In this document: positions 1 through 48,674 of the stretch, piece by piece
Position numbering within the stretch: position 1 is the stretch's first letter
Layout: every line of letters starts with the position of its first letter
Source: a bacterium
GTDB lineage: Bacteria; Synergistota; GBS-1
Length of the DNA: 48,674 nt
Assembly (NCBI GenBank): GCA_030153785.1
Contig: JASKLF010000011.1
Span: forward strand, 1 to 48,674
Reading direction: 5' to 3'
Translations under genes and position numbers: made by a program
The notes under the pieces: model-generated
The model's database searches: none
Told to the model about the DNA's origin: nothing
The model's input: the letters and a program-made list of their open reading frames with translations, nothing else

Positions 1-219
1 GAGCAGATGGCTGCAGCTATGGACTCTATTGTGAAGTCTGTGAGGCATGTTATGGAGGTAGTTGAGGGTATAGAGGGTGCTGTTGATGATCAGCTTAGGT
101 TATCTGAGGAGGTAAGGGAGATAGGTTCTAAGTTAAGCGATCAGGCTAAGAAGCTAAGGGATGCTGTATTGAAGTTCAGAGTGGAAGAGAAGGAAGAAAG
201 AGGCATAGCTCCTGTGTAG
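1..219 (+). CDS. Methyl-accepting chemotaxis protein, C-terminal end (partial, truncated by window start)
   Basis: Frame open from base 1 (EQMAAAMDSI...). Heptad helix ending in LSDQAKKLRDAVLKFRV resembles the MCP C-terminal methylation helix. Confidence 0.7.
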   Translation, partial: EQMAAAMDSIVKSVRHVMEVVEGIEGAVDDQLRLSEEVREIGSKLSDQAKKLRDAVLKFRVEEKEERGIAPV

Positions 220-226
220 ATTGTGA

Positions 227-269
227 GAGATGGTAGAGGGAGATAACTCTTCCTCTACCATCTCCTTTT
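227..269. terminator. Probable bidirectional intrinsic terminator between convergent genes
   Basis: 17-bp stem GAGATGGTAGAGGGAGA-taac-TCTTCCTCTACCATCTC (one G-U pair) followed by CTTTT; right arm overlaps the stop codon of the minus-strand gene. Confidence 0.75.
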
Positions 270-1631
270 AATTTCCGTGCCTGGGAAATAAAATTGAAGT
301 ATTTCAGTGTAGCTTTTTCCTTTCTCAGCTAAAGTCTTTGCTCCCCACTGACTCATTCCTACGCCATGTCCCCATCCTCTTCCTTCAAATATAAAGATGC
401 TCTCTCCATCCTTCGCTTCGAAGGAGATCTCTTCTTGGGGCTGTTCATTTTGTGGTGCTACATCTCTTTCCAGAATTCCATAGGCTTCGGCTAATATAAG
501 AATGATGTCATCGTAGGAGTAACCCTTAGCGAGAAGTTCTTTTATATTTATGCTTCTTGCCCTGGCTCTTCTTTCCTCTTTGCTGAGCTTAGGGGGATAC
601 AGGTTAGATGGTTTCGCTTTACCTTCCCTTTTCTCGTTGGCTTTTTTCTTTAAGATATCGAAGGCAGTGCTTCTTAAGAGGGAATATCCTATCATTTGTC
701 TGACCCGTGTGGCTGGTATCTCTATGCTTCTTTTTGACCCTATTATGCGAATTGTTAAGGCTCTAAAGGATAGGTTATCTCTTTTAGTTATTGCTAAGTC
801 TTTGATGTCTTCTATTTCAATGCCATTTTCAGATAAAATCTCTACAAGTTTGCTTGAGGGAAGCTCTAATTTCCAATGCTTGTAAGGGGAATTGCAACTG
901 GCATAAAACTCCTCTTTTCTGCCCTTTAGATAGGGGATATCCCTTCCCCACACATATTTTGAAGAAGTAGTGCATCCACCGCTATCGGAGTGATAAAATA
1001 CCTTTGCTAAGGTTCCGTTATATGTTAGAACTTCGCCTTTTGTGGCGTCAACGGCCTTGTTTAAGATCGGGTCTTCGCTTGATAGCCCCTTGTATCCTTG
1101 ACAGTGGTTTCCTGCACAAAGGTCAAACCCTTGGGAGCTGTGCCTTCCTATATTGTTCAATGCGTAGGTTCTTGAAACCACAGCCTGCGCTTTTAAAGCT
1201 TCAAAGGGCCAGGAGGGGCTGATTTCGGCCTTAAGTACCCCATAAAGATACTCTTCTATTGATACGAGATTTATGATAGTTAAACCATTTCCCTTAGGGA
1301 TAACCTCAAAACTTCCCCTATAAGGTTTCCCATTATAGCGTATAAGGCTTCCCATAGCTGGAGTTATGGAGATTTTTTTCTTAAAGGTGATATCATTTAC
1401 CTTTGCTGTTCCATTTATGCATGCTATTTGGAGCTTTCTTCCCTTGAGGATAACCTTGTTTCCTTCTGCAATCGTCATAGGGGCATCGGAAAGAAAAACG
1501 GCTTCCTTTTCCCCGATAGCTAAGCCAACTTTTATTAATACTTCTGTATCCTTAGCGTTTATTGGTGTTGTTTTAACGGCGGTAATGATGAAGGTAAAGA
1601 TAAAGATTAACAGCACTATCCTGTTTTTCAA
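255..1631 (-). CDS. SpoIID/LytB domain peptidoglycan lytic transglycosylase with signal peptide
   Basis: Motifs YRG, EEYLYGVLKAE, EALKAQAVVSRTYA and GRGWGHGVGMSQWGA; hydrophobic N-terminus. TTG at 1631 fits the AGGAGGTG SD better than the GTG at 1640. Confidence 0.9.
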   Translation of the reverse strand: MKNRIVLLIFIFTFIITAVKTTPINAKDTEVLIKVGLAIGEKEAVFLSDAPMTIAEGNKVILKGRKLQIACINGTAKVNDITFKKKISITPAMGSLIRYNGKPYRGSFEVIPKGNGLTIINLVSIEEYLYGVLKAEISPSWPFEALKAQAVVSRTYALNNIGRHSSQGFDLCAGNHCQGYKGLSSEDPILNKAVDATKGEVLTYNGTLAKVFYHSDSGGCTTSSKYVWGRDIPYLKGRKEEFYASCNSPYKHWKLELPSSKLVEILSENGIEIEDIKDLAITKRDNLSFRALTIRIIGSKRSIEIPATRVRQMIGYSLLRSTAFDILKKKANEKREGKAKPSNLYPPKLSKEERRARARSINIKELLAKGYSYDDIILILAEAYGILERDVAPQNEQPQEEISFEAKDGESIFIFEGRGWGHGVGMSQWGAKTLAEKGKSYTEILQFYFPGTEIKRRW

Positions 1632-1850
1632 AAAGGACACCTCCTTTATTTTCTTTCGAAGAGATTATATCATGCTTTACCCCTGATGAAATAAAGCCTT
1701 TGGCGCTTGAAAATAGCTTAAGGCAATGTGCGGTTAAGATGGACCGATACCTTGCAGAACCTGGAGATTGAGATAGATAACAATCTGCCTTAACAAGGAG
1801 GGTTTTTAATAACTTTGATGTTAATTTATGTTAAAATGGGATTTGAGGCC

Positions 1851-1879
1851 TTGACATATTTTACATCCCATAGTATATT
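1851..1879 (+). promoter_or_regulatory. Sigma70 promoter of tRNA operon
   Basis: TTGACA (1851-1856), 17-nt spacer, TATATT (1874-1879), just upstream of tRNA-Lys. Confidence 0.8.
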
Positions 1880-1892
1880 TATCTTGCCCTGA

Positions 1893-1967
1893 GGGCTGTT
1901 AGCTCAGTGGTAGAGCATCGGACTTTTAATCCGAGGGTCGCAGGTTCGATCCCTGCACAGCCCACCA
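1893..1967 (+). tRNA. tRNA-Lys(TTT)
   Basis: Acceptor GGGCTGT/ACAGCCC, anticodon arm TCGGA-CTTTTAA-TCCGA, T-loop GTTCGAT, encoded CCA. Confidence 0.97.
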
Positions 1968-1971
1968 TGGT

Positions 1972-2047
1972 GCTCCCGTCGTCTAGGGGCCTAGGACACC
2001 GCCCTTTCAAGGCGGCGGCACGGGTTCAAATCCCGTCGGGAGCGCCA
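1972..2047 (+). tRNA. tRNA-Glu(TTC)
   Basis: Acceptor GCTCCCG/CGGGAGC, anticodon arm CCGCC-CTTTCAA-GGCGG, T-loop GTTCAAA, CCA. Confidence 0.97.
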
Positions 2048-2058
2048 TTTTTTTAGAT

Positions 2059-2134
2059 GCCGGTGTAGCTCAACAGGTAGAGCGGTGGAATCGTAATCCA
2101 CGGGTTGTCGGTTCGAGTCCGGCCACCGGCTCCA
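2059..2134 (+). tRNA. tRNA-Thr(CGT)
   Basis: Acceptor GCCGGTG/CACCGGC, anticodon arm GTGGA-ATCGTAA-TCCAC, T-loop GTTCGAG, CCA. Confidence 0.93.
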
Positions 2135-2148
2135 TTTTAGAAAGTTAG

Positions 2149-2181
2149 AGGCATTCCCTTAAAAGAGGGAATGCCTTTTTG
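2149..2181 (+). terminator. Intrinsic terminator of tRNA operon
   Basis: AGGCATTCCCT-taaaag-AGGGAATGCCT followed by a T-tract. Confidence 0.9.
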
Positions 2182-2231
2182 TTTTTTATGTTATACTTGA
2201 TTTGTAAGTATTTTTGAAGGTGGTGAGCTTT

Positions 2232-2783
2232 ATGCTTAAGGAGCTTTTACTGAAAAGAAGGTCTGTCAGGAACTTCCTTAAGAAGAGCATGCCTAAGGAT
2301 CTTTTTGATTACCTTCTCTGGGTTTCCTATGGTAGGGTTGATGGAAGGCTTGTTGTCCCTTCTGGTGGGGCTACATACCCGATTCGTGTATACGCCGTTT
2401 TAGGAGATGTGGAGGGTTTGAAGCCTGGGGTCTATAGATACAATAACATGGAAAACAGCCTTTCTATTCACCTTGAAAGGGATGTCATGAGAGATCTCTC
2501 GAGAACCTGCTTGAATCAAAGATATGTGGCTGATGCCTCGTTTAACATAGTTATAGCTGTTAATTATCCCAGAATTACATCGGTTTATGGTGAGAGGGGC
2601 AGAAGGTATGCCATCCTTGAGGCAGGGCACATAGGGCAGAATATATATCTTGCTTGTGCAGAAAAAGGCCTTGGCACCGTTGCTATAGGTGCCTTTAACG
2701 ATGATCTTGTGGCTCGTGTTCTTATGCTTCCGTCAGATGTTGACCCTCTCTATATATTTCCGGTGGGATATCCAGCGGGGTAG
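2232..2783 (+). CDS. SagB/ThcOx-like nitroreductase family flavoprotein
   Basis: RRSVRNF, PSGGATYP, YGERGRRYAILEAGHIGQN, GLGTVAIGAF motifs. ATG 2232 follows a GGTGGTGA SD (ORF track start 2214). Confidence 0.85.
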   Translation: MLKELLLKRRSVRNFLKKSMPKDLFDYLLWVSYGRVDGRLVVPSGGATYPIRVYAVLGDVEGLKPGVYRYNNMENSLSIHLERDVMRDLSRTCLNQRYVADASFNIVIAVNYPRITSVYGERGRRYAILEAGHIGQNIYLACAEKGLGTVAIGAFNDDLVARVLMLPSDVDPLYIFPVGYPAG

Positions 2784-2790
2784 ATGAAAA

Positions 2791-3873
2791 ATGGCTCTAT
2801 CTTTGGGTATAGTTGGTTTACCTAATGCGGGAAAGTCTACCTTGTTTAACGCCCTTACGAGGGCGGGGGTCTTGGTGGCGAGCTATCCTTTTTCAACCAT
2901 TGACCCCCATAAGGGTGTTGCTTTTGTTCCCGATGAGAGGCTTGAAAAGCTTGCTTCCCTTTTGAGGCCTCCGAAAGTGGTTCCCGCGGAGATAGAGTTC
3001 TATGATATAGCTGGTTTGGTTAAGGGTGCGAGTAGGGGAGAGGGGCTTGGGAACCAGTTTTTAAGCTACATAAGAGGTGTGGATGCAATTGTTGAGGTGG
3101 TTAGAGCTTTTGAGAGTGAAAGCGTTTCCCATTCGGAGGGAAGCATAGACCCGATTCGAGACGCTCAGATAATCGAGTTGGAGCTTATGCTTTCCGATTT
3201 GGAACTTGTTGAAAGGTGGATTGAGAAACACGGAAAGGCAGCGCGCCTTGGAGATAAGAAGGCCAGAGAAGAGCTCGAATTCTTGGAGAAGGTTAGAAAC
3301 CTTCTTGCCAGAGGAGAGCCTTTAAGAGGGAAACTGCCAGAAGAGGAGCTTGAGAAGCTTTCCAAGTTTTATCAACTTCTTTCAACAAAGCCTCATTTGT
3401 ATTATCTTAATTCCTCGGAAGAGGTAGATGAAGGGGTTTTAATGGAATTTGAGAAATGGGCTTCCTTAAGAAATGCCACTGTAATCTGGGGATGTGCAAA
3501 GCTGGAAATGGAGCTTTCGGAACTTTCAGAGGAAGAAGCTCAAGAGTTTATGAAAGAGATCGGAATCGAATCGTCCTTAAGGAAGCTTATAAGGGCATCT
3601 TACGATATCCTGAACTTGATAACATTTTTTACCTTTAATGAGAAAGAGTTAAGAGCTTGGCCGGTGATAAGGGGCACCAAGGTTACACAGGCGGCGGGTA
3701 AAATTCACACGGATATGGAAAAGGGATTTATAAAGGCGGAAGTCATATCTGTTTCAAAGTTGCTGGAGGTCGGCGATTATAAACTTGCCAGGGAAAGGGG
3801 CTTAATTAGAATAGAGGGTAAAGATTATGTGGTTCAGGATGGTGATATTATATACGTAATATTCAAGGCTTGA
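2791..3873 (+). CDS. ychF: Redox-regulated ribosome-binding ATPase YchF
   Basis: GIVGLPNAGKST, DIAGLVKGASRGEGLGNQFL, IHTDMEKGFIKAEV, EGKDYVVQDGD. Confidence 0.97.
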   Translation: MALSLGIVGLPNAGKSTLFNALTRAGVLVASYPFSTIDPHKGVAFVPDERLEKLASLLRPPKVVPAEIEFYDIAGLVKGASRGEGLGNQFLSYIRGVDAIVEVVRAFESESVSHSEGSIDPIRDAQIIELELMLSDLELVERWIEKHGKAARLGDKKAREELEFLEKVRNLLARGEPLRGKLPEEELEKLSKFYQLLSTKPHLYYLNSSEEVDEGVLMEFEKWASLRNATVIWGCAKLEMELSELSEEEAQEFMKEIGIESSLRKLIRASYDILNLITFFTFNEKELRAWPVIRGTKVTQAAGKIHTDMEKGFIKAEVISVSKLLEVGDYKLARERGLIRIEGKDYVVQDGDIIYVIFKA

Positions 3874-5027
3874 AAAAGATTCTTTTCCTTATTCCCGTAT
3901 TAAAAGATGGTTCGGGGATATTTCTAACCGAGCTTGCCAAAGGATTAAAAAATTTGGGTTGGGATATATCTCTGGCTTCAGCTCCGGAAAGCGGTGACTG
4001 GGTTGAATGGAAGAACCTTAGGGAAGAGTTTGAGAGGATAGCTTCATCTATTTATGAGGTGGACTTCTTTAACAGGTCCTCTCAGGCCTTTTGGGGCAAT
4101 GTGGATAAACTCTTGCAGGTGTTAAGAAATGAGGGCTTCGGTATATTAGCTCCTCAGTCTTGCGTTCCCGCGTCAGCATGTTTAATATGTAAAGACCTAC
4201 TGTTGCTAAATACGCCTGTGGTATTAACTTTACACAGTTGGGGAACTGATAGGGCTTATTGGATGGACCTGTGGGATACTTGGGCTTTAAGCCGTGTCGA
4301 CCATGTGTGTTTTGTCTCGGAAGGTTATAGAGATGCTCTCTTAAGGAGGCTTTCCTTCAAGCTTGATTTAGGTAAGACTTCTGTGATTAAACCTGGCCTT
4401 CACATCGTAGATGATTATCCACATAAGGAGAGGCTAAAGGAAACTTTTGGCTTAAAGCTCAATGTTCCTGTGAATTCCTTTTGGATTACCACCCTTGGTG
4501 GAATATCGGAAAGGAAGGGACACCTCGAGCTTATAAGGGCCTTTAGGAGATTAATTGAAATGGGGAAGGATGCTTATCTTTTCTTTATAGGCCCCGTTAG
4601 GGAAATGGACTACTTTAGAGAAATGCTTACCGTTTTTAAAGAGATTCATCATAGGGTTAAGTTTATGGGATACATGAAAGACCCATACCCCTTGGTTAAG
4701 GCTTCTGACTTATTCCTTTTCCCCAGTAAGAGCGAGGGGCTTGGCTTGGCCTTGATGGAAGCCATGGCTTTAGGAGTTCCGTGTATATCTTCAGATATCG
4801 AGGGAACCAAGGATTTGGTTTGTAATGGCAGGTACGCTTTAGCTCTGGAAGAGTTAAACGAAAAGGAAATATTGGAGGCTTTAATCTATGCTCTTGAAAA
4901 TTATGAGGAGTTGGTGTATATTTCTAGTATAGCTAAGGAGAGGGTTTTAAGAGAGTTTAGCTTTGCGAGGACCGTTGAACTTTATGATATGCTCTACAAA
5001 AAATTTTTAAAAGCTTCCTTAAGTTGA
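3870..5027 (+). CDS. Glycosyltransferase family 4
   Basis: GT-B signature ERKGH and PSKSEGLGLALMEAMALGVP (EX7E). Confidence 0.9.
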   Translation: MKKILFLIPVLKDGSGIFLTELAKGLKNLGWDISLASAPESGDWVEWKNLREEFERIASSIYEVDFFNRSSQAFWGNVDKLLQVLRNEGFGILAPQSCVPASACLICKDLLLLNTPVVLTLHSWGTDRAYWMDLWDTWALSRVDHVCFVSEGYRDALLRRLSFKLDLGKTSVIKPGLHIVDDYPHKERLKETFGLKLNVPVNSFWITTLGGISERKGHLELIRAFRRLIEMGKDAYLFFIGPVREMDYFREMLTVFKEIHHRVKFMGYMKDPYPLVKASDLFLFPSKSEGLGLALMEAMALGVPCISSDIEGTKDLVCNGRYALALEELNEKEILEALIYALENYEELVYISSIAKERVLREFSFARTVELYDMLYKKFLKASLS

Positions 5028-5045
5028 GCTTAAGGCTTCCGATAT
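5019..5045 (+). promoter_or_regulatory. Sigma28 (FliA/SigD) promoter of flagellin
   Basis: TTAA (5019-5022), N15, TCCGATAT (5038-5045); same arrangement as the SigD-type hag promoter. Confidence 0.85.
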
Positions 5046-5052
5046 AATTAGT

Positions 5053-5207
5053 GAGAGGAGGTGGTGTAACCACAGGAAGGTGAAGGAGAGAGATTGATGG
5101 TATGCTTTTTGCAAGGATGCGTTAACTTTTAGAGCCAACGGAAGGCTCGGCGCCTTAGGCACGGATGCTTAAGGCGTAAAAGTGATTAACCAAGGAGGGT
5201 GAGGTTC
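5053..5207 (+). promoter_or_regulatory. Flagellin 5' leader with multiple CsrA-type (ANGGA-in-loop) hairpins
   Basis: GC-AAGGAT-GC (5111-5120), GAGCC-AACGGAA-GGCTC (5132-5148), CGCCTTAGGC-ACGGAT-GCTTAAGGCG (5151-5176), SD AAGGAGG (5192-5198). Confidence 0.75.
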
Positions 5208-7574
5208 ATGATAGTTAATCATAATATCTCCGCGTTGAATGCTTATCGTAATTTGACTATTACGCAATCTGGCTTATCTAAATCTCTGGAGCGCCTTTCC
5301 TCAGGTTTGAGAATTAACCGTGCTGCTGATGACGCCGCAGGACTTGCTATTTCTGAAAAGATGAGAACCCAGATAAACGGTTTGGCTCAGGCTATAAGGA
5401 ACGCTCAGGATGGTATCTCTCTCATTCAAACTGCTGAGGGAGCGATGGATGAAGTCCATGCTATTCTTCAAAGAATGAGGGAACTTGCCAACCAGGCTGC
5501 AAACGATACTTACACTGCCTATGACCGTCAGCAAATACAAAAGGAGATAGATCAGCTTAAGGCTGAGGTAGACAGGATTGCTGAAACCACGCAGTTTAAC
5601 ACGAAGAAGCTTTTGACAGGGGAACTTTCTTACACCTTGAACAAGGTAAGAGGAGATGCTGAAGTAACCAACATGACGGCGGATAGTCGCGTTGAAGCGG
5701 GTAAATACCAGGTTGCTATATATCAGGCTGCCGATGTGGCCAAGCTCGTTGGTGGGACCGCCTTTGATTCAAGTGGCGATACAAGTACAGTTCTTCACAC
5801 GGGAGATGTTTACATTAACGGTGTTGCCGTTCACTTTGATTCTGATGAGTTTAATGCTGCTTCCGATAAGCTTCAATATATCATTGACAAGATTAACGCA
5901 GTGAGGGCTCAGACTAATGTGGAAGCACGTAAGGTGCAAGATCCCTACAACTCCAATATTTATCATCTTCAGCTTGTTCAGCTTGATGTGGGGACTTCCA
6001 ATGTGATTCAGCTTTCTGGAGATGACCAGACTTTGAAAGACCTTGGTTTTGGTATGAGAATGGGTGCTGTGGGAAGTGATATAGCTCTTACAAACGATGT
6101 GATAAGTGTAACTGGTTCGCTCTTTATAAACAACGTGTATGTGGGTCAAGTTGCTGCTACTGACACTATCCAGGACGTAGTTGCGATGATAAATAACGCG
6201 GCGGATGAAACAGGTGTTATGGCTGAAGCTGTTCAAGTAAGTATTAGTAGCGATGGAGCGACAAGGGCTTGGAATTTAAGATTAATTGAGGCAACGCCTG
6301 GAAGAGGAATAGATTTAAGCTATACTACCACGTCCCTTGCTACCGCGCTTGGTTTTGACATCGCTACTAACGGTCCAGATCTTTTGGACGGTTCTTTTAC
6401 CCTTATAAGAAGAGGCGGGGATTCCAACGAGAGATGGCTCGAAGGGGCTGAAGATATAACCACAAGTCTATTTAGCAGTAGTTTCCAGAACGGTGATCGA
6501 ATAAGAATAAATGGCGTTTGGATTACCTTGAGAGATGATAGTATAGGTTTGAATTTGCAATCCCTCGTTTCCGTTGCTGCGAGAATTAATACCTTCTCTG
6601 ATGTCACGGGTGTTAGGGCGGAGGTTGTTACAACTGGTGCTGGAGATGATGAAGAAGCCCGCTTGAGGCTTTACCAGATCACGCCCGATCCTAATAATAA
6701 GATCATTCTTTATTCTGATGTTTCGCAGGACAACTACAAGCTTAATCTCAGCACAGGAGCTGCCACCGCCAACACATCTAATGCTCTTTCAAATATTGGG
6801 TTTGACTATAATCATGCAAATGGCATTCTTGACTCTACCGTGGTTGGTGCTCGTGCAACAACTGGTGTCAATGTGAAGGTTAGGGTTTACTCCACAGACG
6901 ATGCTGGCAATCACGTGGCCATTTTCCATGACAAAGCCCTTATAATAGAAGGAGAGGGTTACCTGGTTAAACTTGACAAGAAGGAAATAGATAGCAAGAT
7001 TTACACGCCCTTGAATTACGATTATACCAAGAGAGGCATAGGGTTGAGCTTCGAGATTAAGGGAAGCAATAACCCGTGGGCAACCGCTAAGACCTTCTCC
7101 TATGTGGATCCATCTTACGGAGATACCGCGGTTAACGTTTATCTCTGGGGTAGTGCCGCCGAGATAAGGGTTAATACTGACAAAAGTCTTTTCCTTCACA
7201 TCGGTGCTAACGAAGGCGAAACCATGAGAATAGACATAGACTCATTAAGCACCGATGGGCTTGGGATTGCCGAGATCGATGTTACAACTCAGGAGGGAGC
7301 AGAGCTTGCTTTAACGACCCTTAGTGAGGCCATAAATAAGGTTTCTGATCAGCGTGCCAAGCTTGGTGCTTTCCAGAATAGGTTAGAGCACACCATAAGG
7401 AATTTAAGCGTGGCTCAGGAGAACACCCAAGCTGCGGAATCCAGAATTAGAGATGTAGATATGGCTCAGGAAATGATGCAGTTTACGAAGCTTCAGATAC
7501 TCTTGCAGTCTGGCACTGCAATGCTTGCTCAGGCAAACATGTTACCACAGAATGTGCTTCAGCTCTTGAGATAA
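5208..7574 (+). CDS. fliC: Flagellin, 788 aa, with large hypervariable region
   Basis: N-term [10 protein letters not shown]...[28 protein letters not shown]-term [14 protein letters not shown]...[14 protein letters not shown]...[11 protein letters not shown] 5208 matches the conserved flagellin start. Confidence 0.97.
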
Positions 7575-7585
7575 ATGATGGTATA

Positions 7586-7636
7586 GGAGGAAGGGGAGGG
7601 GTGCCCTTCTGGGTGCTCTTCCCCTTTTTCTCTTTT
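7586..7636 (+). terminator. Intrinsic terminator after flagellin (G-U-rich stem)
   Basis: GAAGGGGAGGGGTGCCC-ttct-GGGTGCTCTTCCCCTTT followed by T-rich tail. Confidence 0.7.
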
Positions 7637-7655
7637 AATGCGAGGGGGGTCTTAG

Positions 7656-8021
7656 ATGAGAATTGAGGATGTAAACCCGGGTTTGGAATATAAAGTGAGC
7701 CACGTAGTCGAGAAGGAGGCGCATCAAGAGAGGGCTTTACAGGAACCTTTAAAGAGGATTCAAGAGGAACAGAAAAAGGCTGCACGGGGAGAGCTTGATA
7801 AAGAGGAGCTAAAAGATATATTGAATAAGTTCAACAGGTTTTTGGACGCCTTTAATATTCAGCTTAAGTTTAAGCTTCATGAGGAAACGAAAACCTGGAT
7901 AGTAAGGGTGGTCGATGTAGAAAATGATAGGGTAATAAGGGAAATCCCGCCAGAGAAGATACTTGACATGTTCGCCAAGATGATGGAGTTAATGGGTATA
8001 ATCTTTGATGAGAGAGTTTAA
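7656..8021 (+). CDS. flaG: Flagellar protein FlaG
   Basis: LKFKLHEET...VRVVD...VIREIPPEKILD...GIIFDERV; located between flagellin and fliD. Confidence 0.93.
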   Translation: MRIEDVNPGLEYKVSHVVEKEAHQERALQEPLKRIQEEQKKAARGELDKEELKDILNKFNRFLDAFNIQLKFKLHEETKTWIVRVVDVENDRVIREIPPEKILDMFAKMMELMGIIFDERV

Positions 8022-8044
8022 TAAAGTTTTCCCCTTTCCGATAT
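8018..8044 (+). promoter_or_regulatory. Sigma28 promoter of fliD operon
   Basis: TTAA (8018-8021), N15, TCCGATAT (8037-8044); same boxes as the flagellin promoter, followed by a GGAGGTGA SD. Confidence 0.85.
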
Positions 8045-8064
8045 ATAAGGGGAGGTGAAGGAGA

Positions 8065-10407
8065 ATGGCATCAACCCCTTCCATTCAGTTTGGTGGTTTG
8101 GTATCGGGGTTGGACACCTCTTCCATAATAGAACAACTTATGGAAGTGGAAAGACAGCCCTTAAACAGGCTGGAGGAAAGGATAAATTATCTCACTTGGA
8201 AGAAGGAGGCTCTTCTTGAGGTAAATAATTCTTTGTTGTCTTTGTATAACTCTGTTAGTGACCTTACTTTTTCTATCACCTTCACCTCCCGGACTGTTGA
8301 AACTACAGATGAAGATGTTGTAACTGGTAGAGCTACTAATTATGCTTCTCCCGGGAGTTACGAAATTGAGGTTCTCCAACTTGCTTATGGTGAAAGATTA
8401 AGTGGTAGTGTCTTTTCTGATACCAGCGCTCCTATAGGGACGGGTTCCGGGTTGGGAAGTTATACTTTTTATGTCAATGGCGTTTCTATTACAGTTAGCG
8501 ATGCTTATACTTTGGATGAAGTTAAAGAAGCGATTAATTCTGTTTCGGACCAGACTAATGTAAGGGCTTACATTCTTGGTGGAAGGCTTATATTAGAAAG
8601 TACCGAGACGGGGTCTTCTGCTACTATAGCTTTGACCGATTCTGCTGACCTTTCGGGTGGAACTGGTCCAAGTGAAGTTTTGGAATCTTTGGGTATATTG
8701 ACCGACACTAAGGAAAAGGCTAATGTTCTTCAGCAGGCTCAAGATGCCCTCTTTGAGGTTAACGGTGTTAGTATCACCTCTTCCACCAATACCGTTGAAA
8801 ACGAATTGGAAGAGGTAACCCTTTATCTTCAGGGAGTGGGGACTGCGAGAATAACTGTCGGCTATGATGTTGATAGGGCAGTTGAGGCTATGAATAACTT
8901 TGTTAACCAGTATAACGAAACTATTGATCTTTTGAATAGATACCTTTCAGAGGAAGTAGTTATAGATCCTCAGACAGAAGAGGAGCAAAGGCAAGGAATT
9001 TTAAGAGAGGAAACGAGTTTAAGATTGCTATTTTATAGGTTAAGAGACGAGATAACAAGAAGAGTTCCTGGAATAGAAGGATTGGAGATAGCGAGCCAAG
9101 TTGGGCTTTCAACGGGAGCGTGGACTATAGGAGAAGAGGCAATAGAGCAGGCTAAGACAGGGCATCTTGAGTTTGATGAAGAAGTCTTTAGAGAAGCTAT
9201 GGAAAGCGATCCGTTGAAGGTTTATAGGCTTTTTGCTGCTGAGGGACAGTATATAGAATCTGAGAGCCTGACAGAGTATAAGGTGGGAAGCCCCATAGGC
9301 TTATGGCATTTCGATGAAAGGCTTGGTAACGCTTCTTACGATTACTCCGGTAATGGACTTGATGCTCAGGTTGTAGGAGCTACCAGGGTCTTGGATGGCG
9401 GAAATTATGCCTTATCCTTCAATGGCGTTTCGGACTACGTCAGCATAGCTTCGAACTCGCTCCTCGATATGACCGATTCCGTTACTCTTGAGGCATGGAT
9501 TAAGCCTGCAAGTATAGGTGGTCTTCAGACCATTCTTGCCAAAGGGGATGATACGGGAACCAACTATGGTTTGCGTCTCAACGGGAGTGAGATCGAATTT
9601 TTCTATACCGACTCTGGGGGAGCGGAACATATCTATAGGACTTCTCTTGCAAGTATAGCAAGCGGAAATTGGTATCACGTTGGTGTAACTTTTTCCTTTG
9701 GAGAGGGCGATTCTATAAATATAGTTGTGAACAACAGTTCTGTTTCAGGTAGCTGGGTGGTAGGTGATGGAAGTGGTCTGGCTCAAGTTAATTCTTCTAG
9801 CTTAACCATTGGCTTGGCCAATAACTATTCAGATAAGAATCCCTTTAATGGTATAATAGATGAGGTGGCAATTTATGGCTCTGCTTTAAACTCCTCTCAG
9901 ATCGCGGAAAGATATTCCGCTTCAAGGAGAACGGTTTACTATCTTAGCTCGACGCCAGTTTCTATGGAACAGCCACCGGTTTTGAAGGTTAACGGTACAA
10001 GCTATACCCTTGTGGCTGGTATTCCTGAGAGCGGAGAGTTCAGTTTGGACTACACGACGGGTAAGATTTTGCTGGGAAATGCGCCTGCTTTGGGGGCAAG
10101 TGTGAGCGCGAGTTACGTGGGAGACGCGGAAAACGAGGATTACTGGGGAATAGCTCGGAGATTAAAGGAGATTCTTTATGATTATACAAGATGGGGAGGA
10201 ATAATCCTCTCTACAGCAGGAACCGGCGGAACCATAGATCAGCAGCTTAATCGGCTTGAAAAAGAGAAAGCGGACCTTGAGGCGAGATTAGCTGAGAAGG
10301 AAAGCTTTTTGTGGAATAAGTTCGTGGCCCTTGAGGAGGCTTTAAGCAATTTGCAGAGCCAAAGCAATTGGCTTACGGCTTATTTGGCAAATCTGGCTGG
10401 TTCATAA
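8065..10407 (+). CDS. fliD: Flagellar filament cap FliD with inserted LamG-like and beta-rich domains (780 aa)
   Basis: N-term FGGLVSGLDTSSIIEQLMEVERQP, QAQDA/SSTNTV, FVNQYNE, C-term KFVALEEALSNLQSQSNWL; ~290-aa insertion at aa ~395-684. Confidence 0.93.
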   Translation: MASTPSIQFGGLVSGLDTSSIIEQLMEVERQPLNRLEERINYLTWKKEALLEVNNSLLSLYNSVSDLTFSITFTSRTVETTDEDVVTGRATNYASPGSYEIEVLQLAYGERLSGSVFSDTSAPIGTGSGLGSYTFYVNGVSITVSDAYTLDEVKEAINSVSDQTNVRAYILGGRLILESTETGSSATIALTDSADLSGGTGPSEVLESLGILTDTKEKANVLQQAQDALFEVNGVSITSSTNTVENELEEVTLYLQGVGTARITVGYDVDRAVEAMNNFVNQYNETIDLLNRYLSEEVVIDPQTEEEQRQGILREETSLRLLFYRLRDEITRRVPGIEGLEIASQVGLSTGAWTIGEEAIEQAKTGHLEFDEEVFREAMESDPLKVYRLFAAEGQYIESESLTEYKVGSPIGLWHFDERLGNASYDYSGNGLDAQVVGATRVLDGGNYALSFNGVSDYVSIASNSLLDMTDSVTLEAWIKPASIGGLQTILAKGDDTGTNYGLRLNGSEIEFFYTDSGGAEHIYRTSLASIASGNWYHVGVTFSFGEGDSINIVVNNSSVSGSWVVGDGSGLAQVNSSSLTIGLANNYSDKNPFNGIIDEVAIYGSALNSSQIAERYSASRRTVYYLSSTPVSMEQPPVLKVNGTSYTLVAGIPESGEFSLDYTTGKILLGNAPALGASVSASYVGDAENEDYWGIARRLKEILYDYTRWGGIILSTAGTGGTIDQQLNRLEKEKADLEARLAEKESFLWNKFVALEEALSNLQSQSNWLTAYLANLAGS

Positions 10408-10429
10408 TAGATTAAAAGGAGGAAGTTAT

Positions 10430-11035
10430 ATGGTAAAGGTTTTTGTTGATGAGGAAGAGCGGGTTGACCTTGAGGACATGGAAGTGAGCGAGGTTGTGTC
10501 CAGGGTAGAAGAAGAATTAAAAAGGGACGGCAAGGTGATCATGCGAGTTGAGCTTGATGGACAGCCTTTAGGGGAAAGGAAGCTCGAAGAGATCGATTTA
10601 AGGGGGGTTAGGGAGATAGCTTTTTTTAGTAAGAGCGTGAGCGAGCTTGTGAAAGAATCGTTGGCGGACCTTCAAGTTTATCTTCCCCGACTTTCGGGTG
10701 GCTTAAAAGATATCGCCTCTTTATTTAGGCTTGGCGAGTTTAAGAAGGCTTTGGGACTTCTTCCTAAGGCAGTGGAGGGGGTTGGCTGGCTCATAAAGGT
10801 TTTCGAGTACACGGCCTTGCTTTTAGGGGTCGAATGGAAAACGTTAAAGGATGTGGATTTTGAAAGGGAAAGAGATGCTGTCGTTTCTAAACTTGGGGAG
10901 GTTTCCAAGGCGCTTGAAGATAGGGATTTTATAAGACTCTCAGACCTTTTAGCTTACGAGGTAGCTCCTGTAATTGAGGGTTGGGAGAAGATAGCTGATT
11001 ACCTTTTATCTTTAGCTCAGCAAGTGCGTCATTAG
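10430..11035 (+). CDS. Helical hypothetical protein of flagellar/glycosylation locus
   Basis: 201-aa ORF with strong AGGAGG SD. C-terminal ALEDRDFIRLSDLLAYEV resembles uncharacterised proteins recalled from flagellin glycosylation loci. Confidence 0.7.
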   Translation: MVKVFVDEEERVDLEDMEVSEVVSRVEEELKRDGKVIMRVELDGQPLGERKLEEIDLRGVREIAFFSKSVSELVKESLADLQVYLPRLSGGLKDIASLFRLGEFKKALGLLPKAVEGVGWLIKVFEYTALLLGVEWKTLKDVDFERERDAVVSKLGEVSKALEDRDFIRLSDLLAYEVAPVIEGWEKIADYLLSLAQQVRH

Positions 11036-11040
11036 TGGGT

Positions 11041-11634
11041 ATGGTTAAAGCGGCCTTTATAGACAGGGATGGAACTGTTCTTGATAACATGGGATACCTT
11101 AACCATCCTGCACGAGTGAGGCTCCTTCCGGGCGTAGCTTGTGGTATAAGGCTTCTTAGGGAAGCAGGCTGGAAGATTGTAGTTATCACAAACCAGGGTG
11201 GCATAGAAAGAGGATATTATACCCATGATGTTTTGCACATTATAAACTTACGGATGCTTGAGCTTCTATGGGCGGAGGGTGCTCTTATAGATGCCTTGTA
11301 TTATTCCCCTTTTGTGAGTGAGTCTCCCTGTAAAAAGCCTAACACTGGGATGATAGAGAGAGCGGTGAGAGAGCTCGGCATAGATTTGAGGTCTTCCTTT
11401 GTGGTTGGAGATCAGCTTATAGACTTGGAGCTTGCGAGGCGAGCAGGATGCCCATCTATACTTGTTTTAACGGGCTTTGGTTTGGGCTTTTACGAATACA
11501 TGCGTGACAAAGTGGAAGAGTTATCCCCCATATTTATAGGAGAGGACCTGTTAGAGGTTGCTGAATGGGTGGTGAACGGTGAAGGTTCTTATTACCTCGG
11601 CCTCAAGAAAGGTGGTGTTGGTAAGGAGCTTTAA
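11041..11634 (+). CDS. GmhB-like HAD phosphatase (heptose-bisphosphate phosphatase family)
   Basis: DRDGT, VITNQGGI, KKPNTGM, VGDQLID motifs. Confidence 0.85.
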   Translation: MVKAAFIDRDGTVLDNMGYLNHPARVRLLPGVACGIRLLREAGWKIVVITNQGGIERGYYTHDVLHIINLRMLELLWAEGALIDALYYSPFVSESPCKKPNTGMIERAVRELGIDLRSSFVVGDQLIDLELARRAGCPSILVLTGFGLGFYEYMRDKVEELSPIFIGEDLLEVAEWVVNGEGSYYLGLKKGGVGKEL

Positions 11635-12523
11635 ACGGTACGCAACCGTTTATGTTACCGATATAGACCCTCTCTCTCCGGCCATTTACATGGCCGATTT
11701 TTTTTATAAAGCCCCTTTTACTCTATCTCCTGAATTTTCTGATTTTATACTCGATCTCGTAGATAGAGAGGAAATTAATATGGTTGTTCCGACAACTGAC
11801 GATGACCTTACAGTGGTTGCTTCCTTAAGGGAACAGCTTATCGAAAGGGGAGTTTTCCCTTTAGTCTCTTCTTTGGAAGTAGTTTCGATCTGTAATGACA
11901 AGATTAAAACCTATGGCTTCTTTAAGAAGAATGGTATTCCTACCCCGGAGACCTTCCCTGTCGAGGAGATAAAAGGGAAGGGTCCCCTTCCTTTTAAGGC
12001 GGTATTTAAAAAGAGATTTGGCAGAGGTAGTAGAGGGCTCTTTTACCTTAATGAGGGTGACCTTCCTTCCGAAAATATAGGTGAGGACTATATCGTTCAG
12101 CGTTACATAGAGGGAAAGGAGTTTACGATAGACTCTTTTGTTGATTCAAGGGGGAATGTAATTTCCGTGGTTCCAAGGGAAAGGATTTTGGTAAGTGACG
12201 GCGTTTCCGTTCGAGGGAGGACGGTAAAGTCGGAAGAGCTTATCATGTGGGGCAGGAATATTTGTGAACTTCTTAGACCTTTGGGGCCCGTTAATATCCA
12301 GTGTATCTGGGGGAAGGAAGGAATTTTTTTCACCGAGATTAACCCTCGTTTTTCAGGGGGAATAGCTTTGACCTTGGCTGCTGGAGCGGACTTCATTAAA
12401 TGGAGTATAGACCTGGCTTATGGAAGAGAAATAACCCCCTTGCCCGATTTTGAGGAGCTTTATATGAGCTGTTATAATGAGCCGATTTTTTTTAAGCTTC
12501 CCATGGAGGGGAAAAAGTTTTGA
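11579..12523 (+). CDS. ATP-grasp domain ligase (carbamoyl-phosphate-synthase-like, glycan-cluster type)
   Basis: CNDKIKT, GRGSRG, VQRYIEGKEFTID, TEINPRFSGG; overlaps the upstream gene by 56 nt. Confidence 0.85.
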   Translation: MKVLITSASRKVVLVRSFKRYATVYVTDIDPLSPAIYMADFFYKAPFTLSPEFSDFILDLVDREEINMVVPTTDDDLTVVASLREQLIERGVFPLVSSLEVVSICNDKIKTYGFFKKNGIPTPETFPVEEIKGKGPLPFKAVFKKRFGRGSRGLFYLNEGDLPSENIGEDYIVQRYIEGKEFTIDSFVDSRGNVISVVPRERILVSDGVSVRGRTVKSEELIMWGRNICELLRPLGPVNIQCIWGKEGIFFTEINPRFSGGIALTLAAGADFIKWSIDLAYGREITPLPDFEELYMSCYNEPIFFKLPMEGKKF

Positions 12524-13275
12524 GAATACTGGGGTTAATTCAAGCTAGGATGGGGTCTAAAAGATTGCCTGGCAAAGTCCTTGCAGAGCTTGATGGAAGG
12601 CCTCTCATTTTTGCCCTGCTTGATAGGTTGAGATGGTCAAAAAGGGTAGATTCTTTCGTTGTTGCTACTACAGTGCTTCCTGAAGATGACGCTTTGGTTG
12701 AGGTTTTAAGGGGCAAGGGATTTCAGGTGTTTAGAGGACATCCAATAGATGTCCTTGATAGGTTTTATAAAGCTGCTTCCCTGTTGGAGGCTAACTATAT
12801 TGTTAGGATTACCGCCGATAATCCTCTTACCGATCCCGGGCTTATGGATGAGGCAGTTATGACTGCTTTGGTTAAAAGAGCTGACTATGTGAGCTTTGTT
12901 AACCTACCCCTTGGGGTGTATCCCGAGGTAGTATCTTTTAAAGCTCTTGAGAGAGCCTACAAGGAGGCTAAGGCTCCCTATCAGAGAGAGCATGTGACCC
13001 CCTATATAAATGAAAGTCCCGATAAATTTAACCTGATTTTTCTTGAAACAGATCTTGGATTAGGATGTGATGGTCTCAGATTAACGGTGGATTATCCTGA
13101 GGACCTTGAGCTTATGAGAATCGTATTTAAAGAGATGATGAAGAAAAGGGGAAGGTGGGGTATAAAGGAAGTGTTGGAGTTTTTGAGATCTAACTCTGGG
13201 CTATTGCTTTTAAATAGGCATCTTTCTCAGAAGAGCAAGTTTGAGGTGGACGAAGGGTGGGGTAGAGATGGTTAA
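12520..13275 (+). CDS. SpsF-like cytidylyltransferase (CMP-nonulosonate synthetase family)
   Basis: IQARMGSKRLPGKVL, DVLDRF, RITADNP, REHVTPYI, RLTVDYPED. Confidence 0.9.
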   Translation: MRILGLIQARMGSKRLPGKVLAELDGRPLIFALLDRLRWSKRVDSFVVATTVLPEDDALVEVLRGKGFQVFRGHPIDVLDRFYKAASLLEANYIVRITADNPLTDPGLMDEAVMTALVKRADYVSFVNLPLGVYPEVVSFKALERAYKEAKAPYQREHVTPYINESPDKFNLIFLETDLGLGCDGLRLTVDYPEDLELMRIVFKEMMKKRGRWGIKEVLEFLRSNSGLLLLNRHLSQKSKFEVDEGWGRDG

Positions 13276-14269
13276 GGTTGGAAGAAAGTTTGTGGGAGTG
13301 GGAGCTCCTTGTTTCGTCATTGCTGAGGCGGGAATAAATCACAACGGGGATGTAAATCTGGCTAAAGAGCTTATAAGACAAGCTGCTAAGAATGGGGCCG
13401 ATGCTGTTAAGTTTCAGTTATTTCACGCGGAAAATCTTGTTGAGGAAGGAACCCCTGAGTTTGAGATGTTCAAGAAATGCGAGTTACCAAAGGATGCGTG
13501 GAAGGAATTAGCCCTTCTTGCGGAAAGAGAGGGGATAACTTTTATGGCCACACCTTTCGATCTTGAGGCCGTTAGTTTGCTGGAGGAACTTGGGACTCCT
13601 GCTTATAAGATAGCTTCTGGTGACATTACCAATTATGAGCTTATAAGCAATGTTGCGAGAAAGTGGAAACCCGTTTTTTTGTCTACAGGTGGGGCTACTC
13701 TTGAGGAAATCAGGCTGGCTGTGGATTGTATATACGGCGAGGAAAACGACAGAATCATACTCCTACATTGCGTTTCATGCTATCCTGCCCCTCTCGAAAG
13801 CTTAAACTTGAAAGCTATTGATGATTTATGGGAGCATTTTCGCATTCCCGTTGGTTTTTCTGATCATAGTATAGGGATCGATGCGGCTTTGGTAGCTGTA
13901 TCAATGGGAGCTGTGGCTATAGAAAAGCATTTTACGATAGATAAATCCTTGCCAGGGCCAGATCACCATCATTCCTTAATCCCCGATGAGCTTTCCGAGA
14001 TGGTTAAAAAGATAAGAAAGATTGAGAAGATGTTCGGAAGCGGGAGGAAGGAGCCGATGCCTTGTGAGTCTGAGGTAAGAGTTAAGGGAAGAAGAGGGAT
14101 TAAGGCAGCCGTTGATATTCCTAAAGGGACGCCTATAGAGAGGAGGATGTTAGCTCTTGTTAGGCCCAAGAGGGGAATAGGAGTGGAGGACCTTCAGAAT
14201 GTTTTGGGTAAGAAGGTAGCAAGAGATATCAGGAGAGGGGAGGACCTTCGTTGGGAGGACTTAATATAA
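13268..14269 (+). CDS. NeuB/PseI/SpsE-family nonulosonic acid synthase with C-terminal SAF domain
   Basis: IAEAGINHNGD, DAVKFQ, YKIASGD, LHCVSCYP, GFSDHS, IEKHFT, GPDH. ATG 13268 chosen over GTG 13241. Confidence 0.93.
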   Translation: MVKVGRKFVGVGAPCFVIAEAGINHNGDVNLAKELIRQAAKNGADAVKFQLFHAENLVEEGTPEFEMFKKCELPKDAWKELALLAEREGITFMATPFDLEAVSLLEELGTPAYKIASGDITNYELISNVARKWKPVFLSTGGATLEEIRLAVDCIYGEENDRIILLHCVSCYPAPLESLNLKAIDDLWEHFRIPVGFSDHSIGIDAALVAVSMGAVAIEKHFTIDKSLPGPDHHHSLIPDELSEMVKKIRKIEKMFGSGRKEPMPCESEVRVKGRRGIKAAVDIPKGTPIERRMLALVRPKRGIGVEDLQNVLGKKVARDIRRGEDLRWEDLI

Positions 14270-15411
14270 AGGGGGTTCCCTTTTTCAAACCTTCTATAAG
14301 AGATGAGGAGATAGAAGGGGTAACCGAGGTCTTAAAGAGTGGATGGCTTACGAAGGGAAAGGTAACGGAGGAATTTGAGAAAGAGTGTATGAAATTTCTT
14401 TCGGCTTCAGCGTGCCTTGCTGTTTCCTCGGGAACCGCGGGTCTTCATCTTGCCCTGTTGGGCTTAGGTTTAAGGCCGGGCGATGAGGTTATAACAACTT
14501 CCCTGACCCATGTTGCCACGGTTCAGTCAATACTCTATGTGGGAGCTAAACCTGTTTTTGCAGACATAGAACCTGAGACGATGAACATCTCTCCTGATGA
14601 GGTGCTGAAAAAGGTTACTCCGAAAACGAAGGCTATCCTTCCCGTTCACTTTGCGGGACATCCCTGCGATATGGATGCTCTTCGAGAGATAGCCCAGAAG
14701 TATGGGTTATCCATAGTTGAAGATGCTGCTCATGCCTTTGGTGCTTCCTATAAGGGAAAGCCCTTGGGAAGTAACGGCTTTGGGGATATAACCGTTTTTA
14801 GCTTTTACCCTAACAAACCTATAACGACTGGAGAGGGAGGCTTAATATGCGGAGAGAAGGAGAGAATAGATAAAATTAGAGTATTGTCTCATCACGGTAT
14901 TGTTTACCCTTCCCGTGGACGCTTATGGAGATACGATGCTGTGGAGCTCGGTTATAAGTATAACTTTACGGATATCCAAGCTGCCATCGGTTTAGCTCAG
15001 CTTCGTAAATCCGAAAAGCTGTTGTTAAGAAGAAAAAGGATATTTGAGCGGTATAATGAAGCTTTTAAACATGAAGAGGCCTTGATAACACCTGTTATAA
15101 AAGATTACGCCTCTCCTTCCTATTATATATATCCTCTAAGACTTAACTTAAGGGCCTTAAAGTGCTCTCGAGATGAGTTTGCCTTCGCTCTTGAGCAGGA
15201 AGGAGTGGGTATTAGTGTTCATTATTCTCCTCCTGTCCATCTCCATTCTTACTATCGCAGGACCCTTGGTTTAAGAGAAGGCGACCTACCCGTGACAGAG
15301 GAGGCTTCAAGAAGCGAGCTTAGTCTTCCCCTTTATCCTGACATGAGAGACGAGGAAATCGATTTTGTAGTTGAGAGAGTGTTTAAACTTATTAAGTCAT
15401 TTAAGAGGTGA
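14251..15411 (+). CDS. DegT/DnrJ/EryC1/StrS sugar aminotransferase (PseC/SpsC-like)
   Basis: SSGTAGLHLAL, VEDAAHAFG, FSFYPNKPITTGEGG (PLP Lys), LSLPLYP. Confidence 0.93.
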   Translation: MGGLNIKGVPFFKPSIRDEEIEGVTEVLKSGWLTKGKVTEEFEKECMKFLSASACLAVSSGTAGLHLALLGLGLRPGDEVITTSLTHVATVQSILYVGAKPVFADIEPETMNISPDEVLKKVTPKTKAILPVHFAGHPCDMDALREIAQKYGLSIVEDAAHAFGASYKGKPLGSNGFGDITVFSFYPNKPITTGEGGLICGEKERIDKIRVLSHHGIVYPSRGRLWRYDAVELGYKYNFTDIQAAIGLAQLRKSEKLLLRRKRIFERYNEAFKHEEALITPVIKDYASPSYYIYPLRLNLRALKCSRDEFAFALEQEGVGISVHYSPPVHLHSYYRRTLGLREGDLPVTEEASRSELSLPLYPDMRDEEIDFVVERVFKLIKSFKR

Positions 15412-16397
15412 AGGGTTTGTCTCTCCAAGAGAAGATAGAGAGAATATTGAAAAATCAAAATCTCTCTATAGGTCTTCCTAGCTATACAATTCGGGGAAGG
15501 TGGTGGTTTAAGCCCTTTGACCATTTGGATTTTTGGGATTTAGGGTTTTTCATTGGACTACTTCTTAAGTTTGATGAATTTAAAGCTGTGGGGCTTAAGC
15601 TTCTGGAGATGCTTGAGGAAAGGATATACCCTTTAAATCATAATCTGGGTTTTTTATTTTATAGCTCTTTCGTTCCGGCCTATCTTGAAACGGGTTCTAA
15701 TAAGTTAAAACACAGAATAAAGGCTGAGGCTGAAAGGATGGCTTCCCTCTTTAATGAAGAGCTTGGATTCATACCGATGGATGGTCCCGGCGGGGATAGT
15801 ATAGCGATTGATACTTTGGCTTCTCTTGAGTTTCTTTGGTGGGCCTCAAGAGAGTATGGTTCTTTTAAGTTTTCGGATATTGCCATGAGACATGCTTTGA
15901 GTTCTTTGAAGTTCCTTTTGCGCCAAGATGGCTCAACCTTTCATATATGTTCTCTGAGTAAAGGACCCATAAGAGGTCAGGGATTAAGTTCCTTAAGTTG
16001 TTGGTCAAGGGGAGCTGCATGGGGCGCATTGGGTTTCTTGAGAGCGTATGAGGAGACGAAGGAGAACCTTTTTAAGGAAGCTTGTGAAAGGATACTTCGG
16101 TTTGCGATGAGTAATGTAAATGAAGATGGCGTTCCCCCTTGGGATTTTTGCGACAAGGATGGACCCAAGGACACTTCAGCTGGTGCGATATTTTTAAAGG
16201 TTCTTTCTTCCTTTAATGGAGATTTCTCGCTTTGGAGGGAGTCTCTTCACAGAAGCCTTTCCATCAAGTATGTTGCCAAGGAGGAAAATTGGGAAGGTTT
16301 TCTTAAAGGGGGGTGTTATCATTACCACTGGAAGAAGGGAATAGATGAAAGCTTAATTTGGGGAGATTTCTTTGCGTTAGATGTCTTGGAATTGTGA
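15408..16397 (+). CDS. Glycoside hydrolase family 88-like (unsaturated glucuronyl hydrolase fold) protein
   Basis: HNLGF, AIDTL, LLRQDGSTFH, QG..S.SCWSRGAAW, DTSAGAI, ESLIWGDFF. Confidence 0.8.
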   Translation: MKGLSLQEKIERILKNQNLSIGLPSYTIRGRWWFKPFDHLDFWDLGFFIGLLLKFDEFKAVGLKLLEMLEERIYPLNHNLGFLFYSSFVPAYLETGSNKLKHRIKAEAERMASLFNEELGFIPMDGPGGDSIAIDTLASLEFLWWASREYGSFKFSDIAMRHALSSLKFLLRQDGSTFHICSLSKGPIRGQGLSSLSCWSRGAAWGALGFLRAYEETKENLFKEACERILRFAMSNVNEDGVPPWDFCDKDGPKDTSAGAIFLKVLSSFNGDFSLWRESLHRSLSIKYVAKEENWEGFLKGGCYHYHWKKGIDESLIWGDFFALDVLEL

Positions 16398-16409
16398 TAT
16401 AATATTTCT

Positions 16410-17459
16410 ATGAAGAAAACTTCTCTCAAGAAAGGACTTTTAGTCTTCCTTCTTATAACTTTTACCACTGCTTTTTTTGTAATTTTTTTTACCATAAGTG
16501 GAGAAACTATCAGAAACCTCTTGGAAGTAAGGAAGGAATTTCTCCTTTTAGCCTTTTTGTGCATATTTCTTTCTTGGACTTTCGAATTTTTACGTTTCAG
16601 GGAGCTTATAAGGGCAGCGGGTTGGGATATAAGCTTTCTTGATGGATTAGTGTTAGTGTGGATAAACTACTTTGGGTGTGCTGTTACTCCTCTTCAGAGC
16701 GGGGGAGGTCCCTTTCAGATATATGTCCTCTACAGAAAGAACATTCCCATCGGTATTGGGTTTGCTGTTACCCTGATAAGAACGCTGATAACCCTGATCA
16801 TACTTAGTTTTGCGGGTCCCCTGGTAATATTTACGCATCCTGAGATGACGGAGAATCCCCTTTTAAGAGGCATGATGATATATGTTACTGCTTTCCTTGT
16901 GTGCATATCTGTGCTAATTTTTATAAGCTTAAAGCGCGTTGATGTTATAAGAAAGATGGCCGTGTGGGTGGTGTTATTCTTAAACAAGCTTGGTTTTTTT
17001 AAGAGAGTTGGTCCCCGTCATGTCATAAGAAGAGTGGAGAAAGAAATAGCGCTTTATAATGAGAATTTTAGACTCCTCATTGGCAAAGAGAGAAAGCGCT
17101 TGTTTTTAGCGATTACATATAGTTTTTTTCAACTTCTGGCTCACTTTTGTGCTCTTCCTTCCATAATGTTAGGAATGGGGTTGAAGTTCGATTTGGGTAA
17201 GGTGTTGATGATTCAAGCTGTATTTTTGTTCATTCTCTATTTTGTTCCAACTCCTGGGGGAAGCGGGGTGGCCGAAGGGGGAGCCGCGATATTATTCCAC
17301 TATATTATGCCATCGCATGTAACAGGTATCATGGCGATTTTATGGAGGTTTTTTACGGACTACATACCTATAATACTGGGAGGTATAATTACACTTAAAA
17401 TCCTCGGTCTTAAAACCCTCGAAGAGGCGGTTAAACCTGGTAGGGAGAGTCTGGAATAA
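16410..17459 (+). CDS. Lysylphosphatidylglycerol-synthase TM/flippase-like membrane protein (UPF0104)
   Basis: Multiple TM helices; TPLQSGGGP, PTPGGSGVAEG, ILWRFFT motifs. Confidence 0.88.
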   Translation: MKKTSLKKGLLVFLLITFTTAFFVIFFTISGETIRNLLEVRKEFLLLAFLCIFLSWTFEFLRFRELIRAAGWDISFLDGLVLVWINYFGCAVTPLQSGGGPFQIYVLYRKNIPIGIGFAVTLIRTLITLIILSFAGPLVIFTHPEMTENPLLRGMMIYVTAFLVCISVLIFISLKRVDVIRKMAVWVVLFLNKLGFFKRVGPRHVIRRVEKEIALYNENFRLLIGKERKRLFLAITYSFFQLLAHFCALPSIMLGMGLKFDLGKVLMIQAVFLFILYFVPTPGGSGVAEGGAAILFHYIMPSHVTGIMAILWRFFTDYIPIILGGIITLKILGLKTLEEAVKPGRESLE

Positions 17460-17910
17460 GAACAGTCTTAGTATCTATTACTATTCTTTCCCCTTAGGTT
17501 TTTTGGTTCTCGAGATTTCCCCAAGAGGTTTATTTTCTTCTCGGTTTTCCACATCTCCTTTGGGCAAACCACTACCAGGAGGTTGGCTTAAGAAGATATT
17601 GGATGACTACTTCTCAAAGAAGAACCTGAATTTATTATATCCTCTTGACCTTAGCGGAGTTTCTTTGAAGTTTTTACCTATATATTCCTTCCTGTTGAAA
17701 GTTCCTCCTGGTGAAACTATAACTTATGGAGAGCTTGCGCGTTTAGCGAAAACTTCTCCACGTGCTGTAGGTATGGCCATGGCTTTCAACAGACATCTTT
17801 TGTTCATTCCTTGTCACAGAGTTGTTAAAAGCGATGGGAGTTTAGGAGGTTTCTCATCGGGAGTTCGCCTTAAAAGCTGGCTTATAGAACATGAACTTGA
17901 CAAAATTTGA
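17437..17910 (+). CDS. ogt: Methylated-DNA--protein-cysteine methyltransferase (start uncertain: CTG 17437 or TTG 17503)
   Basis: GETITYGELA, RAVG, IPCHRVV active site, LIEHE. Confidence 0.85.
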   Translation: MVGRVWNKNSLSIYYYSFPLGFLVLEISPRGLFSSRFSTSPLGKPLPGGWLKKILDDYFSKKNLNLLYPLDLSGVSLKFLPIYSFLLKVPPGETITYGELARLAKTSPRAVGMAMAFNRHLLFIPCHRVVKSDGSLGGFSSGVRLKSWLIEHELDKI

Positions 17911-17925
17911 CTTTCGTGCTAATTT
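17897..17925 (+). promoter_or_regulatory. Sigma70 promoter of hrcA-dnaK operon
   Basis: TTGACA (17897-17902), 17 nt, TAATTT (17920-17925) preceded by TG (extended -10). Confidence 0.75.
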
Positions 17926-17937
17926 TTATGATTGCTG

Positions 17938-17964
17938 TTAGCGCTCTTACGCATAGAGTGCTAA
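17938..17964 (+). promoter_or_regulatory. CIRCE element (HrcA operator), one mismatch
   Basis: TTAGCGCTC-N9-GAGTGCTAA versus consensus TTAGCACTC-N9-GAGTGCTAA. Confidence 0.93.
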
Positions 17965-17978
17965 AGAGGGTGAGGAAG

Positions 17979-19004
17979 ATGCTTACCGAAAGGCAAAAGC
18001 AAATTTTGCTTGCTGTTGTTAAAGATTATATAGAGAGTGCGGAGCCGGTGGGATCGAGGACATTATCTAAAAAATATTTCCCAAATTTAAGCCCTGCTAC
18101 CATTAGAAACGAGATGGCAGACCTTGAAGAGATGGGGTTTTTTTATCAACCCCATACCTCTGCTGGGAGGGTTCCTACAAGCAGAGCTTACAGATATTAT
18201 GTCAATGCGATATTGGATGGTGAGGAGGAGCTTTTCGTAGATGAACATCTATTTATAGAGTTTATAAATAAAACAAAAGAGGAAGTCGAATCTCTTTTAA
18301 GGAGGATAGGGAAGCTTCTTTCTAAAACTACCGATTATTTAAGCGTGGTCGTTGCTTTGAGGTCTCGGGAATGCGCTATAAAAAAGGTAGAGTTAGTGAA
18401 GTTAGATTCCATGCATGCGTTGATGATAATAGTCACAGAAGGCGGATGGATACATCACAAGGTTTTGTATCTGAGGGAAGATATAGATGTGGAAGAGCTT
18501 GAAGAGCTTGAGAGATATATAAACGAAAGGATAAGCGGTAGGGCTTTAGGAAGCCTTAATGAAAACTTGCTCAGAGAGCTTCTTAGTAGGCTTGAAGGAT
18601 ATAGAACGGTTTATTTTGAGGCTGCCCGTGCTTTAAGAGAAGTTAAAGAAAAAACGGACAAGAAAATATACCTTGAGGGCAGAACGAATATACTTAAGCT
18701 CCCAGAATTTAAGGACGTGGAGAAAATAAGGATAATTCTTGAAGTTCTTGAAGAGGAAGACTTTATGGCGAAGATGCTCACCGAAGTTTCACGTGAGGGA
18801 GATATAAGCGTAGTAATTGGAGATGAGAATCCTGTAGAAAAGATGAGAGAATGTAGTTTGGTAACGGCAAGCTATAGTCTTGGCGGGAAGATAATGGGTG
18901 TATTGGGTATAATAGGACCCACGCGTATGGATTACAAGAAAGTTATTTCAATTATGAAAGCTATGACGCAGGTATTTAGTTATTTCGAAGAGGAGGGATC
19001 TTAG
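17979..19004 (+). CDS. hrcA: Heat-inducible transcription repressor HrcA
   Basis: MLTERQKQIL, PVGSRTL, SPATIRNEMADLE, HTSAGRVP, IGPTRMDY; true start is ATG 17979 after the CIRCE. Confidence 0.97.
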   Translation: MLTERQKQILLAVVKDYIESAEPVGSRTLSKKYFPNLSPATIRNEMADLEEMGFFYQPHTSAGRVPTSRAYRYYVNAILDGEEELFVDEHLFIEFINKTKEEVESLLRRIGKLLSKTTDYLSVVVALRSRECAIKKVELVKLDSMHALMIIVTEGGWIHHKVLYLREDIDVEELEELERYINERISGRALGSLNENLLRELLSRLEGYRTVYFEAARALREVKEKTDKKIYLEGRTNILKLPEFKDVEKIRIILEVLEEEDFMAKMLTEVSREGDISVVIGDENPVEKMRECSLVTASYSLGGKIMGVLGIIGPTRMDYKKVISIMKAMTQVFSYFEEEGS

Positions 19005-19011
19005 TTAAGGA

Positions 19012-19539
19012 ATGAAGCTGATTCGTGGAAAGCCCAGCAAAAAGGAGTATAAGGAGCTAATCAAAAGAGTTAAAGAACTTGAAGAGGAAAAGTTAGAGAT
19101 GAGGAAGCTCATAGACGGTTACAGAAATATGTTAGCGAAGATGCAGATAGATTTCGATAATTTTCGGAAGCGCGTTGAAAGAGATAGGGAGCTTGAGCGA
19201 GCTATGGCTTCTGAGCGAATAATAAGAGAATTGCTACCTATCATTGATAACCTTGAGCATGCAGTTAACGCTAGTATTAATTCTAGCAATAACGATGGAC
19301 TTATCGATGGGGTTAAGATGATTTTAAGGCAGTTTTTGAATACCCTTTCCAAGGAAGGACTTGAAGTTGTGCCAACCGTTGGTAGCGAGTTTAACCCGTC
19401 TATTCATGAAGCGGTGGAAGTTGTTCCTGTTGATAGTGACGATGATGATGGAAAAGTGGTTTCGGAAGTTAGAAAGGGATATACTTTAGGAGGCAGGGTT
19501 ATAAGGCCTGCCTTGGTGAAAGTTGGGAAGAAGGGGTGA
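19012..19539 (+). CDS. grpE: Nucleotide exchange factor GrpE
   Basis: [40 protein letters not shown]. Confidence 0.96.
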
Positions 19540-19544
19540 TGGGG

Positions 19545-21383
19545 ATGGTAAGCAAAGAAAAGGTTGTTGGAATTGATCTTGGAACCACTAACTCTGTTAT
19601 AGCAGTGGTTGAAGGTGGGCAGCCCATAGTTATACCCAATGCAGAAGGTAGTAGAATAACTCCCTCTGTCGTTGCCTTTACCAAGGATGGGCAACGGCTT
19701 GTGGGACAGCTTGCTAAAAGGCAAGCCATAGTAAACCCTGAGAGGACTATAGTTTCCATAAAACGCAAAATGGGAACTGACCATAAAGTGGTTATAGACG
19801 GCAAGGCTTATACTCCTCAGGAGATCTCCGCGATGATCCTTCAAAAGCTCAAGCAGGATGCGGAGGCCTATCTCGGCGTTCCTATAAGAAAGGCCGTCAT
19901 AACTGTTCCCGCTTATTTCACCGATGCTCAGAGACAGGCTACTAAGGATGCTGGCACCATAGCGGGACTTGAAGTTCTGAGAATAATAAACGAGCCTACC
20001 GCTTCCGCTTTAGCCTATGGCCTTGACAAGGAAGGAGAGCAGACGATACTGGTTTTCGACCTTGGCGGTGGAACCTTTGATGTTTCTATCCTTGAGGTAG
20101 GAGATGGAGTTTTTGAAGTCAAAGCCACTTGTGGAGACAACCACCTTGGAGGAGATGACTGGGATCAGAGGATAATTGACTGGCTCGTTGAAGAATTTAA
20201 AAAGGAGACGGGCATAGACCTGAGGAATGATAGGATGGCTATGCAGAGGTTAAAAGAGGCTGCTGAAAAGGCGAAAATAGAACTTTCCTCAATGGTCGAA
20301 ACTATAATAAGCTTACCTTTTATAGCTGCCGATCATACGGGACCGAAGCATCTTGAAAGAACCTTGACAAGGGCTAAGTTCGAGGAGATGACCTATGACT
20401 TAGTTGAAAGACTAGTGGGTCCCACTTTAAGAGCTTTGGAAGATGCGAAACTTTCTCCTTCAGATATAAGCAAGGTTCTCTTGGTTGGTGGATCTACAAG
20501 GATGCCTATGGTTCAAAGGAAGGTTAAGGAGCTTTTGGGTAAGGAGCCTTCCAAGGAGATTAACCCTGACGAGTGCGTTGCAATAGGTGCTGCTATTCAA
20601 GCTGCCATACTTGCGGGTGAAGTCAGGGATGTTGTTTTAGTTGATGTAACACCTTTGTCCCTTGGTATAGAAACCTTGGGAGGAGTTTTCACAAAAATAA
20701 TAGAAAGGAATACTCCTATTCCTGTTTCTAAGAGCCAGATATTTACAACGGCTGCTGATAACCAGACATCAGTTGAAATACACGTGCTTCAAGGTGAGAG
20801 ACCTATGGCTGCTGATAATGTTTCTTTAGGAAGGTTTATTTTGACGGGTATACCTCCGGCACCAAGAGGCGTTCCTCAGATAGAGGTAACCTTTAACATT
20901 GATGTTAATGGTATACTTCAAGTTTCTGCGAAAGACCTTGCAACGGGAAAGCAGCAGGCTATAACTATAAAGTCTACGCGTCTCTCTGAAGCTGAGATAG
21001 AGAGGATGAGGAAAGAAGCCGAGATGTATGCTGAGGAAGATAGGAAGAAGAAGGAGCTTGCCGAAGCTCGGAATCAGGCTGATAGCTTGATTTATTCAAC
21101 TGAAAAGACGATGAAAGATTTCGGAGATAAAATCACAGATGCTGAAAAAGAGGAGCTTAATAGAGCTATAGAGGATCTTCGTTCCAAGATGAGCGGTAAC
21201 GATATAGAGGCAATAAAGAGGGCGATGGAGGAGCTTACTAACAGGCTCCATAAGGTTACCTCAAGGCTTTACTCAAGTGGAGCTCAATCTCAAGCTCAGG
21301 GAACTCAGGGAGCACAGGGGGCCGAGAACACGGGTAATACTATAGATGCCAATTTCAGGGAGGCAAGTGGTGGTAGTCAGTAA
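19545..21383 (+). CDS. dnaK: Chaperone DnaK
   Basis: [36 protein letters not shown]; start 19536-19545. Confidence 0.99.
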
Positions 21384-22519
21384 TGAAGGATTATTACGAA
21401 ATTCTTGGTGTCCCTCGGAATGCCTCTCAGGAGGAGATCAAAAAAGCATATAGGAAACTTGTAAGACAGTATCATCCAGACCTTAACAAAAATAATCCGG
21501 AGGCGGAGAAAAAGTTTAAAGAGATAAATGAAGCTTATGAGGTTTTAAGCGATCCTGAAAAAAGGGCAAAGTATGATAAATATGGTCATGTAGGTGGAGA
21601 TTTTAGACCGCCTCCGGGCGGTGGTTTTGATTTTGATTTTGGTGGGTTCGATTTTGGATTTGACCCCTTTGAGGATATATTTGAGAGGTTCTTTGGTGGT
21701 GGTTTTAGAAGAAAAACAGAAGATTTAGGGCCTAAAAGGGGGGCAGACCTTGAAATGCCCCTCGAGATAACCCTCGAGGAAGCCTTTAGGGGTGGAGAGA
21801 AGGAAATAAGCGTTCCTCGCTGGCGGGTTTGTTCCTCCTGCGGAGGTACTGGTTCTGCTCCAGGAACATCTCCTCGGACTTGTCCTTACTGTCATGGGAC
21901 GGGGAGGATAGAGGAGAGACGTTCAAGCATATTTGGTGAGTTTATAAGCGTTCGAACATGTCCTCATTGTGGCGGTAAAGGAACGGTTATAGATAAACCT
22001 TGTCCTGCTTGTAATGGTAGTGGTAGGGTAAGGGAATGGCGGAAAATATTCGTTAACATACCGAGAGGTGTAGATACGGGGACCCGTTTAAGAATCCCCG
22101 GAGAGGGGGAATTAGGGGAAAGAGGAGGTCCCCCGGGCGACCTCTTCTTGATTATTAATGTAAAACCTCACCCCTTATTTGAAAGGAGAGGACGGGATCT
22201 CTATTATAAGCTTAAACTATCTTTTCCTGAGCTTGCTCTTGGAACTGTTGTGGAAGTTCCAACGATAGATGGGGATTCAGTGGAACTGAAGGTTCCACCT
22301 GGGACTCAGGTAGGAGAGGTTTTTAGAATAGCGAAGAGGGGAATGCCTAACCTTGATGGCAGAGGAAGGGGAAGCATGTTCGTTGAGGTTAGCTTAGAGG
22401 TGCCTTCTAAGCTAACCGAAAGACAGAAGGATCTCTTAAGGGAGTTTGCAAAGGAAAGCGGGATAAAGGTAAACGAGGGATTAAGCTTTTTTCAGAGGTT
22501 TAAAAAGGGATTTGGATGA
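21383..22519 (+). CDS. dnaJ: Chaperone DnaJ
   Basis: J-domain HPD, G/F region, four CxxCxGxG repeats. Confidence 0.99.
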
Positions 22520-23325
22520 TGAAGTGGTATTATCTTGATATCTATGGAGAAAGCGAAGCGGAGCTTTTTGAAAAGGTGGCATCGATGGGGCTAACGGGGG
22601 TGAGCTTTCCAAGGGAGGAAGGAGCTCACCTTCGTATTTATTTCCACTCCTTGAAAGAAAGGGAGATGGTAATCAAGGCTCTTTACGGCTCCTTCGATTT
22701 TGAAGTTGGTGAGGAAGACGACAAGGATTGGGTCCGTCAGGTGGAGGAGGGATATGAGCCCGTCAGGGCAGGTAGATTTGTGGTTGTCCCCACGAATTTA
22801 ACTCCCCTTTTCATTAAGCCGGGTATGGCTTTTGGGACAGGATATCACTCCTCTACCAGGATAGCCTTAAAGCTTATAGATAGCGAAGTAAACGGTAGCT
22901 TTAAAAAGTCGGTAGACTTAGGATGTGGTAGTGGGATACTCTCTATAGCCCTTTATAGAAAGGGGATAAAGCCCATATTTGCCGTGGATAATGATCCTCT
23001 GGCTTTGAAGGAAACCAAGGAAAATCTTGAAAGGAATGGCATAAATAGTGGTGTTTATGTTGTAGGAGGAGACCTTTTAAGCTTTTTTAAAGCGGGAGTC
23101 AAGTTTGATCTTGTGGTTGCTAACCTTGTTTTACCTATTTTTGAAACGTGTTTGAGCGAGATAGCTGGACACATGGAAAGTAATGGTCTTTTTGTAGCTT
23201 CTGGTATCACCGTTGCCGAAAGAAGTCACTTCTTGGATCTTCTTGAAGCCAATTCTTTTAAAATAGTAGCCCTCTTAGAGGAGGATGGCTGGATTGGAAC
23301 GGCGGCGGTTTTTCGCGGAAATTAG
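22516..23325 (+). CDS. prmA: Ribosomal protein L11 methyltransferase
   Basis: [27 protein letters not shown]; canonical position after dnaJ. Confidence 0.92.
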
Positions 23326-24007
23326 CAACGGGTATGCTTGGATTCGTGGCGAGGAGGCATACCACCTTTCCGTAGTTCTCCGCCTTAAAGAGGGAGACAT
23401 GGTTGAGCTTCTAACTTCGGAGGGAATATGGATAGGGCAGATAGTAGAGGTTTTAAAGGGCGAGGTTAAGGTATCATTGTTGGAGAGGAAAAAGGTTGAA
23501 GCCTTGCCCTTTGATGTTCTTTTGTTTCAAGGAGTAACGAAAGGCAAAAGGATAGATTGGCTGGTTCAAAAGGCAGCTGAGCTTGGTTGTAAGGCTTTTT
23601 ACCCTATGGTAACAAGATATACTGTGGTGAGCGAAGTTGGAGATGAAAAACTAAAAAGGTGGAGGAAAATTTCACAAGAAGCGTCGAAACAATGTGGTAG
23701 ACCCGATGTTATGGAGGTAATGGAACCCATAAGCTTTGAAGAGGCTATAACTCTTTCGCAACAGATAGAGGGCTTGAAGGTAGCCCCATGTCTAAGGGGA
23801 TCTCCGATACCTTTAAGGGAGGTTCTTCTAAAGGAGAGGAAAAATAAAGTTTTATTTTTTATAGGCCCCGAAGGCGGTTTTTCTCCGGAGGAGGTTGCCT
23901 CTTTAATTTCTTCGGGTTTTAAAACGGTTACCTTAGGGCCCTATATTTTGAAGAGTGAGACAGCCTCTTTAATGGTTTTAAGCACTCTCTTGGCGCTTTG
24001 GGGTTGA
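23285..24007 (+). CDS. rsmE: 16S rRNA m3U1498 methyltransferase
   Basis: HLSVVLRL, QKAAELG, EASKQCGR, IGPEGGF, LGPYILKSETA. Confidence 0.95.
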   Translation: MAGLERRRFFAEISNGYAWIRGEEAYHLSVVLRLKEGDMVELLTSEGIWIGQIVEVLKGEVKVSLLERKKVEALPFDVLLFQGVTKGKRIDWLVQKAAELGCKAFYPMVTRYTVVSEVGDEKLKRWRKISQEASKQCGRPDVMEVMEPISFEEAITLSQQIEGLKVAPCLRGSPIPLREVLLKERKNKVLFFIGPEGGFSPEEVASLISSGFKTVTLGPYILKSETASLMVLSTLLALWG

Positions 24008-24011
24008 TGTA

Positions 24012-25220
24012 ATGAAGGCCTATCTTTTTTATTTAGGTTGCAGGGTAAATCAGTCTGAAGTGGAGGGAATTGCTTCGAAGTTAAGAGAGATTGGTTATGA
24101 TATTGTTGATTCTCCTGAAGAAGCGGAGTTAATCGTATTCAATACTTGTGCCGTTACGAAGGAGGCTGAAAGGAAAAGCAGACAATATATAAGGAGACTT
24201 AGAAGGGCTAACCCAAAGGCAAGGCTTGTTGTTACCGGCTGCTATGCTGAGCTCGTTGGAGAGGGACTCGTTGAGCTTGGAGCTGATGTGGTTCTGGGCA
24301 ATAAGGAAAAGGCTAAAATTGTGGGTGGAAACTTTTCCTCCTTTTTTCCGATTGAAGAGAGGCTTTCTTACCATTCAAGACCTTTCGTTAAGGTCCAAGA
24401 CGGGTGTGATGCTAACTGTAGTTACTGTATTATAAGAGTTCTTAGAGGAAAGAGCCTTTCCCGGCCTGTTCAAGAAGTAGTTGCTGAAGTCCAAAAGCTA
24501 ATATCCTTAGGATATGATGAGATAACGATAGTTGGCGTTCATCTTGGAAGTTATGGAAGGGATATCGGAAGTAGCTTGAAGGAGCTAGTAGAAAATCTCC
24601 TTCGTATTAAGAACTTGAAGCTTCTTCGGTTTGGTTCCATTGAGCCCTTTGATATAACGGACGATTTCATTGAGCTTTATAGAAGATTTGATAACCTTGC
24701 TCCTCATCTTCATCTTCCTCTTCAAAGCGGGAGCGATAGAATCCTTTCGTTAATGAGAAGGCCTTATAACTCGCAAAAATATCTTGAGCTTGTCGCTAAG
24801 CTTAGGGAGATAAGAGATGATTTTAACATCACAACCGATATAATGGTGGGATTCCCGACCGAGTCTGAAGAAGATTTCTTAGAAACCGTTGAAATGATTG
24901 AAAAAGTTAACTTCGGCAGAGTTCATCTCTTTAGTTATTCGCCGAGAAAAGGAACAGATGCCTTTGCCCTTCCGAGAGTGCCTGAAGAGGTTATTGAGAA
25001 AAGGATGGGGGTTCTTAAAAATAAAGCTGCCGAAAGCGCCCTTAAATTTAACCGGAATTTTTTAGGAAAAGCTTTAGATGCTCTGATTTTGGAGAATGGA
25101 AAAGCCCTTCTTCCTCACTATGTTGAAGTTTTATTGTCTGGGGATATTCCTAAAAAAAGATGGGTTAAGGTATTAATCGAAAGGGCAAGTCCTTCTGGCC
25201 TTAGTGGTAGGGTTTTATAG
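24012..25220 (+). CDS. mtaB: tRNA t6A37 methylthiotransferase MtaB (MiaB/RimO family radical SAM)
   Basis: [33 protein letters not shown]; dnaJ-prmA-rsmE-mtaB synteny. Confidence 0.9.
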
Positions 25221-25294
25221 GTTTTTGTGTTAAAATAGCTTTGGTTATAGGTTGTATCATATACAAGAAGGGGTTTGTGGGGAGGGACTTTGTA

Positions 25295-27781
25295 ATGGAG
25301 GCGTATGACTTTAGAGCTATAGAAGCTAAGTGGCAAAAGTATTGGGAAGAAAATAAGGTTTTTAAATGTGATAGGGATCCTTCAAAGAAAAAGTATTATG
25401 TTTTGGAGATGTTTCCCTATCCATCGGGTGCTTTACATATGGGGCACTTAAGGAATTATGCCATAGGGGATGTAGTGGCGCGCTTTTTAAGAATGAATGG
25501 CTACAATGTTCTTCATCCGATGGGGTGGGATGCCTTTGGTTTGCCTGCTGAGAACGCCGCTTTGAAATCGGGTGTTCACCCTCATGACTGGACCTGGAAA
25601 AACATAAATCACATGAGGAAACAGCTTAAGGAAATGGGGGCTAGCTATGATTGGGATAGGGAGATAGCAACTTGCTCTCCCGATTACTATAAGTGGACTC
25701 AGTGGCTATTTCTTCTTTTCTTCAAAAATGGACTGGCTTATAAGAAGGAGGCTCCTGTTAATTGGTGCCCCAGTTGTAAAACGGTCTTGGCCAATGAACA
25801 GGTTGAGGGTGGAAGGTGCTGGAGATGTGGTTCCTTGGTTCAGAAAAGGAAGCTTAATCAATGGTTTCTTAAGATAACGGCTTACGCTGATGAGCTTTTA
25901 GAATCTTTGGATGAACTTGAGGGGTGGCCTGAGAAGGTTAAGGCTATGCAAAGGAACTGGATAGGAAAAAGCTGGGGGGTTGAAACCTTCTTTGAGATAG
26001 AGGAGTTGAGTAGGAAGGTCTATATCTTTACTACGAGAATTGACACGATCTATGGTGCTACCTTTTTGGCCTTGGCACCTGAACACCCTTTGGTAGATGA
26101 AATAATAAAGGTTTCTCCTATTGGGGATAGGATAAAAGCTTTTGTAGAGGATGTAATGAGGGAGAGTGAGATAGAAAGGGGAGCCCTTGGAAGAGAGAAG
26201 AAGGGCATATTTACAGGATTTTATGCTAAAAACCCGTTTAATGGGGAAAGGGTTCCTGTTTGGATAGCGGACTATGTTCTGATGGAGTATGGCACTGGAG
26301 CTATAATGGGAGTTCCCGCTCATGATCAGAGGGATTTCGAATTTGCTAAGCAATATAACCTTCCGATAAAGGTCGTTATAAATCCGATTGATAAAGAGCT
26401 TCCAGAAGAGCTTCAGGAAGCCTATGAAGGTGACGGCGTGATGGTAAACTCTGGTCCATGGTCTGGGCTTCCGAACAGAGAGGGCATTGAAAAAATGGCT
26501 GAGTGGCTTAAAGAAAGAGGACTCGGTGAAAAGAAGGTCAACTATAGATTGAGAGACTGGCTTATATCGAGACAGAGATATTGGGGTGCTCCTATTCCAG
26601 TAGTGTATTGTGAAAGCTGTGGTATAGTTCCCGTTCCAGAAGAGGAGCTTCCCGTGCTTCTTCCCCTTGATGTAAACGTTCTTGAAGGCGGAGCAACCCC
26701 GCTTCCTTATCATGAGGATTTTGTAAATACTAAGTGTCCTAAATGTGGTGGCGCTGCAAAGCGGGAAACCGACACGATGGATACATTTATCTGTTCTTCG
26801 TGGTATTATTTGAGGTTTACGAGCCCTTGGACCGATAAAGCTCCCTTTGAGCAAGAGGATGTGGATTACTGGATGCCCGTGGATCAATACATTGGGGGAG
26901 TGGAGCATGCTATACTCCATCTTCTTTATTCAAGGTTCTTCACAAAGTTCCTCGCTGATCAAGGATTAGTGAAGTTCAGAGAGCCTTTTAAAAACCTTTT
27001 GACTCAGGGAATGGTTATTAAAGATGGTGCTAAGATGTCCAAGTCCCTTGGTAATGTGGTTGATCCTGATGAGATAATGAAAAAGTTTGGTGCTGATACA
27101 GCAAGACTTTTCATACTTTTCGCTTCTCCCCCTGAAAAAGACCTCGAATGGAGCGATAGAGGAGTAGAGGGTTGTCACAGGTTCTTAAACAGGGTTTGGA
27201 AACTCGTTACTGAGAGAGTTGATGAACTCAAGCGTTTATCTAATGATTACCTCCCCATTTCTAAGATTCAAGATAAGAGAACGAGGGATCTCAAGAGGAA
27301 GATACACAAGACGATTCAAAAAGTTACTGAAGATATAAAAGATAGATTTCACTTTAATACTGCGATAAGTGCTTTAATGGAGCTCTCTAATGAGCTTTGC
27401 GACTTTGAAGTTAAAGGTGAGGAAGACTTAAGGGTGTTTAAAGAGGGGGTCGAAGCTTTAATAGTGATGCTTTATCCTTTTACTCCTCATATATGTGAGG
27501 AGCTTTGGCAGAGGCTTGGTCATCCGAACTCCTTGGCTTATCATCCGTGGCTATCTCCAGAGGAGGAAGCTCTTCAGGAGGAAGAGGTCAACATAGTGAT
27601 TCAAATAAATGGAAAGGTGAGAGGAAGCGTAAGGGTTCCTGCAGGCTTGTCAGAGGAAGAAATTAAAAGGCTTGTTCTTGAGAGTGATGTGGTTAAAAAG
27701 AGAATAAGTGACAAGAAAATTGAAAAAGTACTTTTAGTGCCTGGTAGACTTGTTAGTATAGTGACCGATGACAAAGCTTAA
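25295..27781 (+). CDS. leuS: Leucine--tRNA ligase
   Basis: [13 protein letters not shown] (HIGH), KMSKS, editing domain [19 protein letters not shown] 25295 follows a GGAGGG SD. Confidence 0.98.
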
Positions 27782-28721
27782 GCCGGTATTTTTCTTGATT
27801 TGCAAGGATGAAGCGCTTGTTCAGAAATGGATAGAAAAAAATGCCCAGGGGGTAGAAGATATATCCTTTTGGGATGGGAAAGAAGCCTCTTGGTCTAAAC
27901 TCTATGAAGAGGGAAGGGCTGTCTCACTTTTTTCTCCAAGGAGGCTGATAGTGGTTAGAAATGCCGAAGAGATAGAAAAGGAAGGAGAGGAGCTGTTTTT
28001 AAAATATCTGTCCTATCCTAATCCGAATGTTTTCTTTCTATTGGTTGGGGAATCTCTTCCTTCTTCAGGTGCCGTGTTTAAGCTGTTATTCCAGAAGAAG
28101 CTTTACGCGGAGTTGAAAAAACCGGGTGGGAGAAATCTTCACAGATGGATAGAAGAAGAGGTTAGAAATCGTGGGAAAAGGATAAGTAAGGACGCGGTCC
28201 TTATTTTAGCTGAAAGGTTTTCGGAAGACCTTGAAATTTTGGAATCTGAGATAGAGAAGCTTATTCTTTATATCGGGGATAAAAGGGAAATAACGAAAGA
28301 GGATGTGGTAGAAGCGTCTTCCACTATAATAGAAGTTTCTCCCTTTGAGTTGTTGGATGCCCTTTTTGAAAGAGATGGATTTAAGTTCTTGAAAAGCTTG
28401 GAAAGGAGTTTTCTAATGAAAGAACCACCTGTGAAGCTGGTTGCTACTGTGGGGAAATATATAAGAATAATGCTTTTCTTGGCTATGGAGCCTTCGCTTG
28501 AGGATCTTATATTGAAGGGGATGCATCCCTTTTTTGCAAGCAAGATCAAAAAAGGGGCATCTTCTTATGCCCCCTTAGATCTTTCTATTTCCTATGAGAG
28601 ACTGTCTCTCGTTGATGACCGAATTAAAAAAGGTAGGGGAAACCCCTATGACTTGATTATATGGGCGGTTTCCCCTCTCTTTATGGAGAAGAAGGAGCTT
28701 CGGAAACGAGAGCCGCTTTAA
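27768..28721 (+). CDS. holA: DNA polymerase III delta subunit
   Basis: [36 protein letters not shown]; adjacent to leuS and rpsT. Confidence 0.88.
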
Positions 28722-28977
28722 GCTGGTTTATTTTCCTTGCGAGGCGAGACTTTTTACGTGCACCATTGTTTCTATGTAGCACTCCCTTTCTGACCGCCTT
28801 ATCTATGATGGAGGTAGCTTGGCTAAAAAGTTGCTCAGCGAGTTCCAAGTTCTTAGCTTCGATGGCAGCTAAAACCTTTTTAATTTCCGTTTTAACTCTG
28901 GTTTTCCAAAACCTATTATACATCCGGTTTCTTTCAGAAACCCTTAGTTTTTTAGCGGCAGATTTAGTGTTTGGCAA
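28681..28977 (-). CDS. rpsT: 30S ribosomal protein S20
   Basis: MPNTKSAAKK...IDKAVRKGVLHRNNGARKKSRL. Confidence 0.97.
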   Translation of the reverse strand: MPNTKSAAKKLRVSERNRMYNRFWKTRVKTEIKKVLAAIEAKNLELAEQLFSQATSIIDKAVRKGVLHRNNGARKKSRLARKINQLKAALVSEAPSSP

Positions 28978-29050
28978 TTTCCTTTCACCTCCCTCTTTGC
29001 AACAAAGTTAATTCTATCACAGAAAGGGTTGTTTTAAAAGGGGGGTTTTT

Positions 29051-30211
29051 ATGAAAGAAGATGTTTTAGCTCTTCTTGTGGAGATCCAAGAGAGGGTTAG
29101 GAGTGTCTTAGAAAAAGCTTGTGGGGAAGTTCGCTCTATGTGGGAAAAGGCGAGAGAGGAACTACAAAGTCTTTATCTTAGAAGGGAAGAGCTTTCAGCT
29201 GAGATTAAGGTGGTTATAAAAGGCGTTGACAAAGCGCAAGAGGAGTTCGAAAAGGCCAAGCAATGGCTTGTGGAGGTTAGATCGGATTTTTCTAAGTACG
29301 GTGAAAGGGATATAAAAGAGGCTTACGCGTTGGTAGAAAAAAAACAAGTGGAGTTCGTAAAATTAAAGGAAACGGAGAAGGCTTTAAGAAGGGAGCGCGA
29401 TTTAATAGATAGGAGAGTAAAAGAACTCGAGGCCCTTGTTGGTAAGATAGATGACCTGTTTAAGAGAGTTAGGCTGGCTTTTGACCTCTTAAGCGGAAAT
29501 ATGGAGAGGGTTGAAAGAGAGCTACTTGAATTGAAGGGAAGGGCTGAAATGGCACCCCTCTTGGTTCAGGTCCTTGAAAAAGAGAGGAGAAGAATTGCAA
29601 GAGAGGTTCATGATGGTCCTGCTCAATACATTGCGAACGCTGCCTTTAGGCTGGATGTCTGTGAGAAGTTTATTAAAAGTGGGGATATAAGAAAGGCTCT
29701 TGGGGAGATAGAGGAGCTTAGGGAAATCCTTAAGACTAATCTTTCCGATATCAGAAGGTTTATAAGCGACCTTCGTCCAATGATCCTTGAAGATTTAGGA
29801 CTCATACCTGCTTTAGAGAAATATATAGAGGATTGGAGTAAGTTTTCAGGCATAGAGGTCGATTTTAAGGTCTTAGGGGATGGGGAGATAGAGAGAAGAG
29901 AAATAGAGGTGGCTCTTTTTAGGATCATTCAAGAGGCATTAAGTAACGTTTATAAGCATGCGCAGGCCTCTTCCGTCAAGATAATCCTTGAAGTTGGAGA
30001 TGAGTTTGTGTCTCTCTTGGTTCAGGATGATGGGATTGGTTTTGATCTTAAGGAGGTTAAACAGCTCAGCGCAGAAAAGGGTTCCTTAGGTATATTTAGC
30101 ATGGAGGAGAGGGCGAGGGCGTTGAACGGCTCTTTTAAAATATTTTCCCAAAAGGGAAAGGGGACGAAGATAATGGTAAGGATACCACAGGGAGTGGAGC
30201 TTGATGATTAG
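29051..30211 (+). CDS. degS: DegS-like cytoplasmic sensor histidine kinase (HisKA_3)
   Basis: No TM; coiled-coil sensor with EVRSDFSKYGERDIKEAY...EKALRRERD; ERRRIAREVHDGPAQ, DLRPMILEDLGL, DDGIGF. Confidence 0.82.
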   Translation: MKEDVLALLVEIQERVRSVLEKACGEVRSMWEKAREELQSLYLRREELSAEIKVVIKGVDKAQEEFEKAKQWLVEVRSDFSKYGERDIKEAYALVEKKQVEFVKLKETEKALRRERDLIDRRVKELEALVGKIDDLFKRVRLAFDLLSGNMERVERELLELKGRAEMAPLLVQVLEKERRRIAREVHDGPAQYIANAAFRLDVCEKFIKSGDIRKALGEIEELREILKTNLSDIRRFISDLRPMILEDLGLIPALEKYIEDWSKFSGIEVDFKVLGDGEIERREIEVALFRIIQEALSNVYKHAQASSVKIILEVGDEFVSLLVQDDGIGFDLKEVKQLSAEKGSLGIFSMEERARALNGSFKIFSQKGKGTKIMVRIPQGVELDD

Positions 30212-30809
30212 AGTGATGCTCGTTGATGACCATCTTATCTTGAGGGACGGCTTAAGAAGACTTTTCGAAACCGAGGAGGATATAGAAGTTGTAGCTGATG
30301 CTTCTACGGGGGAGGAGGCCATACGTTTAGTCAGGGAGAGGGATGTGGATGTTGTGGTAATGGATATATCCATGCCCGGTCTTGGAGGCATGAGGGCGAT
30401 CAGAAAAATGAGGGAAATCAAGCCGGAGATTAAGATAGTGGTTCTTACCATGCATGATGATGAGCGATGTAGATTGGAAGCCCTTCATGCGGGAGCTTCG
30501 GCGTATTTGGTAAAGGATGTGGGGGCTAATGAGCTCTTGAGAACCGTTAAAAAGCTTTGTGGCTTATCGGGGGAAGATAGGGGGCTTCCCTCTTTTACCC
30601 GCCGTGAGAGAGAGGTTTTATCTTTGATGGTCAAAGGAAAGAAAAATAGGGAAATAGCTGAGGAATTAGGCTTGAAAGAAAAAACAGTTAGGAATTATGT
30701 GTCTAACATACTCCAAAAGCTTGGAGTAAAGGATAGGACTCAGGCTGTTATAATGGTTTTGAGGGAGGGGCTTAGCTTTGAAGAAGATAAGGGTGATCAT
30801 AGCCGATGA
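30201..30809 (+). CDS. NarL/DegU-family response regulator (REC + LuxR HTH)
   Basis: VDDH, MDISMP, LTMHD, YLVKD; TRREREVL..NREIA..KTVRNYVSNILQKL. Confidence 0.9.
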   Translation: MMIRVMLVDDHLILRDGLRRLFETEEDIEVVADASTGEEAIRLVRERDVDVVVMDISMPGLGGMRAIRKMREIKPEIKIVVLTMHDDERCRLEALHAGASAYLVKDVGANELLRTVKKLCGLSGEDRGLPSFTRREREVLSLMVKGKKNREIAEELGLKEKTVRNYVSNILQKLGVKDRTQAVIMVLREGLSFEEDKGDHSR

Positions 30810-31152
30810 CATAGCGGATACAAGGAGAAACCTTAAAGTTATGCTTTCTTTCAGTGAAGAGATTGAGGTTGTGGGGGAAGCAAAAGATGGTAAGGAAGTC
30901 TTAACTTTGATAGATAAGCTAAATCCCGATGTGGTAATTTTAGATATCAACATGCCACAGATGGATGGATTAAATGTTTTTAAGGCGATAGTGGGGAATT
31001 ATCCCGATGTTAAAGTGATTGCCATATCTTTTCAGGATGATAAGGGATATAAGAGGATACTCGAAAGGATGGGAATTTCTTGTTATCTTGTTAAGCCCTT
31101 TTCCATTTCTCAGTTAATTGAAGCGGTTAGGAAGGCTTTTGGTGAGAGGTGA
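30778..31152 (+). CDS. Single-domain response regulator receiver protein
   Basis: IADD, LDINMPQMDG, YLVKPF; 124 aa with no output domain. Confidence 0.88.
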   Translation: MKKIRVIIADDIADTRRNLKVMLSFSEEIEVVGEAKDGKEVLTLIDKLNPDVVILDINMPQMDGLNVFKAIVGNYPDVKVIAISFQDDKGYKRILERMGISCYLVKPFSISQLIEAVRKAFGER

Positions 31153-31158
31153 GAAACG

Positions 31159-32163
31159 TTGCTCATTTTAGGTATAGAAACGTCATGTGACGAAACTTCT
31201 GTTGCCTTGGTTGAGGATGGGCGTAAAATAGTGAAAAACTTGGTTTTTTCTCAAGTTAAGGACCACGCTCCTTACGGAGGGGTTGTTCCTGAAATAGCTT
31301 CAAGAAAGCATTTGGAAACGCTCCTTCCTTTGATAGATGAAGTAGTTTCGGAAGTTAACCTCGAGGACATAGGTGGGATAGCTGTCACTGTAGGCCCCGG
31401 GCTAATAGGCTCTCTCGTTATTGGACTGATGTTTGCTAAGACGCTTTCTTGGATTTGGAAAAAGCCCCTTTTGGGTGTTAATCATCTTGAAGCCCATGTG
31501 TATGCTCTCTTTCTTGAATATGAAGGGATTGTTCCGCCCCTTTTGTGTCTTCTCGTTTCAGGTGGTCATACCGAGCTTTTTTTATTTAAAGACCATGGAA
31601 GTTTTGAGATGCTTGGTGAAACGAGAGATGATGCTGCTGGAGAAGCCTTCGATAAGGTTGCAAGGCTTTTAGGGTTGCCTTATCCGGGTGGACCGGCAAT
31701 TGATGAAGTTTCGAAAAGGGGAAACCCTTATTTTGCTGAATTCCCATATCCTCTGGAGGACGTCTTAGACTTTAGCTTTAGTGGGATCAAAACAGCAGTT
31801 AGACATTTTTGGGAGCGGAATAAGCATAAAGTAAAAGTTGAGGACGTTGCTGCAAGCTTTCAAAGAAAGGTCGTTGAAATTTTACTAGATAAGCTTAGGA
31901 AAGCTTCTTCCTTAAAGGGGATTAATAAGGTTGCTTTGGCTGGTGGAGTTGTAGCAAATAGCTTTTTGAGGGAAAAACTTAAGGAGCTTCAAGCAGAAGG
32001 TTTTGAAGTTTATTATCCTTCCTTACCTTTATGCACCGATAATGCAGCCATGGTTGCAGCAGCTGGATATCATGAGCTAAGAAGGGGGAGGATAGCTCCC
32101 TTAACCATAACAGCTTATCCAAATTTGAAGATAGGAGAAGATTTCTTGAGATTTTGTGGGTAA
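31159..32163 (+). CDS. tsaD: tRNA N6-adenosine threonylcarbamoyltransferase TsaD
   Basis: GIETSCDET, GGVVPEIASRKH, NHLEAH, SGGHT, DDAAGEAFDK, CTDNAAM. Confidence 0.98.
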   Translation: MLILGIETSCDETSVALVEDGRKIVKNLVFSQVKDHAPYGGVVPEIASRKHLETLLPLIDEVVSEVNLEDIGGIAVTVGPGLIGSLVIGLMFAKTLSWIWKKPLLGVNHLEAHVYALFLEYEGIVPPLLCLLVSGGHTELFLFKDHGSFEMLGETRDDAAGEAFDKVARLLGLPYPGGPAIDEVSKRGNPYFAEFPYPLEDVLDFSFSGIKTAVRHFWERNKHKVKVEDVAASFQRKVVEILLDKLRKASSLKGINKVALAGGVVANSFLREKLKELQAEGFEVYYPSLPLCTDNAAMVAAAGYHELRRGRIAPLTITAYPNLKIGEDFLRFCG

Positions 32164-32221
32164 ATGTTTGTAAAATGGTGTTTTTTAGCCTAATCCCCTC
32201 ACTTTTTGCTTATATCTTTCT

Positions 32222-32288
32222 TTGCTTTGCTGGTTAATTTTACTTATTATTTTAATCGCCGTTAGCACTCCTCGCTAATGAGTGCTAA
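32222..32288 (+). promoter_or_regulatory. groESL promoter with perfect CIRCE
   Basis: TTGCTT (32222), 17 nt, TATTAT (32245); CIRCE TTAGCACTC-N9-GAGTGCTAA at 32262-32288. Confidence 0.93.
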
Positions 32289-32312
32289 TAATAAGGAAGG
32301 GGGGATGTGATA

Positions 32313-32603
32313 ATGAAGCTTCGTCCGCTTGGCGACAGAGTAGTTGTAAAAGTTTTAGAGACAGAAGAAAAAACCAAAAGTGGCATAGTTCTTCCTGATA
32401 CCGCAAAGGAAAAGCCTCAGCAGGGAGAGGTTATAGCCGTTGGAACGGGAAGGATATTGGATAACGGTCAGAAGGTTCCTTTGGAGGTTAAGGTGGGAGA
32501 TAAGGTTATCTTCTCCAAATATGCGGGTACGGAGGTTAAGGTAGAAGGCGAGGAGTACTTAATTTTGAGTGAAAGAGATATTTTAGCCGTAGTTGAAGGA
32601 TAA
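32313..32603 (+). CDS. groES: Co-chaperonin GroES
   Basis: [36 protein letters not shown]. Confidence 0.99.
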
Positions 32604-32611
32604 GGGGGTGA

Positions 32612-34234
<1,623 letters not shown>

Positions 34235-34240
34235 GGGATG

Positions 34241-34283
34241 AAATATAAAAGCCCCTGGGAACTCCCCAGGGGCTTTTATATTT
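34241..34283. terminator. Bidirectional intrinsic terminator
   Basis: Perfect 19-bp IR AAATATAAAAGCCCCTGGG-aactc-CCCAGGGGCTTTTATATTT between convergent genes. Confidence 0.92.
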
Positions 34284-34285
34284 AT

Positions 34286-35653
34286 CTATTCCACTATTTT
34301 TCTGACGTAATCCCCGCCGGCGATATCCTTACGAATCCATTGGGTTACCCTGCCGAAGGAGAGCCTTTCTCTTACCCGATCTATCTCTATATAGCCTATT
34401 ATTATCTCATCGTAGCCTATTACCTCGTTTTTGGTTGGGTCTATTATGGGTCTTCCTCTTCTGAAGACGAAGAATCTATCCCCTTTGTTTACTCCCTTTT
34501 CGACTCCAGCGTTTATGACCACCCTTCCTTGGTTATCTATCCATGCTATCTGAGCAACGATACCGCTTCTTTTTAACCAAGCGAGTTTTCTCTTCTCCTC
34601 TTCTATTTTTTCTATGTCAAGTCTTGAAGGGTGTATGGTCGGAGCCAAGCTCCAATATTGGAATATTTTGTCCGTAACCTTCCTTGTGAGAGCTGCAAAA
34701 GCTGTTAAAAGTTCCGTTTGTGTGAAGTTCCCAATGGGCAAAAGGTCTGGAATAGTTTCGTTTAGTAGCCATGTCATGAAGTTGAGCGCTGTTCCCACCG
34801 CGATAATACCGCTGTCACCGCTTGCGAGCACGGGAACTTCTGTGTAAAAAAGTAAGGTTGTGAGCCTTCGGGATCTCACAGCTCTATATACTTCTTTGAC
34901 GATTTCATCTATCCATATGTTTTGCTCCCATTTTATAGTTTTTGACAAAGGGTCTACTACTTTGATGTTAACAGCGAAATCTGCTTCTCTTAAGCCTACT
35001 TTTTCTCTTGAAGAGGAAAAAGAAACAAAGATGAGTAGATCTGCTTCTTCAGAGAGCTTCTTAATGTCGTTGTCGAACAAGGTATTTGCCAGCACCTCGA
35101 TGGTTTTGTATTTTAATAATCTGCTTCTTATTTCCCTTGCGATAGCTTCAGCGAAAGGTTCAACCCTTCCTCCTTTTATACTTACTTCTTTGGTTTTGCC
35201 CAGTGTAGTTATGGTAATGCTGTTAAAGCTTTCATCTTTGGTGTCTTCATCTCTGGGTAGGCTTATTACGGCAATTTTTCTTGCTTCCGCGACAAGCTTT
35301 GGAGGAGATTCAGGTGGTGGACTTTCTATCTTCTTTTCTGCCTCCGTTAGTCTTTTACTGAGGGCTTTGTATTTCGGTTCTATGCTTAAAACTCTTTTGT
35401 AACATTCTTGAGCTGCTTCAAAATACCCTAATCTCTCATAGCACATTCCAAGCCAGAACCAGGCATCTGCCGAGTTGGGATACCTTTCAACGAGTTTCTT
35501 CAGAAACATTACCCCCTCTTCGTAATCCCCCGCTTCATATAGACTCTTTCCTTTTTCTACTTCCTGTTCAAGGTTTACCTGGGATAAGGCAATATTCTCT
35601 GTGAGCGCAAGAATCGCAAGAGAAATAAAAACTCCCATTATTAGCTTTTTCAA
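34286..35653 (-). CDS. Exported TPR protein with CsgG/FlgT-like middle and FlgT-C-like terminal domain
   Basis: Signal peptide; TPRs (ADAWFWLGMCYERLGYFEAAQECYKRVL); C-term VVINAGVEKGVNKGDRF...IIDPTKNEVIG. Confidence 0.65.
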   Translation of the reverse strand: MKKLIMGVFISLAILALTENIALSQVNLEQEVEKGKSLYEAGDYEEGVMFLKKLVERYPNSADAWFWLGMCYERLGYFEAAQECYKRVLSIEPKYKALSKRLTEAEKKIESPPPESPPKLVAEARKIAVISLPRDEDTKDESFNSITITTLGKTKEVSIKGGRVEPFAEAIAREIRSRLLKYKTIEVLANTLFDNDIKKLSEEADLLIFVSFSSSREKVGLREADFAVNIKVVDPLSKTIKWEQNIWIDEIVKEVYRAVRSRRLTTLLFYTEVPVLASGDSGIIAVGTALNFMTWLLNETIPDLLPIGNFTQTELLTAFAALTRKVTDKIFQYWSLAPTIHPSRLDIEKIEEEKRKLAWLKRSGIVAQIAWIDNQGRVVINAGVEKGVNKGDRFFVFRRGRPIIDPTKNEVIGYDEIIIGYIEIDRVRERLSFGRVTQWIRKDIAGGDYVRKIVE

Positions 35654-35668
35654 GATTTTTCACCCCTT

Positions 35669-36532
35669 CTATGGATAAAGAGGTCTTTCTACTATATCTC
35701 CTTCTTTGGGAGGTTCTGCTTCACTATCTCTTACTTTAACTATCTCCACAATCGCTTCATGCGGTTTAAGTTCTTTAACCTGTAGATCAAAAATGCGCTG
35801 AGGTATCAATACGACGGGCCTTTCAGGGTCTATTGTCTTAACGGTTTGTGCTCTTATAAGGTAAAGGGTGTCGTTTTTCCTCAGGCCATCTTCTTCTCCA
35901 AGGTTTATCAAAAACCTCTTTTCATCAAGGATGGCTATTATTCTTCCCCTTAAGGGTAGGCTTTTCGCTACCAAGGCTGCCCCCTTAAAAATCGCCTTTC
36001 TTAGGGCTCCTCCGAGTGCACCTTTTTCTACTTCTTTCCAGGTTTTTCTCTCTTTATCTTCAAGATATGGTAAAAATTGGTTATCCGTTGCCAGGATAAC
36101 CTTTTCAAAGACTAACCTCTCCTCTTTTATATCGAACAGTTTTAACTCTAACTCAAGTAGAGCTTTCCAGTTAGTTCCAAGGGTGGCTCCTTTTCTTAAG
36201 ATGCAGCTTAATATTCTTCCTTGAAGGATGAAGTCCATATCTTCGTATTTTTCATAAAGGTCTTCATCTTCCTTAAGGGAGGGTAATGCATATACCTTAA
36301 ATCTGTTGAACCTTCTGAAATACCTTAACATCATCTTTGTTGCCTCTTCGCCCAAGACATCTCTAACTTCATACTTGTTGGGGTATATCTTGACGTCGCT
36401 TTCATTAATTATCGGGGTTATGCCAAGCTTTATAGGGAAATCGAGGAGTCTTTCTTCCAGGGCAGGGGTCGGTGTGTGGCTTTTCAGCAAAAGTATGACT
36501 ACGATAATAAAGACCTTATAGATAAACTTCAT
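35669..36532 (-). CDS. Exported CsgG/FlgT-like protein
   Basis: Signal-like N-term; DFILQGRI..LELELKLFDIK alpha/beta core; C-term FLINLGEEDGLRKNDTL. Confidence 0.6.
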   Translation of the reverse strand: MKFIYKVFIIVVILLLKSHTPTPALEERLLDFPIKLGITPIINESDVKIYPNKYEVRDVLGEEATKMMLRYFRRFNRFKVYALPSLKEDEDLYEKYEDMDFILQGRILSCILRKGATLGTNWKALLELELKLFDIKEERLVFEKVILATDNQFLPYLEDKERKTWKEVEKGALGGALRKAIFKGAALVAKSLPLRGRIIAILDEKRFLINLGEEDGLRKNDTLYLIRAQTVKTIDPERPVVLIPQRIFDLQVKELKPHEAIVEIVKVRDSEAEPPKEGDIVERPLYP

Positions 36533-36703
36533 TTTGTAGAGGCTCCTTTCTTCGATTTGTTAAAAAGCCTTTTGCAATATTATAGCAGATTTGTATGGAG
36601 TTTCGTTGTTGCTATAAGTATGGGAATAAAATACACGAAATTTTATGGAGTGGTATAATGAAAAACAAAGCTTAAAAGCTTTTAATGTAAGGGGTGAAAA
36701 GGA

Positions 36704-37198
36704 ATGCAAAATATAAATCCACCTTTAACATCGGCTTGTTGCCCTCAGTGTGGAGCTTCCCGAGAGATAAGCGAGGAAAGATGCCCATCTTGTAATGCTA
36801 AAGGGTTATATGTTAAGAATCTCACGGTTAGGCATCTTGTTGAAGAAAGGTTTTTGGAGAAGGTTGGGGAAGAGGACTACTATTTATGTATGAACCCTGA
36901 ATGTGATGTGGCTTATTACAATAATGTAGCCGTATTTTTAAAAGACCATTTGAAGGTTCCTATATGGTTTAAAAGAGATGCTAATCCCAAATATGTTTGC
37001 TATTGCAGTAAGGTAAAGGAAGACGATGTTATTAAGGCTGTCCTTCAAGGAGATGCAAGTACGATTGAGGATATTTGTAGAATTACAGGTGCCATGTCCA
37101 AATATGAGTGCGAAGTTAACAACCCCACGGGTAATTGTTGCTATAATATTATTAAAGAGGTTCTTGAAAGGGCTTTGGTATTACGGAATAGCAAATAA
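36704..37198 (+). CDS. CopZ-N-like zinc/[2Fe-2S] (BFD-like) cysteine-rich protein
   Basis: CPSC, TVRHLV, YLCMNPECDVAYY, YVCYCSKV, CEVNNPTGNCC; extra N-terminal CCPQC. Confidence 0.8.
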   Translation: MQNINPPLTSACCPQCGASREISEERCPSCNAKGLYVKNLTVRHLVEERFLEKVGEEDYYLCMNPECDVAYYNNVAVFLKDHLKVPIWFKRDANPKYVCYCSKVKEDDVIKAVLQGDASTIEDICRITGAMSKYECEVNNPTGNCCYNIIKEVLERALVLRNSK

Positions 37199-37229
37199 TG
37201 TTTAAAAATGGTGAAAGGAGGGGTTTCTC

Positions 37230-38420
37230 TTGAAAAGCTTCGAGAGAAGACCGACCTATGACAAGATTTTGATGGGACCAGGACCATCTACCGTTGACCC
37301 TCGCGTTTTAAGGGCGATGTCTGAACCTGCTATGGGGTATTTCGATGAAGACTTTTTATCAATATTAAGTGAGACTCGGGAACTTTTAAGATATGTCTTT
37401 CAGACTAAAAATGAGCTTACATTAGCTATTTCTGGAACTGGGACTGCTGGAATGGAAACGGCCTTGTCTAATCTTATAGAACCGGGGGATAGGGTTGTTA
37501 TTTGCGTTAACGGATTTTTTGGAAACAGAATGGTTGAGATAGCCCAAAGGTATGGGGCGGATGTTAGGGTTGTTTCAGCTCCATGGGGAGAACCAATTTC
37601 TCCTGAGGATGTGGAGAAAGAGCTTAAGTCTCTGGGCAAGGTTAAACTCGTAGGAATAGTTCACGCTGAAACTTCAACGGGTGTCCTTCAGCCTCTTAAG
37701 GAGATATCGGAAATTGTTCATCGGCATGGGGCCTTTCTCTTAGTCGATGCTGTAACCTCTTTAGGTGGAGTTGAAGTTCCTACAGATAAATTTTCCTTGG
37801 ATTTTGTTTATAGCGGAACTCAGAAGTGTTTGAGTTGTCCGCCTGGACTGGCTCCTATAACGGTGGGTGAGAATGCTGCGAAGTATATAAGGGGTAGAAC
37901 CAAAAAGGTAGGAAACTTTTATCTTGACCTTTCTATAATAGAGCAGTATTGGGATGGAGGTAAGGTCTATCACCATACTCCATCGATGAATCTCATTTAC
38001 GCTTTAAATGAAGCTTTAAGGATCGTAGCGGAAGAGGGGATAGAGAATAGATGGAAAAGACACGAAAGAAATGCTAAAGCGTTGTGTGCAGGACTTGAAG
38101 CTATGGGGCTTGAACTCCTTGTCAAGCGGGAGTATCGTTTGCCACCTCTAACTACGGTTAAAGTCCCTGAAGGGATAGATGAGGCCTTGGTGAGAAAGCG
38201 TTTGATGGTCGATTATAAGCTTGAGATAGGAGCTGGGTTAGGTGAGCTTAAGGGTAAGATATGGAGGATAGGTCTTATGGGGAGCACTTCTACTTCAAGA
38301 AATGTAATGTTATTCCTTTCCACATTTGGTGAAGTTTTGAGGTCTTTAGGATTTAAGGCTCACGTTGAAGAGGGTTTGGAAGCTGCTTTCGAAATCTTGG
38401 GAGAGGATGGTGTTCGTTAG
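37230..38420 (+). CDS. Alanine--glyoxylate/serine--pyruvate aminotransferase family (class V PLP)
   Basis: LMGPGPS, SGTGTAGME, VHAETSTGV, VDAVTSLGG, SGTQKCLSCPPG, YHHT, WRIGLMG. Confidence 0.92.
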   Translation: MKSFERRPTYDKILMGPGPSTVDPRVLRAMSEPAMGYFDEDFLSILSETRELLRYVFQTKNELTLAISGTGTAGMETALSNLIEPGDRVVICVNGFFGNRMVEIAQRYGADVRVVSAPWGEPISPEDVEKELKSLGKVKLVGIVHAETSTGVLQPLKEISEIVHRHGAFLLVDAVTSLGGVEVPTDKFSLDFVYSGTQKCLSCPPGLAPITVGENAAKYIRGRTKKVGNFYLDLSIIEQYWDGGKVYHHTPSMNLIYALNEALRIVAEEGIENRWKRHERNAKALCAGLEAMGLELLVKREYRLPPLTTVKVPEGIDEALVRKRLMVDYKLEIGAGLGELKGKIWRIGLMGSTSTSRNVMLFLSTFGEVLRSLGFKAHVEEGLEAAFEILGEDGVR

Positions 38421-39313
38421 TGAAAAAGCTTCAGGGTTGCTTAGCTCCTATACCTACCCCGTTTGATGAAAGGGGAGAGCTTTATTTTGATGGGTTGAAA
38501 AGAAACTTAGAAGCGTGGGCTAAAAGCTCCTTGGACGGAATAGTGGTCATGGGGTCTAACGGGGAGTTTGTCATGCTTACTCAAGACGAAAAGCTAAGGT
38601 TGCTCGAATTTGTTAGAGAAAATTATCCGAAGGAAAAACTCCTCATCGCTGGAACTTCCTGTGAATCTTACAGGGAAACCCTATTCTTGAACAAGAAGGC
38701 TTATGAATTCGGCTATGATGCTGTTTTGGTTTTACCCCCCAGCTATTATAAAGGTTCGATGACAGAGGATGTCCTTGAATACTACTATCGCGGGCTTGCA
38801 GATGAGTCTCCTATACCAATTTTAATATACAACATGCCAGCAAACAGCGGTATAAATCTTTCCTCTAAGCTTGTTGTAAAGCTTTCATCTCATCCAAATA
38901 TCGTAGGGATAAAAGATAGTTCTGGCAGGATAGTCCAGATTTCGGAGATAATAGCGGGAGCAAAAGGGGAATTTGCCGTTTTTGCTGGCTCTGCCAGTTT
39001 TCTTCTTCCCACGCTTGCTATGGGTGGAAATGGTGGAATTATGGCCTTAGCCAATGTGATACCTGATGTGTGCTCTAACATTATAAAAAGCTTTAATACG
39101 GGTGACCTTTTAAAGGCGAGGGAGTTACAGCTTCTTATACTTAGAATAAATGCTTTTGTAACTTCCTTATACGGTGTTCCCGGTCTTAAGGCTGCTTTGG
39201 ATATCGTTGGGCTATATGGCGGTCCTCCGCGATTGCCCCTTTTACCTCTCGGGGAAGAGAAAGTAAGGGAGATAAAAGAGGAGCTGAACGGAGTTTTAGA
39301 AAGAGCTTCTTAA
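38420..39313 (+). CDS. DapA-family class I aldolase, 4-hydroxy-2-oxoglutarate aldolase-like
   Basis: PTPF, GSNGE, LPPSYYK, IYNMP, GIKDSSG, YGVPGLKAALD. Confidence 0.8.
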   Translation: MKKLQGCLAPIPTPFDERGELYFDGLKRNLEAWAKSSLDGIVVMGSNGEFVMLTQDEKLRLLEFVRENYPKEKLLIAGTSCESYRETLFLNKKAYEFGYDAVLVLPPSYYKGSMTEDVLEYYYRGLADESPIPILIYNMPANSGINLSSKLVVKLSSHPNIVGIKDSSGRIVQISEIIAGAKGEFAVFAGSASFLLPTLAMGGNGGIMALANVIPDVCSNIIKSFNTGDLLKARELQLLILRINAFVTSLYGVPGLKAALDIVGLYGGPPRLPLLPLGEEKVREIKEELNGVLERAS

Positions 39314-39347
39314 GGGAAGGAGTAAAGGCTCCTTCCCTTAATTTTTT
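39310..39347 (+). terminator. Intrinsic terminator
   Basis: TTAAGGGAAGGAG-taaagg-CTCCTTCCCTTAA followed by TTTTTT. Confidence 0.88.
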
Positions 39348-39385
39348 ACAACGCTCTCTTGTTTGCAATAGAGTTGTTTAATAAG

Positions 39386-39414
39386 TTGACAGGCAATATT
39401 TTTGATGCTATATT
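39386..39414 (+). promoter_or_regulatory. Sigma70 promoter of aor operon
   Basis: TTGACA (39386), 17 nt, TATATT (39409) with TG extended -10. Confidence 0.75.
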
Positions 39415-39458
39415 CCATAATGGGTGTTTGTCATCCTTTAGTAAGGGGGGGGTAGGCG

Positions 39459-41275
39459 TTGGTAGCTGAGGCAAAAGTTTTGCGGGTTAATCTAAGTGAG
39501 AAGAGCGTGAGGGTCGATGTCTATGGTGAGGACGTAGTTAAGCAGTATGTAGGGGGTAGGGGGCTTGCAGCCTATATAATGGCTAAAGAAGTGGATGCGA
39601 AGGTAGATCCTCTCTCTCCCGATAATAAGCTTATTTTCGCTCCTGGTCCTCTTTCCGGAACAAGCGCTCCTACTGGAGGCAGGTATAATGTGGTAACGAA
39701 GAGTCCCCTTACAGGCTTTATTGCTTTCACGAATTCTGGTGGATATTTTGGAGCGGAGCTTAGGCAAGCTGGTTGGGATTTGTTGGTGGTGGAGGGCAAG
39801 GCAGAAAAGCCTGTATATATTTATATCAATGGAGATAACGTTGAGATTAGAGATGCTTCTCATGTCTGGGGCAAATTAGTTAGTGAAACAGAAGATACTT
39901 TGCGAAAGGAAGTTGGAGTTGACAGGGCAAGAATTGCTTGTATAGGTCCTGCGGGTGAGAATTTATCTTTAATCGCAGCGGTTATGAACGATAAAGCAAG
40001 AGCTGCTGGAAGGTGCGGTGTTGGAGCTGTAATGGGTAGTAAAAACCTTAAGGCGGTAGTGGTTGTGGGAAGCAAGGGTGCTCCTACACCGGCGGATAGA
40101 GAAAAATTCATGCAGGTTGTTAGAGAAAAGGTAAACAAGCTACGTAACGACCCTGTTGCAGGTGGAGGGGCTCCTAAATACGGAACCGCTGTGCTGGTAA
40201 ATATCATAAATGAGAATGGGCTGTATCCCCATAGAAACTTCCAGACAAGCGTTTTTGCTCATGCTTATGACCAGAGCGGTGAAGCTATGGCGGCAAAATA
40301 TCTGGTCAGAAACAAACCTTGTTTTGCTTGCCCGATAGGATGTGCGAGGGTTAACAAGCTGTTCTATCTTAAGGAGGAAGTAGAGGGACCTGAATACGAA
40401 ACCGTTTGGGCTTTTGGTTCTGATTTGGGTATAAACGACTTACACACGATAATTTTAGCTAATCACCTGTGCAACGAATTAGGGTTTGATACCATATCGG
40501 CGGGAACCACTTGGCCTGTGCCATGGAGTTGTTTGAGAAAGGTTATATAAAGCCTGAAGAGTTGGGCGATGAGCCTCCATTGAGATTTGGAAATACGGAA
40601 GTCCCTATATACTACTTGCCTAAGATGGCTTTTCGTCAGGGCTTTGGCGCTAAAATGGCAGATGGGAGTTATAGGCTTGCTGAAAGCTATGGTCACCCGG
40701 AGCTTTCTATGAGTGCTAAGAAGTTGGAGCTCCCCGCTTATGACCCGAGAGTTGCCCAGGGTCTTGGACTTCAATATGCTACCTGTAACAGAGGTGGAGA
40801 TCATATTAAGGGATACATGATTAGCCCTGAGATATTGGGTTACCCGAGGAAGTTTGATCCTCAGGACGACTCGGAAGGTAAGATTGAGATGGTTAAAGAG
40901 TTTCAGGAGACCACTGCTCTCGTAGATGCGATGGGTTTGTGTATCTTTACCATGTTTGGCCTATGGATCGAGGATTACAAGGATCTTTTGAACGCCTTCT
41001 TTGGTTGGGACCTGTCCGTTGAAGATTGCCTTAGGATAGGAGAGAGGATTTGGAATTTAGAAAGAGCCTTTAATATTAAGGCTGGGCTTACGAAGGCTGA
41101 TGATACTTTACCAAAGAGACTTTTAGAAGAAGCTGTGCCAGAGGGTCCTCACAAGGGTAGCGTTTGTAGGTTAGAAAAAACTCTTCCCGTTTACTATAAA
41201 TTGCGTGGCTGGAACGAGGACGGCACTATACCTGAATCGAAGCTTTCGGAGCTGGGGTTGGAGTGGTATAAGTAA
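39459..41275 (+). pseudogene. aor: Tungsten-type aldehyde:ferredoxin oxidoreductase split by a single-base frameshift near 40510 (pseudogene or assembly error)
   Basis: ORFs 39459-40550 and 40511-41275 join into one AOR: TKSPLTG, GAVMGSKNLKA, CFACPIGC, EGPEYE, DTISAGT/LACAMEL, LPAYDPR, YYKLRGW. Confidence 0.9.
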
Positions 41276-41278
41276 GGT

Positions 41279-41530
41279 ATGGTGAAGGTAAAGCTCTTTG
41301 CCACGCTTGCTCAGATAGCTCGGAAGCGGATGGTGGAAGTGGAGGCTACCACCGCTTCCGAGCTTTTAGAAAAACTCTCGCAAATTTATGGAGAGGAGTT
41401 TAGAAAGGAATTGGAAGGAGGCATGATTTTTCTTGTCAATGGTATCAATATTGAACACCTTGATGGGTTAAATACACCTTTAAAAGATGGTGATACCGTT
41501 TCTATTTTCCCTCCCATAGGAGGTGGATAA
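41279..41530 (+). CDS. MoaD/ThiS-family ubiquitin-like sulfur carrier
   Basis: VKLFA..., LVNG, DGDTVSIFPPIGGG C-terminal GG. Confidence 0.92.
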   Translation: MVKVKLFATLAQIARKRMVEVEATTASELLEKLSQIYGEEFRKELEGGMIFLVNGINIEHLDGLNTPLKDGDTVSIFPPIGGG

Positions 41531-42665
41531 TTGGTCATTGGGGTACAGTGTTAATCTTTGGAACGCGCGGGTCGATATAGAGCCTAAACCTGATTTAAAA
41601 AACGTGTTTGTGGAAGTCACGAATAGCTGTAACCTTAATTGTCAAATGTGTTTTCGTAATTTCATGATAGATTCCATGGGAGAAATGGATTTAAGGCTTT
41701 TTGAAAAATTATTATCTGATTTAAGGTTGTTTCCGGAGGTAGAGCTTGTGTATTTGGCTGGTATAGGTGAACCCGCTTGTCATCCTAATTTTTTTGAAAT
41801 GTTGAAGATGATAAAAGAGAGAGGATATAGTGCTGGCTTTTCCACTAATGGATTAAGCTTGGATGATGAAAAGCTTAGGGAAGTGGTAGGCTTAGGGGTG
41901 GACATAGTTTATTTTTCCGTGGACTATCTACCTAATCAGGAGGCCTCTTTAGGGCATATTATGAGTGGAGAGGGAATTGAAACGGTTAAGAAGCTTATAA
42001 AGCTAAAAGATAATATGGGTAAATATGTTCCTTCCGTGGGTGTTGAAATAGTTGTTTCTAAGGAAAACATTGATACATTACCTCAGCAAATTAGGTTGCT
42101 TGTCAGTTTGGGAGTTAATTCCATTACCATATCGAATATGATGCCGTTGGATGATAGTCAAGTTGACAAGGTGCTATATAATGGTGCTCTTAAGGAGAAA
42201 ACCCAGCAGATTCTTAATAGGCTATATTCCCTTTCGGGAAGAGGAGTTTATATTAGAATCCCGAACTTTGAAGTGAAGACGGAGAGAAAATGCGACTTCG
42301 ATGAAACTTGTTCTACGGTAATAAGGTGGGATGGGGAAGTTGTCCCTTGCTATAGGTTTCTTCATACTTACGATGAAATTATATTGGGAAGGAGAAAGAG
42401 AGTCAACGCCTTTTCTTTTGGGAACATAAGAGAAAAAACTCTTTATGATATTTGGATGGATAGGGAGTATACGGTTTTCAGATTTATCATGAAAAACTAT
42501 GTTTATCCATCCTGTACCGATTGCCACCTGAAAGAGAGCTGTGACTTTGTTCTCACAGCGGATCAGGATTGCTGGGCTAATTCTCCAAGTTGCGCTGATT
42601 GTCTATGGGCTAGAAATCTTATTTTATGTCCTGTCCCTCGTAAGGTTAAAAACTCCTATGTTTGA
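41523..42665 (+). CDS. Tungsten-cofactor oxidoreductase radical SAM/SPASM maturase
   Basis: CNLNCQMC, GIGEP, SPASM-like C..WDGEVVPC and PSCTDC...SPSCADCLW; aor-moaD context. Confidence 0.85.
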   Translation: MDNWSLGYSVNLWNARVDIEPKPDLKNVFVEVTNSCNLNCQMCFRNFMIDSMGEMDLRLFEKLLSDLRLFPEVELVYLAGIGEPACHPNFFEMLKMIKERGYSAGFSTNGLSLDDEKLREVVGLGVDIVYFSVDYLPNQEASLGHIMSGEGIETVKKLIKLKDNMGKYVPSVGVEIVVSKENIDTLPQQIRLLVSLGVNSITISNMMPLDDSQVDKVLYNGALKEKTQQILNRLYSLSGRGVYIRIPNFEVKTERKCDFDETCSTVIRWDGEVVPCYRFLHTYDEIILGRRKRVNAFSFGNIREKTLYDIWMDREYTVFRFIMKNYVYPSCTDCHLKESCDFVLTADQDCWANSPSCADCLWARNLILCPVPRKVKNSYV

Positions 42666-42710
42666 TAGTTTTTAAGTTTGTGATATACTTAAAATGAAAA
42701 TTGTGATAAA

Positions 42711-42807
42711 GGTGGCGGGGAGCTCCTGATGTGTAGGGGCTGAGAGGGTAGGTGTAACCTACCGACCCGTGGAACCTGCTCTGGGTAATGCCAGCGAAGG
42801 GACCACC
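42711..42807 (+). ncRNA. TPP riboswitch
   Basis: GGGG...GCTGAGA...GACCC..GAACCTG.TCTGGGTAATGCCAGCGAAGGGA core with P1 GGTGG/CCACC, upstream of thi genes. Confidence 0.93.
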
Positions 42808-42822
42808 GGTCTTTTTGAGTAG

Positions 42823-42863
42823 AAAGGTCCTCTGGGCATATGCCCAGAGGACCTTTTATTTTT
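42823..42863 (+). terminator. Riboswitch expression-platform terminator
   Basis: Perfect 34-bp palindrome AAAGGTCCTCTGGGCAT|ATGCCCAGAGGACCTTT followed by TATTTTT. Confidence 0.88.
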
Positions 42864-42879
42864 GTAATTCAGGGGGTGT

Positions 42880-43386
42880 TTGCAGATGATTAGAAAGCCG
42901 GTTGTTTTAGCTGGTGTTTTTGTAGCAGTTTGTGTTGCGCTATCTGGTTTATACGTTCCTATTGGTCCTACAAAGGTTTATCCCTTTCAGCACATGGTTA
43001 ACGCTATTGCTGGTGTTCTGTTAGGTCCTGGATGGGCTGCTATTATTGCTACAATCGCTGCTATTATAAGAAACCTGCTTGGGGTTGGAACCATATTTGC
43101 TTTTCCCGGTGGAATTCCAGGAGGAATCGTGGTGGGCTTGCTTTATCGTTACATAAGAAAAGATTGGGTAGCCCTTTTTGAGCCCTTGGGAACTGGGCCA
43201 ATAGGTGCAACAATTAGTGCATGGATTGTGGTTCCTTACATTCAAAGTAGTATAGGTTGGACGGCTCTTCAGACAGCCTTTTTGGCAAGTAGTATCCCGG
43301 GAAGTATCCTTGGTTTTATAGTTCTAAAGATAATAAGAAAGGGGGGTGTTTTAAAAGATGGAGGAGATAAGACCGGTTCCAGATAA
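42880..43386 (+). CDS. thiW: ECF thiazole transporter S component ThiW
   Basis: PFQHMVNAIAGVLLGP, IIRNLLGVGTIFAFPG, EPLGTGPIGA, FLASSIPG; follows the TPP riboswitch. Confidence 0.9.
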   Translation: MQMIRKPVVLAGVFVAVCVALSGLYVPIGPTKVYPFQHMVNAIAGVLLGPGWAAIIATIAAIIRNLLGVGTIFAFPGGIPGGIVVGLLYRYIRKDWVALFEPLGTGPIGATISAWIVVPYIQSSIGWTALQTAFLASSIPGSILGFIVLKIIRKGGVLKDGGDKTGSR

Positions 43387-44578
43387 GGATCGGGTTTTAA
43401 CCGGTTTCGACTTGTTCCTTCTGTGGTTAGGTGCAGCTATTTCCTTGGCTGAGGTGTGGGCTGGTGGTATGCTTGCCCCTTTGGGCTTTGGTTTAGGAAT
43501 GTTGGCAATACTTTTAGGGCATATAATAGGAAATACTCCCTTCGCTCTCGGAGGGGTGATAGGGACTAAGTATGGTGTACCTACAATGGTCACTTTAAGG
43601 CCCTCTTTTGGTATAAGGGGCTCTTATCTTGGGAGCGTACTAAATGTTATTCAGCTTATAGGTTGGACTGCTGTCATGCTTGTTGTTGCCGGTGATGCGG
43701 CTTACGCTGTGTATTCGGGAATCGATAAGAAGACATGGATAGTTCTGATAGGAATAATAACGACCTTGTGGGCTATAGGTGGCTCTAAGTATTGGAAGTG
43801 GGCGGGAAGGATAGGTGTTTTGGCGCTTGCAGGAGTTTGCATTATAGCGACCTACTCTATCTTAAGGGAAGGAATTCCCCAAAAAGCTCCATCAGGTATG
43901 GACTTTGGTCTCGCCCTCGATCTTGTCATAGCTATGCCTGTTTCGTGGCTTCCCTTGGTTAGCGACTATTCCCGCTATTCAAGGAGCATAGGTGGTGCCT
44001 TTTGGGGAACCTGGCTTGGTTATATGGTAGGTAGCTCATGGATGTATGCTTTAGGTTTGATGGCCTTCTTGAGCACTGGATCTACTGATGTAATTTCAGT
44101 CATGGTTAAATTGGGTTTCACTGGTTTGGCGTTGATTCTGATTTTGCTCTCCACAGTAACAACTACTTTTCTTGACCTTTATTCGGCAGCTATATCTTCT
44201 CTAAATATTAATCCTAAGTTAAATAGGACGTTAACCTTAATTGTTGCTGGTGTTATAGGTATTGCCATAGCTTTGGTGTTTCCTCCGGAGGCTTATGAAA
44301 ACTTTCTTCTTTTCATAGGTGGAATGTTTTGTCCCATATTCGGAATAGTATTGTTTGACTACTTCGTTTTTAGAAAGGGAAAGATAGAGGTAGATGAACT
44401 TTATAAGGAAAGGGGAGGAAAATACTGGTATAATGGTGGTATAAATTGGTGGGCTTTAGCCTCTTGGGCGGTTGGTTTCACTTTATACGAGCTTATAGCT
44501 ATTAAAGCTCCGTGGATCGGGGCATCAATTCCGAGTATGGTTATAGCAGGTTTAGTGTATTCCTTTAAGAGAGGGTGA
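43358..44578 (+). CDS. cytX: Hydroxymethylpyrimidine transporter CytX (NCS1 family)
   Basis: LWLGAAISLAE, IQLIGWTAVM, AMPVSWLPLVSDY, STVTTTFLDLYSA. Confidence 0.88.
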   Translation: MEEIRPVPDKDRVLTGFDLFLLWLGAAISLAEVWAGGMLAPLGFGLGMLAILLGHIIGNTPFALGGVIGTKYGVPTMVTLRPSFGIRGSYLGSVLNVIQLIGWTAVMLVVAGDAAYAVYSGIDKKTWIVLIGIITTLWAIGGSKYWKWAGRIGVLALAGVCIIATYSILREGIPQKAPSGMDFGLALDLVIAMPVSWLPLVSDYSRYSRSIGGAFWGTWLGYMVGSSWMYALGLMAFLSTGSTDVISVMVKLGFTGLALILILLSTVTTTFLDLYSAAISSLNINPKLNRTLTLIVAGVIGIAIALVFPPEAYENFLLFIGGMFCPIFGIVLFDYFVFRKGKIEVDELYKERGGKYWYNGGINWWALASWAVGFTLYELIAIKAPWIGASIPSMVIAGLVYSFKRG

Positions 44579-44584
44579 AGGCTT

Positions 44585-45382
44585 TTGAGTTATGAAGGAG
44601 TGGCTCTTACGGTGGCCGGTTCTGACTCAAGCGGGGGAGCTGGAATTCAGGCCGACTTAAAGACTTTCGCTGCCTTCAATGTATATGGAGCTTCCGTCAT
44701 TACCTCTATAACCGCTCAGAATACAATGGGTGTTTATGCCGTATTTGATATTCCTCCCGATATTGTGGGGAAGCAATTTGATGCCGTAGCTGAAGATTTA
44801 GATATAGGAGCGCTGAAAATAGGAATGCTTTCAAGCAGTGAGATAATGGAGGTTGTAGCTGAAAAGATTAAAAAGTATGGTATAGAGAAAGTTGTGCTTG
44901 ATCCCGTTATGGTTGCCAAAACGGGGGCACCTCTGATTAAAGATGATGCCATAGAAACTCTTAGGAGAATCATGGTTCCCTTAGCTTACGTTATAACTCC
45001 CAATATTCCGGAGGCTAAGATATTAACGGGTATGGAAATAAGGAACCCTATAGATATGAAGGAAGCGGCTAAAAGGATTTATGATATGGGCGCTAAAAAT
45101 GTTCTTTTGAAGGGAGGACACTTAGAAGGCTATTCCAAGATCATAGATATCCTTTTCGATGGTAAAAGTTCTTACGTTTTCCAGGCTGACAGAGTTGAGA
45201 CTAAAAACACCCATGGAACAGGCTGCACGCTCTCATCGGCAATAGCTGCGGGACTTGCCAAAGGTAAGGATATTTTCAAGGCGGTAGCTGACGCGGAAAG
45301 ATACATTAACTTAGCTATAAAAGAAGCTCCTAAAAATATAGGGCATGGTTATGGACCGCTTTATCATAACGTTAGGATATGA
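44585..45382 (+). CDS. thiD: Hydroxymethylpyrimidine/phosphomethylpyrimidine kinase
   Basis: AGSDSSGGAGIQADLKTF, DPVMVAK, TPNIPEA, HGTGCTLSSA. Confidence 0.97.
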   Translation: MSYEGVALTVAGSDSSGGAGIQADLKTFAAFNVYGASVITSITAQNTMGVYAVFDIPPDIVGKQFDAVAEDLDIGALKIGMLSSSEIMEVVAEKIKKYGIEKVVLDPVMVAKTGAPLIKDDAIETLRRIMVPLAYVITPNIPEAKILTGMEIRNPIDMKEAAKRIYDMGAKNVLLKGGHLEGYSKIIDILFDGKSSYVFQADRVETKNTHGTGCTLSSAIAAGLAKGKDIFKAVADAERYINLAIKEAPKNIGHGYGPLYHNVRI

Positions 45383-46161
45383 AAAAGGAGTTTGATGTAA
45401 AAGATATTCTGAAAAAAGTAAAAGAAGCTGCCCCGTTGGTAGTCCAAATTACGAACTTCGTTTCTGCTTCTTTTCAAGCCGCTTGCACTTTAGCTTTGGG
45501 AGCTTACGCTATGATGCCCGTGAGTGAAGAGGAAATAGAAGATGTGCTTTCTAAAGCAGACTCTCTCTTGATAAATATTGGAACTCCTGAGAGTGACCGG
45601 ATAAAGTGCATGTTAAAGGCTTTAACCTTTGCTAATAATAAAGGAATTCCTGTGGTTCTGGACCCCGTTGGTTGTGGTGCTTCAGATATGCGAAGAAAAT
45701 TGGTTTTGGAGCTTTTAAGTAATGGGAGTTTTAGCATAGTCAAGGGAAATCACGGTGAGATTTTATCCATATACGGGTTAAGTGGAATTGCCAAGGGGGT
45801 TGATTCTCCTTCCTTAGGGAGTTTTGAAAGCGATATAAGAAGTCTCGTTAAAGAGCTTGCTATTAAATACAATTCCCTTTTTGTTTCTACCGGGGAAGTT
45901 AATTTTTTCTCTGATGGAGAAGAGGTTTTTGAAATTGCTGGTGGGGTAGGGATAATGTCTAAGGTGACGGGCATGGGGTGCGCTTTGGGGTCGGTTATGG
46001 CAACTTTCCTAACTGTGGCCGACCCTTTAACTTCGGTTTTTTGTGCTCTTGAGCTTTTTTCTGAAATTTCAAAAAGGGCATATTCTAAATATAGGGGGGT
46101 CGGTAGTTTTAAGATAGGCTTCTTAGATGAGCTTTATATCTTAGGGGAGGGGTATGAATGA
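45379..46161 (+). CDS. thiM: Hydroxyethylthiazole kinase
   Basis: PLVVQITNFV, LINIGT, VLDPVG, KGNHGEI, VTGMGC. Confidence 0.94.
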   Translation: MKKEFDVKDILKKVKEAAPLVVQITNFVSASFQAACTLALGAYAMMPVSEEEIEDVLSKADSLLINIGTPESDRIKCMLKALTFANNKGIPVVLDPVGCGASDMRRKLVLELLSNGSFSIVKGNHGEILSIYGLSGIAKGVDSPSLGSFESDIRSLVKELAIKYNSLFVSTGEVNFFSDGEEVFEIAGGVGIMSKVTGMGCALGSVMATFLTVADPLTSVFCALELFSEISKRAYSKYRGVGSFKIGFLDELYILGEGYE

Positions 46162-46793
46162 AAGAGGAATTAGGTCTTTATGTGATAACGGATGAGGAAA
46201 TTGCAGGAAAATCCCACATTGAGATAGCTAAAGAGGTTCTTGAAGGTGGAGCAAGAGTTGTTCAGCTTAGGGACAAGAACAAAAGTGATAGAGAGATGTT
46301 TGAAATAGCGAAAGAGATGGCAAAGCTCTGTCATGCTTATGGGGCTTATCTCATAGTAGATGATAGAGTTGATGTTGCTTTAGCAAGTGGCGCCGACGGG
46401 GTCCATCTCGGTCCAGAGGATATCCCCGTTTTCGAGGTGAGGAAGATTGCCCCAGAAAGCTTTATTATAGGAGCAACGGTTCACAGCGTTGACGAAGCCT
46501 TGAAGGCTCAGGAGGAGGGAGCTGATTACTTGGGTGTAGGTAGCGTTTTCCCCACCGCAACGAAAAGAAGAGAAATCGTCTTAATAGGTATCGAGGGTTT
46601 GCGAGAGATAGTCGCTTCCGTTACCATTCCCGTGGTAGCCATAGGCGGGATAAGATTAGAGCATGTTGAGGAAGTTTTAAAAACAGGAGCATCGGGTATA
46701 GCTGTTTGTTCTTACCTTCTTTCCCAGCCTGACATAGTTGAAGCTACAAGAAGGATGAAAATGGAGATAGAGAAGATGATTGGTTTAAGGTGA
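46158..46793 (+). CDS. thiE: Thiamine-phosphate synthase
   Basis: LYVITD, VQLRDK, DDRVD, DGVHLGPED, FPTATK, VAIGGI. Confidence 0.96.
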   Translation: MKEELGLYVITDEEIAGKSHIEIAKEVLEGGARVVQLRDKNKSDREMFEIAKEMAKLCHAYGAYLIVDDRVDVALASGADGVHLGPEDIPVFEVRKIAPESFIIGATVHSVDEALKAQEEGADYLGVGSVFPTATKRREIVLIGIEGLREIVASVTIPVVAIGGIRLEHVEEVLKTGASGIAVCSYLLSQPDIVEATRRMKMEIEKMIGLR

Positions 46794-47956
46794 TGAAGGG
46801 GAAGGCCTTTAAGTTTGTTATTCTTTTAGGCATCGTTAGCCTTTTTTCTGATATGACCTATGAAGGAGCCAGAAGTATAATAGGGCCCTTTTTCGTTAGT
46901 CTTGGGGCAAGCGGGGCAGTTGTTGGTTTTGTGGCTGGCTTTGGGGAGTTGGTTGGACAGGGTTTAAGGGTATTTTTTGGATATTTAAGCGACCTCACTA
47001 AAAGATATTGGGCTTTTACCATAGGGGGGTATGTTGTTAACTTATTAGCTGTTCCCCTTCTGGCCTTTGTTGGCAGTTGGCAAATAGCTGCTATTTTGAT
47101 TATGGCGGAAAGATTAGGGAAAGCTATAAGGACTCCGGCAAGAGATGTGATGCTTTTCCATGCCTCCTCTCAGATTGGGAGGGGTAAAGCCTTTGGTATT
47201 CATGAAGCTATGGACCAAATTGGGGCATTGACAGGCCCTCTTTTGGTGAGCTTAGTTCTCTTTCTTTGGGGTAGCTTTAAGGTTGCTTTTCTTTGGCTTT
47301 TTCTTCCCGCATGTGGTGCTCTTTTTACGCTTCTTATAAGCAGGTTTCTGTACCCTTCTCCGGAAAAGATGGAGGAACAGCGCTCTATATCTATGGGTGA
47401 GAAGTTTTCTAAGACCTTTTGGATTTATCTGGTAGCCATAGCTTTTGTGGCGGCAGGATATGTTGATTATCCGCTTATTGGCTATCACGCTATCAAGAAG
47501 GGTTTAATTACCTCTGCTACAGTGCCCTTGTTTTATGCTCTGGCAATGGGAGTTGATGCTCTATCTGCTTTGATTTGTGGGTATCTTTTTGATAGGTGGG
47601 GATTACGCCTCCTGATAGTAATGGTGGCTCTTTCTTCTCTTTTTGCACCTTTGATTTTTCTTGGGGGGACTTTTTCGCTCCTATTGGGTATAGTTTTTTG
47701 GGGAGTTGGTATGGGACTTCAGGAGTCAGTGTTAAGGGCTGTTGTTGGTGGCTTAGTTTCTCCGGAGAGAAGGGGAACGGCTTACGGCGTTTTTAATTCT
47801 ATTTATGGGGTTTCTTGGTTTTTGGGGAGTCTTTCAATAGGATTTTTGTATGATATTTCTTTAGAATATGTGGTGTTCTTTTCTCTAACTTTTGAGCTAT
47901 CTTCTATTCTCGTTCTTGGCTTTTTAACTAAATTTAAGGGTTTTCAAATCAGATAA
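46790..47956 (+). CDS. MFS transporter
   Basis: About 12 TM; VSLFSDMTYEG, ERLGKAIRTPARD, GKAFGIHEAMDQIGA, RRGTAYG. Confidence 0.9.
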   Translation: MMKGKAFKFVILLGIVSLFSDMTYEGARSIIGPFFVSLGASGAVVGFVAGFGELVGQGLRVFFGYLSDLTKRYWAFTIGGYVVNLLAVPLLAFVGSWQIAAILIMAERLGKAIRTPARDVMLFHASSQIGRGKAFGIHEAMDQIGALTGPLLVSLVLFLWGSFKVAFLWLFLPACGALFTLLISRFLYPSPEKMEEQRSISMGEKFSKTFWIYLVAIAFVAAGYVDYPLIGYHAIKKGLITSATVPLFYALAMGVDALSALICGYLFDRWGLRLLIVMVALSSLFAPLIFLGGTFSLLLGIVFWGVGMGLQESVLRAVVGGLVSPERRGTAYGVFNSIYGVSWFLGSLSIGFLYDISLEYVVFFSLTFELSSILVLGFLTKFKGFQIR

Positions 47957-47979
47957 TATATGCTAAAATCCTTGAGGCG

Positions 47980-48441
47980 ATGATGGATGTAAAAACTCTC
48001 GGTAAGACGATAAAGTTAGACATAAGCGAAGGAATAGATGTAGAGCGGGGAGCTGTGCTTCTTGCCATATCTAAGAGTCGGGAGGAAGAGGCCCTTATAA
48101 AAGGGGTTTTATCAAGCTTGGGGCTTAGAGCTTGTGTGTTTGAGATAGGCGGCATAAATGATGAGCTTCGCCCCAAGCTGGGTATCCAAACGGTCACAAA
48201 TTGCCTGAAGCATGGAGTTATAAGGCAGGTTAAGTCGGATGTTCATGCCGTTATACATGCTGTTCTTGAGGCTGAGAGGGGTTTACTGATGGATGCCCCT
48301 TTAAGTAGCAGTTTACTTTTGAAAGTGGCCGTAGTTAGCGATGGTAGGTGGGTGGCCGTTTGCATGTTTGGTGAATCGGCTTTTCATGTTTTGACTAACC
48401 ACCGCAGGATAGGTTTAGGGGTAATGCATTTAGGAGATTAG
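47980..48441 (+). CDS. hutP: HutP-family RNA-binding antiterminator
   Basis: HAVIHAVLEA, LKVAVV, WVAVCMFGESA, HRRIGLGVMHL match the HutP His-ligand pattern. Confidence 0.85.
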   Translation: MMDVKTLGKTIKLDISEGIDVERGAVLLAISKSREEEALIKGVLSSLGLRACVFEIGGINDELRPKLGIQTVTNCLKHGVIRQVKSDVHAVIHAVLEAERGLLMDAPLSSSLLLKVAVVSDGRWVAVCMFGESAFHVLTNHRRIGLGVMHLGD

Positions 48442-48507
48442 CGGTTTTAGGGATATTGTGAGATTGTGAAAAAAACAATTAAATAGGGTTAAAAAAGGTG
48501 AAAGGGT

Positions 48508-48554
48508 GATAAGGCGAAAGGACCGAAAACTTAGGTTCTTTCGCCTTATTTTTT
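48508..48554 (+). terminator. Intrinsic terminator between hutP and downstream gene (candidate attenuator)
   Basis: GATAAGGCGAAAGGACC-gaaaactta-GGTTCTTTCGCCTTATT followed by TTTT. Confidence 0.85.
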
Positions 48555-48596
48555 GCATAGCTGATCGGACTTGGTGAAAGGGGGTAGGGGTTAGAC

Positions 48597-48674
48597 ATGT
48601 CTGAGAGGACCATAGAGGAGCTTATTAACGAGCTTGAGGGGAAGCGACAAGAGGTCTTATCTATGGGTGGTGCA
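48597..48674 (+). CDS. N-terminus of probable acyl-CoA carboxyltransferase (methylmalonyl-CoA decarboxylase alpha/PccB-like), partial
   Basis: ATG after a GGGGT SD; MSERTIEELINELEGKRQEVLSMGGA resembles the 'L..L....A..GG' start of carboxyltransferases; only 26 codons visible. Confidence 0.5.
   Translation, partial: MSERTIEELINELEGKRQEVLSMGGA

Follow-up and report, generated by a model that had tools for sequence, protein, structure and literature searches.

A flagellar filament cap protein with a nested LamG-like domain: a candidate tip adhesin

The fliD locus

The window, ie the whole stretch of 48,674 nucleotides that was analysed, contains an open reading frame for the filament cap protein of the organism, FliD, in which a LamG domain is nested in a small beta-domain of the D1 leg. 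The features of the region are given in Table 1.

Table 1. Features of the fliD region in window coordinates
Feature	Position	Strand	Basis
Flagellin, large outer domains; sigma-28-like site at 5019 before the gene	5199..7574	+	
flaG	7656..8021	+	Gene context
Sigma-28-like promoter (candidate), directly upstream of fliD	8018..8044	+	One of 4 genome-wide pattern matches
fliD, flagellar filament cap, 780 aa (P0001)	8065..10407	+	Pfam, Foldseek, VIA
FliD D0/D1 N-terminal helices, D2-D3 head, D1 middle (aa 1-391)	8065..9237	+	Pfam and predicted secondary structure
First strand of host beta-domain (aa 392-408), DUF2460 / distal-tail-insertion type	9238..9288	+	Model strand E395-402; aligns with start of sister insert
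LamG / ConA-like jellyroll (aa 409-621), nested in host beta-domain	9289..9927	+	Pfam, AlphaFold2, fold search
Rest of host beta-domain (aa 622-690)	9928..10134	+	42% identity to sister FliD over 623-779; DUF2460 E=0.0017
FliD D1/D0 C-terminal helices (aa 691-780)	10135..10407	+	FliD_C model 152-235; helices 696-775 predicted
201-aa gene after fliD, DUF8042-like	10430..11035	+	Atlas score 0.94; TM 0.80-0.85 to DUF8042 clusters

Pfam searches of the translated protein matched FliD_N at aa 14-107 (88.6 bits, cut-off 24.8), Flagellin_IN at aa 134-180, and FliD_C with 135.9 bits (cut-off 25.4). The FliD_C match is in two pieces, aa 225-395 corresponding to positions 1-163 of the model and nucleotides 10096-10356 to positions 152-235. 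The whole protein was predicted by AlphaFold2 with a mean pLDDT of 88.7 and a pTM of 0.67, as a D0/D1 helical leg with a D2/D3 beta head. The best Foldseek matches of this model are FliD caps (9gsx, E=7e-23), and its Z score against E. coli FliD (5h5v) is 25.7 by VIA. The NCBIfam FliD equivalog cut-off was missed (best 175.7 bits, cut-off 444), which reflects distance and the insert and not the family, because these models are lineage-specific and cover the whole length. No second FliD_C locus was found by profile search of the genome, which is 95.7% complete. The protein would be exported via the flagellum and would then assemble as a pentamer like other caps.

The remainder of the flagellar apparatus is represented in the genome, with flhA, motAB, fliF/G/H/I/J/K/L/M/N/O/P, flgD/E/K/L/N, fliW, fliS and chemotaxis genes, ie export, motor, hook, junction and chemotaxis functions (the flagellar gene scan of six loci covered 73 of 87 ORFs). 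The sigma-28-like site before fliD resembles the sigma-28 consensus, and the search pattern was fixed after that site had been viewed; two of its other matches in the genome precede two long flagellin genes. CCGATA, the core of its -10 element, also lies upstream of fliD in genomes G002 and G003; G001 has a variant of it, and no intact copy was seen before the fliD of G005, a sister genome described below. The 201-aa gene that follows fliD has no Pfam or NCBIfam match and is syntenic in all four relatives checked. A NeuB / cytidylyltransferase / DegT cluster lies downstream of fliD in each of the four genomes of the window's family and suggests that the flagellin is glycosylated with nonulosonate. 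NeuB also occurs in both sister genomes, which are without LamG, and a tie between LamG and the nonulosonate genes was rejected on this ground.

The inserted domains and their nesting

Laminin_G_3 (PF13385) was matched at aa 454-614 of the full protein with E=8.3e-25 and 88.1 bits, against a cut-off of 27.6. The isolated domain scored 92.8 bits (cut-off 27.6) over positions 2-151 of the 151 in the model, and no other family was matched when it was scanned against Pfam at E up to 10. The FliD insert is the sole Laminin_G_3 match in the genome. Prediction of the insertion alone (aa 380-705) by AlphaFold2 gave a mean pLDDT of 86.3, and the predicted LamG domain has the two-sheet jellyroll fold. 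The initial annotation had described a 780-aa FliD with an inserted LamG-like jellyroll, at 9247-10116 (aa 395-684). The profile match above cut-off and the confident jellyroll in the monomer model bear this out, and all eight of the motifs named there were found, at aa 382-613. The insertion is 302 residues long, between A391 and W694, and not about 290 as first thought, and the limits of LamG, originally about 410-617, are mended to aa 409-621. What had been overlooked was a second beta-domain: LamG is not inserted directly into FliD, and the segments on either side of it (aa 392-408 and 622-690) are its host and not linkers.

The nearest FliD relative without LamG is the 565-aa protein of G005, from another family of the same phylum, and its gene is syntenic. 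Its identity to the window's FliD is 49% over aa 6-391 and 42% over aa 623-779, and the two aligned blocks are separated in it by no more than some 18 residues; its insert is 89 residues long. This small, unsplit domain matches DUF2460 with 42.4 bits (cut-off 30.4) and residues 96-178 of the RcGTA distal tail protein (6tba) with E=3.4e-5; a region search with it found no cluster besides its own. The C-terminal host part of the window's protein matches DUF2460 with E=0.0017 and 18.3 bits, ie under the cut-off of 30.4, and the search of the window's genome gave no DUF2460 match. In the alignment and the model, LamG (409-621) stands in place of the Gly-Asp-Gly loop of the host domain. The nesting has three levels, with LamG inside the small beta-domain and the latter inside D1 of FliD.

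In an alignment of 28 FliDs, inserts of very different kinds occur at this one position. It holds 302 aa in six proteins of the window's family, 89-95 aa in six others, 174 aa consisting of two DUF2460-like copies in P0189, and 155 aa in P0259, where an F5/8 type C (discoidin) domain is present in the same D1 loop. Fourteen of the 28 have only 3-27 aa there. By alignment the loop corresponds to about residues 377-383 of Salmonella FliD. The alignments to 9gsx end at the start of the insertion, residue 393 of P0119 being equivalent to 421 of 9gsx and residue 400 of P0001 to 425. Since they end there, and the paper on the C. jejuni structure places its domain D4 within the D1 bundle (PMC7316729), the loop is probably the D4 site. 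FliD length ranges from about 480 to more than 1800 aa across the phylum. The uniqueness of the design is lessened by the DUF2460-type or F5/8 type C domains that this loop holds in other bacteria.

A tree of the FliD core, calculated with the inserts excluded, places the LamG proteins in one clade (bootstrap 100) with the G005 type as sister (100); the remaining FliDs with a small domain branch outside both. This is a midpoint-rooted tree without a topology test. With one LamG clade and the other small-domain proteins outside it, the simplest account is that LamG was gained once. FliD is likely to have acquired the small domain first, and the family's ancestor would then have received LamG, in one insertion, at the Gly-Asp-Gly loop of that domain. 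In a quick tree of LamG domains (34 trimmed domains kept in the alignment, five FliD rows left out) the family clade had an SH-aLRT of 99 and its link to P0143/P0151 only 91, and for that reason the donor is left unnamed.

The source assembly consists of 14 contigs, and misjoins can yield nested domains, but an assembly chimera or gene-calling artefact is almost certainly not the explanation. The full fusion was present in all four genomes of the family (72-100% identity) with the same gene order around fliD, and a further copy in another genome record (L021) is 73% identical. A search with the insertion returned 117 proteins, in which FliD and LamG occurred together in eight clusters with 70-100% identity in the insert; the other 109 were without the FliD family. 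Single contigs bridge all four junctions in three of four runs (X7 record 9, X8 record 10, X9 record 14), the assembly of the fourth being in short pieces, and X8 and X9 come from studies without any row marked as a possible source. There is no step in GC across the insert. The clusters, the genomes and the bridging contigs refute a chimera. The strong holders of the sequence carry the habitat labels subsurface, oil production facility, shale gas, hydrocarbon and terrestrial metagenomes, and those runs that are labelled metatranscriptomic were flagged as probably DNA.

Within the phylum the fusion was found in this family only. Among 268 genomes of the phylum FliD_C was found in 163 and a LamG-profile match in 18; the 21 places with such a match include only four in FliD, all from the window's family. 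None of 267 collected proteins combined FliD and LamG outside the family (nine family entries have both), and no independent fusion was present in the best 150 of 81,224 representative matches (down to 232.7 bits, mostly multi-LamG proteins). A search for giant FliDs of 1401-4000 aa found 15, none with LamG, and FliD segments were found at none of 78 LamG-bearing genome loci. Two of 19 metagenome loci have LamG, both being close family members, and several of the others are incomplete. Neither the single-protein scan of genome contigs, which found nothing, nor an atlas search with the insertion, with leads below 0.9 only, added a case. The initial annotation knew of no described FliD-LamG fusion, and none was found in full-text literature searches, which covered listings, the starts of abstracts and few subscription papers. 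The main text of a survey of flagellin outer domains is without the words lectin, laminin or concanavalin (PMC11532411). Insertions in D1 and adhesion by FliD have been described before; LamG as the cargo, and its place inside a tail-type domain, seem to be new to the literature.

Conservation, fold relatives and possible function

Six pairwise comparisons among four genomes gave a dN of 0.16-0.24 for LamG and of 0.15-0.20 for the cap core, synonymous sites being either saturated or at a dS of about 2. Across eight proteins the mean pair identity was 0.76 in both LamG and D3, 0.65 in D2b and 0.64 in the host domain, and LamG had an identical length in all eight aligned family proteins. LamG is under purifying selection like the cap core, and such uniform conservation fits a fixed partner on the flagellum itself equally with an external ligand.

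Positions variable in the LamG family were defined across 897 outside LamG domains. In predicted concave-sheet segments 23 of 42 such positions were invariant in the eight family sequences, compared with 19 of 62 elsewhere (odds ratio 2.7, p=0.016; the segments were chosen after viewing and the sequences are related). The concave sheet was presumed to be formed by segments 487-526 and 581-592, following the usual topology of the fold; the faces on which residues lie, and the orientation of LamG, are likewise presumed. In the closest outside LamG, that of P0143 (identity 42-43%), 12 and 11 of the 14 residues selected are retained, and this suggests that the binding surface was inherited.

The best solved fold match of the LamG domain was domain 4 of AbnA (5HON), with Z 21.2-21.9 and an rmsd of 2.4-2.7 over 190-193 residues at 19-20% identity; the search with the inserted domain gave Z 21.5 and an rmsd of 2.5 over 191 residues. 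Further matches were to CBM40, with Z 17.9, and to PilC, a lectin of the pilus tip, with Z 14.7. The jellyrolls of the N-terminal binding region of clostridial neurotoxins and of NTNH were level with AbnA domain 4 (Z 20-21), and the pappalysin LamG was among the lower-ranked matches; we know of no established sugar binding in that domain for any of these. The fold-search lists for the insertion were taken up by LamG matches. CBM40 uses an arginine pair to clamp the carboxylate of sialic acid. Its profile was not matched by the LamG domain in Pfam at E up to 10, so that the likeness is one of fold only. The TafC family of fimbrial proteins (NF052521) was matched in the LamG region only and far under the cut-off (39.8 bits, cut-off 410). 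The domain has four Trp residues, of which W414, W478 and W536 are at family-wide structural positions.

FliD is known to serve in adhesion and even in signalling between species, and to our knowledge its binding sites are largely undefined. Reviews report that the FliD of P. thermopropionicum binds partner methanogens (PMC4429618), and that in other bacteria FliD mediates adhesion to mucin, with adhesin roles for some FliDs (PMC8306008). On balance we hold, with moderate confidence, that the LamG domain is a tip-displayed adhesin for an external ligand, probably a glycan, and that it is likely to sit on the flank of the cap. The host domain would be a flexible stalk that occupies the place of D4 in C. 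jejuni, and the five LamG domains of a cap would surround the flank of the tip as a mobile collar, away from the cavity in which flagellin folds. A polar and aromatic patch (R504, E509, E511, F513, H522, Y524 and N586-Y588), predicted on or beside the concave face, would bind surface glycans of the biofilm matrix or of neighbouring cells, and five copies would give avidity. A crown at the tip had been proposed initially; the conserved fusion stands, but the crown geometry is probably wrong, since the insertion lies in the D1 leg, and D4 in the C. jejuni leg is on the flank, between D3 and FlgL.

Counted in favour of an adhesin were the sole FliD_C locus and sole Laminin_G_3 match of the genome, its set of flagellar and chemotaxis genes, and the sigma-28-like site; the binding of arabinan by the nearest solved fold, with CBM40 and PilC also matched; the core-like dN, the invariance in the concave segments and the residues kept in P0143; and the F5/8 type C domain in the same loop of P0259, the heparin postulate for D4 and the P. 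thermopropionicum FliD. Counted against it were the neurotoxin and NTNH jellyrolls at the level of AbnA, the lack of an evident Trp cleft, and the missing CBM40 match. With a lectin-type domain that is well folded and separable, adhesion at the tip becomes open to direct testing, for which a single recombinant domain and a few point mutants would do.

The partner could instead be on the flagellum. LamG might act as a brace that binds the organism's flagellin, by its outer domains or their glycans, or else FlgL or the adjacent FliD subunit, and so stabilises the cap or tunes its movement. The even, core-like conservation is in keeping with this, as are the flagellin with its large outer domains and the nonulosonate cluster after fliD in the four family genomes. 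In C. jejuni, D4 is described as lying between D3 and a FlgL subunit, where it may limit movement of D3 (PMC12221982), but in the isolated cap it was too mobile for modelling, by the account in PMC7316729. We consider a brace possible, if somewhat unlikely. In the sister lineage fliD is syntenic and the flagellin similar (58% identical), yet LamG is absent, so that a cap can exist without the domain; the nonulosonate genes, as seen above, do not track with LamG, and the CBM40 profile is not matched. Prediction of a complex between the insertion (aa 391-691) and flagellin (aa 140-672) scored 0.00 in both runs, with the controls not folded, and the outcome is neutral.

A role as a shield against flagellotropic phage or proteases, or as a passenger, ie a tolerated insert kept only as its folding demands, is distinctly unlikely. 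Inserts of 89-302 residues that are unrelated to one another are tolerated in the loop, FliD length varies widely in the phylum, and both modules are frequent in phage proteins. An arms race, however, predicts variation, and LamG is as conserved as D3 and more so than D2b and the host domain. The invariance of surface-type positions that vary in the LamG family and the identical length of the domain argue against a shield and a passenger alike.

The preferred adhesin function may be extended to a picture that we regard as unlikely in its entirety: the D1 loop as a general plug-in socket, and the two-tier appendage of tail-type domain and LamG as a dedicated device by which the tip, with five-fold binding, captures one specific kind of partner cell, for instance through a methanogen surface glycan in oil-field or subsurface consortia. 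If true, it would provide a discrete, mutable domain for FliD-mediated partner recognition of the Pelotomaculum kind. Independently of this picture, the inserts at the loop form a graded series (none, one small domain, two copies, a small domain with LamG, discoidin), which documents flagellar tips gaining modules that are shared with phage tails, and the loop is a permissive site for display of a 300-residue cargo on the flagellar tip.

Comparison with known systems

Canonical FliDs (Salmonella 9GNZ, E. coli 5H5V, Pseudomonas 5FHY) share the D0-D3 fold and the fliC-flaG-fliD context with the window's protein, but have a short loop at the site and no dedicated binding domain. Native caps are described as pentamers in Salmonella and C. 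jejuni (PMC12221982). The FliD of C. jejuni (6SIH, 9GSX) resembles that of the window in having an extra globular domain in the D1 bundle, away from the cap cavity; this D4 has a postulated role in adhesion (PMC7316729, PMC12221982), and a link to heparin binding was postulated (PMC7316729). The window's insert differs in its length of 302 aa and its two tiers, and its cargo is not known to be homologous to D4. P0259 likewise bears a lectin-type module at this loop of D1, but with the F5/8 type C fold, on another branch of the FliD tree and with no DUF2460-type host detected by Pfam or profile.

Rcc01695, the distal tail protein of RcGTA (6TBA, DUF2460), has an insertion domain that is probably homologous to the FliD host domain, by way of the sister FliD (E=3.4e-5). 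This domain is borne on a phage-like tail, and in the window's family the corresponding domain is split by LamG; the RcGTA domain is described as flexible and possibly sugar-binding (PMC7296036).

Domain 4 of AbnA from Geobacillus stearothermophilus binds arabinan with a KD of about 8-11 uM and has many Trp residues on its concave face, according to PMC9110388. It is attached to an enzyme and lined with Trp, in contrast to the LamG of FliD, which has few, and for that reason the ligand of the latter is probably another one. A functional analogue is PilC, with a lectin module on a filament-tip subunit and a fold match of Z 14.7, although it is a pilin and not a flagellar cap, and is distant in sequence. 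Its lectin module is grafted C-terminally and not nested. As in the role proposed here for FliD, PilC is reported to bind glycans at the tip of the filament through its concave side (PMC9934059).

Genes downstream of fliD

The gene immediately downstream of fliD is conserved and encodes a DUF8042-like protein of 201 amino acids. By its location it might be a candidate FliD chaperone; fliS of the same genome lies on a different contig from both fliD and this gene. The run of genes from the HAD phosphatase to the 329-aa gene is found downstream of fliD in all four genomes of the family carrying the FliD-LamG fusion. The cluster is probably a nonulosonate pathway, with a predicted role in flagellin glycosylation. 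The window's genome also encodes a second long flagellin of 834 aa (L159:9342-11843) and has a minimal flagellin-like gene of 246 aa (L160:6147-6884) outside the flagellar clusters.

Coordinates of the fliD-associated and FliD-like genes
Feature	Location	Remarks
201-aa gene	window 10430-11035	conserved; DUF8042-like
HAD phosphatase, ATP-grasp, cytidylyltransferase, NeuB, DegT aminotransferase, unknown 329-aa gene	window 11035-16397	
Orphan FliD-like genes	L163:3542-4993, L164:3385-4785, L012:928-2376	FliD_C match, no FliD_N match
Giant FliDs	L104-L110; P0268-P0282	long open frames, inserts mostly unannotated

Sequence breaks and variants

A contig from sequencing run X8 carries a 21-base in-frame deletion at window position 9125 (about residue 354 of FliD), in a D1 loop ahead of the insertion where confidence in the predicted model is low. 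In a metagenome copy of the fusion (L165:3001-5341) the frame is broken in the middle region of D1, possibly by a sequencing error. The aldehyde ferredoxin oxidoreductase at 39459-41275 in the window is split into two overlapping reading frames (Pfam AFOR_C 2-135 and 136-385), which is a frameshift or assembly error.

Other FliD proteins and D1-loop cargo

The orphan FliD-like genes lie in G002, a relative, in G005, of the sister lineage lacking LamG, and in G007; the neighbours scanned, those in G002 and G005, are non-flagellar. No such orphan was found in the window's own genome. The giant FliDs have open frames of 1535-1850 aa within one Synergistota genus; elsewhere they reach 3697 aa.

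FliDs P0119, P0141, P0155, P0173, P0189 and P0243, and the one encoded at L100:7851-9545, carry at the D1 loop a domain of the DUF2460 (GTA distal-tail) type. The named members of this group belong to Eubacteriales and Candidatus Wallbacteria, the FliD of the latter carrying two such domains in tandem. The same loop holds an F5/8 type C (discoidin) domain (residues 570-704) in P0259, a FliD unrelated to that of the window.
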